Sequence record: OR621298
DNA from: Escherichia phage vB_EcoD-Elw
Strand: one strand, 5' to 3'
DNA: 64,000 bases
Under the pieces are notes generated by a model that was given only the letters and a program-made list of their open reading frames with translations, made no database searches and was not told where the DNA came from. A program made the position numbers and the translations under genes. Below, one piece after another: positions 1-64,000 of this stretch. Numbering within the stretch: position 1 is the first letter of the stretch; every line of letters begins with the position of its first letter.

Positions 1-230
1 TACAAATATATTATACCAATATATACAGTAAAAAGCAACTACAATTTTAAATAAGCCTATGATATTGCATTTAAATAAAAAATTTGCTTGCTTTTAACGT
101 GAGATGTGTGATACTAGATAATCATTTTATATCGCGTGCACGAGTGCGTGATTATACAATTTTTAATAGAAATTGGCAAATAAAATTTTTTGACTCAGAT
201 CATGTTGCAGAACTTTATAGTAAAATATTG

Positions 231-259
231 TTGACATCCGCCCTCGAATGAGTTATAAT
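231..259 (+). promoter_or_regulatory. sigma70 promoter, TTGACA-17bp-TATAAT, upstream of nrdD
   Basis: TTGACA at 231-236 and TATAAT at 254-259 with 17-bp spacing; GGAG-type RBS before the ATG at 289. Confidence 0.75.
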
Positions 260-288
260 AGTAGTCTTAGTTAGAGAAGGAGAGTGTA

Positions 289-2163
289 ATGAATCGTAAT
301 GAAGAACTAAAATATAAAGAAATGCAGGCGTTAATTAGAAACTGCAAAGAGATTATCGAAGGGTCAGCGGATGAAGAGCTGCTGTTTAATAATGCCAATA
401 AACCCTCAGAACGTTTCCCTACACAGAGGGATATGCTTGCAGGTGAATTGAGTAAGTATCTGATTCTAGAAGAAATGCCAATTCAGATTCGAAATGCTCA
501 TATGATTGGGGATATTCATTTCCATGATGCTGATTATGCTGCATTAGGCATGACTAATTGTTGTCTGGTAGCTCTGGAAGATATGTTGAAGAATGGTATG
601 AAGGTTGGTAATGCTGAAATTAGCACTCCAAACTCTATCACTACTGCAGCGGCTATTACTGCTCAGATTATCACTCAAGTTAGCTCCCATCAGTATGGGG
701 GCACTTCCGTGGATCGCCTTGATGAAGTATTAGCTCCTTATGTTCGTAAATCCTATGACAAAAATCATGCGTTTGCAAAACGTTGGACTAAGGATGAAGC
801 CAAAGCATCAGTAATGGCTACGGAGATGACTGAAAAAGAAGTCTATGACGCTTGTCAGGGTTTAGAATATGAAATCAATACCATGTTCAACTCTAATGGT
901 CAGAGTCCATTTATTACCTTTGGTTTTGGTCTAGGAACTTCTTGGGAAGCACGTCTAGTACAGAAAGCAATATTGAAAGTACGCATGGATGGTTTAGGTA
1001 TCAATAAACGTACAGCTATCTTCCCGAAACTGGTATTTGTACTTCGTGATGGCGTAAATATGAAACCAGGGGATGTTAGTTATGACATCAAGAAGTTAGC
1101 TATGAAATGTACTGCTGAACGTATGTATCCAGATTATATCAGCTATGACAAGGTTGTAGAAGTTACTGGAGACTATAAAGTTTCTATGGGCTGCCGTTCA
1201 TTCCTAGCTGCTACAGAAGATGGTGAAACTGCTGGTCGTAATAACTTAGGTGTTGTTTCTGTAAACTTGCCTAGAATTGCTATCGAAGCTGAAGGAAATA
1301 TTGATCTATTCTTTGATTTGCTTGAGCTACGTGTGGATACAGCGTTAAAAGCATTGGAGTGGAGAGTTGATCGCTTAAAATACATCCAAGCTAAAGCTGC
1401 ACCCATCCTCTATATGTCAGGAGCCTTTGGGTTACGCTTGGAGCCTGATGAATATGTATTCGATCATTTCTATAACCGTGCTTCTGTATCTCTAGGATAT
1501 ATTGGTTGCCATGAAATGCTACAGTTCATGTTTGGCAAAGATGTAGATACAATGTCCGAGACCTGCATCAAGTTTGTTCAGCGTGTGCTGCAGTACATGC
1601 GAGATAGAGTCGATCAGAAGAAGGAGGAGACTAAGTTAGGTTATAGCCTGTATGCTACACCGTCGGAATCCCTATGCGATCGTTTTTGTCGTCTAGACCG
1701 TGAATATTTCCCGGAGCATGAAGATATTCTGTCCAAAGGATACTACACTAACTCTCACCACCTTGATGTGGAACGTAAAGTTGCTCCCAACGTGAAATTT
1801 GATTATGAATCTAACTTTACTCCGATTGCTTCTGGTGGGTGTATTTCCTATGTAGAACTACCGGATATGAAACGATTCCCAGATGCACTAGAATGGGTTA
1901 TTAATTATGCTGCTAGTAAAGTTCATTACTTCGGTATTAATACTCCGGTGGATTCTTGTGGTAAATGTGGATTCTTAGGTGAAACAGTAGCATCCGAAGA
2001 TGGGTTTAAGTGCCCTATCTGTGGTAATCATGACCCCGAAACTCTTGAAGTAACTCGTCGAGTTTGTGGGTATCTTGGAAATCCAGGTGCTCGTCCATTT
2101 AACCCAGGCAAACAGCATGAGGTTATGGGCAGAGTGAAACATCAGGATATTCGAGCTAAATAA
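289..2163 (+). CDS. nrdD: anaerobic ribonucleoside-triphosphate reductase (class III RNR)
   Basis: 624 aa; C-terminal glycyl-radical motif RVCGYLG and Zn-ribbon CGKCGF...CPICG. Confidence 0.85.
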   Translation: MNRNEELKYKEMQALIRNCKEIIEGSADEELLFNNANKPSERFPTQRDMLAGELSKYLILEEMPIQIRNAHMIGDIHFHDADYAALGMTNCCLVALEDMLKNGMKVGNAEISTPNSITTAAAITAQIITQVSSHQYGGTSVDRLDEVLAPYVRKSYDKNHAFAKRWTKDEAKASVMATEMTEKEVYDACQGLEYEINTMFNSNGQSPFITFGFGLGTSWEARLVQKAILKVRMDGLGINKRTAIFPKLVFVLRDGVNMKPGDVSYDIKKLAMKCTAERMYPDYISYDKVVEVTGDYKVSMGCRSFLAATEDGETAGRNNLGVVSVNLPRIAIEAEGNIDLFFDLLELRVDTALKALEWRVDRLKYIQAKAAPILYMSGAFGLRLEPDEYVFDHFYNRASVSLGYIGCHEMLQFMFGKDVDTMSETCIKFVQRVLQYMRDRVDQKKEETKLGYSLYATPSESLCDRFCRLDREYFPEHEDILSKGYYTNSHHLDVERKVAPNVKFDYESNFTPIASGGCISYVELPDMKRFPDALEWVINYAASKVHYFGINTPVDSCGKCGFLGETVASEDGFKCPICGNHDPETLEVTRRVCGYLGNPGARPFNPGKQHEVMGRVKHQDIRAK

Positions 2164-2170
2164 GCTAATC

Positions 2171-2203
2171 AGCCGGGTTGCTAGTCGACCTGGCTTTTAT
2201 TTT
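2171..2203 (+). terminator. rho-independent terminator after nrdD
   Basis: 8-bp stem agccgggt/acctggct (one G-U pair) followed by a T-tract. Confidence 0.6.
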
Positions 2204-2205
2204 AT

Positions 2206-2234
2206 TTGCTTTCAGCCAAAAATTTATATATAAT
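2206..2234 (+). promoter_or_regulatory. early sigma70 promoter with conserved leader
   Basis: TTGCTT 2206-2211 and TATAAT 2229-2234, 17-bp spacer; leader ataaatttgagaggag precedes the ATG. Confidence 0.7.
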
Positions 2235-2262
2235 AGATTTATAAATTTGAGAGGAGAAAGAT

Positions 2263-2643
2263 ATGGAATTAAAGCACTATATAGTTGAATCTACATGTGG
2301 TAGTTTCCATCTGGGTGTAGATGATGTTGCTGAGGCTGTCTTTGCTGCCACAGGTGATTACTCGCATATAGAGGGTGTTGGATACCCTACCATTATTGGC
2401 GATTGGGTGGGAACAAATCTAGATGTATCACCTTATAACCCATATTGCTTGTTTGATGAAGACAGAGATGAAGTAAAATGTAATCTTGAATTTGTGTATA
2501 ATAGAGTGTTAAAAGTATACCAACGTAGCCCCAATGGGTACGAAGATATTACTTGGAGTATTAAACAGTATCTTAAAGATGTGTACTCTAGTTTTTCTGA
2601 CGAAGACCTAGAAACAGTTGCAGTGGAGTTTAATAATGACTAA
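2263..2643 (+). CDS. hypothetical early protein
   Basis: 126-aa ORF directly behind a strong promoter and RBS. Confidence 0.55.
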   Translation: MELKHYIVESTCGSFHLGVDDVAEAVFAATGDYSHIEGVGYPTIIGDWVGTNLDVSPYNPYCLFDEDRDEVKCNLEFVYNRVLKVYQRSPNGYEDITWSIKQYLKDVYSSFSDEDLETVAVEFNND

Positions 2644-2842
2644 GAATGTGAAACACCTTAAATATCGCTTAATTTACAACGGACGTATGGAAACAGAAGA
2701 TCTGGCCCAGTTAGCTATTAATTCTAATGAGGTTACGGTGCGTGCGCTGGCAATTGAAAAGTTGCGTGCTTCTTATGAAAATCGTGTTATGGAACTAGAG
2801 GAGAAACTTTATGGCATTCTCGAAGCCGATGCTACCAGATAA
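2618..2842 (+). CDS. hypothetical small protein
   Basis: 74-aa ORF, start overlaps the upstream stop. Confidence 0.35.
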   Translation: MQWSLIMTKNVKHLKYRLIYNGRMETEDLAQLAINSNEVTVRALAIEKLRASYENRVMELEEKLYGILEADATR

Positions 2843-3032
2843 GGGTTTAAACTCCGCTTTGGAAAACGCATTAATGCAGCACTGGGAAACTGGCTATAAG
2901 GATGGTGTTGAATCCTGCGCTACTATGCTAGAAGTTATTGCTAATACCTTAATGGAGAAAGGCAATAAAGAATTAGCTGAGCTATTAGACAGTATTGGGC
3001 AAAACTTCAGAGAACAGGTGAAAAATGCGTAG
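2811..3032 (+). CDS. hypothetical small protein
   Basis: 73-aa ORF in a tightly packed operon. Confidence 0.35.
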   Translation: MAFSKPMLPDKGLNSALENALMQHWETGYKDGVESCATMLEVIANTLMEKGNKELAELLDSIGQNFREQVKNA

Positions 3033-3849
3033 ATTAATTATTATTAGCGGTGCAGGTTTGAGTGTTGAAAGTGGTGTACGAGCTTTTCGTACTGATACTG
3101 CTAGTGGTAAAGCACTGTGGGATGATTATGATCTAGAAGAAGTATGTAATATTCATGCCTTTCGTGGTAATTTTTATCATAAAACCCATATGTTTTACAA
3201 CAAGCGTCGTGAAGAGCTAAAAACTGTTGAACCTAACCTTGCGCATCTTCGTATTGGTGAGTGGTATAAACAATACCCAGGTCAAGTAGTAAACTTGACT
3301 ACCAATGTTGATGACCTTATTGAACGTGCTGGCGTTCCACATAGTGACATTCTGCACATTCACGGATATTTAAAAGAGGTTGTTGTAGCTGACAGCTACA
3401 ATAGTAGTAATAAACGAATTATTGATGTTGGGTATAACTCTATTGACCCAGATGATTATAAATGGGTTAAACCTAATGTAATCTTCTTTGGTGAGCATGC
3501 TCCAGCATATACAGAAATGTACAATGTTTTTGATGGTATTACCAGTCAAGATATGATCATTGTGGTTGGTTGCTCTAACCAAGTAATTAACTTCTACTGG
3601 GAATTATTTCCTGTTCTTAATTTGACTGCTGCCAAATTAATGGTAGTTAACTACTATGATAGTGCCCTAGCGACAGAGCCGGGCTACCAAGGTATGACTC
3701 GTAGTGAGATGTACCAGCTGGAAGAACGCGGTATCCCTTACTGGAGTAAAGGGGCTGTAGATGCCTTCAGTGACCCTGATTTTATTGCTCGTGTAGAAGC
3801 TCATCTAGAGGGTAGACCTTATATGCCGGGGAAACAAATATGTCCATAA
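3025..3849 (+). CDS. SIR2-like NAD-binding protein without a Zn-ribbon
   Basis: Sirtuin motifs ISGAGLSVESGVRAFR, TTNVDDL, IHGY, KPNVIFFGE, VVGCS; no CxxC...CxxC pair. Confidence 0.6.
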   Translation: MRRLIIISGAGLSVESGVRAFRTDTASGKALWDDYDLEEVCNIHAFRGNFYHKTHMFYNKRREELKTVEPNLAHLRIGEWYKQYPGQVVNLTTNVDDLIERAGVPHSDILHIHGYLKEVVVADSYNSSNKRIIDVGYNSIDPDDYKWVKPNVIFFGEHAPAYTEMYNVFDGITSQDMIIVVGCSNQVINFYWELFPVLNLTAAKLMVVNYYDSALATEPGYQGMTRSEMYQLEERGIPYWSKGAVDAFSDPDFIARVEAHLEGRPYMPGKQICP

Positions 3850-4022
3850 TTAAATCTGTGTATACACACCCTGATGATATATTTGTATGGGCGGACGGTA
3901 GTTGGTGTTATCGCTGTGAGTTGTGGGAAATGGACTATAAATCCGATGACTATGGTGTTATATATGTGGATACGGTTGAGTATGATACGTTCTTAGAAAG
4001 GAACAAAAATGGAAATAAGTAA
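3840..4022 (+). CDS. hypothetical small protein
   Basis: 60-aa ORF, coupled starts. Confidence 0.3.
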   Translation: MSIIKSVYTHPDDIFVWADGSWCYRCELWEMDYKSDDYGVIYVDTVEYDTFLERNKNGNK

Positions 4023-4515
4023 TACTCCAATTATTTTTCTAGACATTGATGGGGTGCTCAATTCGAGCATCTCCCACCATCATGCACCTGATGATGAAAA
4101 GATTTTCTTTGGAAGTGACTGGGTTTTCAAACCACTTCTCAAGGCTTTTCAGGACTTTATTCGTCCTTCTCCGATAATGATTGTTGGAGTATCCTCATGG
4201 TTCTCTGTCAGGAATGAGATGGAGAACGTTCAGATTATGACCGGATTAGGTCTTATCGATCGTTTTCTTGGTACAACGGATTTTACCGGGGGTGGATTAT
4301 CTAGGGGTAATTCTGTTCTTCGCTTCGTTGAAAAGCATAAGCTCAAACATTGGTGTGTGCTGGATGATGCCGGTGCTATGATGTATCAGTATCCAACGGT
4401 TATAGTCAATGGTAGAACAGGAATAAATCTTCAGGATTTAAAAGCTGTTAGCTATATGCTAGAATTTAGCCCAGATCTTGAAATGTGTAAATCCTTACAA
4501 CAATTTAAGGTGTAA
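4009..4515 (+). CDS. HAD-like phosphatase (putative)
   Basis: N-terminal IIFLDIDGVLNS (HAD motif I) and a later LDDAG motif. Confidence 0.45.
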   Translation: MEISNTPIIFLDIDGVLNSSISHHHAPDDEKIFFGSDWVFKPLLKAFQDFIRPSPIMIVGVSSWFSVRNEMENVQIMTGLGLIDRFLGTTDFTGGGLSRGNSVLRFVEKHKLKHWCVLDDAGAMMYQYPTVIVNGRTGINLQDLKAVSYMLEFSPDLEMCKSLQQFKV

Positions 4516-4517
4516 AT

Positions 4518-4946
4518 ATGTTCAATAATGTATTCTCTAAAGAAGCTAACCCAATTTTGGTTAACTTTTGGCGTACTCTCCCGGCTAGCCTGTATAATGA
4601 GGCTATTAACTCCTTGAAAATATGGTGTGAGAATAACGAAATCTCCTTTGCTTTTAAAGATGATATTGATGAGGCCCCCTGTATTGGTCTAGTTGTGCAG
4701 GTAGAGGAGGGTCTTGAAGAGATTGTGGGCTGGAAAGAGTTAGACGAAATGGGCTTAGTTTTTGCGTTAAATTATAAGCTGTTTATGCCTGCTAAGCATC
4801 GCCTAGTTGTTAACTATAAAACTAGTGAATCTCCTGGTTTTCAGGTTAATGAACGTTATGGTTGGTCTTACTCACCGGAAGAAGTAAATGATGGTATCCA
4901 AAAACTTCGTCGTTTTGGTTATCAAATTCCGGGTTTAACCGCCTAA
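4518..4946 (+). CDS. hypothetical protein, tandem paralogue A
   Basis: 142 aa; shares DEAPCIGLVV, ELDEMGLVFALNY and YQIPGLT motifs with the next ORF. Confidence 0.5.
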   Translation: MFNNVFSKEANPILVNFWRTLPASLYNEAINSLKIWCENNEISFAFKDDIDEAPCIGLVVQVEEGLEEIVGWKELDEMGLVFALNYKLFMPAKHRLVVNYKTSESPGFQVNERYGWSYSPEEVNDGIQKLRRFGYQIPGLTA

Positions 4947-4955
4947 GGGGGCATA

Positions 4956-5348
4956 ATGGAACAAGTATATTGGCGTCAGATTGATCCTAGTTTGGTGAAG
5001 CGTGCGGAGAAGCTGCTACAACGTTGGTTGGTGGTAAGACAAGTCTCCTTCACTTTTCCGGAGCAGCAAACGGATGATCCATGCATTGGCGTTTTCCTGT
5101 CTGGATATGCCGGGGAATGGGAATTGGATTGGAATGAATTGTCTGCTATGGGCTTGATTGTTGCCCTAAACTTCTCTATATTCCATCCACGTGGTTTGGC
5201 CATATGTCGTGTGCCTGATGACGGTTGTTCGCCCCATCTTTTACAGGTGGAAGATGATATTTGGGAGTACACTCCAGATATTCTCGCAGAAGCTAAAGAA
5301 CAATTAAATCGTGTTGGGATTTATGTTCCGGGCTTAAATGATGGATGA
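4956..5348 (+). CDS. hypothetical protein, tandem paralogue B
   Basis: 130 aa; DDPCIGVF, ELSAMGLIVALNF and IYVPGLN motifs parallel the preceding ORF. Confidence 0.5.
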   Translation: MEQVYWRQIDPSLVKRAEKLLQRWLVVRQVSFTFPEQQTDDPCIGVFLSGYAGEWELDWNELSAMGLIVALNFSIFHPRGLAICRVPDDGCSPHLLQVEDDIWEYTPDILAEAKEQLNRVGIYVPGLNDG

Positions 5349-5439
5349 TTTTTATTAGCTAAACTCTGATTACCGAGTCATTTTGGCTCGGTTTTATCCG
5401 TACTTAAGACCAATGATAGCACCATCCGGAAAATTTTAC

Positions 5440-5468
5440 TTGCATGATGCCCAAAATCTTGATATAAT
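5440..5468 (+). promoter_or_regulatory. early sigma70 promoter with conserved leader
   Basis: TTGCAT 5440-5445 and TATAAT 5463-5468, 17-bp spacer; leader tatttatattgaattgagag. Confidence 0.6.
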
Positions 5469-5965
5469 ATTTATATTGAATTGAGAGACATTAGTAAAAA
5501 TTGATTTTGCTAATTTTTCTTGTTTACAATCCGCGATACGGAACAGTTAGGCTGCCCCATTAAGGGTTGTTTTAACTATTACTAGTGTTTATATTGCATT
5601 AGTTAATCTTCAATTAAGTGATCTGTGTACCCTGAATTCGGAAAGGTAAATCCAAACCGTGCATATTTAGCTCGTTATATAGGCAGAGTTTTATATGGGG
5701 GTGCGAACGAAAAGAGCAGCGAATGGCGGCACGTACAGTAGTCACCTACCAATAGGATAGTGAGGACAAATAGAATCGGCTTAGCGGCCAATGACCTAGG
5801 TTCTATTCTGTATATGAGCGAAGAGAGCACAGCACTGAGATATGATAACTTATTCATATTGCTTGATGATAATTAATGTTTACGTAAATAGTAGTAATAG
5901 TTGTTCTATTCTTTCTGAATAGTCCTAAAGAAAAGATTTCGATTAACCAACACAGGAGTATTGTT

Positions 5966-8755
5966 GTGTTTTCTATTCTCCAAGGTCACGCCGGATTTTC
6001 TCGTGATTTAGCAACAGGTATTTGGCGAGAAATCAAAGCGGAAGATTATACCTTTGCCAAGCGATTCTCGAAAAAGCATCCAGAAGGTAAACCAGCTTCT
6101 ATGCCCTTCAAATTTGATGTAATAGAAGAGCATGACCCGCAAAGCCTTGCCGAAATGTTACCACTTATGAGACGTTTAACGTCTGACCCTCATATCGTTG
6201 CGGTACGAGGTCGATGTCTTGCACCTAAAAATAACGTGCGACGTAAGAAAGGTAACTTTAATGTATCTAATCCTAGTAATATTATTGCTATGGACGTGGA
6301 TGGTATCCTAGATACCGGTGGGTATGACAAGTTTAACCTTGTTGGTATGGCCCGCCACATTATTAAGATGTTGAATAGTATTAGTGAGGACATGTTCCCT
6401 CTTGATGCAGGCTTTATAGCTCATGCATCGTCTTCGGCTGGGCTTAAACCAGGTATCCGAATGCACTTAATGCTAGAATCTAACGTCAAGGTAACTCAGG
6501 GTCAGTTAAAGTTCTTATTTACATCTATCAACGATAGTAGTAAGCAAAAATTTGGTTTTGATATTGCCGACTTAGCTTATTATTCATCTGTCCAGCTCCA
6601 CTATTTTGCCGACCCCTTATTTAGTGATGGTATTGTTGATCCGTTTAAAGCGGAGAGTAAGCCACGTCTGGTGTATGTTAAAGGTTCGAAAGTAAATTTG
6701 CCCAATAATCTGGTTGACTATGAAACAACTAGAGGGGAGTTTAAGGAAGAGTTTTATTCTTTACTTGATCAAATTAAAGGCAAAAAGATCGCGTCTGATA
6801 AAGTAGAAGAAACCATCAGCGAATTGGAAGAAGCTGAGGATGGGGTGTACCTGCGTATTATCCCCAAACTATACCATAGAGCATTAGAGGATGGTGTTGA
6901 TTTTGCATGGCTAGAACGTGAGATTAAACCCGCTTTATCTGAATATATTGCAACTAAAGATAACAGTCGTAATATTCAAGATTACTTTAATAACGGTCGT
7001 AAGCAGGCTCTCAAAGCGTTTGTTAATAATTCTAAACGTGAGATTCCATTAAATCTGAAAGGTGTTCCGCTCAAGAAGTTAGAAGTGGATTCTCCACCAG
7101 AAGTTCCGTACCTGAAGATTAACATTGTGCCTCCAAAAGGCCATATAACATTTGTTAAGGCAAGTCTTGGTACTGGTAAAACTACGGCAGTAACTAAATG
7201 GCTGGACGCAGGTGTTCTTCCTGGCAACTTTTTAGCAGTTACAAATACTAGAGCACTGGTATCTTCAAACGCTAAGAAATTTAGCGCAGGACAATATGAT
7301 AAGTCTGTAGATATGCTCAACTTTAAACGTGGAGCTATTGATCGTATGTCCACAACTATTCACTCTTTGCATAAGTTCAAAAGTTTTATTGGTCAAATAG
7401 ATACCATTTTTATTGATGAATGTGATGCTGTAATGAATGATCTATTATTCGCACCTGTTGTTAAGCAACGTCGCGAATGTATTCAAGTTCTACGTGACAT
7501 CCTCATGACAGCTAAAACTGTAATTCTATCAGATGGTGATATTAGTGCCGAAACTATTGAAGCATATGGTTCTCTAATTGATTTTGATAAACCAGTAGCA
7601 TTTTATAATCATCACCGTAAGATGCTGTCAAAAGCTCATGCTTATGAGTTCCCGGATGAGTCCAGTATTTGGGTTGCACTTCAGACTTCTCTAGAGATGG
7701 GTGAGAAATCTATCCTAGTATCTGATTGTGGGCCGGATGAACTGAATGAGAAGGGCATGGCGTTGCGTCGTAATACGGGTGCATTAGTTAAGGAAATCCA
7801 CTCAAACTCTACGTCTGATGTAGATATTAGACGTATTCTGGATTACACAACTAATGAGCTAATTGACCAACAAATTGATTGCTTATTATGTAGTCCATCT
7901 GTAACGAGTGGTGTTGACTTTAACTATTTTGATAACGTATTCGTTATCACTAGAACTAGCAACCAAGCGCCAAACATGCGTTTCCAAGCAATCAGGCGCG
8001 ACCGTGGTGCTCAGAATATCTATTATTTTATTGATAAATCCACTAGTGGGTTCTCCGCAGGTTCTGAACAATATAATATTGATGAAGGTTGGCTGGAGTT
8101 AGCACAGCAATTATACGCACGTCGCAGAGAACTAGAATCTAGGAACTATACTAGTACTTTACGTTATTACTTGCTTGATCAGGGTGCAACTATTGATATT
8201 TTCAGCGAAAGCTGGGGAACTATTGAAGGTGCTGGTAAAGAATACACAGAAGAGCGAATCAAAGCTATCCTACATTCAACTCCGGATTACTGTGCACCAC
8301 GTCATGCGGATGCGTATGAGGCTAAACTACTTCTTGTTCGCTATTATCATCTTGAGTCTATTAAAGATGTAACAGTTGAGCATGTTGAACAATATATCAA
8401 AGATAAACCGAATGATCGAGCTGCATTCTTCCATAAGATGCACGAGATGTTCTGGGAAGATATTAAGAAGTGTTCAAATGTGACCATTAAACCATTCATA
8501 GAGGCTCTGAAAGGTAAGAAGAAAGACTTCTTCCTTAAAACAGGTCAGAGTGCTAACCCAAAATATGCTAGAATGTATCTTGGTATGATGGGTATTGGTA
8601 AGGATATGAACACTGAAAATATTGTAGACTGGTACAGAACCTATTGTAAAATCGAGTGTATGCCAATCCCATATAAGTTTATGACTGATGAGGAGAAACA
8701 TATGCATGATGAAGCAATGGCAGAGCTAGGTGCTAGAAATGACAGTGAAGAATAA
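5966..8755 (+). CDS. P-loop NTPase, putative helicase or replication-initiation ATPase
   Basis: 929 aa; Walker A SLGTGKTTAV and DEAD-like IFIDECD; GTG start with AGGAG RBS. Confidence 0.55.
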   Translation: MFSILQGHAGFSRDLATGIWREIKAEDYTFAKRFSKKHPEGKPASMPFKFDVIEEHDPQSLAEMLPLMRRLTSDPHIVAVRGRCLAPKNNVRRKKGNFNVSNPSNIIAMDVDGILDTGGYDKFNLVGMARHIIKMLNSISEDMFPLDAGFIAHASSSAGLKPGIRMHLMLESNVKVTQGQLKFLFTSINDSSKQKFGFDIADLAYYSSVQLHYFADPLFSDGIVDPFKAESKPRLVYVKGSKVNLPNNLVDYETTRGEFKEEFYSLLDQIKGKKIASDKVEETISELEEAEDGVYLRIIPKLYHRALEDGVDFAWLEREIKPALSEYIATKDNSRNIQDYFNNGRKQALKAFVNNSKREIPLNLKGVPLKKLEVDSPPEVPYLKINIVPPKGHITFVKASLGTGKTTAVTKWLDAGVLPGNFLAVTNTRALVSSNAKKFSAGQYDKSVDMLNFKRGAIDRMSTTIHSLHKFKSFIGQIDTIFIDECDAVMNDLLFAPVVKQRRECIQVLRDILMTAKTVILSDGDISAETIEAYGSLIDFDKPVAFYNHHRKMLSKAHAYEFPDESSIWVALQTSLEMGEKSILVSDCGPDELNEKGMALRRNTGALVKEIHSNSTSDVDIRRILDYTTNELIDQQIDCLLCSPSVTSGVDFNYFDNVFVITRTSNQAPNMRFQAIRRDRGAQNIYYFIDKSTSGFSAGSEQYNIDEGWLELAQQLYARRRELESRNYTSTLRYYLLDQGATIDIFSESWGTIEGAGKEYTEERIKAILHSTPDYCAPRHADAYEAKLLLVRYYHLESIKDVTVEHVEQYIKDKPNDRAAFFHKMHEMFWEDIKKCSNVTIKPFIEALKGKKKDFFLKTGQSANPKYARMYLGMMGIGKDMNTENIVDWYRTYCKIECMPIPYKFMTDEEKHMHDEAMAELGARNDSEE

Positions 8756-8972
8756 AAAATGGGAAACAAGGAAGTTCCCAGTAAAAGAACGTAAAGTTCC
8801 TGTTTATGATACTTCGGAAAAGCTATGTAGGGTGGTACCACGTAGATTAGCTGGTATCCCTAACATATCCGAGTGGTTACTTAAACAACGGAAAACAAAC
8901 GTGTCTCTTCGCATCGGCTTTGAATTAGATAAAGTCTATGCTGAACTTGCTTCTTTGCTCAAGGAATCGTAA
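8730..8972 (+). CDS. hypothetical small basic protein
   Basis: 80-aa ORF overlapping the preceding stop. Confidence 0.3.
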   Translation: MLEMTVKNKKWETRKFPVKERKVPVYDTSEKLCRVVPRRLAGIPNISEWLLKQRKTNVSLRIGFELDKVYAELASLLKES

Positions 8973-8980
8973 AAATTTAT

Positions 8981-9009
8981 TTGCTTTCAGGAAAAATTTT
9001 CTGTATAAT
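8981..9009 (+). promoter_or_regulatory. early sigma70 promoter with conserved leader
   Basis: TTGCTT 8981-8986 and TATAAT 9004-9009, 17-bp spacer; leader ataaatttgagagaggag. Confidence 0.7.
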
Positions 9010-9040
9010 AGATTCATAAATTTGAGAGAGGAGTTTAAAT

Positions 9041-9745
9041 ATGGCCGGTTCTCGCAGAAAGAAACATATCCATGAAATCCCGGATGAAGTCTTTAAAAAA
9101 GTTATAGAGCATCTGGAGAACGGTGGTACTAAGAAAGCAGCTTGTGAGATGCTCGGCGTATCATCCAATCCAACTATGGAAAGGATGATTGAAGAGTGGC
9201 AAGACCGCCAGATTCAAGTTGCCGAAATGAAGAAAAAGAAACGTGGCACACTCATTGAAGGTATTGAGTTGGCCAACGTTATTGAACAGTATTTATCTGG
9301 TGATTCTTTTGAAGAGATTGCCGATCGTAATTATCGCTCTGTAGCAATGGTTAAATCTGTTCTGGAACGCTATGGTGCTCTGCTTCGTTTGAACGATATT
9401 GTAGACCCGTTGAATCCTCCTATTATTCCTGATGATGCTGTAGCAGAAGAATTTGAAGTTGGTGAGCTTGTTTGGGTTCCTGGATACCAGTGTATCGGTG
9501 AAATCAAAAAAGCAATGGATAATCCTGTTGGTTGCTACCGTGTATGGCTTCTATCGGAAGGCAAACAACAGAACGTTCATTATATGAATTATGAGCTGGC
9601 TTCTGTTAAACACCTGGAAAAGTTAGGAGTTGATGTAAAATCTCTGGGGTATAAATGGACTCGGGAAGAAGTCATTACGTTGATTAACGAAGCTGTTAAG
9701 GCCGCCTTGAAACTTGATAAAGAAAAAGGAAAACGCCGTGAGTAG
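9041..9745 (+). CDS. putative HTH DNA-binding early protein
   Basis: 234 aa; N-terminal HTH-like segment GGTKKAACEMLGVSSNPTMERM. Confidence 0.45.
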   Translation: MAGSRRKKHIHEIPDEVFKKVIEHLENGGTKKAACEMLGVSSNPTMERMIEEWQDRQIQVAEMKKKKRGTLIEGIELANVIEQYLSGDSFEEIADRNYRSVAMVKSVLERYGALLRLNDIVDPLNPPIIPDDAVAEEFEVGELVWVPGYQCIGEIKKAMDNPVGCYRVWLLSEGKQQNVHYMNYELASVKHLEKLGVDVKSLGYKWTREEVITLINEAVKAALKLDKEKGKRRE

Positions 9746-9989
9746 ACTAACTGATTTACTTAAAGATGGGGAAGTAAAAACACTATATCGTAGAAGCTGG
9801 GGTAACGATAATAACGGCTTAGTATTACTAACTTTAGATGCTGACTCGGATGTAGCTACTCAGCATACCTGGGTAGCCGGTAACTATCCATATAGCGAGG
9901 TTGTTTCATTAACAGTATGCGAAGCTATTGCAGACGATTGGGAGGTTGCCAGCATCGAGGATATGCTCGCTGTTGGCCTGGTGGAGTAA
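9714..9989 (+). CDS. hypothetical protein
   Basis: 91-aa ORF. Confidence 0.4.
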   Translation: MIKKKENAVSRLTDLLKDGEVKTLYRRSWGNDNNGLVLLTLDADSDVATQHTWVAGNYPYSEVVSLTVCEAIADDWEVASIEDMLAVGLVE

Positions 9990-10006
9990 CTACTTAAAAA
10001 TTTCAG

Positions 10007-10035
10007 TTGCTTAATCCTATAATTCTTGATATAAT
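10007..10035 (+). promoter_or_regulatory. early sigma70 promoter
   Basis: TTGCTT 10007-10012 and TATAAT 10030-10035, 17-bp spacer. Confidence 0.6.
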
Positions 10036-10092
10036 ATTCTCATAGTTTGAAAGAACTATTCTGTTTAATTCTTAATTAAGGAAATATAAAAT

Positions 10093-10503
10093 ATGACTAC
10101 TCCAACTCAGTGGACTGATGAACTGTTCGAAAAAATGTCTTCCGAATACGTTGCTCGTATGGAGCAATTCCCAGAGGATGAACGTCCTGGTGTTAGCATG
10201 GAAATTGTTAGCGAAATTGCCCAGGAAAATGGTGTAACTCCGAACGGTTTTCGTATGAAGCTAACTAAAGCAGGTTTGTACATCAAGAAAGCTGCTGGCT
10301 CTGCTTCTAAATCTAGTGCATCTACTGGAGAAAAAGCTTCTGGTGGTTCTCGCACTTCTAAAGCTAAAGCTCATGCCGACCTTCGTTCCGCATTCTCTGA
10401 TGCTGGCCTAGCACCAGATTTTCTGGATGATGCAATTATTGACAAACTGACCGGTAAAGCGGCTGCTCATCTGGCAGAAGCAATCCGAGCTATCACTAAG
10501 TAA
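10093..10503 (+). CDS. hypothetical Ala/Ser-rich early protein
   Basis: 136 aa; host-optimal codons suggest high expression. Confidence 0.5.
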   Translation: MTTPTQWTDELFEKMSSEYVARMEQFPEDERPGVSMEIVSEIAQENGVTPNGFRMKLTKAGLYIKKAAGSASKSSASTGEKASGGSRTSKAKAHADLRSAFSDAGLAPDFLDDAIIDKLTGKAAAHLAEAIRAITK

Positions 10504-10540
10504 TTTTTAGATAAATCCACCAACAAAAGGAACTATAGCT

Positions 10541-10837
10541 ATGACTAAAGCTGAAATTATTGCACAGTGCGAAAAATTTGGTGAGTTTTATCTTCATTAC
10601 GAGAAACTTCGTCAGAAAGGAACCACGTACCTTCAGGGTACGATGGAATTTGATCCAGCCCAAGATAAATATCTGGCTGAGCGTATTAAACGTGAACGTA
10701 TTCGTAAAGCGAAAGATGATGAAATTCTTGTCTTCTCTCGTACTAATGATAGTTTCCGTTTTATTCCTGTCGAGAAAGTCCGTCGTGTGACTAGCCTCCA
10801 ATCAGAGTTAGATCGTGCTTCTCCAGTAGGCCGATAA
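10541..10837 (+). CDS. hypothetical protein
   Basis: 98-aa ORF with an AAGGA RBS. Confidence 0.5.
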   Translation: MTKAEIIAQCEKFGEFYLHYEKLRQKGTTYLQGTMEFDPAQDKYLAERIKRERIRKAKDDEILVFSRTNDSFRFIPVEKVRRVTSLQSELDRASPVGR

Positions 10838-10847
10838 GAAACCAATT

Positions 10848-10870
10848 AGCCCCTATATGGGGCTTTTTGT
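10848..10870 (+). terminator. rho-independent terminator
   Basis: agcccc-tatat-ggggct hairpin followed by ttttt. Confidence 0.7.
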
Positions 10871-10887
10871 GTATTTGGGATATGTAA

Positions 10888-11196
10888 ATGAGCGAACAGG
10901 TAAATCAAAACTATGAAGGACACGTTGATGACCAGTCCATCATACTTTGGGAGAAGGAGGGGGAACAAGTAAGATTAACAGTATCTGAATTTCGTGGGAA
11001 TCTATACATGGGTATTCGTTACTGGCTTCTTGATATTAATGATGAATGGTTTCCAACGAAATCTGGCTTCTCTTTTCCTTACACCCTAGAAACAACATCA
11101 CAGCTTTTCTATGCGTTTACACAGATTCTTAGCGAATCTGAGGTTTTACATGAAGTACAGAAACGAGCTGAAGAACTCAAAGCCAAGAATGCCTAG
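10888..11196 (+). CDS. hypothetical protein
   Basis: 102-aa ORF. Confidence 0.5.
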   Translation: MSEQVNQNYEGHVDDQSIILWEKEGEQVRLTVSEFRGNLYMGIRYWLLDINDEWFPTKSGFSFPYTLETTSQLFYAFTQILSESEVLHEVQKRAEELKAKNA

Positions 11197-11212
11197 TTCT
11201 TGGCTTTTTCTT
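11180..11212 (+). terminator. rho-independent terminator
   Basis: 10-bp stem aagccaagaa/ttcttggctt followed by a T-tract; the stop codon sits in the loop. Confidence 0.7.
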
Positions 11213-11223
11213 TATAAATGTAT

Positions 11224-11252
11224 TTGCTTTCAACTCAGTTTTGTTATATAAT
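11224..11252 (+). promoter_or_regulatory. early sigma70 promoter with conserved leader
   Basis: TTGCTT 11224-11229 and TATAAT 11247-11252, 17-bp spacer; leader tatttatataaattgataag. Confidence 0.7.
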
Positions 11253-11281
11253 ATTTATATAAATTGATAAGAGGATCAATT

Positions 11282-11470
11282 ATGAAAGTAACACTTCCAA
11301 AAATTCAAGCAAAGTTAAATCTAGTATCGAATGCTAGAAATAACTATCTAGATAACTTTGGTGGAATCAACGATAAAGCGTACAAAGATGCGTGGTTGAA
11401 AGAAGCACAAGAGTTAGCCGATCTCATTGCTCAGTATAATAAAGAACTACAGGTAGAAATGAATGACTAA
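11282..11470 (+). CDS. hypothetical small protein
   Basis: ATG at 11282 with AGAGGA RBS; the ORF track begins at an upstream TTG. Confidence 0.45.
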   Translation: MKVTLPKIQAKLNLVSNARNNYLDNFGGINDKAYKDAWLKEAQELADLIAQYNKELQVEMND

Positions 11471-12434
11471 TGTAAAAGACTTTATTAAACGTTGCCAAGA
11501 AGCATATTATCAAGGTATGTCTTTAATCTCTGATGAGGAGTATGATTGCCTGGTAAAACGCTTCCCACTAGAAGAAGAGATCGGGCCTAAGGGCGATATT
11601 CCACATCTGTATCGTATGTATTCTTTACAGAAAGTTTATTATAATCGTGGAGATAAACCCCCATTTAACCCATTAGGTCAGGTAGAAACTGACAAGTTAG
11701 ATGGTTGTGCGATTTCTCTACTATATATTAATGGCGAATTTGTTCAAGCACTAACTCGTGGTAATGGTATTCTAGGGAATGATGTCACAAGCAACGTAAG
11801 ATTGCTGAACATTCCTAAAAAGATTTCCCAAAAAGTACCTACTCAAATCACTGGTGAAGTTCTAATTACAAAAGAAGTAGAAAATAAACGTAACTTTGCC
11901 TCTGGTGCTATTAACCTAAAAGATAGTGATGCTTTCGTACAACGTATCGGGGAAGGTGGTTTAATCTTCGTTGCATACGGTATCCAGTGTTCTGCTGAAT
12001 CTGTAGGTATTACAGAATCATATTTAAAAGATATGCTTTGGCTAGAGAATGAAGACTTCTTAACAGTTGTTAATGTGCGTTCCTTCTTTAGATGGATTCC
12101 GACGGACGGTAAAGTTGTTCGTATTAATGACAACAACAAATTCTTCCGAGAAGGCTGGACTAATAAATTCCCTCGCGGGGCGTTCGCTATTAAAGAGGAT
12201 GAAGAAGGAGAGATTACAACTCTTACTAAAGTTGAATGGCAGGTAGGGGCTTCTGGTAAAGTAACTCCAGTTGGTTATTTCGAACCGGTAATTATTGATG
12301 ATGCTACAATTGTTAAAGCGACTCTTAATAACGTTGATTATATTAACTCTCTCGATCTAGAGATCGGTTGCCAGATTCGAGTGATTCGTGCTGGTGGTGT
12401 AATCCCGTGCATAGTAGAGCGAGTATACTATTAA
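11463..12434 (+). CDS. NAD-dependent DNA ligase, N-terminal adenylation subunit (split ligase)
   Basis: 323 aa; KxDG adenylation motif in TDKLDGCAISLLY; a separate ORF carries the C-terminal ligase domains. Confidence 0.6.
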   Translation: MTNVKDFIKRCQEAYYQGMSLISDEEYDCLVKRFPLEEEIGPKGDIPHLYRMYSLQKVYYNRGDKPPFNPLGQVETDKLDGCAISLLYINGEFVQALTRGNGILGNDVTSNVRLLNIPKKISQKVPTQITGEVLITKEVENKRNFASGAINLKDSDAFVQRIGEGGLIFVAYGIQCSAESVGITESYLKDMLWLENEDFLTVVNVRSFFRWIPTDGKVVRINDNNKFFREGWTNKFPRGAFAIKEDEEGEITTLTKVEWQVGASGKVTPVGYFEPVIIDDATIVKATLNNVDYINSLDLEIGCQIRVIRAGGVIPCIVERVYY

Positions 12435-12484
12435 TACATAACCCTTTGCTACCCATCTACCATATAGGAATTATAAAGTGGTTA

Positions 12485-12513
12485 TTGACATTTTCGCCGC
12501 TTAGGTATATACT
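12485..12513 (+). promoter_or_regulatory. sigma70 promoter in the ligase intergenic region
   Basis: TTGACA 12485-12490 and TATACT 12508-12513, 17-bp spacer. Confidence 0.5.
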
Positions 12514-12577
12514 ATTATCATTCAGTTGAGGGATAGAAAGTTATGGCGAGGGTAAGCAAAGTTAGTTAAAATTGTAG

Positions 12578-12606
12578 TTGCTAAATGCTTAAATACTTGC
12601 TATAAT
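12578..12606 (+). promoter_or_regulatory. early sigma70 promoter with conserved leader
   Basis: TTGCTA 12578-12583 and TGcTATAAT ending at 12606; leader tatttatataaattgataag. Confidence 0.65.
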
Positions 12607-12636
12607 ATTTATATAAATTGATAAGGAAGAAATTTG

Positions 12637-13416
12637 ATGAAAATCGAAATTCCAACACAATGTCCCTCTTGTGGTTCTAAGCTAGATCTTGTCAACGGAC
12701 AATTATTCTGTCGTAATAAGTCCAACTGTCCAGCGCAATCAAGCAAGTTAATTGAGAACTTCTGTTCAAAAATGAAGTTAAAGGGCTTTGGCCCAAAAAC
12801 TATTGAGAAGCTGGAGCTGACGAAGATTTCAGAACTATTTTACCTAACCGAAGAAGATTTGGTTAGAGCCGTGGGTAGCAAGGTTGCCGCTAAGTTAATT
12901 AGCGAATTAAATACTAAAGTTCGCGGAGACATTGACTTTGGTTCAGTTCTCGGTTCTTTAGGAATCCCTCTAATTGGAGAGGTTGCAGCAAAGAAATTAT
13001 CCCAAAATTGCACTAGCTTTCACGATGTGAAGGCTGACGGCAAGGCTGGAGAAAATTACAAAGCCTGGCTAAATTCCCCACAAGGCAAGGATGTTATTAA
13101 ACTACCGTGGAAATTTTCAACTGGTATTAAGGGCACTAAAGCTGACGTCATCATTACAGATGAATTAGTTGCCCAGCCAAATGGAATCGCGGTATGTATT
13201 ACCGGATCTTTGCAAGATTTTGCAAATCGAACGGATGCAACAAACTATTTAGAAGGTCTAGGATATACGGTTAAGAAATCCGTTACCAAAGACGTCAAAT
13301 ACCTAATCTGTGAGGATGAATCAAAACGTTCTTCCTCATCTTATAAGAAAGCCGAAACGAATGGGATAGAAATCCTGTCGATTAAAGAACTATTGGAGAA
13401 AAATAATAATGTCTAA
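12637..13416 (+). CDS. NAD-dependent DNA ligase, C-terminal subunit (Zn-finger/HhH/BRCT-like)
   Basis: Cys4 cluster CPSCGSK...CRNKSNCPAQ near the N-terminus; ATG at 12637 with AAGGAAG RBS. Confidence 0.55.
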   Translation: MKIEIPTQCPSCGSKLDLVNGQLFCRNKSNCPAQSSKLIENFCSKMKLKGFGPKTIEKLELTKISELFYLTEEDLVRAVGSKVAAKLISELNTKVRGDIDFGSVLGSLGIPLIGEVAAKKLSQNCTSFHDVKADGKAGENYKAWLNSPQGKDVIKLPWKFSTGIKGTKADVIITDELVAQPNGIAVCITGSLQDFANRTDATNYLEGLGYTVKKSVTKDVKYLICEDESKRSSSSYKKAETNGIEILSIKELLEKNNNV

Positions 13417-14176
13417 ACTGAACTGGAACGTAGAAGGTGTAACCGAGTCTCTGAAAGCAAAAGCCACTGCTCTGGGTGTTTCTGTAATCTCTCAAGAACA
13501 GGTAGCTGCTATCGCTGCTGAACTGGCTGCTGAAACTGGCAAAGATGTTACTGCTCGCTCTGTTGGCTCTAAACTGCGTAAAGAAGGTTTTGAAGTACAG
13601 AAAGCTAACGAAGTACAGAAATCCCCGTGGACTCCTGAGCAGGAAGCTGAACTGGTTGATTTCCTGAACGCTCATGCTGGTCAGTATACCTATGCTGAAA
13701 TCGCTGCTGCTGTAGCTGGTGGTCAGTTCGGTGCTAAGCAGGTACAGGGTAAGATCCTGAGTCTGGAAATGACCGCTTCTGTTAAACCAACTGAAAAAGC
13801 TGCTGCTGTTCGTTCCTTTACTCCGGATGAAGAAACTGATTTTGTTAATCAGGTTGTTGCTGGTGCTACTATTGAAGCTATCGCTGCTCACTTCGGCCGC
13901 AATATCAAGCAGATCCGTGGTAAAGCTCTGAGCCTGCTTCGTGAAGGTCGTATTGCTGCTATGCCGGTACAGGAAACTTCAAGTGCTAAAACTCGTGAAG
14001 ATCTGTTAGAAGGTCTGGATCTGGTTAACATGACTGTTGCTGAGATCGCTGAGAAAACCGGTAAGTCTGAGCGTGGTGTTAAATCTATGCTGTCTCGTCG
14101 TGGTCTGGTTGCTAAGGACTATGATGGTGCCGCTAAGCGTGCTAAACTGGATGCAAAAGCTGCGGCTGCTGAATAA
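13409..14176 (+). CDS. abundant early protein with four tandem HTH-like repeats
   Basis: 255 aa; repeated E(I/A)A...G(K/R)...(V/I)(K/R)...LS motifs; strongly host-optimal codons. Confidence 0.5.
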   Translation: MSKLNWNVEGVTESLKAKATALGVSVISQEQVAAIAAELAAETGKDVTARSVGSKLRKEGFEVQKANEVQKSPWTPEQEAELVDFLNAHAGQYTYAEIAAAVAGGQFGAKQVQGKILSLEMTASVKPTEKAAAVRSFTPDEETDFVNQVVAGATIEAIAAHFGRNIKQIRGKALSLLREGRIAAMPVQETSSAKTREDLLEGLDLVNMTVAEIAEKTGKSERGVKSMLSRRGLVAKDYDGAAKRAKLDAKAAAAE

Positions 14177-14195
14177 TCTGGTAAATTAAACCTAA

Positions 14196-14226
14196 GGGGA
14201 GGGGGCTATGCTCCTTCCCCTTTTTG
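14196..14226 (+). terminator. rho-independent terminator
   Basis: ggggaggggg-ctatg-ctccttcccc stem (with G-U pairs) followed by ttttt. Confidence 0.65.
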
Positions 14227-14258
14227 CATTTAGAAGGCACGAAAGCGTGCAAAGGAGA

Positions 14259-15731
14259 ATGACCTTGTTTAACGTGCAAGCTGTAGTGTTGAAGATGCTT
14301 CTAGCTTCCGAACAGAAGCAAATAGCATTGGAAACATTCTCAAAACTGCATAAAGATCATTTTAATGACGCTTTCTCCTCAATTTACCAAGCCGTCCAGA
14401 ATTATTATAAAAAATATAACACAATGCCGTCCATTGACGCACTTATGCTTGAAGCTAATAGGAACGCCCGCCTTTCTCAAGCTCTAGTCGTCTTAGCTAA
14501 CACTCAAATTCCAGAAGTGAGCATGGAACAGGCACTTGAAGTCCTAGAAGCCGAATATACACAGGATTTATTCCTGAAGCTTCTAGAAACAGACGTGCTT
14601 CAAGATTTAACAATGCTGGATCAGGGAGAAATTCTCAACCGAGTTGCCTCCCTTCACTTAAAATTAGAAGAGAAAGTAACGAATACTGGAAAAGTATTCA
14701 ACGCAGATAACATGCGTATTTTCCAGAGAGAAGAAGATACCAAACTGAACTTAATCGCTCTTGGTATTTGTAATGAGTTCGACGCTCAAATTGGTTTAGC
14801 TCGCACAGAAACGTTACTGCTTGGTGGTTGGCGTGGTACTGGTAAATCCATTATCTGTTCAAACATACAGGTTCAGCAATATTTGAATGGAGATATTGCT
14901 CCATACTTCTCAATTGAGATGAAAGAACACGAAGTATTTAGACGTAATCTAGCCATGTTAGCTGGTGTATCAGCACTAGCAATGCGTAATAATACTCTAG
15001 AAGGTGCAGCTCTGTTGAGATTAGCCAGAACTAGAGCCAGAATGTTTAATGGTGGTGAAGAGCTTTTTGATAACTTCGTTAAACAGTACACGATGGCTAA
15101 GATGAGTGATTTCTACGATATGGAGAGTAAGCTAATAGAGGGATATGAACTACATACTCCTATGATTATCGTTTATGACCCTGAACTGTCCATTACAACA
15201 GTTGACGTAGAATTAAATAAATTAGTTGCTAGATATGGTGATAAAGTTACAGTAGCTTTACTGGACTATATTAACCAAACCCGACTTCCAGATTCTAAAA
15301 CCATTGATATGTATGACTGGAAAGAACAGATGGTTGTTAGCTCGTCTTTCAAATCTATCTGCCAGAAACATAACGTGGCTGGTGTAGCTCCTTACCAGAT
15401 CGATCAAGATGGTAGAACACGTATGTCAAAGGGGATTCTTGATTCCGCAGACATGGCTGCTAATCTTAATGCTGCAAAAGCTGATAATGGTCAAGGTGCT
15501 ATTATGTTTGACTTCGTTAAGACTCGTTCTTCTGATAGCGTGAAGTTTATGCCTAAGATGAACTGGGAAACTCTGCGAATGGATAATACAACTAACCTAG
15601 CAATGGAAGATATATCTCAAATGGAAGCTGAGTTCGTTATCCCTATTGAGAAGGATAAGCCGGCTCAACCTAAACGTGCTAAGAAAGACAAAACTGAAAA
15701 TTTAACAGGTGAACAGGCCAGCGATATATGA
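14259..15731 (+). CDS. DnaB-like replicative helicase (RecA-fold ATPase)
   Basis: Walker A GGWRGTGKS; start moved to the ATG at 14259 (AAAGGAGA RBS) because the track start lies inside the terminator. Confidence 0.55.
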   Translation: MTLFNVQAVVLKMLLASEQKQIALETFSKLHKDHFNDAFSSIYQAVQNYYKKYNTMPSIDALMLEANRNARLSQALVVLANTQIPEVSMEQALEVLEAEYTQDLFLKLLETDVLQDLTMLDQGEILNRVASLHLKLEEKVTNTGKVFNADNMRIFQREEDTKLNLIALGICNEFDAQIGLARTETLLLGGWRGTGKSIICSNIQVQQYLNGDIAPYFSIEMKEHEVFRRNLAMLAGVSALAMRNNTLEGAALLRLARTRARMFNGGEELFDNFVKQYTMAKMSDFYDMESKLIEGYELHTPMIIVYDPELSITTVDVELNKLVARYGDKVTVALLDYINQTRLPDSKTIDMYDWKEQMVVSSSFKSICQKHNVAGVAPYQIDQDGRTRMSKGILDSADMAANLNAAKADNGQGAIMFDFVKTRSSDSVKFMPKMNWETLRMDNTTNLAMEDISQMEAEFVIPIEKDKPAQPKRAKKDKTENLTGEQASDI

Positions 15732-16618
15732 GTAGAATAACAGAACTACTTGATCTGAAAGGCATTGAATATAAAGACACAGGTGGGGACATCCTCATCT
15801 GTTGTCTCAATCCAGATCATGACGATAAACACCCAAGTTTGCGTATTGATCCTGAAACAGGTATTATGCACTGCTTGAGTTGTGGCTTCGGTAAAGGTAT
15901 ACCGAGCATTTACCATTATTTTAATGAGACTCAGTACCGACAGTCTCCAAGACTATCACAGGTACGTAAAAAGATTTCAGAGATTAGGAATGGATCAACG
16001 AATCTTGCAATTCCTGAATCTGCTTACCTTTTCGAAGGTGATTTCCGAGGTATAAGTTCTAAGACCTTGAAGAAATATTTTGCTTTCCAACACCAAGCAG
16101 ACTGGGAAGGCAGAATTGTATTCCCAATCACAGATGCTGTTGGACGCAATATCCTATTTTTGGGTCGTTCTATAAACAGTTCTGCCCCTCCTAAATACTT
16201 AGTAAAACCAAAACAAGTTTCACCGCCAATTTTTCCTGTACGATATAATACTCCAGTTCTTATTCTAGTTGAAGGCATCTTTGATATGCTGAACCTAGAG
16301 GATAATGGTATAGACTATGCTTCTTGCTGCTTTGGTACACATCAGTTTACTTCGGATAACATTGCAGATAAGTTCAGTCCTTATATTATTGCTGGGGTAA
16401 AAGTTGTTGTTATCTTACTAGATAATGATGCTTCTGGTAATAAAGCTGCACAAGCATTGGCTAAGCTAATTCGTACAAAAACGCGTTTAACACCTGTAGT
16501 TGCTAACTTCCTCCTGCCTGAAGGCAAAGATCCAGGTGATTTAAACAAAGATGAAATTGATATGTTAGCAAAACGTATTGAAATTTTAGTTGCTGAATCG
16601 CTTAAAGATTTGGTATAA
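15728..16618 (+). CDS. DNA primase (DnaG-like, Zn-finger plus TOPRIM)
   Basis: CHC2-type Zn finger CCLNPDHDDKHPS...HCLSCGFGKG; TOPRIM-like VEGIFDMLNLED and LLDNDASG. Confidence 0.7.
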   Translation: MSRITELLDLKGIEYKDTGGDILICCLNPDHDDKHPSLRIDPETGIMHCLSCGFGKGIPSIYHYFNETQYRQSPRLSQVRKKISEIRNGSTNLAIPESAYLFEGDFRGISSKTLKKYFAFQHQADWEGRIVFPITDAVGRNILFLGRSINSSAPPKYLVKPKQVSPPIFPVRYNTPVLILVEGIFDMLNLEDNGIDYASCCFGTHQFTSDNIADKFSPYIIAGVKVVVILLDNDASGNKAAQALAKLIRTKTRLTPVVANFLLPEGKDPGDLNKDEIDMLAKRIEILVAESLKDLV

Positions 16619-16680
16619 TATATTGGTAAGTTAGAGAAGAAACACTGAAGTTATACTTACTTACCAAGAGGAGATTAAAT

Positions 16681-19248
16681 TTGAAAATCGCAGTAGTTGA
16701 TAAAGCTCTAAACAACACTCGTTATGATAAACATTTCCAGCTATACGGCGAGGAAGTTGATGTATTCCATATGTGTAACGAGAAGTTATCTGGTCGTTTG
16801 CTTAAAAAGCACATTACTATTGGAACACCAGAAAACCCATTTGATCCGAATGATTATGATTTTGTTATACTAGTAGGTGCTGAACCTTTCCTGTACTTCG
16901 CAGGTAAGAAAGGCATTGGTGACTATACTGGTAAACGTGTAGAGTATAATGGATATGCTAACTGGATTGCGAGTATCAGCCCAGCCCAGTTACACTTTAA
17001 GCCTGAAATGAAACCAGTCTTTGATGCAACAGTAGAGAATATCCACGATATTATCAATGGTCGTGAGAAGATTGCAAAAGCTGGTGATTACCGTCCTATT
17101 ACTAACCCTGACGAGGCGGAAGAATATATCAAGATGGTGTATAATATGGTTATCGGACCTGTAGCATTCGACTCCGAAACCTCAGCACTATACTGTCGAG
17201 ATGGTTATCTGCTTGGCGTTTCTATGTCTCACCAAGAGTATCAGGGTGTATATATCGATTCTGATTGTCTCACAGAGGTTGCAGTATATTATCTCCAGAA
17301 AATTCTGGATAGTGAAAACCACACTATTGTTTTTCACAACTTGAAGTTTGATATGCACTTTTATAAGTACCATCTGGGACTTACTTTTGATAAAGCACAT
17401 AAAGAACGCAGGCTCCATGATACTATGTTGCAGCATTATGTTCTAGATGAGCGTCGTGGTACTCATGGCTTGAAATCTCTAGCAATGAAGTATACCGATA
17501 TGGGCGACTATGACTTTGAACTAGATAAGTTCAAGGATGATTACTGCAAAGCACATAAAATCAAGAAAGAAGATTTCACATATGATTTAATTCCGTTTGA
17601 TATTATGTGGCCTTACGCTGCAAAAGATACAGATGCTACCATACGTTTGCACAACTTCTTCTTACCAAAAATTGAGAAGAATGAAAAACTTTGCAGTCTG
17701 TATTATGATGTTCTAATGCCTGGTTGTGTATTTCTCCAGCGTGTTGAGGATCGTGGTGTACCTATTTCTATTGATCGTTTAAAAGAAGCTCAGTACCAGT
17801 TAACTCATAATCTGAATAAAGCTCGTGAGAAGCTGTATACTTATCCAGAAGTCGTTCAGCTAGAGAAAGATCAGAACGAAGCGTTTAACCCAAACTCTGT
17901 TAAGCAGCTACGTGTTCTTCTGTTTGATTATGTTGGCTTAACCCCAACAGGTAAATTGACGGATACTGGAGCAGACTCTACAGATGCAGAAGCTCTGAAC
18001 GAATTGTCTACGCAGCATCCAATTGCTAAGACTCTACTAGAGATTCGTAAGCTGACTAAGCTGATCTCTACTTACGTTGAGAAGATTCTTCTGAGCATTG
18101 ATGCTGATGGTTGCATTCGTACTGGCTTCCACGAACACATGACTACTTCTGGTCGTCTGAGTTCTTCTGGTAAACTGAACCTGCAACAGTTACCTCGTGA
18201 TGAATCTATTATCAAGGGTTGTGTGGTTGCACCACCTGGATACCGTGTAATCGCATGGGACTTAACAACTGCGGAAGTTTATTATGCTGCTGTTCTATCT
18301 GGTGATAGAAATATGCAACAGGTATTTATCAACATGAGAAATGAACCTGATAAATACCCTGACTTCCACTCTAACATCGCACACATGGTATTTAAGCTCC
18401 AATGCGAACCTCGTGATGTTAAAAAGTTATTCCCAGCTCTGCGTCAAGCAGCTAAAGCAATCACCTTTGGTATTCTGTATGGTTCTGGCCCAGCTAAAGT
18501 AGCTCATTCTGTTAACGAAGCTCTTCTGGAACAGGCTGCTAAGACAGGCGAACCGTTTGTAGAGTGTACTGTTGCAGATGCTAAAGAGTACATTGAAACT
18601 TACTTCGGTCAGTTCCCGCAGCTTAAGCGTTGGATTGATAAGTGCCACGATCAGATCAAGAATCATGGATTTATCTATAGTCACTTTGGTCGTAAACGTC
18701 GTCTGCATAATATCCACTCCGAAGACCGTGGTGTTCAGGGTGAAGAAATCCGTTCTGGATTTAACGCAATCATTCAGTCTGCTTCTTCTGATAGCCTCCT
18801 TTTAGGTGCGGTAGATGCAGATAATGAGATCATTTCTCTTGGCCTAGAACAAGAGATGAAGATTGTTATGCTGGTTCATGACTCCGTAGTTGCTATTGTT
18901 CGTGAGGATTTGATCGACCAATACAATGAAATCCTGATTCGTAATATTCAGAAAGACCGTGGTATCAGTATCCCTGGCTGTCCGATTGGTATTGATTCTG
19001 ATTCTGAGGCTGGAGGTTCTCGTGACTACTCCTGTGGTAAGATGAAGAAACAGCATCCATCAATCGCTTGTATTGATGATGATGAATATACTCGTTATGT
19101 CAAGGGTGTATTACTTGATGCAGAGTTCGAGTATAAGAAACTAGCTGCAATGGATAAAGAGCATCCAGATCATAGCAAGTACAAGGATGATAAGTTTATT
19201 GCTGTATGTAAAGATCTGGATAACGTGAAAAGGATTCTCGGTGCTTAA
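16681..19248 (+). CDS. family A DNA polymerase with 3'-5' exonuclease domain
   Basis: 855 aa; exo motif FDSETSALY; TTG start with AGAGGAGAT RBS; size matches the T5 polymerase as recalled. Confidence 0.85.
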   Translation: MKIAVVDKALNNTRYDKHFQLYGEEVDVFHMCNEKLSGRLLKKHITIGTPENPFDPNDYDFVILVGAEPFLYFAGKKGIGDYTGKRVEYNGYANWIASISPAQLHFKPEMKPVFDATVENIHDIINGREKIAKAGDYRPITNPDEAEEYIKMVYNMVIGPVAFDSETSALYCRDGYLLGVSMSHQEYQGVYIDSDCLTEVAVYYLQKILDSENHTIVFHNLKFDMHFYKYHLGLTFDKAHKERRLHDTMLQHYVLDERRGTHGLKSLAMKYTDMGDYDFELDKFKDDYCKAHKIKKEDFTYDLIPFDIMWPYAAKDTDATIRLHNFFLPKIEKNEKLCSLYYDVLMPGCVFLQRVEDRGVPISIDRLKEAQYQLTHNLNKAREKLYTYPEVVQLEKDQNEAFNPNSVKQLRVLLFDYVGLTPTGKLTDTGADSTDAEALNELSTQHPIAKTLLEIRKLTKLISTYVEKILLSIDADGCIRTGFHEHMTTSGRLSSSGKLNLQQLPRDESIIKGCVVAPPGYRVIAWDLTTAEVYYAAVLSGDRNMQQVFINMRNEPDKYPDFHSNIAHMVFKLQCEPRDVKKLFPALRQAAKAITFGILYGSGPAKVAHSVNEALLEQAAKTGEPFVECTVADAKEYIETYFGQFPQLKRWIDKCHDQIKNHGFIYSHFGRKRRLHNIHSEDRGVQGEEIRSGFNAIIQSASSDSLLLGAVDADNEIISLGLEQEMKIVMLVHDSVVAIVREDLIDQYNEILIRNIQKDRGISIPGCPIGIDSDSEAGGSRDYSCGKMKKQHPSIACIDDDEYTRYVKGVLLDAEFEYKKLAAMDKEHPDHSKYKDDKFIAVCKDLDNVKRILGA

Positions 19249-19738
19249 TTTCAAATTGCCCGTCTATGCGTTACGGGCATTTGTATCAATTGAGCAAGAA
19301 GGTGATTATTCCGTAATTACAACAAGATATAATAAATATGTGCTAGATAACAGGAAGTTGCCTGGCACGTTTTCTCAACGTAGGCTTATTCTATTTGAGA
19401 AACGGAAAGAATTACCATACAAGCTCTATCCTATTAGGGGTAGAATATCAATGTTGTCTCAATTAGTGGGGTCAAAGCGTAACCAATTTATAGATTCTGA
19501 TGGAAATCTTATTAATTGGAAGAAAACTACGTTCTATGATGTTGTCACCTCTAAAGTTTTGCATTCAGCTAGAATTTATAATGGAAAATACCAATGCTAT
19601 GTGGCTAAAGTTCCATATCCATTTGTATTATCCTATGTTCCAGCTTATATAAGCTATATTCTGGTAAATAATAGCCCTGTTATTTATCAAGTCCATCAAG
19701 AGGAGCCTGAAATTCCTAGACTTAGAATAAAATTATGA
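19241..19738 (+). CDS. hypothetical protein (start uncertain)
   Basis: 165-aa ORF from a GTG that overlaps a terminator hairpin; the true start may be the internal ATG near 19451. Confidence 0.35.
   Translation: MLNFKLPVYALRAFVSIEQEGDYSVITTRYNKYVLDNRKLPGTFSQRRLILFEKRKELPYKLYPIRGRISMLSQLVGSKRNQFIDSDGNLINWKKTTFYDVVTSKVLHSARIYNGKYQCYVAKVPYPFVLSYVPAYISYILVNNSPVIYQVHQEEPEIPRLRIKL
19257..19285 (+). terminator. rho-independent terminator after the polymerase gene
   Basis: tgcccgt-ctatgcgtt-acgggca hairpin followed by tttgtatcaatt. Confidence 0.5.
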
Positions 19739-21087
19739 AAGTTGTTATATCTAATAAAGCCTATTTCAAGCCCGATGATGAACTTTGGGATTATTGTAGT
19801 AAGCAAACCACTTATCACATAGAGACAATGACTAGTAAATACCCTATTATGTACAAGAATAGTGGTGTTGTTGCCAAAGAGATTAAGTGGATTCCTATTA
19901 CGCGTCTGGACTTACTAGATGCTAAAGGAGTAAAATACGAATTAGTAGATAAACGCACATTAGCTCCGGTAGCTATACCAGAACCTAAGTTCAAGCTGCG
20001 TGAAGAAGATCAGCTTCCAATATATGAAGAATGTGACGATACCTGTATTATTAATGGTAAACCTGGATTTGGTAAAACTATCCTAGCCCTTGCACTTGCG
20101 TATAAATTTGGCCAGAAAACTTTGGTAATCTGTACAAATACATCTATTCGTGAGATGTGGGCAGCAGAAGTTCGTAAATGGTTTGGGTTTGAACCAGGCA
20201 TAATAGGTTCTGGGAAATATAACATTGATCCACCAATTGTGGTCAGTAATATTCAAACAGTGAATAAACATGCGAATAATCTTTCTAAAGTATTCGGTAC
20301 TGTTATAGTTGATGAAGTTCACCATTGTGTAGCTACAACTTTCACTAACTTCCTAGAAATATCCTGTGCTCGCTATAAAATTGGACTATCCGGCACATTA
20401 AAACGGAAAGACGGTCTACAAGTTATGTTCAAAGATTTCTTTGGATATAAGATATTTAGTCCGCCGGTTAATAATACTGTTGCACCTACAATCCATAGGT
20501 ACTCCGTACCTGTTGAGTTATCAGGAAACCAAAACGTACCATGGGCATTACGTGCTAACGATGTGTATAATCATCCTGAATATCGAGAAACTATTATAAA
20601 CCTAGCACATTTATATGTGAATATGGGGCATAAAGTACTCATTGTAAGTGATAGAACAGAGTTAATCCAAACAGTACTAGAAGCTCTTGCACAGCGTGGT
20701 GTTACAACATATGAAATTATAGGGGCAACCCACTTGGATGACCGATTAAAAATTCAAGAAGATATAGCAAAAGGTGGTCCTTGTGTACTTGCAGCAGCTC
20801 AAAGTATCTTCTCTGAAGGTATTTCCCTTAATGAGCTATCTTGTTTAATAATGGGAAGCCTCATTAATAATGAATCTCTCATTGAACAGCTTGCAGGCCG
20901 TGTTCAACGTATTGTCGATGGTAAACTCGACCCTATTGTTGTAGATCTAATTATGAAAGGTGGTACTGGGCTAAGACAGGCTTCTGGGCGTATGGCAGTA
21001 TATCGTAATAACGGGTGGAAAACTATTACCATGACTCCTGAGAAAGCAGTTCAATTAGCTAAAATTGCATTTGGCAATAGCTCATAA
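19735..21087 (+). CDS. D10: SF2 DNA helicase (D10-like)
   Basis: 450 aa; Walker A GKPGFGKT and DExH-like VDEVHH; sits right after the polymerase as in T5. Confidence 0.7.
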   Translation: MKVVISNKAYFKPDDELWDYCSKQTTYHIETMTSKYPIMYKNSGVVAKEIKWIPITRLDLLDAKGVKYELVDKRTLAPVAIPEPKFKLREEDQLPIYEECDDTCIINGKPGFGKTILALALAYKFGQKTLVICTNTSIREMWAAEVRKWFGFEPGIIGSGKYNIDPPIVVSNIQTVNKHANNLSKVFGTVIVDEVHHCVATTFTNFLEISCARYKIGLSGTLKRKDGLQVMFKDFFGYKIFSPPVNNTVAPTIHRYSVPVELSGNQNVPWALRANDVYNHPEYRETIINLAHLYVNMGHKVLIVSDRTELIQTVLEALAQRGVTTYEIIGATHLDDRLKIQEDIAKGGPCVLAAAQSIFSEGISLNELSCLIMGSLINNESLIEQLAGRVQRIVDGKLDPIVVDLIMKGGTGLRQASGRMAVYRNNGWKTITMTPEKAVQLAKIAFGNSS

Positions 21088-21099
21088 ATGATGTATAAT
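21071..21099 (+). promoter_or_regulatory. early sigma70 promoter with conserved leader, no adjacent ORF
   Basis: TTGGCA 21071-21076 and TATAAT 21094-21099, 17-bp spacer; leader tatatacataaatttgagagag. Confidence 0.6.
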
Positions 21100-21170
21100 A
21101 TATACATAAATTTGAGAGAGAAAGTTTCGGATTGATAAGAAAGTCCGAAGCAGAAAAATAAAAATTTTAG

Positions 21171-21200
21171 TTGCTAAATTCTCTCGAAATCTAGTATAAT
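21171..21200 (+). promoter_or_regulatory. early sigma70 promoter with conserved leader
   Basis: TTGCTA 21171-21176 and TATAAT 21195-21200, 18-bp spacer; leader tatatacataaattcgaggag. Confidence 0.6.
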
Positions 21201-21307
21201 ATATACATAAATTCGAGGAGAAAACAAAAATTAAATTCTTCGATTATGAAAAGCTATACTTACTAGCTAGAGGAAATTCCGACCTAATTATTAAGCTATT
21301 CAAAAGA

Positions 21308-21592
21308 ATGCTTACAGAGCCTGATGCTCATCAATTATTGGTCGGTTCCTCATTCATTTTGAATGAATCAACAATAGTTGATAATCCAAATAAATTGTCT
21401 AATAGACAACTGGCAGAATATCTAGGAATTTTAAGTCTACGAAATTATGCCGAATACAAGTTTACAAACGATCCTAGTTTGGACATACAATATGTTCCAG
21501 TATGGATACCACGTTTAGTAATCGACACTAACCCACTAATCGCAATTAACAAATCGAAATTAATCTTTAAAGAGGAAATAAAATATGGCTAA
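21308..21592 (+). CDS. hypothetical protein
   Basis: 94-aa ORF with a weak RBS. Confidence 0.35.
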   Translation: MLTEPDAHQLLVGSSFILNESTIVDNPNKLSNRQLAEYLGILSLRNYAEYKFTNDPSLDIQYVPVWIPRLVIDTNPLIAINKSKLIFKEEIKYG

Positions 21593-22355
21593 GTCTTGGG
21601 GCGAAACTACTGGCGGTTCTAACGATAAAATCGAATTCCTGAAGTTCAACAACGGTATCACTCGTGTTCGTATCGTTTCTGGTGTTCTTCCACGTTATGT
21701 CTATTGGCTGACTAATAAAGAGGGTAGCGTAGCTCCTTTCGAATGTCTTCGTTTCAACCGTGACAAAGAGAGCTTTGTTCGTGGTAAAGCCGATCCGGTT
21801 CATGAGATGGGCTTCTTTGAGAAAGAGCTGGATAAAGACGGTAATCGTGTTCCGCTGAAACCGAAGAAAAACTATATCGCTTTTGTTATTGACCGTTCTG
21901 ATAACAAGCTGAAAGTAATGGAAGTCAAGGCTACTATTCTGAAAGGCATCCAGTCTATCATGAAGCAGTTGAACCTGGCAACTCCGTTTGATATTGATAT
22001 TTCTATCGAGAAAAAAGGTAAAGGTTTCGATACTGAGTATGATGTACAGCAGATTGCTGCTATGCAGTTCCAGATTAAGCTGCAAGATCCTAACAGTGCG
22101 GAATCTAAGCAATATGCTGCGGATGTAGATCTGATCGGTGAAGCTATGTGTGATGAAGATGGTGACATCATTAAGTTCGAAAAAGTTCCTTCTCTGGAAC
22201 AAACCTATCCGGTTCCTACCTATGAAGAGCAGAAAGAAGCAATTCAAGCCTTCATGGAAGGTCGTGAGAATAAAGATGATGCCAAATCTGGTAACAGCAA
22301 TGCTGGTTCCCAGAAAGGTATTGACCAAGAAGCTGCAAGCGATCTGGACGACTAA
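21585..22355 (+). CDS. putative ssDNA-binding protein (acidic C-terminal tail)
   Basis: 256 aa; acidic tail ending ...EAASDLDD; host-optimal codons. Confidence 0.4.
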   Translation: MAKSWGETTGGSNDKIEFLKFNNGITRVRIVSGVLPRYVYWLTNKEGSVAPFECLRFNRDKESFVRGKADPVHEMGFFEKELDKDGNRVPLKPKKNYIAFVIDRSDNKLKVMEVKATILKGIQSIMKQLNLATPFDIDISIEKKGKGFDTEYDVQQIAAMQFQIKLQDPNSAESKQYAADVDLIGEAMCDEDGDIIKFEKVPSLEQTYPVPTYEEQKEAIQAFMEGRENKDDAKSGNSNAGSQKGIDQEAASDLDD

Positions 22356-22362
22356 TAAATAG

Positions 22363-22386
22363 AGGGGCTTCGGCCCCTTTCTTTTT
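22363..22386 (+). terminator. rho-independent terminator
   Basis: aggggc-ttcg-gcccct hairpin followed by ttcttttt. Confidence 0.7.
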
Positions 22387-22391
22387 AACCA

Positions 22392-23369
22392 ATGAGAATA
22401 TTATTTAGTGCTGATCATCATATCAAACTAGGACAAGATAAAGTTCCAAAGGAATGGCAGAAGCGTCGCTTCCTGATGCTAGGAGAACGGTTAAATGATA
22501 TATTCCATAATCATAACTGTGATCTTCATATTGCTGGTGGTGATATACTTGATGTTGCCGACCCGTCGTCAGAAGAAATAGAACTGCTTGAACAGTTCAT
22601 GTCAAGACTTGACCATCCAGGCAAAATCTTTACTGGAAATCATGAAATGTTAACTAAAACCATTTCATGTCTATATCATTATGCGGGGGTTATTAATAAA
22701 GTAACGAGTGGTAAGTGGGAAGTAATTACCAAACCATATCGTTCCCCTGAATTTGATATTGTTCCATATGATGAGATCCATAAATCCAAATGGAAACCAT
22801 CTGAATCAAAACTATGTTTCACACATGTTCGTGGTGAAATCCCTCCACATGTAAAACCAGAAATTGATCTAACTAAGTACAACTGTTATGATACTGTAAT
22901 TGCTGGCGATTTACATTCTTATACTAATAGCCAGACTATCGGATCTACTAGACTTCTCTACCCAGGATCCCCATTAACTACATCGTTCCATAGAGAACGC
23001 ACAAAAGGTACAAATGGTTGCTTTATCATTGATACCGACACATTAAAAGTAGAATGGATTGAACTAGGTGATTTACCACAACTGATTCGTAAAACAATCG
23101 GAGCTGGTGAAGAGATGGAACCTAGTGATTATGATCGTGTAGTCTATGAAGTTACTGGTGACGTTGTTCAATTAAAGTCTATCAAAGACTCTGATTTATT
23201 AGATAAGAAGATTAATCATCGAGTCACTAAAGACGCTAAGTTAAATCTTGTTGATCTTGATATGTTAGGTGAACTTGAACTTTACTTCCGTGAAGTCGAG
23301 AAGCTATCTCAAGGCGACATTGATAGAATCTTGGCTAGAGCTGCGAAATATGTCAAAGATTACAATTAA
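22392..23369 (+). CDS. SbcD/Mre11-like metallophosphoesterase nuclease (D12-like)
   Basis: N-terminal RILFSADHH, then GDILD and GNHE motifs. Confidence 0.7.
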   Translation: MRILFSADHHIKLGQDKVPKEWQKRRFLMLGERLNDIFHNHNCDLHIAGGDILDVADPSSEEIELLEQFMSRLDHPGKIFTGNHEMLTKTISCLYHYAGVINKVTSGKWEVITKPYRSPEFDIVPYDEIHKSKWKPSESKLCFTHVRGEIPPHVKPEIDLTKYNCYDTVIAGDLHSYTNSQTIGSTRLLYPGSPLTTSFHRERTKGTNGCFIIDTDTLKVEWIELGDLPQLIRKTIGAGEEMEPSDYDRVVYEVTGDVVQLKSIKDSDLLDKKINHRVTKDAKLNLVDLDMLGELELYFREVEKLSQGDIDRILARAAKYVKDYN

Positions 23370-25188
23370 GACACTAAAATTTAGTAACGTTATGTCTTAT
23401 GGTAAGGACATCGTAATTCATTTCGATAAGAATCCAGTTACTCAACTAATTGGTGGCAATGGACTAGGGAAATCCACCATCGCTACGGTTATTGAAGAAC
23501 TATTTTATAATAAGAACTCACGCGGCATTAAGAAGGATGCTCTGTTCTCTTGGTCTTCTCCGAAGAAAGAGTATGATATGCACGCTTACTTCTCGAAAGA
23601 TGAAGATGAGTACGAACTGCATAAAGTAGTTAAGTCAACTGCTAAAGTAACCCTTATTAAGAATGGAGAAGATATTAGTGGACACACGGCAACCCAAACA
23701 TACAAGATGATTGAAGAAATTATGGGTGGTGACTTCCAAACATTCACCAAACTGATTTATCAATCGGTGGGTTCCAATCTAGATTTTCTAAAAGCAACGG
23801 ATGCAACACGTAAGGCTTTTCTGGTTAACTTGTTCAATCAAGAACAGTATAAAGAAATGTCAGAAACTATTAAGGCTGACCGTAAAGAAATAGCAAATAC
23901 CTTAAATAATTTGCAGGGCCAGATGGCTGTAATTACGAAAATCCTTAATGGGAAAAATAATCTAGGTACTTTGCAGGAACCTGTAGAAGTACCGGAGTTT
24001 GATGAAGAGCCATTAGCACAAGAACTTACTGAATCGAAAATTAAGGCGGCATTAGCCAAGTCTCAAGAGGCTAATATTACTAAATTGCGTAATTTGGACA
24101 AAGCTGTACAAGTTGCTGAACAATCTTTCGAGCCTTTCAAAAATTTACCCGCGCCCACTGACCAAAATGAAGAGATCTCAAGTGTTACGCGTGACCTAAC
24201 GATTGTGACCTCACGTGCGGGCGAAGTTAAGAAACGTTATCAGAAGTTCAAGCAAGAGGCTTCAAATACTGAATGTCCTACCTGTGGTACTCATCTGGAT
24301 ACAACTGCTGCGCAAAAAGCAATGGATATGGCTAGAATAGAATATGACCCTCTGTTCAAAGAGAAGCAATCTCTTGAAGCTAAGCTAGAACAGTTGAAGA
24401 AAGAACAACTTGAGTACGTTGCATATACTAGAGCAAAGGATGCTTTGGATAAGGCAGTAGCAGCTAGAGACGAATTCAAAAATTCAATGAGTGATACTTC
24501 TTTTGAAGAACTCAATGTGCAAAACCTACAGGTGCAAATCCGACAATTAGAACAGGAAATAGCTGATGGCCGTTCTAAGGTTGCAATTGCCAAAGAGCAT
24601 AATGCAAATGTTGAATTAGCCAATGCAAAATATAAAGCGAAACTAGAACAGATTGAGAAAGCTGAGGCAGAAATGTCTGAGATTACTTCTAAACTGGATG
24701 AGGTATCAGAAGCTGTTGCTGATCTCGATATTCTGATCGCTGCATTAAAGAATCTAGTAGGATATAAACTAGAGCATAGTGTGAAAGTATTTGAAGAGCT
24801 TATCAATAAATATCTTTCCATTATGACTGGCGGTAAGTTCGCACTTGGATTTGAACTTGATGAAACAAAATTACAAGTAGTAATTTTCAATGATGGAAAC
24901 CGTACCAGTATGGAGAACTGCTCTACTGGTCAGCAAAGTCGAATCAACCTAGCAACCCTGTTAGCTATTCGAATGCTACTAACATCTATTAGTAAAGTTA
25001 ATATTAATCTTCTATTCCTTGATGAAGTAATTAGCTTTATTGATACTAAAGGACTTGACACTCTTGTTGAACTATTAAATGAGGAAGAAAGTCTAAACTC
25101 TATCATTGTTTCTCATGGGCATACGCATCCTTTAGCTCATAAGATTACTGTCAAAAAAGATGCAGAAGGATTTTCCTACTTAGAATAA
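23350..25188 (+). CDS. SbcC/Rad50-like ATPase (D13-like)
   Basis: Walker A GGNGLGKST, long coiled-coil with central CPTCG hook, C-terminal LLFLDE; start placed at ATG 23350. Confidence 0.7.
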   Translation: MSKITIKTLKFSNVMSYGKDIVIHFDKNPVTQLIGGNGLGKSTIATVIEELFYNKNSRGIKKDALFSWSSPKKEYDMHAYFSKDEDEYELHKVVKSTAKVTLIKNGEDISGHTATQTYKMIEEIMGGDFQTFTKLIYQSVGSNLDFLKATDATRKAFLVNLFNQEQYKEMSETIKADRKEIANTLNNLQGQMAVITKILNGKNNLGTLQEPVEVPEFDEEPLAQELTESKIKAALAKSQEANITKLRNLDKAVQVAEQSFEPFKNLPAPTDQNEEISSVTRDLTIVTSRAGEVKKRYQKFKQEASNTECPTCGTHLDTTAAQKAMDMARIEYDPLFKEKQSLEAKLEQLKKEQLEYVAYTRAKDALDKAVAARDEFKNSMSDTSFEELNVQNLQVQIRQLEQEIADGRSKVAIAKEHNANVELANAKYKAKLEQIEKAEAEMSEITSKLDEVSEAVADLDILIAALKNLVGYKLEHSVKVFEELINKYLSIMTGGKFALGFELDETKLQVVIFNDGNRTSMENCSTGQQSRINLATLLAIRMLLTSISKVNINLLFLDEVISFIDTKGLDTLVELLNEEESLNSIIVSHGHTHPLAHKITVKKDAEGFSYLE

Positions 25189-25191
25189 AAC

Positions 25192-25674
25192 ATGGCTGTA
25201 GATAGTAGAGAGAAGGGTAAACGTGGAGAATATCAAGTAAGAGATATTTTACGCGAACGTACAGGTCTTGAGTGGGAACGTGTTCCAGGCTCTGGTGCTT
25301 TTGGCCAGAGCCATGGACTGAAGGGCGACATCTACCTTCCACCACAAAGCGGACACATTAGTAAATACTGCTTCGAGGTTAAGTGGTATAAAGATGATAA
25401 TATATCAAGTAATTTATTTAATGTTGGTGAATCCACTCTAGAGAAGTGGTGGCAGCAGTGCTCACGTGAAGGTGAGCAGATGAACTCCAAGCCTGCATTA
25501 ATATTCAAAAAAGACAGAGGACAGTGGTTAATAGCTTTGGATAGCTCAGACCCGATGGTTGACAACTTAATGAGTCGTACCCATATGGTGTTAAATAAGA
25601 AAGACATGGAAATCGTAATTGGTTTATTTGAGCCGTGGCTACATCATGCATCTGTTGAGGACTTAATTAAATAA
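25192..25674 (+). CDS. putative Holliday-junction resolvase-like PD-(D/E)xK nuclease (D14 position)
   Basis: 160 aa; GKRGEY...SG...GDIY...FEVK pattern resembling Hjc/RecU-type resolvases. Confidence 0.4.
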   Translation: MAVDSREKGKRGEYQVRDILRERTGLEWERVPGSGAFGQSHGLKGDIYLPPQSGHISKYCFEVKWYKDDNISSNLFNVGESTLEKWWQQCSREGEQMNSKPALIFKKDRGQWLIALDSSDPMVDNLMSRTHMVLNKKDMEIVIGLFEPWLHHASVEDLIK

Positions 25675-26549
25675 TGAGTAAATCCTGGGGAAAATTTATT
25701 GAAGAAGAGGAAGCTGAAATGGCTTCCCGTCGTAACCTAATGATTGTCGATGGAACTAACTTAGGCTTTCGCTTCAAACATAATAATAGTAAAAAACCAT
25801 TTGCCTCAAGTTATGTTTCCACTATTCAATCTCTTGCAAAATCTTATTCTGCTAGAACTACAATAGTTTTAGGAGATAAGGGGAAGTCTGTATTCCGCTT
25901 AGAACATCTCCCCGAGTATAAAGGGAACCGAGATGAGAAATACTCGCAGCGTACGGAAGAGGAGAAAGCGCTAGATGAGCAGTTCTTCGAGTATTTGAGA
26001 GATGCTTTCGAATTATGTGAAACTACATTCCCAACTTTCACCATTCGTGGTGTAGAAGCAGATGATATGGCGGCTTATATTGTTAAACTCATTGGGCATC
26101 TATATGATCATGTTTGGTTAATCTCTACAGACGGTGACTGGGATACTTTACTAACAGATAAAGTTTCTCGCTTCTCTTTCACAACACGTCGTGAATATCA
26201 TCTTCGTGATATGTATGAGCATCATAATGTTGACGATGTAGAGCAGTTCATCTCTCTAAAGGCAATTATGGGTGATTTAGGGGATAATATCCGAGGTGTT
26301 GAAGGTATTGGGGCAAAACGCGGATATAATATTATTCGTGAATTTGGTAACGTTCTGGATATTATTGATCAGCTTCCACTGCCTGGAAAACAGAAATATA
26401 TACAGAATTTAAATGCTTCGGAAGAATTGCTTTATCGAAACCTAATTCTGGTTGATTTACCTACCTACTGTGTGGATGCTATTGCTGCTGTAGGTCAAGA
26501 CGTATTAGATAAGTTTACAAAAGATATTTTGGAGATTGCAGAACAATGA
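25674..26549 (+). CDS. D15: flap endonuclease / 5'-3' exonuclease (D15-like)
   Basis: 291 aa; FEN-family acidic motifs (IVDGTNL, EADD, STDGD); position after SbcCD as in T5. Confidence 0.75.
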   Translation: MSKSWGKFIEEEEAEMASRRNLMIVDGTNLGFRFKHNNSKKPFASSYVSTIQSLAKSYSARTTIVLGDKGKSVFRLEHLPEYKGNRDEKYSQRTEEEKALDEQFFEYLRDAFELCETTFPTFTIRGVEADDMAAYIVKLIGHLYDHVWLISTDGDWDTLLTDKVSRFSFTTRREYHLRDMYEHHNVDDVEQFISLKAIMGDLGDNIRGVEGIGAKRGYNIIREFGNVLDIIDQLPLPGKQKYIQNLNASEELLYRNLILVDLPTYCVDAIAAVGQDVLDKFTKDILEIAEQ

Positions 26550-26992
26550 TTAAAATTAAATTAACTCATCCAGATTGTATGCCTAAGATCGGTTCCGAAG
26601 ATGCCGCAGGTATGGATCTGCGAGCATTCTTTGGTACTAACCCTGCTGCAGATTTACGTGCTATTGCACCAGGCAAATCCTTAATGATTGACACCGGTGT
26701 CGCGGTGGAAATTCCGCGAGGCTGGTTCGGTTTGGTAGTTCCACGTAGTTCTTTAGGTAAACGCCATCTGATGATTGCAAATACCGCAGGGGTGATCGAC
26801 TCAGACTATCGTGGGACTATTAAGATGAACCTGTTCAACTACGGTTCTGAAATTCAAACTCTGGAGAATTTTGAAAGACTTTGTCAGCTAGTAGTAGTAC
26901 CACACTACTCAACTCATAATTTTGAAATCGTTGACGAATTAGGGGAGACTGATCGTGGGGAAGGCGGATTTGGAAGTTCGGGAAGCAAATAA
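26546..26992 (+). CDS. dut: dUTPase
   Basis: 148 aa; dUTPase motifs AAGMDL, RSSLG, GVIDSDYRG and C-terminal GGFGSSG. Confidence 0.85.
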   Translation: MIKIKLTHPDCMPKIGSEDAAGMDLRAFFGTNPAADLRAIAPGKSLMIDTGVAVEIPRGWFGLVVPRSSLGKRHLMIANTAGVIDSDYRGTIKMNLFNYGSEIQTLENFERLCQLVVVPHYSTHNFEIVDELGETDRGEGGFGSSGSK

Positions 26993-27218
26993 TTTTACTG
27001 ATCCTAATATGATCGGTGTTGATACTAGTATGTCAACTTATCAGATTAAAACTGCTGAACCAGAAACGTTGGTGCTAAAAACAGATAAAGAAGGTAATGT
27101 TACTTTCTGGGACCCTGAAGGTTTTGTAGAGCTTTGTACTAATACGGATAATGAGCAGTTAAAATTACTACTAACTATTTATAATCTTGGTGTTATAGAA
27201 GGTTGTAGAAGCAAGTAA
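26955..27218 (+). CDS. hypothetical small protein
   Basis: 87-aa ORF from a GTG with AGGGGA RBS, overlapping the dUTPase 3' end. Confidence 0.35.
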   Translation: MGKADLEVREANNFTDPNMIGVDTSMSTYQIKTAEPETLVLKTDKEGNVTFWDPEGFVELCTNTDNEQLKLLLTIYNLGVIEGCRSK

Positions 27219-27226
27219 TAGAAAAA

Positions 27227-27258
27227 CCCCGGTGGACAAAATCCACCGGGGTTTCTTT
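27227..27258. terminator. bidirectional rho-independent terminator between early and late modules
   Basis: ccccggtgga-caaaat-tccaccgggg stem with A-tract upstream and T-tract downstream, between convergent genes. Confidence 0.8.
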
Positions 27259-27274
27259 GTACTATGTATATGTA

Positions 27275-30043
27275 CTATGAGTTATCTGGCTTAATAAGCT
27301 CGCTAACAAGTTTCTTCAGTTCGGTTAATTCTTGCTCAAGTTTGTTAACTTTATCAGCTTGATAACGAAATGCGCAAGCTAGATCTGCCATAATGACGTT
27401 GTTATCAAGCGCTAATGTGTCATCCGCTTTGTCAACAACAATTTGACGATCTACATACTCTTCACCCTCATCGTTAACACCTATAACATCTGCAAAGATG
27501 TCCCCGCCAGGAATTAATTTTACATATTCCGGATCTATTTTTAGCAGGTCTTGGGCTATTAAGCCGAACCGCTGAATGTCGCTGCCGTTGTATTTAAACA
27601 TTGTTGGCAGCCACTGCATAACTCGGTCATAGCTTTCTTTTCCGTCCGTATAGATGATATCATGTTTTAAGTCTCTGTCAGAGGAAGCAGCCTTTTGAAA
27701 AACGTAGTTACCAGTGGAGGACCATGTTGTTATATCATTTGACGCTGGTTGAAACTGGAAGTTGCAGAAAAACTCACCATCGCCACGAAGCCTTAACGAG
27801 CAAAAAGGCCAATTATTATTACCTTGTGCAATAAGACCCCATGTTGCGCGAAGTGGATATCCACCAGTGGATTGTGTACCCCATGAAAGGCCAGGTGCCC
27901 ATCCACCATCATTGTTAGGAATAATCTCGCCCCAAACAAGAGCATTACCCCAATAGTTAGGATCATCCCATCCCATTTGTTTGGTTTTGCCAGTGTATTG
28001 AGCAGAATGCGTTCTGCCGTCAGGGTAAAACTTGTGCATATAGGACTGTATCCCTGCTTGATACAACTCTATTCCAAAAGATTCAACGTGTGTGTCGCCT
28101 CTTCTGATTAAACCAGCGATAGCGTAATCGTCATACCAGTTGTAACGACTTACACCAGTCCATGTGTTTATTGGTGGATTCATGATTGAAAATAGTTGTG
28201 ACGCATTGCGTTCATTCCCATCTGCATAAATACCAGCCCCAGGAGCTAAGGAAATACTTTTCGCTCCTGAAAAAGTACCATTTTCATTAAACTGATAATA
28301 CTGTGATGCCCCATTATGAAATACGCCTATTGTATGCTTTCCTACGCCTACTTGAGTCTCAAAATAAGACTGAGAAGAACCAATATCTTCGCCTTGTGTA
28401 TTCTTTAATTTTGAATGATATATACCTGCATTTGCAGTAGTTGCATTTTCCGTTTCGTTTTCAACATTAAGACTTAGGAACTTTGGTGCATGTTTCTCAC
28501 CAAGCCCTATATTATTTCTGATACCATTCGCATCCTTAGCACCTGTACCACCAAATTGAATACCTAGTGGTATCCATTGATTGGTTGTAGCATCATAAAC
28601 GCCCCAATGATCCCCCTCATCTGGAATGGTTAGATACTTGTTTTTATTTGGAGAATATAAAACTGTTTCCCCAGAATTCTGAAACAGCCTATCAACTCCT
28701 AAATTATATCTAGCACCTTCAGGAGTATCTGCTCCTGTACCACCAGCCGCAGTTGATAATGGAAGAGTTTCCCATGATATTCCGTCACCTTTTGTATCTC
28801 TCTGAAGTACAATAAGACCATCATCTCTAATAACAAATCTATATAATCTATTATGTGAGTATAGAAAAGTATGAACCCCATCTTGTACAAGTGAGTCTAT
28901 AAGGAGTGTCTGACGAGAAGCATTGATATTTGACAGATCTGAGAGATTATTTTCTTTTAGTAACGATTTACTAATGATACCTTCAGCTTTTCCAGCAGCC
29001 ACTTCTGCGCGTCCGGCATCTGTAAATGCACTTTGTGCGCTACCAGCAGCATTGCCAGCTTGTTGTCCTGCTTCGATAGCGCTATTACTTGCTTGTGCAG
29101 CTGAAGCAGCAGCAGCATCTTTTAGCACTGTAGTTTCTGTTACTGCGCTATCTTTAATACTCTGTGTATCTATTTTTAATTGCTCAACATCAGATTTTAA
29201 AGCCGTTGTTTCACTTATAGTGCTGTCTTTAATTAGTTGAGTATCTGTTTTTAATTGCTCAACATCTGATTTTAAGCCTTGAATAGTAGTTACTGATTGG
29301 CTAGCTGAGGCTGCGGAATGGGCTGCATTAGTCTCACTAGTTTTTGCATTAGTCTCACTAGTTTTAGCATTTGTTTCACTAGTTTTAGCATTTGTTTCCG
29401 AGGTTTTTGCAGCAGATGCTGATGCGCCGGCTTGTGCAGAGAATATCTCCGCCTCATCTCTATAACCTTTAGAATCCGAAGCAGAAGCAGCAGCATTAGT
29501 TTCACTAGATTTTGCCTTATCTTCACTAGCTTTTGCTGCAATAGCAGAAGCAGCAGCATTAGTTTCACTAGATTTTGCCTTATCTTCACTAGCTTTTGCA
29601 TTAGTCTCACTAGTTTTTGCATTAGTCTCACTAGTTTTAGCATTTGTTTCACTAGCCTTTGCCTTATCTTCACTAGTTTTTGCGTTAGTTTCTGATACTT
29701 TAGCTGCTGCGGCTGATTCTGCAGATCTATCAGCTGATGCAGCAGATTGAGTAGCAGATGTAGCGGACTGAGCGGCAGAGGCTTCAGAAGCTCCAGCAGA
29801 AATAGCAGCTTCCTGTTCAGAGTTCTTAGCGTTAAGCTCCGAGGTTTTAGCCGCTATCTCAGAATCTTTTGCAGCAGCAGCAGACTTAGCTGCTGCCTCA
29901 ATAGAAGATACTAATTCACTTGCAGTAATAGAGCTAATAGAATTACCTAGAGTTACTGTATATCTAGGAAACTTACTAGCAGTAGCTTTAGTATCATCAA
30001 TATTTAATATTTGTTGTACAATAATTTTAGTAGTTACTGCCAT
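27275..30043 (-). CDS. ltf: L-shaped tail fibre with C-terminal intramolecular chaperone domain
   Basis: 922 aa; N-terminal Ala/Ser-rich TSETNAK repeats; C-terminal chaperone-like segment DRDLKHDIIYTDGKESYDRVMQWLP...GLIAQDL. Confidence 0.7.
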   Translation of the reverse strand: MAVTTKIIVQQILNIDDTKATASKFPRYTVTLGNSISSITASELVSSIEAAAKSAAAAKDSEIAAKTSELNAKNSEQEAAISAGASEASAAQSATSATQSAASADRSAESAAAAKVSETNAKTSEDKAKASETNAKTSETNAKTSETNAKASEDKAKSSETNAAASAIAAKASEDKAKSSETNAAASASDSKGYRDEAEIFSAQAGASASAAKTSETNAKTSETNAKTSETNAKTSETNAAHSAASASQSVTTIQGLKSDVEQLKTDTQLIKDSTISETTALKSDVEQLKIDTQSIKDSAVTETTVLKDAAAASAAQASNSAIEAGQQAGNAAGSAQSAFTDAGRAEVAAGKAEGIISKSLLKENNLSDLSNINASRQTLLIDSLVQDGVHTFLYSHNRLYRFVIRDDGLIVLQRDTKGDGISWETLPLSTAAGGTGADTPEGARYNLGVDRLFQNSGETVLYSPNKNKYLTIPDEGDHWGVYDATTNQWIPLGIQFGGTGAKDANGIRNNIGLGEKHAPKFLSLNVENETENATTANAGIYHSKLKNTQGEDIGSSQSYFETQVGVGKHTIGVFHNGASQYYQFNENGTFSGAKSISLAPGAGIYADGNERNASQLFSIMNPPINTWTGVSRYNWYDDYAIAGLIRRGDTHVESFGIELYQAGIQSYMHKFYPDGRTHSAQYTGKTKQMGWDDPNYWGNALVWGEIIPNNDGGWAPGLSWGTQSTGGYPLRATWGLIAQGNNNWPFCSLRLRGDGEFFCNFQFQPASNDITTWSSTGNYVFQKAASSDRDLKHDIIYTDGKESYDRVMQWLPTMFKYNGSDIQRFGLIAQDLLKIDPEYVKLIPGGDIFADVIGVNDEGEEYVDRQIVVDKADDTLALDNNVIMADLACAFRYQADKVNKLEQELTELKKLVSELIKPDNS
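29290..29700. repeat. tandem in-frame repeats inside the tail-fibre gene
   Basis: Repeated ~24-nt units (tttgcattagtctcactagtttt variants) encoding (K/A)(T/S)SETNAK. Confidence 0.8.
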
Positions 30044-30465
30044 TATTTAGTTACCCCATCACTGATAAATACTTTACCCTCCATTATACGAAAGGAGCTA
30101 ATTGCAGATCCTATAACATCTCTAGTCATAATTATATCATAGTATCCTGCGAATCGCTGACGAGGGTTATATTTATCTCTATCTTTAGATGCTTTAGCCC
30201 CTATATTTTCCACAGATTCTACTGGCAAACTTATAGCTACAGCCCCTTGAGCAGCATCAATAATTTTAGTAGTAAAAGATGCCAATATCTCCGCATTCTC
30301 ATCTAGACTATTTTTTACAGTACCTCTTAGAGAATATCCAGTTAAGTTAACTGGGGTATCTGTAGACGGGTAAGTACTATCATCAACGTCTAAAAACTGC
30401 ATCATTAAACCATATGGTACATTTTCGTCTATTACTAAGTCTATAACTCTATTTTCAGTACTCAT
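30043..30465 (-). CDS. tail tip collar protein (p132-like)
   Basis: 140 aa; position between fibre and pb4-like gene matches T5 order as recalled. Confidence 0.5.
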
Positions 30466-30468
30466 TAT

Positions 30469-32541
30469 TTACCTTATATGAATATACCCGTTTTGCAGGT
30501 CTATCTTCATTCTGTAATAGGCTTCCGGATTATCAGATAATGCAGCGTTTCTATCATAAATAACGTTAACACCGATCTGAGATAAGAAGGCATTATTTGC
30601 TACAATCTTACTGGCAGTTACCGTACCGTTAACTATCATATCACCATGCAGTACCATTGCTGGATTAATCCAACCGGAACCATTCCATTGACGAGTAAAC
30701 GCAGATTGCGGAGCATTACTATTAAACTCAGTCAATACGTCATATCTAACTGGTGGGCTACCAAAGTTATTCTGGAAGAAGGTATTAGCTTGCCCATCAT
30801 CCCAACCACCAAGACCTGGAATACCTAAGGAATACATGCCAGGACCTCTTTGCCCATCTGCACCGATAGTACCTTCAGTACCACTCCATTGAACTACATC
30901 AGACCAGCTAGTACCCGCAAGTAGCTTATTAGTTACTGGATCAAGCGTGCCTGTAGTCACATAGATATTTTGAGTCATATCTGTGCGATTAGGTGGGGTT
31001 TTAGACCAACCAGGAGGTGGATAATCTTGTTCTAGTGGTTTTGCTGGAAGTGCAGTTGCTAGCTTATAAACAAATACTGTTTGCTTGCCCTGTATACCTG
31101 TTTGGATATCTACATCGCCATTTGGTGTTCCAATTACTACACCACTAGAAATACGCAGAGTAGTACCATCATAACGAATCCATTGTGTAGCGTTACCAAT
31201 GTCTAATTTAGCTTTGGCAGAGGTATTATCCATACCCATCCAAATACCAGAGTTATTATCACCCCAAGATTTACCTTGAGTGTAAATTGCTGGGTTATCC
31301 TTACCAGATAAGTTGGTCATTATAAAATTCGCAGCGTTAATATCTCTAGTAATTACTTTACCATCAACGTTAACAACACGGTTTATAGGATCAAAAGAAA
31401 TAGGTGCTTTTCCCTCTTCATCTAGCAGACCAATGTTAATAGCCCCAGTAGCTGCGTCGATTAAGAATGTCTGTCTCCATATTTCTCCATCTTTCATGCT
31501 GCCCTTAATAAAGGCATAGTTAACATCAATACCCGTCTCATTGACAAAGCTGTTGTCTAGAGGGGTATCTTCATTTAATATAAATGTTACAGGAGCTGAT
31601 TCTGTTATATCTTGTTTATTTGGTCCCCAGGCAATTGACGAAACCTTAAAGGTATGTTCAACTTTCCACGGGAATGATATAATCGTTGCAGCTCTAGCAG
31701 CACCAACGTTTATCTTTTGAGCTTTAGTCCAGCCAGTCTTAGCGTATTCTTCAGAATTTATATAAGTAACCAAGAACTCACGAACATTAGCACCAGCTCC
31801 GCGTTCCCAATCCCACTCAATTCTAACATCATAGCGTTCTTTACCATCAGCAATTCGTGCAGCTTTAAAAACAATATTGATAGGTGCAGTAGGAGGAACA
31901 AAATTATAAGCTACTGTTAAAATATTAGGGAATTCATAGTACCCAGAGGAATCAACTGTAACACCATCAGGCATAGTTACTTGACCGGATATTCTGATCT
32001 TATAATCTCCGATAGGAACTCCACCAAATTTAATAGTAGAACCTAAAGCCCCCATGTAATACTTAGTCCAAGGACTGTCTTCAGTAGCTGTACTTTTTAA
32101 CTCAATAGTACAATAGCTCGCTTCACCAGTTGTTTCTACGACAACTATCGGTGCACCTACCCCAACATCCACAGGTTCTGATTCAGATCTTGCTGCAACA
32201 ATTGTTGGCTTCTCTTTTGTCTTAAAGTTGGTTTCATTAGATAGATTGATACCAATTTTAGCCTCTAGTAATTCAGAATCTATAATAGAATCATAAAAAG
32301 CCCCTTGAATCTCGTAAGAGGTTGAAGGGGTTAGATTATTAATCATTACGAAAAAAGTATCTATACCGGTATAATCACGTCTATCTATACTTTCTCCCCT
32401 CTTTAACCAAAAAGATCTACCAATAACATCATAGTCAGTATATATAGAGTGCTGGACATACGCCATTGTATATCCAGTCATTATACTATTTAAGACCATT
32501 TTGGCTGGTGCATTATTCGAAATCATTAAATGGATGCCCAC
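30469..32541 (-). CDS. central straight fibre / baseplate protein (pb4-like)
   Basis: 690 aa; synteny and size. Confidence 0.55.
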   Translation of the reverse strand: MGIHLMISNNAPAKMVLNSIMTGYTMAYVQHSIYTDYDVIGRSFWLKRGESIDRRDYTGIDTFFVMINNLTPSTSYEIQGAFYDSIIDSELLEAKIGINLSNETNFKTKEKPTIVAARSESEPVDVGVGAPIVVVETTGEASYCTIELKSTATEDSPWTKYYMGALGSTIKFGGVPIGDYKIRISGQVTMPDGVTVDSSGYYEFPNILTVAYNFVPPTAPINIVFKAARIADGKERYDVRIEWDWERGAGANVREFLVTYINSEEYAKTGWTKAQKINVGAARAATIISFPWKVEHTFKVSSIAWGPNKQDITESAPVTFILNEDTPLDNSFVNETGIDVNYAFIKGSMKDGEIWRQTFLIDAATGAINIGLLDEEGKAPISFDPINRVVNVDGKVITRDINAANFIMTNLSGKDNPAIYTQGKSWGDNNSGIWMGMDNTSAKAKLDIGNATQWIRYDGTTLRISSGVVIGTPNGDVDIQTGIQGKQTVFVYKLATALPAKPLEQDYPPPGWSKTPPNRTDMTQNIYVTTGTLDPVTNKLLAGTSWSDVVQWSGTEGTIGADGQRGPGMYSLGIPGLGGWDDGQANTFFQNNFGSPPVRYDVLTEFNSNAPQSAFTRQWNGSGWINPAMVLHGDMIVNGTVTASKIVANNAFLSQIGVNVIYDRNAALSDNPEAYYRMKIDLQNGYIHIR

Positions 32542-35375
32542 TCCACAGACTGTTCTCCATCATCTCCTTCTGCTCTAATACGAAAATATAGTTTTCTATT
32601 GATTCCTAGAGCATCACTATTATGAAGAGCAAAATCTGCCTTATTATACATTAATAAATAGTCATAAGTATACTGATTTTCAATACGTACACTTCTTAGC
32701 ATTCTATTCTGGGAATCATAGATTTCCAGAGTATAGAATATACTTTCTATTATATCTTCTTCGGGTATCCTATCCCAAGCTAGTTTTACATCTGGGCCTA
32801 CAAATTCAGTTACATCCCCAGAAGCCGTATTAGTTACCCTAAAATTAGATACTACGCTTAGGTTTTTAGCAGAGTTAAGTTCTATAGATAATGTTACTGG
32901 AGAGCTTCTTCTACCGTTTATATCCACAGCCCTTATTTCAAATATTGCTAAACCTGCGGGCTCTCCAATTATCTCTTGTATCATGCGTTCATTGGGATTT
33001 GTTTCTAGTTGCTGCACAATATAAGGTTCAGCATGACCGGAATGCACGATAGAGTAATAAACTACGTTATTAGTTAAGCTTGGAAGCCAAGATAACTCAC
33101 CATTTTTTCCTATAGAACCAACTAAACCACCTGGTGTCGGGGTATATTTAAAATCTCTAGGAGGAAGAACGTTGTTACTAATATCTGGTATATCATTACC
33201 ACTATTATCTACTTGATCAGAGTTGATAAATACATCTTCCCCATATTCCTGTAGAGTAACATTTATCTTTCCTTCTCTAGAGTTTTCTACTTCATCTACT
33301 AAAAAGTACTTCTTATCCCATCCGTAACGGTCGTATGTAAATGCAATAGCATCGTTAGGCTCAATACCAATGAATTGATATGGTAAAGAAAATGAGAGGG
33401 TTCTAGAATACCTAGATTTCTTAAGTTCTCTGTCTGCAAAACTTCTAGCAGTATAGTAGTTAGTTATATTTGCAAAAGATAATTGTAATTTTTTGTCTAA
33501 ATTTTTATCTTGTTCTTTATATTTAGAGTTGTAAAAGGTAATAGAGTTAGTTTTCCAGCTAAGAGCTGGGTCTACGATGGATGCTTGAACTGAGTTGAAT
33601 TTATTTCTACCAGTAGTATCTGATAGCTCTAAATCACCATAAGTATCCAGAAAATTAATCTCTAATGGAGTATTAGAATATTTTTCTACAGTAATCCTAT
33701 ATTGACCAGATAAGTTGTTAATAGCCCCACCGTAGGACTCTAGCAAACCTTGCACGTTTTTAAATACTGATTCAGACGTATCTAGAATAGTATTCATTTG
33801 TACTATTTGTCTATTTTCTGCTAATGGATCAGTCCACCCAACATATCTCCAGTATGGCTGCCAGGATACTTGGTAAGATTCATCTATAATATCTAAAATA
33901 GCTGCTTCCTGTATTAATTGCTGAAGGGGGAACTGATCAATGGTAATATTAGCGCCATATCTATCAGAGGTTAAGTAATCAAGTGTTTGCCAAATACCAT
34001 TTAAACTAGTACTATTAGCAGTTACTCTACCATCAGAATGATAGACTTTTACTTTTTTACCTTGAATTTCAGCACTAACTTCAGGAATCTCAGTCCTATT
34101 TTCATTAATAGTGAAACGCACCACTGCGTATGCAGTATCTAGTAGTTTATACCTAGCATCCCAGTACTCCGGTCCATTGCCATTCATATTCTGAAGGTAG
34201 AACCCACGTTCTTTAGCTATATCTACTAGTACTTCAGAAGCCGTTTGGTCAGGTTTTCCATGATACGTCCAAATCCTTATATCACCATTACCATCATTAT
34301 ACTTATATTCCTGACCATGCACAGAAGGACTACTAGAAGATATTCCTGATGCTATTCTTTGCATGGTGTCTCCGGCTACTTTTTTAACACCGAAACAGGT
34401 TCTAGCAGAGCTATCATTAGAGTCCATACAAATCATAGGGTTATCCCCAAAGGAAAAGTCAAGAAAACCGTCTATCTCTCCTTCAGCAAAAGCATATACT
34501 ACGTAAACTATATTAGGATTGTGTAATTCCGTATCCGCAAAAATAGGTATTCCAGGTATTTTCTGTACACCATAAACTACTGGTAGATACTTAGCAGCAA
34601 GGTTAAAGTCTATATCTACTTCTTTAGTAACAGTCTCGTAATACTTTTTAAGACTATAACTTCTAGATAGTCCAAATAGCTTTTTCTTAGACTTTAGCTT
34701 GTATCTTTCTTCCTGTACCTGATACTTTGCTAGAATAGAGATACTTTTATTGGCATGAAAGAAACCGTAGTCTTCTTGGTACTCAAGTCTTTTAGCCCCG
34801 TTAGATGGAAGTAATTGTCCTGCTACAACTTCAAGCCCTCTATGAGAAGCATCATCAGTAAATCTACCATTAACCCTATCAAAATCATAGAATTGGTTAG
34901 AACAATTCCAAGTAATTGTGGAGGTTCCAACTCCCGAAGTGCTAATATTATCCTTAATACCCCCACCAGTAATTCTACCTCTAAAGTATAATAAAGGCCC
35001 ATTTGTGTCTGGGTCTACAGGTAAAATAGAACCATCTTCTGTAATAATTGCTTGGTGAATTGATACTAATCTATCTAAAAAAGACACACCATTCTGCACT
35101 AATTTCAGTACTTCATCATGCGCTGTACCTGTAATAGTAAAAGATAGGCTGCCAATAGATAAATCTCTATTTTGTTTATGTGTGCTAATAGACTTAACTT
35201 TACCGGCCTGGTACAAAATACCATTATATAGTACATCTCTAAAATAGTCAGTTAAGTAAATAAAAGCAGTACTAGTACCAGTAGAGCCGGGTAATTCTAG
35301 AGAAATTAGACTAGCAGTTTTTATTCTGCTATTATTTTTTAAGTAGTTTCTAGCACTATCTAATATTTTTTTCAT
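32526..35375 (-). CDS. baseplate hub protein (pb3-like)
   Basis: 949 aa; synteny and size. Confidence 0.6.
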   Translation of the reverse strand: MKKILDSARNYLKNNSRIKTASLISLELPGSTGTSTAFIYLTDYFRDVLYNGILYQAGKVKSISTHKQNRDLSIGSLSFTITGTAHDEVLKLVQNGVSFLDRLVSIHQAIITEDGSILPVDPDTNGPLLYFRGRITGGGIKDNISTSGVGTSTITWNCSNQFYDFDRVNGRFTDDASHRGLEVVAGQLLPSNGAKRLEYQEDYGFFHANKSISILAKYQVQEERYKLKSKKKLFGLSRSYSLKKYYETVTKEVDIDFNLAAKYLPVVYGVQKIPGIPIFADTELHNPNIVYVVYAFAEGEIDGFLDFSFGDNPMICMDSNDSSARTCFGVKKVAGDTMQRIASGISSSSPSVHGQEYKYNDGNGDIRIWTYHGKPDQTASEVLVDIAKERGFYLQNMNGNGPEYWDARYKLLDTAYAVVRFTINENRTEIPEVSAEIQGKKVKVYHSDGRVTANSTSLNGIWQTLDYLTSDRYGANITIDQFPLQQLIQEAAILDIIDESYQVSWQPYWRYVGWTDPLAENRQIVQMNTILDTSESVFKNVQGLLESYGGAINNLSGQYRITVEKYSNTPLEINFLDTYGDLELSDTTGRNKFNSVQASIVDPALSWKTNSITFYNSKYKEQDKNLDKKLQLSFANITNYYTARSFADRELKKSRYSRTLSFSLPYQFIGIEPNDAIAFTYDRYGWDKKYFLVDEVENSREGKINVTLQEYGEDVFINSDQVDNSGNDIPDISNNVLPPRDFKYTPTPGGLVGSIGKNGELSWLPSLTNNVVYYSIVHSGHAEPYIVQQLETNPNERMIQEIIGEPAGLAIFEIRAVDINGRRSSPVTLSIELNSAKNLSVVSNFRVTNTASGDVTEFVGPDVKLAWDRIPEEDIIESIFYTLEIYDSQNRMLRSVRIENQYTYDYLLMYNKADFALHNSDALGINRKLYFRIRAEGDDGEQSVEWASI

Positions 35376-35986
35376 AGACTTTCCCGTAAATTTAATGAGA
35401 TGTTGGAGTATGTTCCGTTATTATTTAGTGTAGATCCAAAAGCATCACCATTCATGAGTTTTGTTCTAAATAGTATTCCATTAAATACTGGCTTCTCCGC
35501 TCCAGTAGTAGTTATAAATAAATCAGGGTATAAGTTTATAGACCATGTATTACCTGATTTGTTAAATGATGTTATTTTATATACTTTTGGGTGGTTAGAC
35601 AGCTTAAATAGATCCCCCGGTTTTGGAGTACCTGTAAGAAGTCCTTTTGTATCCATAGTTATATTAGAACCCTTCTGTCCAGCAGGTATATTTACTAGAC
35701 TAGTATTACCTCTAACTCTAAAAGCTTCGTATTGGGGTAATATAACATCTATATAACCACCAGTCCTTTTGTATTCTAGAATAAAAGCATCTAGAACACT
35801 ATATTCATCTGGAAATAATTCTGGATAAGAAATATTTATACCCCAGTATTGAGCAGATACCTTAACTTCGTTAACTTTACCATTTGGTAACTCATCACGA
35901 ATTACTGGGTCATTATCAATCAGGTTAACACTTTCGAATCCTAAGCCTGAAAGTTCTGGATTCGTGTATGGGTCTGGTAATCTCAT
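35372..35986 (-). CDS. distal tail protein (pb9-like)
   Basis: 204 aa; immediately downstream of the tape measure gene. Confidence 0.55.
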   Translation of the reverse strand: MRLPDPYTNPELSGLGFESVNLIDNDPVIRDELPNGKVNEVKVSAQYWGINISYPELFPDEYSVLDAFILEYKRTGGYIDVILPQYEAFRVRGNTSLVNIPAGQKGSNITMDTKGLLTGTPKPGDLFKLSNHPKVYKITSFNKSGNTWSINLYPDLFITTTGAEKPVFNGILFRTKLMNGDAFGSTLNNNGTYSNISLNLRESL

Positions 35987-36065
35987 AGTTAATTTCTCCT
36001 CTTTAATAACAATATTATAATAGTATTAGAAAATTTTATCAAGAAATTTTTATTTTTCCATAAAG

Positions 36066-36092
36066 AAAAGGAGGACTCAAAGTCCTCCTCCA
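36066..36092 (-). terminator. rho-independent terminator downstream of the tape measure gene
   Basis: ggaggact/agtcctcc stem; on the minus strand it is followed by a U-tract. Confidence 0.6.
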
Positions 36093-36095
36093 GTT

Positions 36096-39000
36096 TTAAG
36101 AATTTCCTAATGTTTTCAGACTAGCACCGTTCTCATTCAGAGCTAATTCTACTGCGTCTCTTAGAGCACCACTATTACTAGAAGCAAACTCTCTAAAACT
36201 TGCAGCATCCATAGCACTAATATTCAAGATGATAGGTCTTCCTGAAGTTGAGTTAGATGAGGTTTTTAGCTCATCATTAGGCGTAGCTTTCATAGGAACC
36301 ATAGGGGTAACTACTTCTGTACCATGCTCACCCATTTGATAGCTAACCCCAGGGTACATATTACCACCCTCAGCACGAGGAACGAAAGAGTTAGCACCGC
36401 CTATGCCTTTATCACCACGGATATAAGATAATTCACCAGCATTAGCAGACATAGACACATCTATATTCTTCTGACGCTCTCCTAAGGTTAGGTAACTAGT
36501 TGTATCCGCTCCAGAATCAGCAATACTTGACATACCAGATGCAGAAGATGCTTGTGCTAATGCCAATGCACCCGCTAAACCTGCCGCAACCATTAGTGGA
36601 ATAGAGAACGGATATGGAACAGCGGTGGCTGCCTGCATTACAGCTACTGCAGTTTGGATGATAATCTGCTTCTTAGCTGCGTCTTGTTGAATCTTCAGCT
36701 TTTCAGCTTCCAACTTCTTCAACTTAGCTTTAGATGCTTCTGATTTACCATCACGTTTCTGCTCTGCTGCAATAGCCTGATCAATTGCACTAACCTGCTG
36801 GTTGGTACTATACTGTATCATAGAAGATACGGTTTGCATACCAGAAGCAATCAGGGAAGTAGTATCTAAAGACCCCTGGGAGAACTGGATCATGGCATTA
36901 GTTAGATTACCCATACTTTGAGCCACAGCGGTTGCTTCAGAGTTTAGCTCAGATAATTTAGAGATTGCCTGGTCATAAGAAGCCATTCTATTTTGCATAT
37001 CAGCAAAATCTTTATCTTCTCCAGATAGTCCAGTTGTAGGAGTATATACAGCACCTACAGAAGATCCAACAGAAGCTTGCATCTCCGCATTTCTCTGTGC
37101 CCTTAAACCTGCTAGTTGTGCCCTAGTTTCAGCTATCTTTTTATTATACTCCGCTTGTGCCGCAGCATTACCTAATGTTTTCTGCTTTAAGTCTTCATAT
37201 AATTTTAGCTGTTCCTGTAAGCGCTCCGCATTTCCCATTAATGGTTTAGTAGTAAATTGTCTTTGCTGTTCTTCCTCTCTACCAGCAGCCATTGAAGCAA
37301 TCTGATCTTGGCGGAATTTCCAGATTTCACGTTCAATTTGGGCTTGAGCACGTCTAGACTGTTCCGCCTCCTTCTGTTTATCAGCTTGTTTTGTATACCA
37401 TTCGTACTTCTCTTTTTCAATGGTCAATTCAAGATTTAACTGTGCTAGACGATACTGAGTATCTGTCATAGTACGGTTATTTAAGAGAGCTATCTCACGA
37501 TCTACACCCAGGATTTTATCTGTATAATCCTTAACCTTCTTCTGGGCCTCCATACCCTGATTGGTAAGTTTAAGTTTCTCCAGCTGAATTTTTTCAATTT
37601 CTTTCTCAACAGCTTTATTTCCCTGGTTTGTTTGAAGAACACGGCGTAAAGCAGCTTCTTGCTCTTCTAACTGTTGGAGTTCTAAACGCCTACCGGCTTC
37701 CTGTGCTTTTTCTTTATCCTTAGTTTGGTTATATACATCAGCTATCTTCTGTTGAACTGCTAACTGATTTTTAGTTTCATTACCAGTTAGTTTAACATAC
37801 TCAGATAGAGCCTGAGATGCAGTTTTCATTTCAGACAGGGTGTTATAACCCAGATTAAGGTTTTTAACATATTCATCAGCACTCTTACCAGTACCTAGAG
37901 ATAGAGATTCTATGTTTTTTATAGCATCTGCTAAAGTAGCACTAGTTTTAGCAGCAGTATCTGTATTCTGAGCAACGTTCTGTATGTCATTAGCTAAGTC
38001 ACTAGCCGTTTTCTTAGTCTGATTGTACGCTTTCTGCTGCTCAGTTAGTCCTTTTAATACAGTAGAGTTAAAATCGTATACAGCATCAGGATCAGTAGTA
38101 TCTCTCTGTAGATTAATTTGCTTCTGAAACTCTGGACTAGCCTTTGCAGCAGCGGCCCCAGCAGCTTGATACGCTGATTTCCAAGCATTGAGATTCTCTG
38201 TAGAATCCTCTACTTCCTTACCAAGTCTAGTTACTTGTAGACCCATAGCTGCAGTTTCTGCTACAAATTGCTTATTGGCCTCCGAAGCACCTGCTGCTGC
38301 AAGACCAACAGGAATACCTTCACCAACTTGACGTATAGCTAATTTTGTATAGAAATCTGCTTGTTCCATTCGTTTATCGAACTCAGATTTTAGCTTATTA
38401 CGCTTATCAAGAGATTCCTTATACATATCTAGAGCTTTATTATACCCTTCTTCAGAAGCGGCTAAACTTAAAGCAACAGCACCAACGTTGGTAGGATCTA
38501 TCTGTCTATTAGTTTTTTCTTGAGCTCTAGCTGCTTCAGCAGATACAGAAGCCTGAGAAGTATAAAATACTGTGTTGATAGCATCAATTACGGGCCCTAA
38601 GTATTTAGCAGCAGCCTGCTGAATCTTTCTCAGTGCGGCATCAGCATTAGCGGCAAATTGCTCCCACGGAGTAGCACGTAAAACTTCATCTAAGTAGCCA
38701 AAACGTTTAGTAGACTCTGCTATAACAGCATTAGCATACGCCTGCTGTTTCTGGAAAGTAGTAAGGCTGTTAATATTATATGTTATACCTGTGTTTGCAG
38801 CATTTAACTGCTTAACGTAATCAGCATAAGCATCATTAAGACGAATAGTAACACCAAGTTCATCCAGAAGTTCGATTTCTTGTTTAGATACACCCTTAAT
38901 TACACGGTTAAGTGCATCAGTCATATCAACGCCAAGAACAGCAGCAGCACGACGAGCTACTAAACCAAATTTATTAAGTTGTTCGGCGTCAAATCCATAA

Positions 39001-39776
39001 GCGGACGCTGAGGATGCTTGCCTCATAGCTTCTTCAAAAGAGATTGCATAGCCAGCTGCCTCTTGTAGTGATCTAGCAAGGGACTGAACAGGAGTACCTG
39101 TCTGAGTACCTACTATAACACCAAATTTTTCTAGACGATTTAGCTGATCACCTAGTTTAAGTTGTTCAAATGCTGATTGCAAAACGAAGATGTTGGAAGC
39201 AAGAGCTGCGTACATAATAGGTAGACTACCACCGATCTTAGCCATTGCCGCAAAATCACGAGTTGCACCACGTGCTGAACCAGAAGTATTACCAATAGCT
39301 CTAGAAGCTCTACCAGCGGCACCAGCAGTATCATTAAAACCCCTAGCTGTGCCACCTAATGCTCTATTAGTATCATATAATCTATCCTGGACTTTTTCTG
39401 TTGCAGCTGCAACATCATTACCCATTGTTTTAACAGATCTAGAAACTCCATCGAATCCAATTTCTAGTTTATCTGTTACTTCAATAAGCTGGATAGCCAG
39501 GTAGTCTAGCTTATCACCAATACCATCAATGGATTTAGTGATACCAGCCATACCCCTACTAGCTTGCATTTTAGTAAGACTTTTCGCTGCTCTATCTGCT
39601 GCCCTCTCAATGGAATAAAGAGTTCTGGGCATTTTACCTAACTGCTCATTTGTCAGTTCGGAAGCAGCAGCAGCATTTTCCAACGCATCAGATACGTTTT
39701 CAATAGACTTTGCAGTACGAGTTGCCCCCTTCTGTTTAACGTCTATTAGTAATTCTCGTATTAGCTTATCAGTCAT
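36096..39776 (-). CDS. tail tape measure protein (pb2-like)
   Basis: 1226 aa; long Ala/Gln-rich coiled-coil; largest ORF in the tail module. Confidence 0.8.
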   Translation of the reverse strand: MTDKLIRELLIDVKQKGATRTAKSIENVSDALENAAAASELTNEQLGKMPRTLYSIERAADRAAKSLTKMQASRGMAGITKSIDGIGDKLDYLAIQLIEVTDKLEIGFDGVSRSVKTMGNDVAAATEKVQDRLYDTNRALGGTARGFNDTAGAAGRASRAIGNTSGSARGATRDFAAMAKIGGSLPIMYAALASNIFVLQSAFEQLKLGDQLNRLEKFGVIVGTQTGTPVQSLARSLQEAAGYAISFEEAMRQASSASAYGFDAEQLNKFGLVARRAAAVLGVDMTDALNRVIKGVSKQEIELLDELGVTIRLNDAYADYVKQLNAANTGITYNINSLTTFQKQQAYANAVIAESTKRFGYLDEVLRATPWEQFAANADAALRKIQQAAAKYLGPVIDAINTVFYTSQASVSAEAARAQEKTNRQIDPTNVGAVALSLAASEEGYNKALDMYKESLDKRNKLKSEFDKRMEQADFYTKLAIRQVGEGIPVGLAAAGASEANKQFVAETAAMGLQVTRLGKEVEDSTENLNAWKSAYQAAGAAAAKASPEFQKQINLQRDTTDPDAVYDFNSTVLKGLTEQQKAYNQTKKTASDLANDIQNVAQNTDTAAKTSATLADAIKNIESLSLGTGKSADEYVKNLNLGYNTLSEMKTASQALSEYVKLTGNETKNQLAVQQKIADVYNQTKDKEKAQEAGRRLELQQLEEQEAALRRVLQTNQGNKAVEKEIEKIQLEKLKLTNQGMEAQKKVKDYTDKILGVDREIALLNNRTMTDTQYRLAQLNLELTIEKEKYEWYTKQADKQKEAEQSRRAQAQIEREIWKFRQDQIASMAAGREEEQQRQFTTKPLMGNAERLQEQLKLYEDLKQKTLGNAAAQAEYNKKIAETRAQLAGLRAQRNAEMQASVGSSVGAVYTPTTGLSGEDKDFADMQNRMASYDQAISKLSELNSEATAVAQSMGNLTNAMIQFSQGSLDTTSLIASGMQTVSSMIQYSTNQQVSAIDQAIAAEQKRDGKSEASKAKLKKLEAEKLKIQQDAAKKQIIIQTAVAVMQAATAVPYPFSIPLMVAAGLAGALALAQASSASGMSSIADSGADTTSYLTLGERQKNIDVSMSANAGELSYIRGDKGIGGANSFVPRAEGGNMYPGVSYQMGEHGTEVVTPMVPMKATPNDELKTSSNSTSGRPIILNISAMDAASFREFASSNSGALRDAVELALNENGASLKTLGNS

Positions 39777-39778
39777 GT

Positions 39779-39799
39779 TTTATTTTTCCCAATAAAAAA
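39779..39799 (-). promoter_or_regulatory. conserved 21-nt element (copy 1) just upstream of the tape measure start
   Basis: Minus-strand TTTTTTATTGGGAAAAATAAA, identical to the copy at 44795-44815, preceded by a GC hairpin. Confidence 0.5.
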
Positions 39800-39824
39800 G
39801 GCTCTGGGCAAATCACCCAGAGCC
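39787..39824 (-). terminator. terminator-like hairpin immediately upstream of the tape measure gene
   Basis: ggctctgg/ccagagcc stem followed (minus strand) by cttttttatt. Confidence 0.55.
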
Positions 39825-39859
39825 AAGCCTCATCGTGGAACGCCCATTGGAGGAAACTT

Positions 39860-40228
39860 TTACCGTGCACGAGATCTAGCATGTGGCTTAACGTTAGGAA
39901 TCCTTCCGTTTTGCGGTTTATGCTTCTCAGCACGTTTACGTGCAGCATCTACAGCTTTAGCATCAAATATATTGATAATGTGTAGAACAAATTCTTTCTC
40001 TATAGGATCAGTAATCCCATAAATATCAAATAAAACACCTAGAGCAGCCTTATCTTTACCTATAAAGATAGGAAAGTCACCTGGTATGAAGCAGTCAATT
40101 AGACTGTTATAAATATTCATACTAGTAGCTACAATAGGTGGAAAGTCTTCAAGTTCAACAGGCATGGCCTTAGGATCAGGCTCTATACCCATTGATTCAC
40201 AAAGTATTAAATATTGTTGTTTAGTCAT
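39860..40228 (-). CDS. putative tail assembly chaperone (downstream ORF of pair)
   Basis: 122 aa; directly upstream of the tape measure gene; no clear SD; its frame is open upstream into the preceding ORF. Confidence 0.45.
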   Translation of the reverse strand: MTKQQYLILCESMGIEPDPKAMPVELEDFPPIVATSMNIYNSLIDCFIPGDFPIFIGKDKAALGVLFDIYGITDPIEKEFVLHIINIFDAKAVDAARKRAEKHKPQNGRIPNVKPHARSRAR

Positions 40229-40289
40229 TTTAGATGCTGAGCTTTTAATACACTTATCTGCAAAATCAGCAATAGCATCTAGGAGTTCT

Positions 40290-40709
40290 TTACGCTTTTG
40301 GGCTACGAAAAGTGTCTAAGTGGAACACTGTCTGGTTGATCCAAGAATCAAACGCAGCAGAGTTCTGCATGAGCATTACAGCATTATCGCGGCTAAAAGG
40401 AACTTCAGTAGCAGGATCAGCATCTGTTTCAATCAGCATCAGTTTTTCAACGTCACCTACAGTCAAACCGGTCCAACCTTTAATAGCTGCGTCAACGAAG
40501 GCTTCAATGAACTTATCATCATCCTGTACCTGAATCAAAGTACCATTAACCCATTCATCGCGTTTAGCAGAAGAAATAACACGTTTAGAGGTAGCACGAG
40601 ACATATAGTTAAGTTCTAATTTAAAGTTCGGCATACCTGGGTAGGAAAGAGTAATAGTACGAGTATCAAGAGTAATATCTTTTAAATTAATCATTTTTAA
40701 TTTCTCCAA
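40290..40709 (-). CDS. putative tail assembly chaperone (upstream ORF of pair)
   Basis: 139 aa; position between tail tube module and tape measure. Confidence 0.45.
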   Translation of the reverse strand: MEKLKMINLKDITLDTRTITLSYPGMPNFKLELNYMSRATSKRVISSAKRDEWVNGTLIQVQDDDKFIEAFVDAAIKGWTGLTVGDVEKLMLIETDADPATEVPFSRDNAVMLMQNSAAFDSWINQTVFHLDTFRSPKA

Positions 40710-41589
40710 AGAAATCTATTCTCACTGGGTCTGAAGAAGCAGTAGGTATAATATCCCACTCAACTCTATACACATCTGAGAAATCTAGGCGTTTTGTAAT
40801 ACGTGCTGAAGGAAAATCTATAGAAATATTATTATTTCTTATATTTAAAGGTACATCTGTCTCCGGTTCGATATTGTAAACCATATCTCCTGCAAAACGT
40901 TTTAAGTAATATAGAGAAATGGTTGCCGAAGCATTCATTTCATTTACATAAGCTCTTTTATTATTATAAATTTTATTTATATCAAAAACACTCTTATCCT
41001 CTCTCCAGGAGCACTGCTGTTGGAAAGATAAAGAGGCAGAAATAAGACCGGGTAAGATGCTGCCATTAGTAGAAGCTATTACTGGGCTGTAAGACATTAC
41101 TTCACCCTGTATAATAGAAGCTGCTTCTCTATAGGTAGATACTTCTGAGAATTTCCCAGACTCAATACCAACATTAAGAATTGGTATGTTCTTATCTAAA
41201 GAAAAATCTACCGTAGATACATAACAGTTTTCAAAATATGCACAGTTATTATCTTTATTTACTATATAGATATTGAACATAATAGGTTCAATATTACTAC
41301 TATATAGTGGGAGTAAGAAAGTATTACCTTTTCTATCAAAACCTAACCATTCAAAGAAGTTAGCCTCTGTAAGAGTATTACTGAAATTTATTGCTAGAGA
41401 GATAGAAGAGGGGGTTTGAGCATTTATAATAGAGTCTGCATAGTTAGTTCTACGATGAACAGTCCTACGAAGAGTCTTGAATTCCTCGTATGAAGTCTGT
41501 ATATCATAGTTTGATAGGGCATCAAAATGAAATGCCCTACCATCATACTCAACTATAACTTTTGACTCTCGCATTAGAGAGTAGTACAT
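40687..41589 (-). CDS. baseplate tube protein (p140-like)
   Basis: 300 aa; synteny and size. Confidence 0.45.
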   Translation of the reverse strand: MYYSLMRESKVIVEYDGRAFHFDALSNYDIQTSYEEFKTLRRTVHRRTNYADSIINAQTPSSISLAINFSNTLTEANFFEWLGFDRKGNTFLLPLYSSNIEPIMFNIYIVNKDNNCAYFENCYVSTVDFSLDKNIPILNVGIESGKFSEVSTYREAASIIQGEVMSYSPVIASTNGSILPGLISASLSFQQQCSWREDKSVFDINKIYNNKRAYVNEMNASATISLYYLKRFAGDMVYNIEPETDVPLNIRNNNISIDFPSARITKRLDFSDVYRVEWDIIPTASSDPVRIDFFGEIKND

Positions 41590-41593
41590 TTAT

Positions 41594-43000
41594 TTAACCA
41601 CCAGCACTAACTGTGATAGTTTTAGTACCTTCTACACCAGAACCATCTTTAGCTACAGCCTTCACAGTAACTGCACCAGTTTTAGAGGCATCAGCTGTTA
41701 ATAACCCAGATTCTGCATCAATTGTAGCTGCGTTACCACTAGAAATAGACCAAGTTACAGCCTTATTAGTAGCTTCTGAAGGTGTTACCTCAACAGACAT
41801 CTGTAAAGTATTACTATTTGTTACAGAAACAGCCTCACCTGCCGACTTAACTGTAATGGATTTAACGGGAACTGGAGGAGTTTTAGCACCATCCCCCGTA
41901 GCAATCAGATTAGCCACAGTAGTTTTTGTATACTTGTTAGAAAATCCAAGATAACCTTCGTCACCAGTATCCAAATCAGTAGGAATAGCTTTAAACTCTA
42001 CTGAAGTACCAAGTACATCATCAGTCTCAATAGTAGGGATATTAACGTGCGCCTGTTTAGCAACTAACACAGCTGCCGGACGTTCCTCGTCATATTCTCC
42101 ACCCAAAATAAGTGCGATTTCAAAACGGTTAACTACCTTAAGGGTTTTAATCAGATCTTTGTACAGTTCCATAGAACCAAGAGACTTATCATTAAGGTAA
42201 GCTGTCAAAGAACCCGTTAACTCAAACGCACCCGTAAATGAGCCGATTGGAATATTTACACGTGACATAATATTCGGGGTTAGGTACGTGATGTTGTTAT
42301 TAATGGTAAAAGTACCACCAGTAATAGGAATATCATATGCCTTATCAGAATCCATATCCTTAATTTTTAGGATAGTTAACTTGTTCTTAATGTAAGAACT
42401 CTGAATAGTCATATAAGTTTCATCATCAATGCCTAATGCATCAGGGTCAAATGGTTGGCTATCTAACGGAATGAGCTGATTACCGTTACCAGACCAAGTT
42501 ACACGACCAATATCTTCAATATCAACGTTAACTTCTGCCTGGTTGATCTGGCAAGAGTCAATGTAACTCCACGCATTGTCAGTTAGAATGTAAATATGCA
42601 GCATAGCCAGTTCGTGATATGCGTTATCTTTGAAGTTAACCATGAAGTTAGTAGCATTATTATGTGCTCCAGTATCTCCATCAAGGTTAATAGCTTTACC
42701 ACTAGAAAGTGCATGCCATAACATATAGTCAGGAACAATTTGTTTGCTAGTAGTTTTATCCATGTATGGCAGGATATAGGTGGAGAAGCTCCACTCAGCT
42801 GCATTCAAGGAATCGTTAAAACGTTTAGAACCACGAGTAGGACGCGGACCAGCTTCGTTAACAGTAATATCTGTTGAGTTACTGTCCTGACCCCAAGAAA
42901 TATCATCCTGAACTAGAATCTCTTGCGTGTTGGTCTTATCGTGACCAGTCTTAACCGTAGACACGAAGATTCGAGTATTACGTAATAGTTGTAAAGACAT
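41594..43000 (-). CDS. tail tube protein with C-terminal Ig-like domain (pb6-like)
   Basis: 468 aa; C-terminal Ig-like stretch VKSITVKSAGEAVSV...KTITVSAGG. Confidence 0.7.
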   Translation of the reverse strand: MSLQLLRNTRIFVSTVKTGHDKTNTQEILVQDDISWGQDSNSTDITVNEAGPRPTRGSKRFNDSLNAAEWSFSTYILPYMDKTTSKQIVPDYMLWHALSSGKAINLDGDTGAHNNATNFMVNFKDNAYHELAMLHIYILTDNAWSYIDSCQINQAEVNVDIEDIGRVTWSGNGNQLIPLDSQPFDPDALGIDDETYMTIQSSYIKNKLTILKIKDMDSDKAYDIPITGGTFTINNNITYLTPNIMSRVNIPIGSFTGAFELTGSLTAYLNDKSLGSMELYKDLIKTLKVVNRFEIALILGGEYDEERPAAVLVAKQAHVNIPTIETDDVLGTSVEFKAIPTDLDTGDEGYLGFSNKYTKTTVANLIATGDGAKTPPVPVKSITVKSAGEAVSVTNSNTLQMSVEVTPSEATNKAVTWSISSGNAATIDAESGLLTADASKTGAVTVKAVAKDGSGVEGTKTITVSAGG

Positions 43001-43026
43001 TTAATTATTTTCTCCTAATCTGTAAC

Positions 43027-43512
43027 TTATCTGCGAAGTGACCTACGTGGAGGCTGATACCTCACTGTTACATTTATTTCTGCTAAACCATATGGGGCCA
43101 GTAGACCCTCATCTGTACTAACTGATGTAATGCTCATATCAGTCGCCTCACATGGGAAGGTCGATCCATTAGGTTTACTAACAGTATATTCTAAATTTCC
43201 ACCTGTGTCAATAACGGTTTTTATATCCGCTACGAGTTTTTCAAGTTGCTCTTGAATGTCTGTTTTCTCTTTATCATACACCAGGATAGGAAGTTCTAAA
43301 AACATCCACTGTTGACCTGAGGGAAGATACTGCCCAGTTTCAGTTCCGATATGAACTGCAACATAAGGAAACTCTCGTATCTCCTCAAACTTATAAGTTT
43401 GACGTGAGACGTTTCCATACAAGTTATTAAAATATTCATCTGGTTGAGAGCCATCCATTTGTTTGGCTATTCGATCAACCAGAGCTTGTGCTATACTTGT
43501 TCTGTGATCCAT
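43027..43512 (-). CDS. tail terminator protein (p142-like)
   Basis: 161 aa; synteny and size. Confidence 0.5.
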   Translation of the reverse strand: MDHRTSIAQALVDRIAKQMDGSQPDEYFNNLYGNVSRQTYKFEEIREFPYVAVHIGTETGQYLPSGQQWMFLELPILVYDKEKTDIQEQLEKLVADIKTVIDTGGNLEYTVSKPNGSTFPCEATDMSITSVSTDEGLLAPYGLAEINVTVRYQPPRRSLRR

Positions 43513-43515
43513 TTA

Positions 43516-44283
43516 TTAGGTTCCTTGATTAACCTTAATTTTGTATCTGGAGTGAATTAAGTCTCTTGCAGCTTTAGCTATCGCCTCTCCAATTAGTCTT
43601 TGAGGGTTTCTAGCACCTGGGTAGGGTCGTAGTGACAATCTTCGATATGTAGATACTGCAGGATTAAATACTGAATATGGACGTACCATATAATTATATG
43701 TAACGTTTAATTCCGGAGCACCTTTGCTAGTTCCAGCATCTCTAAGCATAACATCTTTAACTTTTAGAGAGTTTGCAAAACGACCTGTTCTAAATTTAAG
43801 TGGAGCTCCTGCTTTTTTCATATCCTTTATTAAGTATTCTTTAGCAACCAACTCCAGAATAACCTTCATATTACTATTTGATACAAAACGACCAGAAGCA
43901 CCTGTTACTGCACCAGAATATCCATCTTCTACGTCTCTAGGATCCCCAAAGTTTACTTGAACTCTACCAGTAGAACGTTTTTTACCTACAGCAGATTTTT
44001 TACCAGCGGTTGCTTGTATTAAATTCTCTAGAGCACCTAAATCTCCTGTTAGATCTAAGCTAGAAGAAACTGCTTTTAGAATAGAAGCGGTCCTAACATT
44101 AAGGAGATCTTGGGATACAGGTTTTGAGAATTTAAAAGATACCTGAGCAACAGTACCATCTCTAGTAGGATCTTTCAGTCCTGTTTCAACAGAATATACA
44201 ACAGTATTCTTATTGTTCTCGGAACGCCCAACATTATCTAGCTGCTCCTTAATAATTTGTGTAGCTAAATCAGAAAGAGACAT
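43516..44283 (-). CDS. tail completion protein (p143-like)
   Basis: 255 aa; synteny and size. Confidence 0.5.
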   Translation of the reverse strand: MSLSDLATQIIKEQLDNVGRSENNKNTVVYSVETGLKDPTRDGTVAQVSFKFSKPVSQDLLNVRTASILKAVSSSLDLTGDLGALENLIQATAGKKSAVGKKRSTGRVQVNFGDPRDVEDGYSGAVTGASGRFVSNSNMKVILELVAKEYLIKDMKKAGAPLKFRTGRFANSLKVKDVMLRDAGTSKGAPELNVTYNYMVRPYSVFNPAVSTYRRLSLRPYPGARNPQRLIGEAIAKAARDLIHSRYKIKVNQGT

Positions 44284-44795
44284 TATACTCTCCTGTAAAC
44301 TTCAATAATAGTACGAATATGCTCTGGAATACCAGACTTAGTATTATTAAAAGTAACTGTTTCTCCGCCAATTGTTTTAGCTTGACGGTAATCCTGTTTA
44401 TGCCAATGATCTACTAGCATACATGCTGCAAGTTTGAGATCCTCAGGTATTGGATTAAATCCACCTTGTGTGTATTCTACATCCATATAACCTTCTGGGG
44501 GATTAAATTTAAGAAGTATAACCCCATCAGAATACAACTTATATTGTTCTGGATCTATCTCCTTGTCGTTAATAGTCATTTTGGTTACTGAAGTAGCCGA
44601 GGGAGAACTTAAGAAGTATTTTTTACGAGTAGGTTTTGTATTGATTAACTGGTCTACCGCATCAGCATCATCCATACCTAAAAGGCTAGTAATCAGCGCA
44701 TTGGCAGCAGTAATCATCATCTCTACTCCAGATTCTAGTTCAGGTCGTTTTAACCCACCATATAATCTATAGTCTTCAGCTGTGATTATTTGCAT
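44283..44795 (-). CDS. head completion protein (p144-like)
   Basis: 170 aa; synteny and size. Confidence 0.5.
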   Translation of the reverse strand: MQIITAEDYRLYGGLKRPELESGVEMMITAANALITSLLGMDDADAVDQLINTKPTRKKYFLSSPSATSVTKMTINDKEIDPEQYKLYSDGVILLKFNPPEGYMDVEYTQGGFNPIPEDLKLAACMLVDHWHKQDYRQAKTIGGETVTFNNTKSGIPEHIRTIIEVYRRV

Positions 44796-44815
44796 TTATT
44801 TTTCCCAATAAAAAA
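44795..44815 (-). promoter_or_regulatory. conserved 21-nt element (copy 2) overlapping the p144-like start codon
   Basis: Minus-strand TTTTTTATTGGGAAAAATAAA, identical to the copy at 39779-39799. Confidence 0.5.
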
Positions 44816-44833
44816 GGAGAGCCGAAGCTCTCC
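44808..44833 (-). terminator. rho-independent terminator downstream of the major capsid gene
   Basis: ggagagc-cgaa-gctctcc hairpin followed (minus strand) by a U-tract. Confidence 0.7.
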
Positions 44834-44854
44834 TTATCGGCTGAAAAGCCTGTA

Positions 44855-46231
44855 TTAAGATGCAGCGTAAGCACCAGATACAACGCCATTTGCAAAGTAA
44901 CGTTGCAGGTTAACACGCTGAGTAACGTAGTATGCGTCACGCTGTTTACCAGCTTGGCGCTCACGTTCAACAGTAACAGCACGCTGGCGTGGCATTACGA
45001 AGTTATCTTTATAAACAATAACTGCGAACTCTGCGGAAGTAGCTTTAGCTGGGAAGTACTCAGAAACTACAACCGGCAGACCATAAATACGACCAACCTG
45101 ACCCTGCAGTTTAACAGCATCATTACCAACTTGGGCAACATCCTGCCATTCTTCATCTTCCAGCAGATCATAGTAAGCATCCATAGATACAATCAGTACC
45201 AGTTTGCTCAGTTTCAGACCATGACGGCCCAGTTTACGACGCAATTTAGAGATAGTTTTAGCAGTTACCAGTACGGAACCATCAGCTTTAGCTTCAGTAA
45301 TAACTTTAGCACTATCTTCACTAGCAAGAGTCAGCAGACCTTTCGGTTTACCGGAACCATCACCAGTCATGAAGGCTTCTTCAATAGAAACAGCGTGTGC
45401 TTCGATCAGACGCTTACGAAGCAGTGGCAGCAGGGAGAAGATTGCATCTTCTTCAGTTTCATCAGTAATGAAGGACTTAGCAGCCAGTTTGTAAGTACTG
45501 AAGTGGATTTCTTTAAGAGCACCTTTAACTTCATCACCAGTAGTTGCATCAGTACCATAAGTAGAAGCAGCAACCCAAGTAGCTTTACCAGCATCCGGTT
45601 CAACCAGCATAGTAAGAATCTTACTGGACATCGGCAGTTCTTCGAACAGTGCGCCAACTACAAGCTCTTTCTGCAGGTCACGGATAATACGCTGAGAGAA
45701 AATAGTTTCATAGCTTTCACTAGAAACTTCTACAGAAGAAGACTGATTCACTGCTTTCAGGTGTTTTTGACCGTGTTCGGTCTCGAATACGCCCTTTTCC
45801 ATTACATAAGATAACAGAACCAGTTTTTCAACTTCATCTTCAAAGTTTTCCTGAGTACCGTATAGTGCTTTAGCAACACTATCACCAACGAAGGAACGAC
45901 CTTCACGAGCTGTCAGCAGAGATTTAATTTCATCCTGAAGACCAACAATAGTTTCCTGTTGTTTTTCTACAGTTTGTGCAAACAGTTCTGCGCTCTTCTT
46001 AGATTTCTCATCCAGAGACTTAACCAGATCCAGAGCCTCTTCCAGACGCTTACGATCTTCGCCAACTGCTTTAGAAACCAGGTCATTCATACGAGCCAGT
46101 TCTTTTTCTTCCTGCTCTTTACGCATACGTTCAGCTTCCTGAGCTTTCTGAGCAGCGGTCAGACCTTCCAGAGATTTAGCCAGATCACCCAGACCAAGTT
46201 CTTCTTTCAGCTTATTAATATCAATAGTCAT
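44855..46231 (-). CDS. major capsid protein (pb8-like, HK97 fold)
   Basis: 458 aa; host-optimal codons; position after protease and decoration genes. Confidence 0.8.
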   Translation of the reverse strand: MTIDINKLKEELGLGDLAKSLEGLTAAQKAQEAERMRKEQEEKELARMNDLVSKAVGEDRKRLEEALDLVKSLDEKSKKSAELFAQTVEKQQETIVGLQDEIKSLLTAREGRSFVGDSVAKALYGTQENFEDEVEKLVLLSYVMEKGVFETEHGQKHLKAVNQSSSVEVSSESYETIFSQRIIRDLQKELVVGALFEELPMSSKILTMLVEPDAGKATWVAASTYGTDATTGDEVKGALKEIHFSTYKLAAKSFITDETEEDAIFSLLPLLRKRLIEAHAVSIEEAFMTGDGSGKPKGLLTLASEDSAKVITEAKADGSVLVTAKTISKLRRKLGRHGLKLSKLVLIVSMDAYYDLLEDEEWQDVAQVGNDAVKLQGQVGRIYGLPVVVSEYFPAKATSAEFAVIVYKDNFVMPRQRAVTVERERQAGKQRDAYYVTQRVNLQRYFANGVVSGAYAAS

Positions 46232-46248
46232 TTTTAAATAATTCTCCG

Positions 46249-46881
46249 TTATTCTTTAACGTAGCCTAAAGCTATCGCAAGTTTTTCTAGTTCAGAAAGA
46301 TTACGTTCTTGAGCTGGGACAGCTTTAGAACTTATTGCAGTAAAAGATTTACGCCATTCAGTATAATCATGACCATTCATGCTCTTAGCGAGATTGAACG
46401 TTGAGTCCTGATTACAAGGTACAGAAACTACCGAAACTTCGTATAGTTCTAAATCTTTAATAATAAATATATCAGTAGCTTCATCCCACTCTGCATCTAG
46501 GCAGCGGAATCCGATACTAAAAGTTTTCAGTACACCGTTTTTAATTAGTGAAAAGATAGCCGGGTCAGAACTTTCATAGATCTCGCATTCGATTTCGAGA
46601 CCCATTTCAGTAGGGTTAAGATCAATACACTTACCGATTGGACGACGATGATCGTGTCCGAAAAGAATAATCGGGTTTTTCATATAGTTAGTAAGTGCAT
46701 TAGATGTTTTCCACGCAGAAGCCGGAATTACATCACCAGCGCGATCTTTACTAATTGTATTAGCGAATCCACGGATTTTTACAACGCCCTCTTTGGATTC
46801 GCTATCAATAGATTTAATATAAGCATCTAAATGAACGGGTGCTGATTTTAACTTGTTATAGTCAATAGCAGCTTGTGTCAT
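46249..46881 (-). CDS. prohead protease (pb11-like)
   Basis: 210 aa; immediately upstream of the capsid gene. Confidence 0.65.
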   Translation of the reverse strand: MTQAAIDYNKLKSAPVHLDAYIKSIDSESKEGVVKIRGFANTISKDRAGDVIPASAWKTSNALTNYMKNPIILFGHDHRRPIGKCIDLNPTEMGLEIECEIYESSDPAIFSLIKNGVLKTFSIGFRCLDAEWDEATDIFIIKDLELYEVSVVSVPCNQDSTFNLAKSMNGHDYTEWRKSFTAISSKAVPAQERNLSELEKLAIALGYVKE

Positions 46882-46884
46882 TTA

Positions 46885-47379
46885 TTAGCCTCCAGGAACA
46901 GTAGGATTAACTGTCACAGCACATGCAGTAGAATCCTTACTTACTTGCTTACTATCTGTTACAGTTACTTTATAAGAGCCGGCATCCTCTGCTGCTGCTG
47001 TAGGCTTAGTATAGGTAGCTCCTGAAGCTTCCGGAATAGGAGAACCATCTTTAGTCCATGCATAAGTATATGGACTAGTACCACCAGTTGCAGTAACAGA
47101 AAGTGTTAATGCTGCTCCCTCTTCAACTGACATGCTCGCAGTTAAATCTTTAGAAAGAGTTAATGGTGGAGCCGGTGGAGCAGGAGGAACTGCTTTACCA
47201 TAAGCCTCTACAAATTTCTTCCATACTTTACGGTTAGTATGCGCAGATGAAAGCCCTAGTTCTCTACGCAGAAAAGCATAGCTAGGAACATATTTATGCG
47301 CAGCAACCGTAGCAAAGAAGATATGAGATTCTGGTAGTTTTTCACCAAAAATGGTCTTTAGACCATTATAATCAATCAT
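46885..47379 (-). CDS. capsid decoration protein with Ig-like domain (pb10-like)
   Basis: 164 aa; Ig-like segment SVTATGGTSPYTYAWTKDGSPIPEASGATYTKP. Confidence 0.65.
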   Translation of the reverse strand: MIDYNGLKTIFGEKLPESHIFFATVAAHKYVPSYAFLRRELGLSSAHTNRKVWKKFVEAYGKAVPPAPPAPPLTLSKDLTASMSVEEGAALTLSVTATGGTSPYTYAWTKDGSPIPEASGATYTKPTAAAEDAGSYKVTVTDSKQVSKDSTACAVTVNPTVPGG

Positions 47380-48593
47380 TCTTTATCTCCCTCGGTGGAA
47401 CCTTGAGGTCTACCACCTTCTTGACCAGATACACCTGTTGCAGAACCAGCAACGTTAGCAGGAATACGAATCCTATCCATCTGCTCATCATCTAAAGGTT
47501 CAAGGTTCAGCTCTAAACGAGCTTCGTTACCAGTCATAATACCATTATTAACCAATGAGGTTAAATGTTTAGCCTCAGCTTCTTTATCTGGTGTTAATGC
47601 AGCTACCTCCTTAGTATTAGGAGTAATCTTATAACCAAAAAAGAAAGTAAGAGAACTAGTCAGTTTGTTCAGCATAGGAATGATAGTCATATAATAGAAC
47701 AATTCGATGTTTGGTCGAATATTCGCGTTATTACCACCATCAAGCAGTACTTGCGGAACTCCAAAGGCTAGACAAATAGATTTATTAAATCCTTCGATGT
47801 CTTCCTTAAAGTCTAGATCTTTAAAAGAGGATATTTGGGAGTACGGTTTAGCTTTCATACCACCATCTAGAATCAGGACAGAAGACTGACCAGTACTAGG
47901 ATTATAATCGAGTTGTAATTCTTCTTGTTTACGCTCACGCAATTTCTTGTTCAGGATTTCATCCGTTTCAAGAATAAGACCAATCACGGTTCCGTTATCG
48001 AGGAATTTCTCTTTAAAGTTAAGCATCTTAGAACGCTTCTCAAGAGAATCAATAACAGTAGCAACACGAGATTGTCCAGAAATTTGAGAATTTGTGCCAC
48101 ACACGTAACTGTTATCCTTTATAAAGATAATCTCATCTACGCGATAGTCTATCTGATTATTAAATATAAATTTTTTGATAAACTTATTGGCATCTGCCTC
48201 GACCTGCATAAGAGCAGCCGGGACGTGGTAAAGCGATGTGCCATCCCAATAGATGTATGCACAACCTTCAAAAAGTAGGTCAGTGACTACAAGTCTACGG
48301 AATGTGCTTATATCCATGAATGGATTAGGTCGTACATTTAAGAGAGTGTCTAGAGTCTTTGTTTTGACGCCATTAGCGTACGTAACAATATTATATTTAT
48401 CTCCGACAGTATAAGAACACTCCGCCGCACTATCTATAACCATATTAGCAGTTCTATTGAGAATCTCAATTTTACTGTAGGCTTGTCCAGTGGTAAAAGG
48501 CTTACGGTTAGTGCGATGACTAACTGGTTCCATGTCTCTTATAATACGTTGACCCGGATTTAGCTTTTCAGTAATCCAGCTTTTAAAACCCAT
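47376..48593 (-). CDS. portal protein (pb7-like)
   Basis: 405 aa; sits between terminase and head genes. Confidence 0.7.
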   Translation of the reverse strand: MGFKSWITEKLNPGQRIIRDMEPVSHRTNRKPFTTGQAYSKIEILNRTANMVIDSAAECSYTVGDKYNIVTYANGVKTKTLDTLLNVRPNPFMDISTFRRLVVTDLLFEGCAYIYWDGTSLYHVPAALMQVEADANKFIKKFIFNNQIDYRVDEIIFIKDNSYVCGTNSQISGQSRVATVIDSLEKRSKMLNFKEKFLDNGTVIGLILETDEILNKKLRERKQEELQLDYNPSTGQSSVLILDGGMKAKPYSQISSFKDLDFKEDIEGFNKSICLAFGVPQVLLDGGNNANIRPNIELFYYMTIIPMLNKLTSSLTFFFGYKITPNTKEVAALTPDKEAEAKHLTSLVNNGIMTGNEARLELNLEPLDDEQMDRIRIPANVAGSATGVSGQEGGRPQGSTEGDKE

Positions 48594-49030
48594 TATAAGA
48601 ACCTTGCGAATCCTGATTTTGTTTCAGTCTTGACTTGTGTCTTTTCTTGAGGATTCTGTAATTTGTCTTTCTGCTTTTGAACCCACACTTTTTGCTTATT
48701 AGCAGAAAATAAAGGAGGTTCTTTTGTGTAAACCTTATGTAATAATTGGTGATGGTGTACACAGAGGGTAACAGTGTCTTCTACTAGCTCATGCCTATAT
48801 CGATCATAGAATGCCGTCCTATTTGAAAGGACTGTTTCTTCGTCAGTGAAATCCAATTGGAGTTCTTTAGCAAATTTTTTAACTAGTAGAGACACCGTAT
48901 GGTAATGATGAAGCTCTAATTCTTCAGCACAACCGCAGATAGCACATTGAGAGTCTTTTTTATATTGACTTTTTATTCCGTCTCTCATAAGGGATATAGC
49001 ATCGCGTTTATATTTTATATTGCTTGCCAT
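48593..49030 (-). CDS. HNH-like zinc-binding endonuclease-family protein
   Basis: CAICGC...ELHHYH...CVHHHQLLH motifs; start placed at the internal ATG with GAGGAG RBS. Confidence 0.45.
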   Translation of the reverse strand: MASNIKYKRDAISLMRDGIKSQYKKDSQCAICGCAEELELHHYHTVSLLVKKFAKELQLDFTDEETVLSNRTAFYDRYRHELVEDTVTLCVHHHQLLHKVYTKEPPLFSANKQKVWVQKQKDKLQNPQEKTQVKTETKSGFARFL

Positions 49031-49144
49031 AGTGTTCTCCTCAACTGTATGAATATAGTATACATAATCGTATCGAATTTGTAAAGGGGATTTTAAAATA
49101 CAGGAATGGGATACCAACTGAGTAGTATCCCATCCTATACTTAT

Positions 49145-50461
49145 TTATTTACCACGGGAAATAGAATAAATTCCATAGCGGAGCGCATCACAAAGGTGAG
49201 AGTTAGCATCATGACGTGGTTTTTCACGTGATAATTTCTCTTCACCTTCTTGGAAGTCCCACTTGTAATTCTGCAATGCATGAATTAAGGAGGAACATGA
49301 GGCATTTACAATAATCTTGCCCTGTTGGAACAGTGCTTGCAGGCATGCTAGGCCATCTAGGACAGATTTTTTAGCTGGAGCTGAGGCAATTTCATGCTCA
49401 TAAGCTAAGTCCTGGCGGAACTGAGCTGCTGCAGAGTCAACAAAAATACGATCAACTTTATAACGATCTATACAGTGCTGAATATAAGCAGCATGCTGAG
49501 CTGTAGTTTTCTCCGCCTGCTGGTACTCTTCTAATACATAGTAAGTATCCGTATCGTAATGATATTTAATAGTAAGAACTGCTGTAGGATCACGATAACC
49601 AACGTCAATACCAAGCAACGTTTCGAATGCTTCATCATCTTTAAAGAAGTGACGCATACCTTTGAGATCTTTAACATGATCGATAGCATTAAAGGTATCA
49701 AATATCTGTCCTTCGAATACAGAGAAGTCAGCTTCGTATTCTTGGCGGAAGTAGTTTTTACTAACCGTACGGCGTGCCTCCTCAATGTCATTCAAATCAG
49801 CACGTGGGTTATCACGATATGTACCATGAATAGACACCCAGTTAGGTAACGTATCATCGAATCCGTAGGCGTAAAACTCTTTAAACCAGTTACCTCCGCG
49901 AGGGGTGGAAATAAATAGAGCCTTAGAATTAGGCTTATCTAGGGTAGGACGCAGCTGAACCCTGAAGGCATCACCACCCACATCGGAAATTGCCGCCTCG
50001 TCAAAGATGATAAAATCATATGAACGTCCAACCGCGGAGTCAGCCTGAGCCGCGGAAGCTAGTTTAAATAGAGAACCATTAGCTAACTCAATCTCTTTAT
50101 CTTTAGCGTTTTCACGTTCGGTTTGTAGGCCGTACTTCTTAATAAGACCACGAATCTGAGACCATCCGATATTAGCTAGTGAATAGTTAGGGGCAACTAC
50201 TAGTACCTTCACATTAGGTTCCAGCAATTTTAGGAACCCAAGTGTATACGCTATAAAAGATTTACCTACACGGCGTGATACACATGCCGTTACAAAACGA
50301 TGTCTAGGGTCTTCTAGGGCATTGATAATTGCTATTTGAGGGCCATTAGGTGTGATACCCTCTTGTGCTAGTATTCCGGAAACGGGTAAACGAAAGAAAC
50401 GCTTATCTATTCCGAAATCAATAACATCTACTGTATTAACATAGGGTCTTGATACTTCCAT
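49145..50461 (-). CDS. terminase large subunit
   Basis: 438 aa; P-loop-like VSRRVGKS in the N-terminal half; synteny. Confidence 0.75.
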   Translation of the reverse strand: MEVSRPYVNTVDVIDFGIDKRFFRLPVSGILAQEGITPNGPQIAIINALEDPRHRFVTACVSRRVGKSFIAYTLGFLKLLEPNVKVLVVAPNYSLANIGWSQIRGLIKKYGLQTERENAKDKEIELANGSLFKLASAAQADSAVGRSYDFIIFDEAAISDVGGDAFRVQLRPTLDKPNSKALFISTPRGGNWFKEFYAYGFDDTLPNWVSIHGTYRDNPRADLNDIEEARRTVSKNYFRQEYEADFSVFEGQIFDTFNAIDHVKDLKGMRHFFKDDEAFETLLGIDVGYRDPTAVLTIKYHYDTDTYYVLEEYQQAEKTTAQHAAYIQHCIDRYKVDRIFVDSAAAQFRQDLAYEHEIASAPAKKSVLDGLACLQALFQQGKIIVNASCSSLIHALQNYKWDFQEGEEKLSREKPRHDANSHLCDALRYGIYSISRGK

Positions 50462-50943
50462 TACTTCTTACCTCCAGTAGCTAGGGAAGTAATTAAATCC
50501 ATGTAGTTTTGATCCCCGGCTCCAGCAATAATGTTATTCTGGATATTAGTCTGATTAGCAGGAGCTCGGACGGCAGCTTTAGCTTTTTCTAACTCCACCA
50601 TCATCTTCATTTCTTCCATCTTCATTTTGTGTGCTTTCCAGAGAATATCCATAATATCCTGGTCAGAACCCATGCCAGTTTCTTCTAGTTCCTCCAGCTT
50701 ACGCTTAATAACTTCATCCAGAACACCAAATAAACGATCCCTATTACGGAAACCACTCTCCATAAAAATATCATTTAAGTAGTTCTTAACCTCACTACGA
50801 TTCATAATATCTCGGAAAGCAATTTCGGACATTCCAAGACTACGTGCGGCAGAAGGCACATCGCTGCCGCACTGTAAATAAGCTTCAATTACATCCATCC
50901 CTTCAGGGGACATAAGATCTGGTACTAATACATCATTTGCCAT
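50461..50943 (-). CDS. putative terminase small subunit
   Basis: 160 aa; upstream of and coupled to the large-subunit gene; AGGAGG RBS. Confidence 0.45.
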
Positions 50944-50953
50944 ATTTCCTCCT

Positions 50954-52876
50954 TTAGGTAAGGCGTTGAATTATAAGTTTAATATTTGGTAAGCATGCTT
51001 TCATGCCAATTATATTGCTCATAGAGGATTCTAACCAAATAGAGATATTATTATTTCCATCATTTCTCATATAGTATGTTAGAGTATAGTAACCCGTTTG
51101 ACCTACGGATCCTGGCAACCCAGATACCCAGTACGGAGTTGGAGTATACCCAGCAGCCTGTAATTTACAAGCATTTACTACAGTACCTTTAATAGTAAAA
51201 AATGGTACATATTCTCCTGCAGGTAGGGACAATATTTGGTGAAGTTTTTTATCAATAGTATTGCCACCCATTCTAAACCTACTATCGCCATATTCAGCGC
51301 CTTTAGATAGCATTTCCGTAGGATTAAAGCAGCCAATACCTCCTGCAGACAACCATGTGTCATCTAGGAACTCCATAGTACATACAATTGCACCATTTCT
51401 ACTACTATTAAGATCTAGTCCCACGGTACCAACATGCACGGAACCATTACCCTGAAATACTATGTTACCAGATAGTACAGTACTTCCGCTACCACCTAGA
51501 AGTCTTAAAGGTAGAAGATTTTCACTCCAAACGTCCCCATAATTACTCCCTATTTTTGGAGGATTACTAGAAACATACCAAGATGCTGAAGGTAAAAAGT
51601 TATAAATACTAACTACATTAGTATTTAAACCACCAACGTTACCACCCTTAATACTTGGTGCGTTATTGCTTTCTGTGGTTGGTAGTCCAAATGTTGCTAT
51701 GCCAGAGATCCCAGTAGAGGGGCCACCCATACTCAAGTTACACCCAACATCACGAAAATCAGCTCTGCTCCCTACATTAAAGTTTTTCTCAACAAAGTTG
51801 ATAAACTTCCAAGATGTATTATTAACGTTAATACCTTTAATAATAAATTCAGTGGGGCTTAATTTTATATCATTACCTGTAAATAATCCAGCATCAATAC
51901 TATAACCTGAACCATTATACACTAAGTTAGTAACATACCAGGTAATTTTAGATGGATAAATACCGAGGTGCTCACTATATATACCTATGGGCCCATTAGC
52001 AGCATCATTCGGATCACCCATACTTTCCCAATACGCATAGTTAGTGGGATCAGCACGTGCGAAACCTACAGAGTACTTAGGAGCCGAGGGATTGCTAGGA
52101 TTAGACATAAAGTTAAGAGCCCCTGAACTCGACGCCCCATGTACAGCTCCAGCAGTGGTGTAGTTGGGCCCTTCCATACCATAAAGAACTCTATTACAAG
52201 ACCTACCACGAACATATATGGCGTTAAATCCAAAGTTTCTAGCTCCGGGATGCCTAACGTAGTCGCTAGGGATAGTTAGAGTTCCTGAATCCGGCACTAC
52301 ATATCCTGAACCATCCCAGGCAGACTTATAAAGAGCGGCACCCCCTAAATACATTGCACTAGATGCAAACCCTCTACGCCCACTAAAGGCGCCAAACATA
52401 TGCTGACATCCAGTACCGTCTCTTAATTTCTGGGGGATCGTACCGCTAGTACCACTATTAAAATAGCCTACATCAAGAGATAGATCAGCACTAGCTGTTA
52501 TTTGTGTTTTTAAACCACCTTGAGACATGACCTGCGGATTTATAATTCCATACGCTTTAGCTCCTACCCCCATAGACATGCCAGATAGCATATGTCTAGA
52601 GCCATCTGAGAACTCAATCTCTGTCAGCACAACCCTATTAGGATCATTATTATGTAACTGGGTAATTCTGCTAGGCATATCAGACCAGTAGTAATCTCCA
52701 GCACCTTGATCTAGCCTCAACCCTGTGGAGTGAGTTTCTGTTATGATAACATGGGGCATATCTGAATGGAATATGGTCTGAGAGTCAGGATTAATATGTT
52801 GATTAGTATCTCCGCCACTACCCCTGCGTAGAGAGAGTATAGATTTGTTATTTAGCTTGCCAGCGAAAAAACTCAT
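50954..52876 (-). CDS. oad: receptor-binding tail protein (pb5-like)
   Basis: 640 aa; Gly/Ser/Asn-rich beta-type sequence; last late gene, beside an llp-like lipoprotein gene as in T5. Confidence 0.7.
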
Positions 52877-52895
52877 AAGTTCTCCAAAAATTTAA

Positions 52896-52924
52896 TTGCT
52901 TATGTTGCTATAATTCTGTATAAT
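52896..52924 (+). promoter_or_regulatory. sigma70 promoter for the llp-like gene
   Basis: TTGCTT 52896-52901 and TATAAT 52919-52924, 17-bp spacer; leader ataaattaaacagaggag. Confidence 0.65.
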
Positions 52925-52955
52925 AGTATTATAAATTAAACAGAGGAGAATGTAA

Positions 52956-53189
52956 ATGAAAAAATTATTTTTAGCTATGGCAGTGGTACTTCTTTCGGCT
53001 TGCTCTACTTTTGGGCCTAAAGATATTAAATGTGAGGCCTACTATGTACAAGATCATGTGAAATATAAGGCTAATGTTTTTGATAGAAAAGGGGATATGT
53101 TCCTGGTGGCACCAATCATGGCCTATGGATCTTTCTGGGCTCCAGTAAGCTACTTTACCGAGGGGAATACATGTGAAGGAGTTTTCTGA
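52956..53189 (+). CDS. llp: lipoprotein Llp-like (receptor-blocking superinfection exclusion)
   Basis: 77 aa; lipobox LLSAC; convergent with the receptor-binding gene. Confidence 0.75.
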   Translation: MKKLFLAMAVVLLSACSTFGPKDIKCEAYYVQDHVKYKANVFDRKGDMFLVAPIMAYGSFWAPVSYFTEGNTCEGVF

Positions 53190-53301
53190 GGAGAATCCCT
53201 CCCATAAACCCATGCCACTTAGGGTGGATCCTAGGTCAAAACTAGTTCACAATGCAATTGAGGTCATTCAGAACACCATATAAGATAAAATGTTATGACT
53301 T

Positions 53302-53487
53302 GTGCAATTGCTAGAATATTCCAAATACCACATTTACGGGAGTATGAAAGACATGTCAAACGGCAACAAAAGAAAGAACAGACGTGGAGAAGTGTACGAT
53401 AGCTGGATTAATAGCTTTGGGTTCGGAACTATTCTATTCTTTATTTTCGTAGGTTTTTGGTTAGCAGCTATGGCGGGGTGGATCTAA
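53302..53487 (+). CDS. small membrane protein (start uncertain)
   Basis: 61 aa with a C-terminal hydrophobic helix; internal ATG at 53344 is an alternative start. Confidence 0.4.
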   Translation: MQLLEYSKYHIYGSMKDMSNGNKRKNRRGEVYDSWINSFGFGTILFFIFVGFWLAAMAGWI

Positions 53488-53594
53488 TGGACTGGGTAAT
53501 TATTGCACTACTGGGGATTGTGATTATTGGGCAATGTATCTTAGATAATCACTTAGCTAGAATCGAAACCTTACTATCGGAGAAACGTAAATGA
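53487..53594 (+). CDS. small membrane protein, 35 aa (not in ORF track)
   Basis: ATG 53487 overlaps the upstream TAA; encodes MDWVIIALLGIVIIGQCILDNHLARIETLLSEKRK. Confidence 0.35.
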   Translation: MDWVIIALLGIVIIGQCILDNHLARIETLLSEKRK

Positions 53595-53785
53595 TGGAAG
53601 TGGCAATTACACTAATGGTAATATTAGTCTGGGCAGTTTTCATTATTTATTACACCGTGTACGTTCGCCTAAAAACGCTAGAAGCTCAAGTGAAGCAACA
53701 GCAATTTGCTATAGAAAAACTATCAGAATTGCAACGTTGTGATAGTACCCGTATTCTGCAAATTGGGAGGGAATTAGATGTTTAG
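53591..53785 (+). CDS. small membrane protein
   Basis: 64 aa; N-terminal TM helix; ATGA overlap with the upstream stop. Confidence 0.4.
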   Translation: MMEVAITLMVILVWAVFIIYYTVYVRLKTLEAQVKQQQFAIEKLSELQRCDSTRILQIGRELDV

Positions 53786-54023
53786 TATTGTAATTGCTTT
53801 TATTATCGGGATACTCGCGGGGGTTTTCGGGACAACTGCGGCAATCAACAAGCATCGTAAATATATTGCGGGAGTGACGCGGGAGATTGCGGAAAGGGAG
53901 CGGAAGTTTGACGAGAAACGTGCGGAGTTTGAGCGAGAATGGTCGGATGGATCTCGGGCGTCGCGGAAGAGATTTCGTGAGTTTAGACCTGAACATCTGT
54001 TTGATGACCCTTCTATGCGCTAA
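53778..54023 (+). CDS. small membrane protein with charged C-terminus
   Basis: 81 aa; N-terminal TM helix and Arg/Glu-rich tail; may straddle a terminal-repeat boundary. Confidence 0.35.
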   Translation: MFSIVIAFIIGILAGVFGTTAAINKHRKYIAGVTREIAERERKFDEKRAEFEREWSDGSRASRKRFREFRPEHLFDDPSMR

Positions 54024-54174
54024 TTTGACTTTTGCCAAATTTCATAAGATTACACATGGAGGTGTGTCCACTGGCTGGCTAGATGAGAATGAGTCTCATT
54101 ACCGCCCGGTACTTAGCAGGCTAATAGTCACGGCATGTTATCATTACACACCGTGACTATTTCAACTTTAATTA

Positions 54175-54909
54175 TTACGCAACTTTTAATTTCTCAATAT
54201 ATTGTTGCGGGCTGCAACTATATTCTGCGCGTTCTTCCTCGGTCATACTTTCCCAACATAATTGCAGGCGGTCGGCTAGGAACTGATAATCATTATCATC
54301 CTCAAGAGATTCATCAATAAAGGTTTCACCTATCAATGTAACCCCAATCGATAGAATATCGTTAACGGCTTGCGCGTCCAGCGTTTTAAATCCGTATGAT
54401 GCCGCCGCTGATAGCACGCCTTTATGATCATCAATCATCGTGAAATCAGCGTTCGGATATAATTGTTTAAATAACTCAAAGTAATGGCTTTTATAAATAG
54501 CGTCTTTGCTGTGGTATATCTCGCTAACTTTATCAGCCTCAAAATATTTGTGTAGTGTATCGCGGGAAAATACACGGATATTACTATCCCCACGCCCTCG
54601 CAATCCTTGTTTGCGCAAATAATAATAATCCGACTTGCTCATTAGTCGAGCGGTGCAAATAATGTTTAACGTGTTAACGTCATTCATACATTGGCGCATA
54701 TATGTAACAAGGGGCAATAGTGTATCTTGCATTATTAAATCATGTTTGCAGGCTTCATTTTTATACTTATTTAAATCTAAATTGCCCTCGCTATCAAAGC
54801 AAGGCGCTACGCGATGGAAAGAATTAATGATAGTGCCGTCCAGATCCCAAATCATGACGCGGGAAATATGCGGGAAATTACGGGTAATATTCGTTTTAAC
54901 TTGATTCAT
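54175..54909 (-). CDS. dmp: HAD-family 5'-deoxyribonucleotidase (dmp-like)
   Basis: 244 aa; HAD motif I WDLDGTII and C-terminal MIDDHKG; first gene of the pre-early block. Confidence 0.7.
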   Translation of the reverse strand: MNQVKTNITRNFPHISRVMIWDLDGTIINSFHRVAPCFDSEGNLDLNKYKNEACKHDLIMQDTLLPLVTYMRQCMNDVNTLNIICTARLMSKSDYYYLRKQGLRGRGDSNIRVFSRDTLHKYFEADKVSEIYHSKDAIYKSHYFELFKQLYPNADFTMIDDHKGVLSAAASYGFKTLDAQAVNDILSIGVTLIGETFIDESLEDDNDYQFLADRLQLCWESMTEEERAEYSCSPQQYIEKLKVA

Positions 54910-54989
54910 TTTGTTACGTTCTCCATTTAAGGGATTAGATTAATTCAGCATTACCCGCTATTTATAAGCGGGTAATAATAAATTAACTA

Positions 54990-55382
54990 TTAAAGACCAT
55001 ACGCCAACGCATCAGCAATAAAACTAATATCTTCACCAGATACACCGGAACGAATGCCCGCGCAGGTATATACCTTTGCGCTGGTCAATTGATCATCGAG
55101 GCAAGCGGGGCAAGGCGCGACAACTGCAAAGGCTAGGCCGGATTTTACGGCGTCGATGATAATCGTTTCTTGTTTCACAGTGTCAACATAAACACCTTTT
55201 GCTTTAATATGGCTAGTTAGTTTACCTTGCGTATAGGCAAAGGTAGTAACCTGCAAAGCGTCGTTAAAGTCCAATAGCTCATCAATAACGTGCCCCGCCT
55301 CGACGTGGTAACGTTCACCATTAGAATAAACCAGAACAATGGAAGATTGAGCGCGATCGAATGGGATATTTTGCTTTTTCAT
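54990..55382 (-). CDS. hypothetical pre-early protein
   Basis: 130-aa ORF. Confidence 0.45.
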   Translation of the reverse strand: MKKQNIPFDRAQSSIVLVYSNGERYHVEAGHVIDELLDFNDALQVTTFAYTQGKLTSHIKAKGVYVDTVKQETIIIDAVKSGLAFAVVAPCPACLDDQLTSAKVYTCAGIRSGVSGEDISFIADALAYGL

Positions 55383-55422
55383 ATTTATAAAACTCCAATT
55401 AATTTAATAAAGGGTATTTAAT

Positions 55423-55680
55423 TTACTTGATAATAATCTGCATTTGATACGGCGTTAATTCACCATTTACGGGTAAATTATTATCGCTTAGCCACTCATA
55501 AAAAGCGTCATCATCGTCAAAAGGGATAATATCATTATCACGATAATCGACCGTAATAATCCCATCCGTATTAGTTTTGGCGGCTAGGATAGGCCCGAAG
55601 CTGTAAACTTTATCGGATTCCATTTCATCCGGTGAAATAAATGCTTTTTCGTCCAGCGTTTTGGGTAATGTAACTTTCAT
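55423..55680 (-). CDS. hypothetical acidic pre-early protein
   Basis: 85-aa ORF. Confidence 0.45.
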   Translation of the reverse strand: MKVTLPKTLDEKAFISPDEMESDKVYSFGPILAAKTNTDGIITVDYRDNDIIPFDDDDAFYEWLSDNNLPVNGELTPYQMQIIIK

Positions 55681-55736
55681 TCTAATTTAGCTCCTATAAT
55701 AGCGGCTATATTTCAAGCCGCTAGGGTATTAATTAT

Positions 55737-57401
55737 TTACGCAAAAAATTTACCGTTCTTAAAATCGATCAAAGTACGCTGACCATTTGCATAGGTAATT
55801 AAATGCGTTTGTGTCCAGCTTGACGCGCCAACGTTGTAACCCATGTCCAGACTACCAGCCACGCCAGCGGTATATACCCCGCCGTAAATGCTGGCGGTAT
55901 GAGTGTGCCCCGTGTTTAATTTGCCCAATTTCTTAAACTGTTTCGGATTGCCACGGCTGCCGTTTATGCCATTGTGACCGTGTACGCCGCATTCAATGCC
56001 TGCAATTTTAAATGATTGGTCAGTCGTTAGGAAAATGGCGTTAAACTCGCAACCTGCAACCTTACGCAGCGCATAATCTAGCACGTTGAAAGTATCGTCT
56101 TTTTCTGCAATAGCTCCGTAAATCGCGGCATTCAGGCGGTGATATAGTTCCGCGTTCGCTGGGTCGTCTTTAATGTTAGCATTACGATCATCAAGCCAAC
56201 GGGATAGCGCCAAATCGTGATTCGATTCAACAATGATTGTTTGCGAGAAATCGCGCTCCATTGATTCCAGTACGCGCCCCGTATCGATGAGATCATCCAG
56301 AACTTTATCACGTCCGGCGGCGTATTGTTTTGCTAGGAATACACCCGAAGCGCGGTTGTGATGGTTGCGTGATGTAAAATCGTGAACGTCATGGATAAAC
56401 TGATATTTTGGTTTAAGAATATCAAGCAAGCTATTTTCGCCAGCCCATGACGCAATGGCACAATCATCATCAAGTTTTTCGGCGTGTATGTCGCCATATT
56501 GCAAGCCTAAAACATGCCCCGATGTTTCATAGCATCCGGCGGGAGTAGCGCAAACATTCAGATCATAAAACACCCCGCTTTCGTCCATTGTTTCAAGCTG
56601 GCGAACAAAAAACTCACCGTCTTCGTCGAACTCAACAATCAGCGCACCGAAGTTATGCAGTGCTTCCGCTTTCTGTCCTGCTTTCTGCTGGATGTAATTT
56701 TTAAGCGTTGCCGTGCCAGTTGAATACATGCGGCGCACTACTTCACCTTTTAAAGCTGGCACGCTTTCGGCGGTGATTTTAGCGTGACCAATTGCCAGAC
56801 CTTCCAGATTAAGCGCGGTTGCAGTTTCAGCGAATCCAGAAAGCGGATAATCTGCGGTGGGCAAAACATTAATTTCAGCCATGAAAGCAAAACGGCGATT
56901 ATTCAAAAACACGTTTTTGCTGCAAATATATTTATCGAACGCGGAATCATATTTTATTCCATCCGCGCCCTCGCCATTTTGGAATCCGTTTTTATTATAA
57001 ATATACTTGCTAACCAGCAAATCAGCGCCGATATATTTAGCAAATTGCTCCAGTGAGGCTAAAAAGTTTTTATGCGGGAACGTATTATTCTGAATCGATG
57101 TAATAATAAAGCGTTTGCCTTGTTTTACTTCCCAGCTTTCCACCGTGCTAGAAACAATCCCCGCCGCTTCTGGGCGCTCATCGTTTTTAATGGCTTTTGC
57201 TACTTTCGCCGCTTTCGGTTTCGCTGGTTTATTTGCTTCCAGCCAATCACAAATAGCGGTGGAATGTTTTGGAGTATCGTAAACCGCTTTTGATATATCG
57301 TCACAAACTTCCAATTTAGTGGCGCGCAGGCGTTTACCGTAGAAATTAAAGTCAGCGGCCATTTTCAGGATAACGGTTTGTTTTTCTGCGGAAATAATCA
57401 T
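55737..57401 (-). CDS. A1: A1-like pre-early protein, metallophosphoesterase-fold nuclease
   Basis: 554 aa; calcineurin-like motifs GDIH, ESNHD, HGH, GHTH; size close to the 556 aa I recall for T5 A1. Confidence 0.7.
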   Translation of the reverse strand: MIISAEKQTVILKMAADFNFYGKRLRATKLEVCDDISKAVYDTPKHSTAICDWLEANKPAKPKAAKVAKAIKNDERPEAAGIVSSTVESWEVKQGKRFIITSIQNNTFPHKNFLASLEQFAKYIGADLLVSKYIYNKNGFQNGEGADGIKYDSAFDKYICSKNVFLNNRRFAFMAEINVLPTADYPLSGFAETATALNLEGLAIGHAKITAESVPALKGEVVRRMYSTGTATLKNYIQQKAGQKAEALHNFGALIVEFDEDGEFFVRQLETMDESGVFYDLNVCATPAGCYETSGHVLGLQYGDIHAEKLDDDCAIASWAGENSLLDILKPKYQFIHDVHDFTSRNHHNRASGVFLAKQYAAGRDKVLDDLIDTGRVLESMERDFSQTIIVESNHDLALSRWLDDRNANIKDDPANAELYHRLNAAIYGAIAEKDDTFNVLDYALRKVAGCEFNAIFLTTDQSFKIAGIECGVHGHNGINGSRGNPKQFKKLGKLNTGHTHTASIYGGVYTAGVAGSLDMGYNVGASSWTQTHLITYANGQRTLIDFKNGKFFA

Positions 57402-57442
57402 AGTAATAAAACTCCATTAAAGGGATTAAAAAACGTTTGTTA

Positions 57443-57486
57443 TTGGCAAATATTGCCAAATATAACGCCTATTATTTGAGGCGTTA
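57443..57486. promoter_or_regulatory. two palindromes upstream of the A1-like gene
   Basis: ttggcaa-ata-ttgccaa (57443-57459) and taacgcct-8nt-aggcgtta (57463-57486). Confidence 0.4.
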
Positions 57487-57498
57487 TAATTTGCAACA

Positions 57499-57744
57499 TT
57501 AATTTAAAGGCATAAGGCTAGAACTAACACCACAAACAACGGCGGCAATAAAACAAATCAGACCTAAACGCTTTGCTAACTTAGATTTACGTTTAAAATA
57601 ATATGAATCTAAATCATTTTGAAAATAAGCGAATAGTAATGAGGCCGCCATAATAAATAAGCCTAGAATTAAGGATTCAGTAGGGTAAAAGATCATTTTA
57701 ATAACTCCAGTCAAAGGGAAATTATAGTGGGGAATATTCCCCAC
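57499..57744 (-). CDS. small two-helix membrane protein
   Basis: 81 aa with two hydrophobic segments. Confidence 0.45.
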   Translation of the reverse strand: MGNIPHYNFPLTGVIKMIFYPTESLILGLFIMAASLLFAYFQNDLDSYYFKRKSKLAKRLGLICFIAAVVCGVSSSLMPLN

Positions 57745-57753
57745 TAATTAAAT

Positions 57754-58170
57754 TTATTCGCCTGCGGCTTGTTTCACTTCATCGGCAACGCCTAACAGTT
57801 GCGCCACGGCGTCCAGCGTTTCCAGTTTTGCGCTTTCCAGTGATGCCAGATCGTCGGCGTCTTTGATAATGCCGGAATCGATAGCGTGTTTTGCAATAAC
57901 GCGCACATAATGCGCTTTGCGGATTGAGCTACCGCCGCCAACTTTGCGCGGCTTATCGCTTTTCTGATACGCTTTTGCGCTGGTCAATTTTGAGCGAACG
58001 GACACGGGGGAGGCCGCGCCAACTGCTTTTGCAATCTCTTTCAGGCCGTCGCTATTTGCGAAATCTAAACCGTTTTCATTAATTAACTGCTGGTACATGG
58101 TAACAGCTTTTTGGGTGTTTTCTTCATTCCATGCAAATTTTGCGGATTTTTCGGTTTTAACGTTAGCCAT
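57754..58170 (-). CDS. A2-like pre-early protein (putative)
   Basis: 138 aa; position directly upstream of A1; assignment by synteny only. Confidence 0.4.
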   Translation of the reverse strand: MANVKTEKSAKFAWNEENTQKAVTMYQQLINENGLDFANSDGLKEIAKAVGAASPVSVRSKLTSAKAYQKSDKPRKVGGGSSIRKAHYVRVIAKHAIDSGIIKDADDLASLESAKLETLDAVAQLLGVADEVKQAAGE

Positions 58171-58269
58171 GATTGTAGCTCCTATTAGTTTAATTTAAGG
58201 GATAAGATTAACATAATGTTAATCGTTATATCCCCCGAACTACTAGGGGGATATAAAGTTAACACTAAA

Positions 58270-58521
58270 TTATAAAACAGCTTCCCATTTTTCGTTACGC
58301 TGGACAACCTTTACAACGTCGCCGGATTTAACGCGAACGCTAAAAACGGTTTTGCCGTTGTTACTCCGTTCCGTTTCAGCGTATACCGCGTCGATTGTAT
58401 CGAACGGCATAAGCGCCGCGCCTTTAATGCGTTCGGCCTTTCCGGTTAATTCATCCGTTTTAGTAACGAAAGGAATAAAAACGGATTGACCAACTTTCGG
58501 CGCGGTAATAACGTTTTGCAT
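58270..58521 (-). CDS. hypothetical pre-early protein
   Basis: 83-aa ORF with AGGAG RBS. Confidence 0.45.
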   Translation of the reverse strand: MQNVITAPKVGQSVFIPFVTKTDELTGKAERIKGAALMPFDTIDAVYAETERSNNGKTVFSVRVKSGDVVKVVQRNEKWEAVL

Positions 58522-58556
58522 AATATAAACTCCTAGTTATTTGGGGATTGTTCCGC

Positions 58557-58586
58557 ATTACCTGCTAGAAAGTAACAGCAGGTAAT
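58557..58586. promoter_or_regulatory. palindrome upstream of the 83-aa ORF
   Basis: attacctgct-agaaagtaac-agcaggtaat, perfect 10-bp arms, no U-tract. Confidence 0.4.
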
Positions 58587-58719
58587 AAGTAACAATCCGC
58601 TCGCCAATATAATCAATTTAAAGAACTCCACGCAGGCCGCTATATCCCAGTTAGGGGGCGGGGCACATTATGGTAAGTGCCGACCGTCAAATTTTATCAA
58701 GTTATCGCTCTTATCGAAC

Positions 58720-58744
58720 TGGGTACATCTTAAAGCCTATCGGC
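58720..58744. repeat. 25-bp perfect inverted repeat, copy A
   Basis: tgggtacatcttaaagcctatcggc; exact reverse complement of 58988-59012. Confidence 0.85.
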
Positions 58745-58751
58745 TAGGGTG

Positions 58752-58955
58752 TCAAACAATTTTTTGCAGTTTTTTATGATTTTCTTTTAAGTCAATCATA
58801 ATATTACGCCAGATCATTTCCAGACCTTGCTGGCGGCCTTTCTTGTACTGCTTAAATCGATATTTTACCGATCTTTGCGCTACTGTCAACAAATTTTTTG
58901 TTTTGCTGTCCAGTGCCTTGCTAGGTTTACCAGTGATCAATAAAGTTTGTTTCAT
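58752..58955 (-). CDS. small basic protein enclosed by the 25-bp inverted repeats
   Basis: 67 aa, Lys/Arg-rich; ATGA-type overlap with the upstream ORF. Confidence 0.4.
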   Translation of the reverse strand: MKQTLLITGKPSKALDSKTKNLLTVAQRSVKYRFKQYKKGRQQGLEMIWRNIMIDLKENHKKLQKIV

Positions 58956-59242
58956 ATCGTCGATTCCTTATAATGTATAAGTTTACCGCCGATAGGCTTT
59001 AAGATGTACCCAATTTTTAAAGAGCGCGGCGGTAAACTTCCCGCCGTGTAGTTCGTCATTGCCGCCCTACGAGATAAATAATAGGGGATTCCCGAAAATG
59101 GCGCAACCTTATTTTTGTAAAGAAATGTAAAGACAAACGCCACCGGACACCATGCGGCGACCGGGGCGCGGCGCATTAAAATTAAAAGAAACGGGCGCGC
59201 GAATACCATAAAACCCAGCAGGTTGGCAAGTAATTTTTTCAT
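58952..59242 (-). CDS. hypothetical protein with N-terminal hydrophobic segment (doubtful)
   Basis: 96-aa ORF; weak RBS; its coding sequence contains inverted-repeat copy B. Confidence 0.3.
   Translation of the reverse strand: MKKLLANLLGFMVFARPFLLILMRRAPVAAWCPVAFVFTFLYKNKVAPFSGIPYYLSRRAAMTNYTAGSLPPRSLKIGYILKPIGGKLIHYKESTI
58988..59012. repeat. 25-bp perfect inverted repeat, copy B, with nested local stem
   Basis: gccgataggctttaagatgtaccca; flanked by gtttaccgcc (58981-58990) and ggcggtaaac (59028-59037). Confidence 0.85.
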
Positions 59243-59411
59243 TTATATTTGCCTTGCCCTACTTGACAAAACTTAAAAAGCTCGTGGTAGCGATAAACGA
59301 GGGTAGGCAATGCAATGGCATGGCTAAAACTTTCATCGCGTTCTAGGGCGTTTTAGGCGCATTCTAGCCTTGTTGATAACTTATCCCCAAAAGCAAAAAT
59401 GAAATTTTCCT

Positions 59412-59448
59412 AGTTATCCACTTGACTTTTATTTTCCAGTGGATAACT
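59412..59448. promoter_or_regulatory. inverted pair of DnaA-box-like sites
   Basis: agttatccac-17bp-gtggataact; each half is TTATCCACt, one mismatch from the consensus TTATCCACA. Confidence 0.5.
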
Positions 59449-59594
59449 ACTTATTTTATGAAATAAATTAATTGACTTTTATTTGTTAGTATGCATCGGA
59501 AGAATAGCAGACTAATAATTACTAGAATAATAATCATGCTGGTGGATTGTAACGGCCTAAACTATCAGCAGACTATTAATCACGAAAAATCTCG

Positions 59595-59625
59595 TTAGCT
59601 AACTAACTATTTCATGATGTATAAT
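59595..59625 (+). promoter_or_regulatory. candidate sigma70 promoter with early-type leader
   Basis: TATAAT at 59620-59625 followed by atacatataaatt, as in the early promoters; -35 weak. Confidence 0.35.
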
Positions 59626-59741
59626 ATACATATAAATTAATGAGAAATAATAATTATAATAAATAATAACTACAGTAAATAATAACTATAAGAAACTATC
59701 GGCCTAAGTGAGAACCACTATCATTTAAGTTATACACAAAG

Positions 59742-59811
59742 TTATCCACAGCACTTTTTGACTTTACACGATAGGCGGCGATATAAGGACTTTTACACAG
59801 ACTTATCCACA
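59742..59811 (+). promoter_or_regulatory. two consensus DnaA boxes bracketing a candidate promoter
   Basis: TTATCCACA at 59742-59750 and 59803-59811; TTGACT 59758-59763 and TATAAG 59782-59787 lie between them. Confidence 0.5.
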
Positions 59812-60104
59812 GGTTATTCCACTGTATAAATATACAGGGTAAAAAGGTAGTGTTAACAACTGCAATCAATTTTAAGCGGCTTAAATCGCATTCTAACGAG
59901 CTAAACGCTGCGGGGTAATATTAAAGTAAAGCCTTAATGCGTCACCCTGGTGGCTTCGCCGTGGTTTGCTCTTTATTGCACCGCTGCGCGGTTAGCATAA
60001 AAATAGGCGCTAGGCAAGGAAAATAAAAAGGTAAAATAATATTTGCCTATGCTAGAAATTTACCTTTATCATTCACTCACCGATTAACGAGGGAGGCCGA
60101 ACAA

Positions 60105-61115
60105 ATGAGGCTTTATAAACCTGATAATGCCACCGTTTTAAAAGGTGCATTGCGCAACCTGCTGGATGGTAGCAAGTCAACCAGCATTAAACATTTTATT
60201 AACAAGATTGAAACTATTCATCAAAACTTTTTTGATGATTATGACGCTTATGATATGGATAGTTTTCTACCCTTATATAGACAAGGGGCAACGCTAGTTT
60301 TATATAATCGGGATTGCCATATCTTTACAGGCAGGGGAGCGGGGCCGGATACCGATTTTATTGTTGCGCAGGGTAATAATATTGTTGCGTATCATAGCAA
60401 TTCAGGCCGTCAATCATTTAATATAAATAGTTTTGAGCTTATTGGACTTGATCTGATAAATGGACTTTCTAGCATTGAGGGATTTTTAGATGTTATCTGG
60501 AAGTATTTACCCGCTGGATGGCATAAGCCGGATAACGACGGATCTCAATATACCGGTATAATGGCTTTTGATGGCGACGGTAATTTTTTGTTACCACGGG
60601 AGCTATACCCATATATTTATGATGGGGATATAGAAAGCGCTGGTTTTTCTTTCTGGAAAGATGAAGATCAGATTATTGACAGCGTAGAAAACCATGCTGT
60701 AAATTCTAACACTCAAAGCGTTAACACTCAAACTACTGAAAACAAAGGAAAAAACACTATGACCAAGATTGCTAACATCGTTGCCGCTAATAAATCCGCC
60801 GTTGTAAATGCTGCAAAACTGGAAGCGGGTAAAATTGCACTGACTCAAATTACGAAAGTAGCGGCTAAAAAAGCACCGTTTATGATTAAAGGTTATATTG
60901 ATACACCTATCGGTCGAGTAGTGATTGCCAACCTGCTGGGCGTAGCGGTTGACCAGTACGCCACAAGTAACCAAAAGGCGAAAGCGGTGGCAGGTGCAGC
61001 TATGGAAGCGGCTATGTTAGAAATGGTGCAAAGTTTTAACATCGCTGAGATGATTGATGAAATGGTAAAAGGTATTGATATTTCTACTTTTACCACTAGC
61101 ACCGAAAGCGAGTAA
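60105..61115 (+). CDS. hypothetical pre-early protein
   Basis: 336 aa; first gene of the rightward cassette; GGGAGG RBS. Confidence 0.55.
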   Translation: MRLYKPDNATVLKGALRNLLDGSKSTSIKHFINKIETIHQNFFDDYDAYDMDSFLPLYRQGATLVLYNRDCHIFTGRGAGPDTDFIVAQGNNIVAYHSNSGRQSFNINSFELIGLDLINGLSSIEGFLDVIWKYLPAGWHKPDNDGSQYTGIMAFDGDGNFLLPRELYPYIYDGDIESAGFSFWKDEDQIIDSVENHAVNSNTQSVNTQTTENKGKNTMTKIANIVAANKSAVVNAAKLEAGKIALTQITKVAAKKAPFMIKGYIDTPIGRVVIANLLGVAVDQYATSNQKAKAVAGAAMEAAMLEMVQSFNIAEMIDEMVKGIDISTFTTSTESE

Positions 61116-61180
61116 TAATATTAAGCGGGGATTGTTACCCCGCTTTACTATTCCCTTGTTAACTAATAGGAGGCTAATAA

Positions 61181-61675
61181 ATGGCTGATGAAAAATATGG
61201 CTTCTCACTGGGAGAAGTGAGCACGGCAAAACATGATATGATCATTTTGGTCGATTGTCATACTGGCTATTGCGGGGAAGGGAACACCGAGGAATATTTT
61301 GTTCCTGCTGGTACGGATCTGGACGCTTTCGCTCAGGAAATGGCTATTGATAATGCTTCTCGTTTTGGTAGCGATGGTTACGAAGACGAAGAAACTGGCG
61401 AATGGTATGAAAATGAAAACGTATATGCAAGCCTTTATCATTATCAATTAAGTAAATCCGGCACATATGTAAACGGCGGCGATCCTATTAATTCCGTCAT
61501 GAGATTAATTATTAAATATGGCGGCGTCGAGATAGTTGGTAACAAAGCGGTAATATACGCAAATCGATTAAAACAGCTTGTTTATATTCCTGATAGTACC
61601 CGATGGGATGAATATGCTGTTTTGCATGACGAATTGAAACGATGTTTCAATATTGAATCCTTACAAGTAGTCTAA
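61181..61675 (+). CDS. hypothetical strongly acidic pre-early protein
   Basis: 164 aa, about 29 Asp+Glu versus 11 Lys+Arg; AGGAGG RBS. Confidence 0.55.
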   Translation: MADEKYGFSLGEVSTAKHDMIILVDCHTGYCGEGNTEEYFVPAGTDLDAFAQEMAIDNASRFGSDGYEDEETGEWYENENVYASLYHYQLSKSGTYVNGGDPINSVMRLIIKYGGVEIVGNKAVIYANRLKQLVYIPDSTRWDEYAVLHDELKRCFNIESLQVV

Positions 61676-61780
61676 TGTAAAGTTTTGTAAAGGTCGCCTT
61701 TTATGGTGGCCTTTTTTGTTATAATGCCTTTACACCGTTTGAGGACGGTTGAAAATTTTCCCAAAAATTGGAGGCTTAAA

Positions 61781-62011
61781 ATGGTTGCTTATTCTTCTGC
61801 TAGTCATCTGTTCACCGCTCAAGGCTGGGTATCTAACCGCGTTATTATTCACGAAATGGTGCAAGAATATGGCATTGCTAAAACATACAATACCATTCAG
61901 GCGCTTTATGATAATGATCAAATCGATCAGCAAACGGCGGGCTTTTTGCTGGATACCCTGAAAGCAGAACATTGCACCAAAAAACAAGCGGCTAAAATTG
62001 TTTTAATGTAA
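61781..62011 (+). CDS. hypothetical small protein
   Basis: ATG at 61781 with GGAGG RBS; the ORF track starts further upstream. Confidence 0.45.
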   Translation: MVAYSSASHLFTAQGWVSNRVIIHEMVQEYGIAKTYNTIQALYDNDQIDQQTAGFLLDTLKAEHCTKKQAAKIVLM

Positions 62012-62052
62012 TTAATAACGGGGCGTTATTTTCGCCCCACTAACTAGGGGGA

Positions 62053-62208
62053 ATGAAAATGGTTATTTTTCGAGCTATTTTAGCGGGTATCTTGGGCGCT
62101 ATTTTATCGTTGTTTGCAATAGCTTTCGGCGTTCACGCGGTTATTATTGGCGCGGGTATCGCTGCATTTTCTTATCTGCTGGGCTGCATGACTAGTAAAG
62201 GAGAATAA
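62053..62208 (+). CDS. small hydrophobic membrane protein, 51 aa (not in ORF track)
   Basis: ATG 62053; MKMVIFRAILAGILGAILSLFAIAFGVHAVIIGAGIAAFSYLLGCMTSKGE. Confidence 0.4.
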   Translation: MKMVIFRAILAGILGAILSLFAIAFGVHAVIIGAGIAAFSYLLGCMTSKGE

Positions 62209-62210
62209 AA

Positions 62211-62423
62211 ATGATCCGCAATGTTTCCCTTGCCCGTTCGAAAGGCTTTAAGCTGGTGGATGTTAACACGTTCGAGCGTGAAGATTGTAAAATCGAATAT
62301 GTAGCACGTAATAAGAATGCCTTTCGTGTTACAGAAAAGAAATTTGACAAGCGCGGCAACGTGATCGCTGAAACGGTTAAACACTTTGCCACCTTTTACG
62401 CTGCGTTTCGTGGGGTGTTATAA
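62211..62423 (+). CDS. hypothetical small protein
   Basis: 70 aa; AAAGGAGAA RBS. Confidence 0.5.
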   Translation: MIRNVSLARSKGFKLVDVNTFEREDCKIEYVARNKNAFRVTEKKFDKRGNVIAETVKHFATFYAAFRGVL

Positions 62424-62424
62424 A

Positions 62425-62769
62425 ATGGTTATTTATGAGGGCAACCGCTTTGTTGCTAATTGCCGCCCTGCATTGCTAGCAAATTACTTAAATCAGCTTT
62501 CACCAGCTTATAAGGGCGTTATTAATATTTATGAAGGCAAGGCGCATTATAAAATCAATGCGGTCGTTGCCCGTGAACTAGCGTTTCAATTTTTGACCTT
62601 TGCATCTTGTGACGTTCAGGTCATGGGTGAAGCGTTAATTGCAGAAAATGAAGATGATTTTATTAATATTTTTCGCAAGATATGCACCGAGCGCCTGATA
62701 ATGAAAGGCGCTTATATTCAATCCACTGCGGATAGTATTGAAACAGCGTTTCGAAAGGTGGCGCAATGA
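62425..62769 (+). CDS. hypothetical protein
   Basis: Start placed at ATG 62425, just after the upstream stop. Confidence 0.45.
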   Translation: MVIYEGNRFVANCRPALLANYLNQLSPAYKGVINIYEGKAHYKINAVVARELAFQFLTFASCDVQVMGEALIAENEDDFINIFRKICTERLIMKGAYIQSTADSIETAFRKVAQ

Positions 62770-62969
62770 GCAATAAAATTGTTGTAACCAAAATCAGTAC
62801 AATGGTTGATGTTTTTTACGTGCCCGATACGCCGGAAAACCGGCAAGCGGTCGAGCGTGGCGAGTATGATAAAGTGATTTATGATCACGATGGTTATTAT
62901 CAGCATTTGGTCGATTCCTATGGGGAAGAGGAAAAGATCACGCATCAATTACCGGAGGATGGTTTATGA
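62766..62969 (+). CDS. hypothetical small acidic protein
   Basis: 67 aa; overlapping start and stop. Confidence 0.45.
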   Translation: MSNKIVVTKISTMVDVFYVPDTPENRQAVERGEYDKVIYDHDGYYQHLVDSYGEEEKITHQLPEDGL

Positions 62970-63221
62970 AACGATGGTTTAATCACTGGTATAAGCGGTT
63001 TTTAGTACGCCGTCGCAAATCTAGACATCAAGATGAGTGGCGGGAGTGGGCAAAGCGTAACGGTTGCCCGCTACTCTGAGAACGACGGGGATTAGCTCCC
63101 CGTTTTTCCATGCCTCCAGTTAAATACCCCCTTGTTTTAGTATCCCCACCAAAATTAAACGCGTTAGAATGCGATCTAGGACGTTTTAGCGGTATATTAG
63201 AATTATTCACTACATAGGAAT

Positions 63222-63332
63222 ACTGTATATTTATACAGTAGGATAAGCTGTGGATAAGTCTGTTAATAACGCCTCAAAATGGCTAGGATTCTGTCAAGTC
63301 AAATCGTGCTGTTAATAAGTCTGTGGATAACT
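63222..63332. promoter_or_regulatory. DnaA boxes (inverted orientation) and palindrome
   Basis: TGTGGATAA at 63249-63257 and 63322-63330; palindrome actgtata-tt-tatacagt at 63222-63239. Confidence 0.55.
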
Positions 63333-63344
63333 TAAATAATAGTG

Positions 63345-63506
63345 TTTCTCACTTCCATTCTTAAATGCAAATCATTATCATTCGCATTTCACTTTCTAAA
63401 TGAGAATCATTTCACTTCTTGAATAGTTCTCATTTCACTTTTTAAATGCGAATTATTATCATTCTCATTTCGCTTTTTAAATGATTCTTATTATCATTCG
63501 CATTCA
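63345..63506. repeat. five degenerate ~30-bp direct repeats
   Basis: Units of form tt(t/c)tTAAATG(c/a)gAAT(t/c)ATTATCATTCGCATTTCAC, imperfect, no unique spacers. Confidence 0.7.
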
Positions 63507-63509
63507 GGC

Positions 63510-63536
63510 GCGCAGGGCAATTGCCCTGCGCTTTTG
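63510..63536 (+). terminator. GC-rich palindrome with T-tract
   Basis: gcgcagggc-aatt-gccctgcgc followed by tttt. Confidence 0.45.
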
Positions 63537-63757
63537 TGCAAATCCGACATTGCTCCACGGGTGTTACGTGCGGGCGTGTATGTGCGAATCCGACAATTTT
63601 TGGTAGTGTGCAAATCCGACCCGAAAAATTTTTATAGTGTGCAAATCCGACAATGAATTTTCCCAAAAACTCCAGCAATCCGATGCTGCGCATCAATCCT
63701 GTGGAATTAGCTAGAATATGTGCAAATCCGACATGGGTTTATTTGTGCGAATCCGAC
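63536..63757. repeat. six direct 13-bp iterons GTGC(A/G)AATCCGAC
   Basis: Copies at 63536, 63582, 63608, 63639, 63720 and 63745, same orientation; degenerate copy near 63674. Confidence 0.75.
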
Positions 63758-64000
63758 AAGATTTTTGTGACTTTGATTGGAGGGTGTGTGATTGTATGGG
63801 TTTGAGGAGAAGATGAGAGAGCGAGAAAAATTTGAGGGAACTGTGAGAGGGGCGCAGGATTGGTGCGGAGCACCTGATTTGCGGGGATTTTGGGGAAGAG
63901 TTGAGATAATTTGGGAAGATTTGGGATAGGTGCAGATAAAGTAAAATTTTATTAGCAAAACGAGGCAAAATAGCTTGACAAGTGAAAATTTCTGTGGCTC

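Follow-up and report, generated by a model that had tools for sequence, protein, structure and literature searches.

Bacteriophage T5 has blunt or unique ends and a 10-kb direct terminal repeat. The non-coding segment known as Repeat Region 3, or the injection stop signal (iss) region, is described in the literature as highly conserved among T5-like phages and as containing many repeats, palindromes, and DnaA boxes. In AY587007, Repeat Region 3 spans 9194-10409 and includes direct repeats A2/A3 and D1-D9, and in AY543070 an 'iss' feature is annotated at 9140-10149. The Davison preprint lists copies 2 and 3 of direct repeat A (DRA) and gives them no role, and papers from 2023 to 2026 still term the mechanism poorly understood.

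Here we analyse a G-rich tract in a 64,000-nucleotide stretch of Escherichia phage vB_EcoD-Elw (the window; sequence record OR621298). The tract matches a feature that T5 annotation and literature already cover, and is not a new kind of element. What is new is unannotated detail: hairpins, an inverted element, a fixed length, and conservation in the distant relative My1.

Results

The window ends at the homologous boundary of T5-like terminal repeats

By its sequence, the window represents the right-hand 64 kb of a T5-like genome (Tequintavirus), with a 9.9-kb right terminal repeat (TR) at its end. BLAST with window positions 63000-64000 matched 450 phage records, among which Escherichia phage FFH1 was the best match (96.3%), and T5 aligns with the same positions at 88% (AY543070 9188-10219). 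At the other end of the repeat, T5 110555-112562 aligns with window positions 53000-55000 and crosses the start of the T5 right terminal repeat. Base 64000 of the window is equivalent to the TR ends of T5 (10219 in AY543070 and 10139 in AY587007) and Spc35 (9573), and it is the same nucleotide as the repeat ends that were determined with PhageTerm, according to the record annotations, in Sw2 (9816) and Sepoy (10295). The records of NBSal003, NBSal005, TUMS_E3, and SIY1lw start or end precisely at this nucleotide, the TR end of Stitch is 5 nt off from the common boundary, and pork29 and chee24 are alone in annotating a TR end ~207 nt earlier, where the tract starts. The window finishes with …TTTCTGTGGCTC, which aligns with the final bases of the T5 repeat, …TTTCTGTGGATC. 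Comparison with related phage termini, which the first-pass annotation had proposed, thereby equates the end of the window with the TR end of T5, Spc35, Sw2, and Sepoy, and the physical right genome end would coincide with base 64000, 65 nt past the tract.

Directly to the left of the TR start there is a conserved block in 16 relatives, and the conserved flanks differ between the left and right TR boundaries, as would be expected for distinct initiation and termination cuts. A TTGAC-N6/7-AAATTTC motif occurs near both cuts in the window. We treat this pair as a chance resemblance because T5 does not conserve the left-boundary TTGAC and because the spacing from motif to cut is unequal (40 and 26 nt).

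The tract is orthologous to the distal end of Repeat Region 3 in T5

The tract aligns with approximately AY543070 9997-10154, in the annotated T5 iss feature, and is the orthologue of the distal non-coding part of Repeat Region 3, from the sixth copy of direct repeat D (DRD6) to the TR boundary. It contains T5 direct repeats A2 and A3, and the annotated T5 features map one to one onto the window (Table 1). From left to right both phages have a terminator, DnaA boxes, DRC repeats, palindrome J with its nick, six DRD iterons, the G-rich tract with DRA repeats, and the TR end, with no essential difference between T5 and the window. The DnaA boxes (TGTGGATAA) are at 63249 and 63322, upstream of the tract. 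The iteron has seven matches in the window, compared with 0.08 expected, and the first-pass annotation was right to place the tract after an iteron array, six plus-strand copies of which immediately precede it; in T5 the tract falls between iterons DRD1-6 and DRD7-9. The feature annotated in T5 as direct repeat A copy 1 lies within ORF011 and is probably a chance match. The published T5 annotation (AY587007) does not mention the G-rich composition, covarying hairpins HP1 and HP2, or 43-nt inverted repeat described below.

Table 1 Features around the G-rich tract and at the left boundary of the terminal repeat, in window coordinates.
Feature	Coordinates	Strand	Sequence or evidence
Small ORF, T5 ORF151 homologue	53778..54024	+	Sequence; T5 annotation; codon-position variability
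Left boundary (start) of TR, putative	54065	.	Between …GGAGGTG and TGTCCACTG…; alignment to AY587007 position 1 / 111614
Palindrome J	63510..63531	+	GCGCAGGGCAATTGCCCTGCGC; inverted repeat; T5 annotation; motif comparison
Six iterons (T5 'direct repeat D' copies 1-6)	63536..63757	+	GTGCRAATCCGAC; AY587007 annotation; directly upstream of tract
C-rich element L with hairpin HP1	63656..63703	+	HP1: GATGC (63682-86), loop TGC, GCATC (63690-94)
Conserved G/T-rich block	63766..63815	+	TTTTTGTGACTTYGAT.GGAGGGTGTGTGATTGT.TG.GTTTG.GGAGAAG; identity 0.85-0.93 (33 relatives)
G-rich, C-poor non-coding tract	63780..63935	+	Composition; homology to T5 and FFH1; non-coding
Putative decayed iteron	63814..63825	+	TGAGAGAGCGAG in window and T5; intact extra iteron TGCGAATCCGAC there in Epseptimavirus relatives
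Hairpin HP2	63853..63883	+	Inner stem GGTGC (63862-66)/GCACC (63870-74), loop GGA; outer stem CGCA(GG)/(TT)TGCG; then TTTT run
Short direct repeats (T5 'direct repeat A' copies 2 and 3)	63886..63929	+	TTTGGGGA / TTTGGGAAGA; repeat families; AY587007 annotation
Near-invariant A/T-rich block	63945..64000	+	Ends at TR boundary; TTGACA at 63975-63980, 20 nt before cut
Right boundary of TR	64000 (last window base)	.	Homology to annotated TR ends

The tract is G-rich, C-poor, and non-coding

The tract (156 nt; 65-220 nt inside the right end) consists of 67 G, 41 A, 38 T, and 10 C, which corresponds to 69% G+A, 67% G+T, 43% G, and 6.4% C. Among all 156-nt segments of the 64 kb it is the G maximum and essentially the C minimum, and its purine content is at the 99.97th percentile and within 0.7 percentage points of the maximum. 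The plus strand is consequently as purine-rich as the first-pass annotation stated, at a level extreme for the window, and 'G-rich and C-poor' fits the tract better than 'purine-rich'. The most G-poor stretch in the window, 63347-63502, is a neighbour of the tract.

The tract is non-coding. Three mechanical ORFs overlap it, two on the minus strand (63707-63958, 83 aa; 63711-63968, 85 aa) and one on the plus strand (63792-63929, 45 aa), so that the first-pass statement that neither strand has an ORF does not hold literally and stands only insofar as none of the three is a gene. That one of these overlapping ORFs of 45-85 aa codes for a small protein, as hypothetical proteins annotated there in several GenBank records would have it, is scarcely credible. 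The gene calls in public records conflict in strand, frame, and extent, every plus-strand frame contains stops in relatives, and none of the frames stays open throughout the relatives. That frames on the minus strand are open is accounted for by a G content of only 6% on that strand. Substitution rates in the tract, at 0.24, 0.25, and 0.19 for the three phases, show no 3-periodicity; in the ORF at 53778-54024 of the same window the corresponding values for codon positions 1, 2, and 3 are 0.064, 0.036, and 0.14. The small 'hypothetical proteins' annotated over the tract in many phage records are almost certainly spurious.

That ORF lies just outside the TR start, and some relatives have other genes in its place. 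It includes the sequence at 53.8-54.0 kb that the tract was earlier said to mirror. The likeness extends to composition, with 66% purine at 53817-53972, and not to any relation between the two sequences, one of which is coding. A role for the 53.8-54.0 kb sequence as a partner element was rejected, since it is coding and is not present in all relatives.

Sub-structure and conservation among relatives

Conservation was assessed in an alignment of 33 distinct relatives, with identities given as mean pairwise values per alignment bin. The tract is conserved among these relatives, whereas the first-pass annotation had named a lack of such conservation, together with a lack of read-terminus or nick enrichment, as evidence against its interpretation. 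Its length is 156-158 nt in 32 of the 33 and 162 nt in the remaining one, with 39-46% G and 5-10% C. In the 40 columns at 63776-63815, most of the conserved G/T-rich block, none of the 33 relatives has a C. Towards the middle of the tract identity drops to 0.61-0.75, and conservation is lowest for the entire region at positions 63816-63850 (0.61-0.72), which have the look of a decayed iteron. Further to the right, TTTTGGGGA is invariant in the 33 relatives, and Tandem Repeats Finder (TRF) reports an array with a period of 10 and 3.4 copies at 63893-63926. The tract contains five copies of TTTGRGR (including those at 63801 and 63831), compared with 0.78 expected from local dinucleotide shuffles, for a motif that was chosen post hoc. 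The highest conservation is found at the cut itself, where identity is 0.94-0.99 over 110 nt among the 33 relatives and extends ~55 nt into unique DNA. A GGGCCTTCGGCCC hairpin is located just outside the TR end, within the conserved unique-side block of the relatives.

Compensatory changes support two hairpins within an inverted repeat

Hairpin HP2 is located within the tract, and hairpin HP1 within the C-rich element L among the iterons. Most relatives have GGTGC/GCACC as the inner stem of HP2, three have GGCGT/ACGCC, and others combine TGGTGC/GCACCG with a loop of 4 nt; the outer stem of HP2 switches from CGCA/TGCG to GCAGC/GCTGC with pairing kept. For HP1, the relatives have GATGC/GCATC, CGAAC/GTTCG, CGAGC/GCTCG, or CGTGC/GCAC, and the stem is disrupted in one group of four sequences. 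When the two hairpins are taken together, 91.5% of alignment cells pair, compared with 28-52% in slid registers, and 7 of the 14 pairs show changes in both partners. Shuffles give a covariation score of 0.150, compared with 0.394 for the alignment, and none of 500 shuffles reaches 0.394. Fold z-scores for HP2 are -2.2 with DNA and -2.4 with RNA parameters.

The hairpins are enclosed in ~45-nt elements that are inverted copies of each other, with 63659-63701 and 63855-63897 forming a 43-nt inverted repeat that is 77% complementary. The match between L and the reverse complement of the right half of the tract has a z-score of 10 in the window and lower scores in T5 (6.6) and Sw2 (7.2), is weaker elsewhere, and is absent in My1. 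This long-range pairing between L and the tract dominates the single-strand fold. Because the C-rich L recurs in inverted form as the right half of the tract, part of the G-richness of the tract mirrors L.

The first-pass suggestion of a structured DNA element is therefore upheld for a hairpin with compensatory changes, and not for a conserved G-quadruplex or for curvature. The window has GGGG…GGGG…GGG…GGG at 63883-63925; T5 is without the fourth run (TTTGAGAT) and the Epseptimaviruses lose more. In the tract, AAA/TTT tracts lack the helical periodicity of intrinsically curved DNA (P=0.52).

A hairpin followed by a run of T could also act in transcription, with HP2 as a rho-independent terminator or insulator for rightward transcription, L serving the same function for leftward transcription, and the tract forming part of a non-coding transcript. 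In the window HP2 is followed by ATTTTGGGG, in the Epseptimaviruses a stem of -18 to -20 kcal/mol is followed by GTTTTTGGGG (GTTTTT), and the mirror element on the minus strand scored as terminator-like in FFH1. G·U pairs are tolerated on the plus strand of the hairpins, and 9 of 14 relatives have, 595-650 nt past the TR end, a consensus promoter (TTGACA-N17/18-TGtTATAAT) from which the leftward transcription would start. We nevertheless find this reading distinctly unlikely: ATTTTGGGG is too weak a T-run for the terminator scan, which did not call HP2 in the window, and the My1 hairpin is trailed by TTT only. In addition, two strong terminator-like hairpins are already present upstream at 63080-63108 and 63510-63531, with no promoter found between them and HP2, Rfam gave no match, and the literature search found no transcript-end data over the region.

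The homologue of the T5 single-strand interruption is palindrome J, upstream of the tract

The first-pass annotation had offered a nick-site region as one identity for the tract. Two annotated major T5 nick sites, nick 1 (TTGCCCTGCGC) and nick 4 (TTGCCCGCGCC), share TTGCCC(T)GCGC, a motif that is absent from the tract. The homologue of the major T5 single-strand interruption at 7.9%/99.5% is palindrome J, ~250 nt upstream. A site for a T5-type interruption within the tract is accordingly very improbable, even though GGGGCGCAGG in the tract resembles the left arm of palindrome J and gives CCTGCGC on the minus strand at 63852. CCTGCGC occurs eight times in the window, and its GCGC is lost in the Epseptimaviruses and in My1.

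Other identities were searched for with negative results. The covariance models of Rfam 15 gave no match in the tract, with a single chance miRNA match (E=0.44) elsewhere in the FFH1 locus. A promoter scan made no call in the tract. The TTGACA at 63975 was considered as a sigma-70 promoter and rejected: for a spacing of 16-18 nt its best -10 element is TCTAAA, which straddles the cut, the corresponding hexamer in My1 is GGCGGA, and the scan made no call there. No match to the tract was found in 5,426 E. coli genomes. An 18-mer, GCTTGACAAGTGAAAATT, is shared with three unrelated IMG/VR contigs, where it belongs to a genuine promoter with TATAAT 17 nt downstream; the sharing was discounted because the number of hits is about that expected by chance for a collection of that size.

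The layout is retained in a phage from another subfamily

Pectobacterium phage My1 (JX195166; Myunavirus, Mccorquodalevirinae) belongs to another subfamily, and its A1 is 66% identical. My1 has DnaA boxes, DRC-like repeats, GTGCAAATCCGAC iterons, an HP1-like hairpin, a G-rich and C-poor tract, a hairpin, a TTGACA block, and the cut, in that order. Its tract has 35-44% G and 5-9% C and ends ~30-60 nt before the annotated TR end. The hairpin is located ~125 nt from the cut, compared with 128 nt for HP2 in the window, and is longer. The A/T-rich block is recognisable, with the cut 22 nt after TTGACA as opposed to 20 nt in T5. The two phages differ in that all of the My1 iterons are upstream of HP1 and in that the My1 tract is essentially unalignable with that of the window.

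In Vibrio phage Noelle, whose A1 is 33% identical, the exact iteron GTGCAAATCCGAC is kept, and TTTTGGGGATTTGGG…TTGAC (GATTTTGGGGATTTGGG…TTGAC) occurs within 100 nt of the TR boundary, but on its outer side. A purine-rich tandem array in Noelle (TGGATAGAAGTCTAGA x8) was rejected as an equivalent of the tract, as its similarity is to the CTAGAA repeats that T5 has on the right of its TR end.

The tract could be a spacer with no sequence-specific function, produced by decay of the iteron array, in which length matters for spacing and G-richness comes partly from the inverted duplication of L. The poor conservation in its middle, the intact iteron that Epseptimaviruses have where that of the window is decayed, and the derivation of its right half as an inverted copy of 63659-63701 are all consistent with such an origin. 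We regard this explanation as unlikely, given that length varies by ±1 nt in 32 of 33 relatives, that 40 columns are without C throughout, that TTTTGGGGA and the pairing of HP2 are kept, and that My1 keeps the composition at almost no sequence identity. Neutral decay would not be expected to preserve such a strand bias.

Discussion

A candidate signal for formation of the right terminus

In phage lambda, the terminase small-subunit binding sites of cosB are beside the cosN cleavage site, and the ends are cohesive. The cosB region resembles the tract in having short repeats over ~100-150 bp, inside the end that is packaged first and ~50-200 bp from the cut. There is no sequence similarity between the two, and the role suggested for the tract by this comparison is drawn from its position. 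The pacB system of phages T3 and T7 is similar in other respects, with direct terminal repeats, injection of the left end first, formation of the right end first, recognition beside the right-end cut, and flanking arrays of short repeats. It differs in that the T7 repeat is 160 bp, compared with ~10 kb here, and there is again no sequence relationship. T7 also uses its own RNA polymerase in the process.

We tentatively propose that the tract is part of a cis-acting signal for right-terminus formation and the start of packaging, to which HP2, the repeats TTTGGGG/TTTGGGA, and the near-invariant block across the cut would also belong, a reading that we favour without considering it probable. T5 injects its left end first, and under a last-in-first-out rule the right end would be packaged first, in which case the terminase complex would bind DNA just inside the right TR boundary. 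The tract would then serve as a platform of fixed length (~157 bp) and strand-biased composition that sets the short repeats and the hairpin or palindrome ~125 nt from the cleavage site, and the near-invariant block would be the cleavage site proper. In keeping with a terminase site, the tract adjoins a defined terminus and has repeated motifs and structure at a fixed distance from the cut, with the hairpin at 125-128 nt in the window and My1. The first-pass proposal of a terminal or packaging-related sequence was thus correct about location, 65 nt from a TR end shared with T5, Spc35, Sw2, and Sepoy; the packaging role we infer.

Several observations count against this proposal. The best-conserved candidate for a cleavage signal is the invariant block and not the tract, which could be a mere spacer. 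The TTTGGGG/TTGAC module of Noelle is outside the annotated TR end, and the TR end annotated in pork29 and chee24 is at the other side of the tract. A literature search for experimental data on T5 packaging signals and on terminase binding found none.

Relation to the injection stop

The left-repeat copy of the tract would fall just past the injection stop region, and a role in second-step transfer fits the position of that copy equally well. In such a role, the tract would belong to the injection-stop and second-step-transfer apparatus, either as the first DNA after the pause to be bound by A1/A2 or another factor, or as a structured segment that occupies the tail tube or the connector for as long as the cell has taken up just the leading 8%. 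The tract is within the AY543070 'injection stop signal' feature, reviews credit the stop to the repeats, palindromes, and secondary structure of the region, and the conserved hairpins and 43-nt inverted repeat are elements of this kind. The literature puts the first-step stop of T5 to the left of the tract, which lies between DRD1-6 and DRD7-9: the shear point that defines the pause, at ~9618, is ~300-450 nt to its left, and the left-repeat copy of the tract is 250-450 nt behind the stop point. However, the tract keeps a fixed distance to the TR boundary in T5-like phages and My1, and neither A1 nor A2 has been linked to its sequences, so that we consider a function in injection doubtful, if less so than the spacer and terminator explanations above.

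A combination of the two roles can also be envisaged, in which the tract, HP2, and the inverted L would physically brake or latch the DNA during its two-step delivery, with the right-repeat copy doubling as the packaging start site. Once the leading 8% had entered, the segment ~300-450 bp behind the entry point would be in the tail tube or the head-tail connector, where the DNA would be retained by a hairpin, a cruciform, or a bound protein until the action of A1/A2. We consider this combination a long shot.

How T5-like phages cut and duplicate a 10-kb repeat, and how they pause during injection, are both problems that concern this non-coding kilobase. The present analysis splits the region into parts: a G-rich platform of fixed length, two hairpins with compensatory changes, repeats with a period of 10, and a near-invariant block that spans the cut and is seen in My1.

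A conserved block spans the terminal-repeat cut

The strongest conservation among the non-coding blocks of the region lies in a near-invariant segment that straddles the terminal-repeat cut at window position 64000 and continues for ~55 nt beyond it in relatives. This block, which is the foremost candidate for the actual cleavage site, contains a TTGACA 20 nt upstream of the cut and the hairpin GGGCCTTCGGCCC immediately past it. At the left repeat boundary, a separate conserved flank lies just outside the repeat. It is unlike the flank of the right boundary, and upstream of it the gene content changes from relative to relative.

The repeat end is placed differently in the chee24/pork29 family of records, where the annotated left repeat (repeat_region end 9968 in pork29, MF431732) stops ~207 nt short of the end given for T5, Sw2, and Sepoy; this earlier position is where the G-rich tract (63780-63935) begins. 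In these records the tract is missing from the right-end copy. The earlier end is due either to a convention of assembly or annotation or to cutting at a genuinely different site.

Coordinates of features in and around the tract and terminal repeat (window positions unless a record is named)
Feature	Location	Strand	Details
Near-invariant non-coding block	63945-64000 + next ~55 nt in relatives (e.g. FFH1, L024, 1753-1865)		identity 0.94-0.99
Conserved flank of left repeat boundary	54019-54064		GCGCTAATT-N11-AAATTTCATAAGATTACACATG-N-AGGTGT, ending at the boundary
Full-consensus leftward promoter	FFH1 (L024) 2407-2436; outside window	minus	TTGACA-N17/18-TGtTATAAT
Imperfect inverted repeat, 43 nt	63656-63703 vs 63855-63897		covarying hairpin inside each arm
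13-nt iteron	63536-63757 + 24532-24544; My1 (L071) 5358-5503; Noelle (L072) about 85-175		GTGCAAATCCGAC
Palindrome beside paired DnaA boxes	63223-63238 and 63249-63331		palindrome CTGTATATTTATACAG; boxes TGTGGATAA
CDS calls over tract			Sw2 gp016/017, Sepoy_021/022, BSP22A_0019, P29_0014, SSP1_052, others

Transcription and coding potential around the tract

A leftward promoter directed toward the terminal-repeat end was found 595-650 nt past the repeat end in 9 of the 14 relatives examined. This promoter could drive transcription of a 43-aa ORF, and is possibly also the source of a transcript of the repeat end and tract, which would be a C-rich RNA. The exact 18-mer GCTTGACAAGTGAAAATT also occurs in three unrelated IMG/VR contigs, in each within a textbook promoter with TATAAT 17 nt downstream; given the very large collection searched, we took this sharing to be chance. 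Many GenBank records carry "hypothetical protein" CDSs across the non-coding tract region that are mutually inconsistent, and these are probably gene-caller artefacts of its strand-biased composition.

The lowest-G 156-nt stretch of the window (63347-63502, 7% G) is the zone of DRC / AAATGAGAATCATT repeats, and the stretch richest in G follows directly downstream of it. Therefore, strand composition flips abruptly across the nick site, palindrome J at 63510-63531.

Repeats and putative protein-binding sites

The arms of the inverted repeat, which is absent from the features annotated in the T5 record AY587007, enclose iterons 5 and 6 together with the C-free block. Upstream of the iterons, the DnaA-box module is kept across Demerecviridae subfamilies, because its palindrome, as CTGTATAAATATACAG, and its DnaA boxes recur in Vibrio phage Noelle (about 430-520). 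The iteron, of which a single isolated copy lies away from the array at 24532, is identical at every letter in Pectobacterium phage My1 and in Noelle. As the A1 proteins of these phages share just 66% and 33% identity, respectively, with that of vB_EcoD-Elw, the exact match suggests a very conserved iteron-binding protein, encoded by either phage or host.
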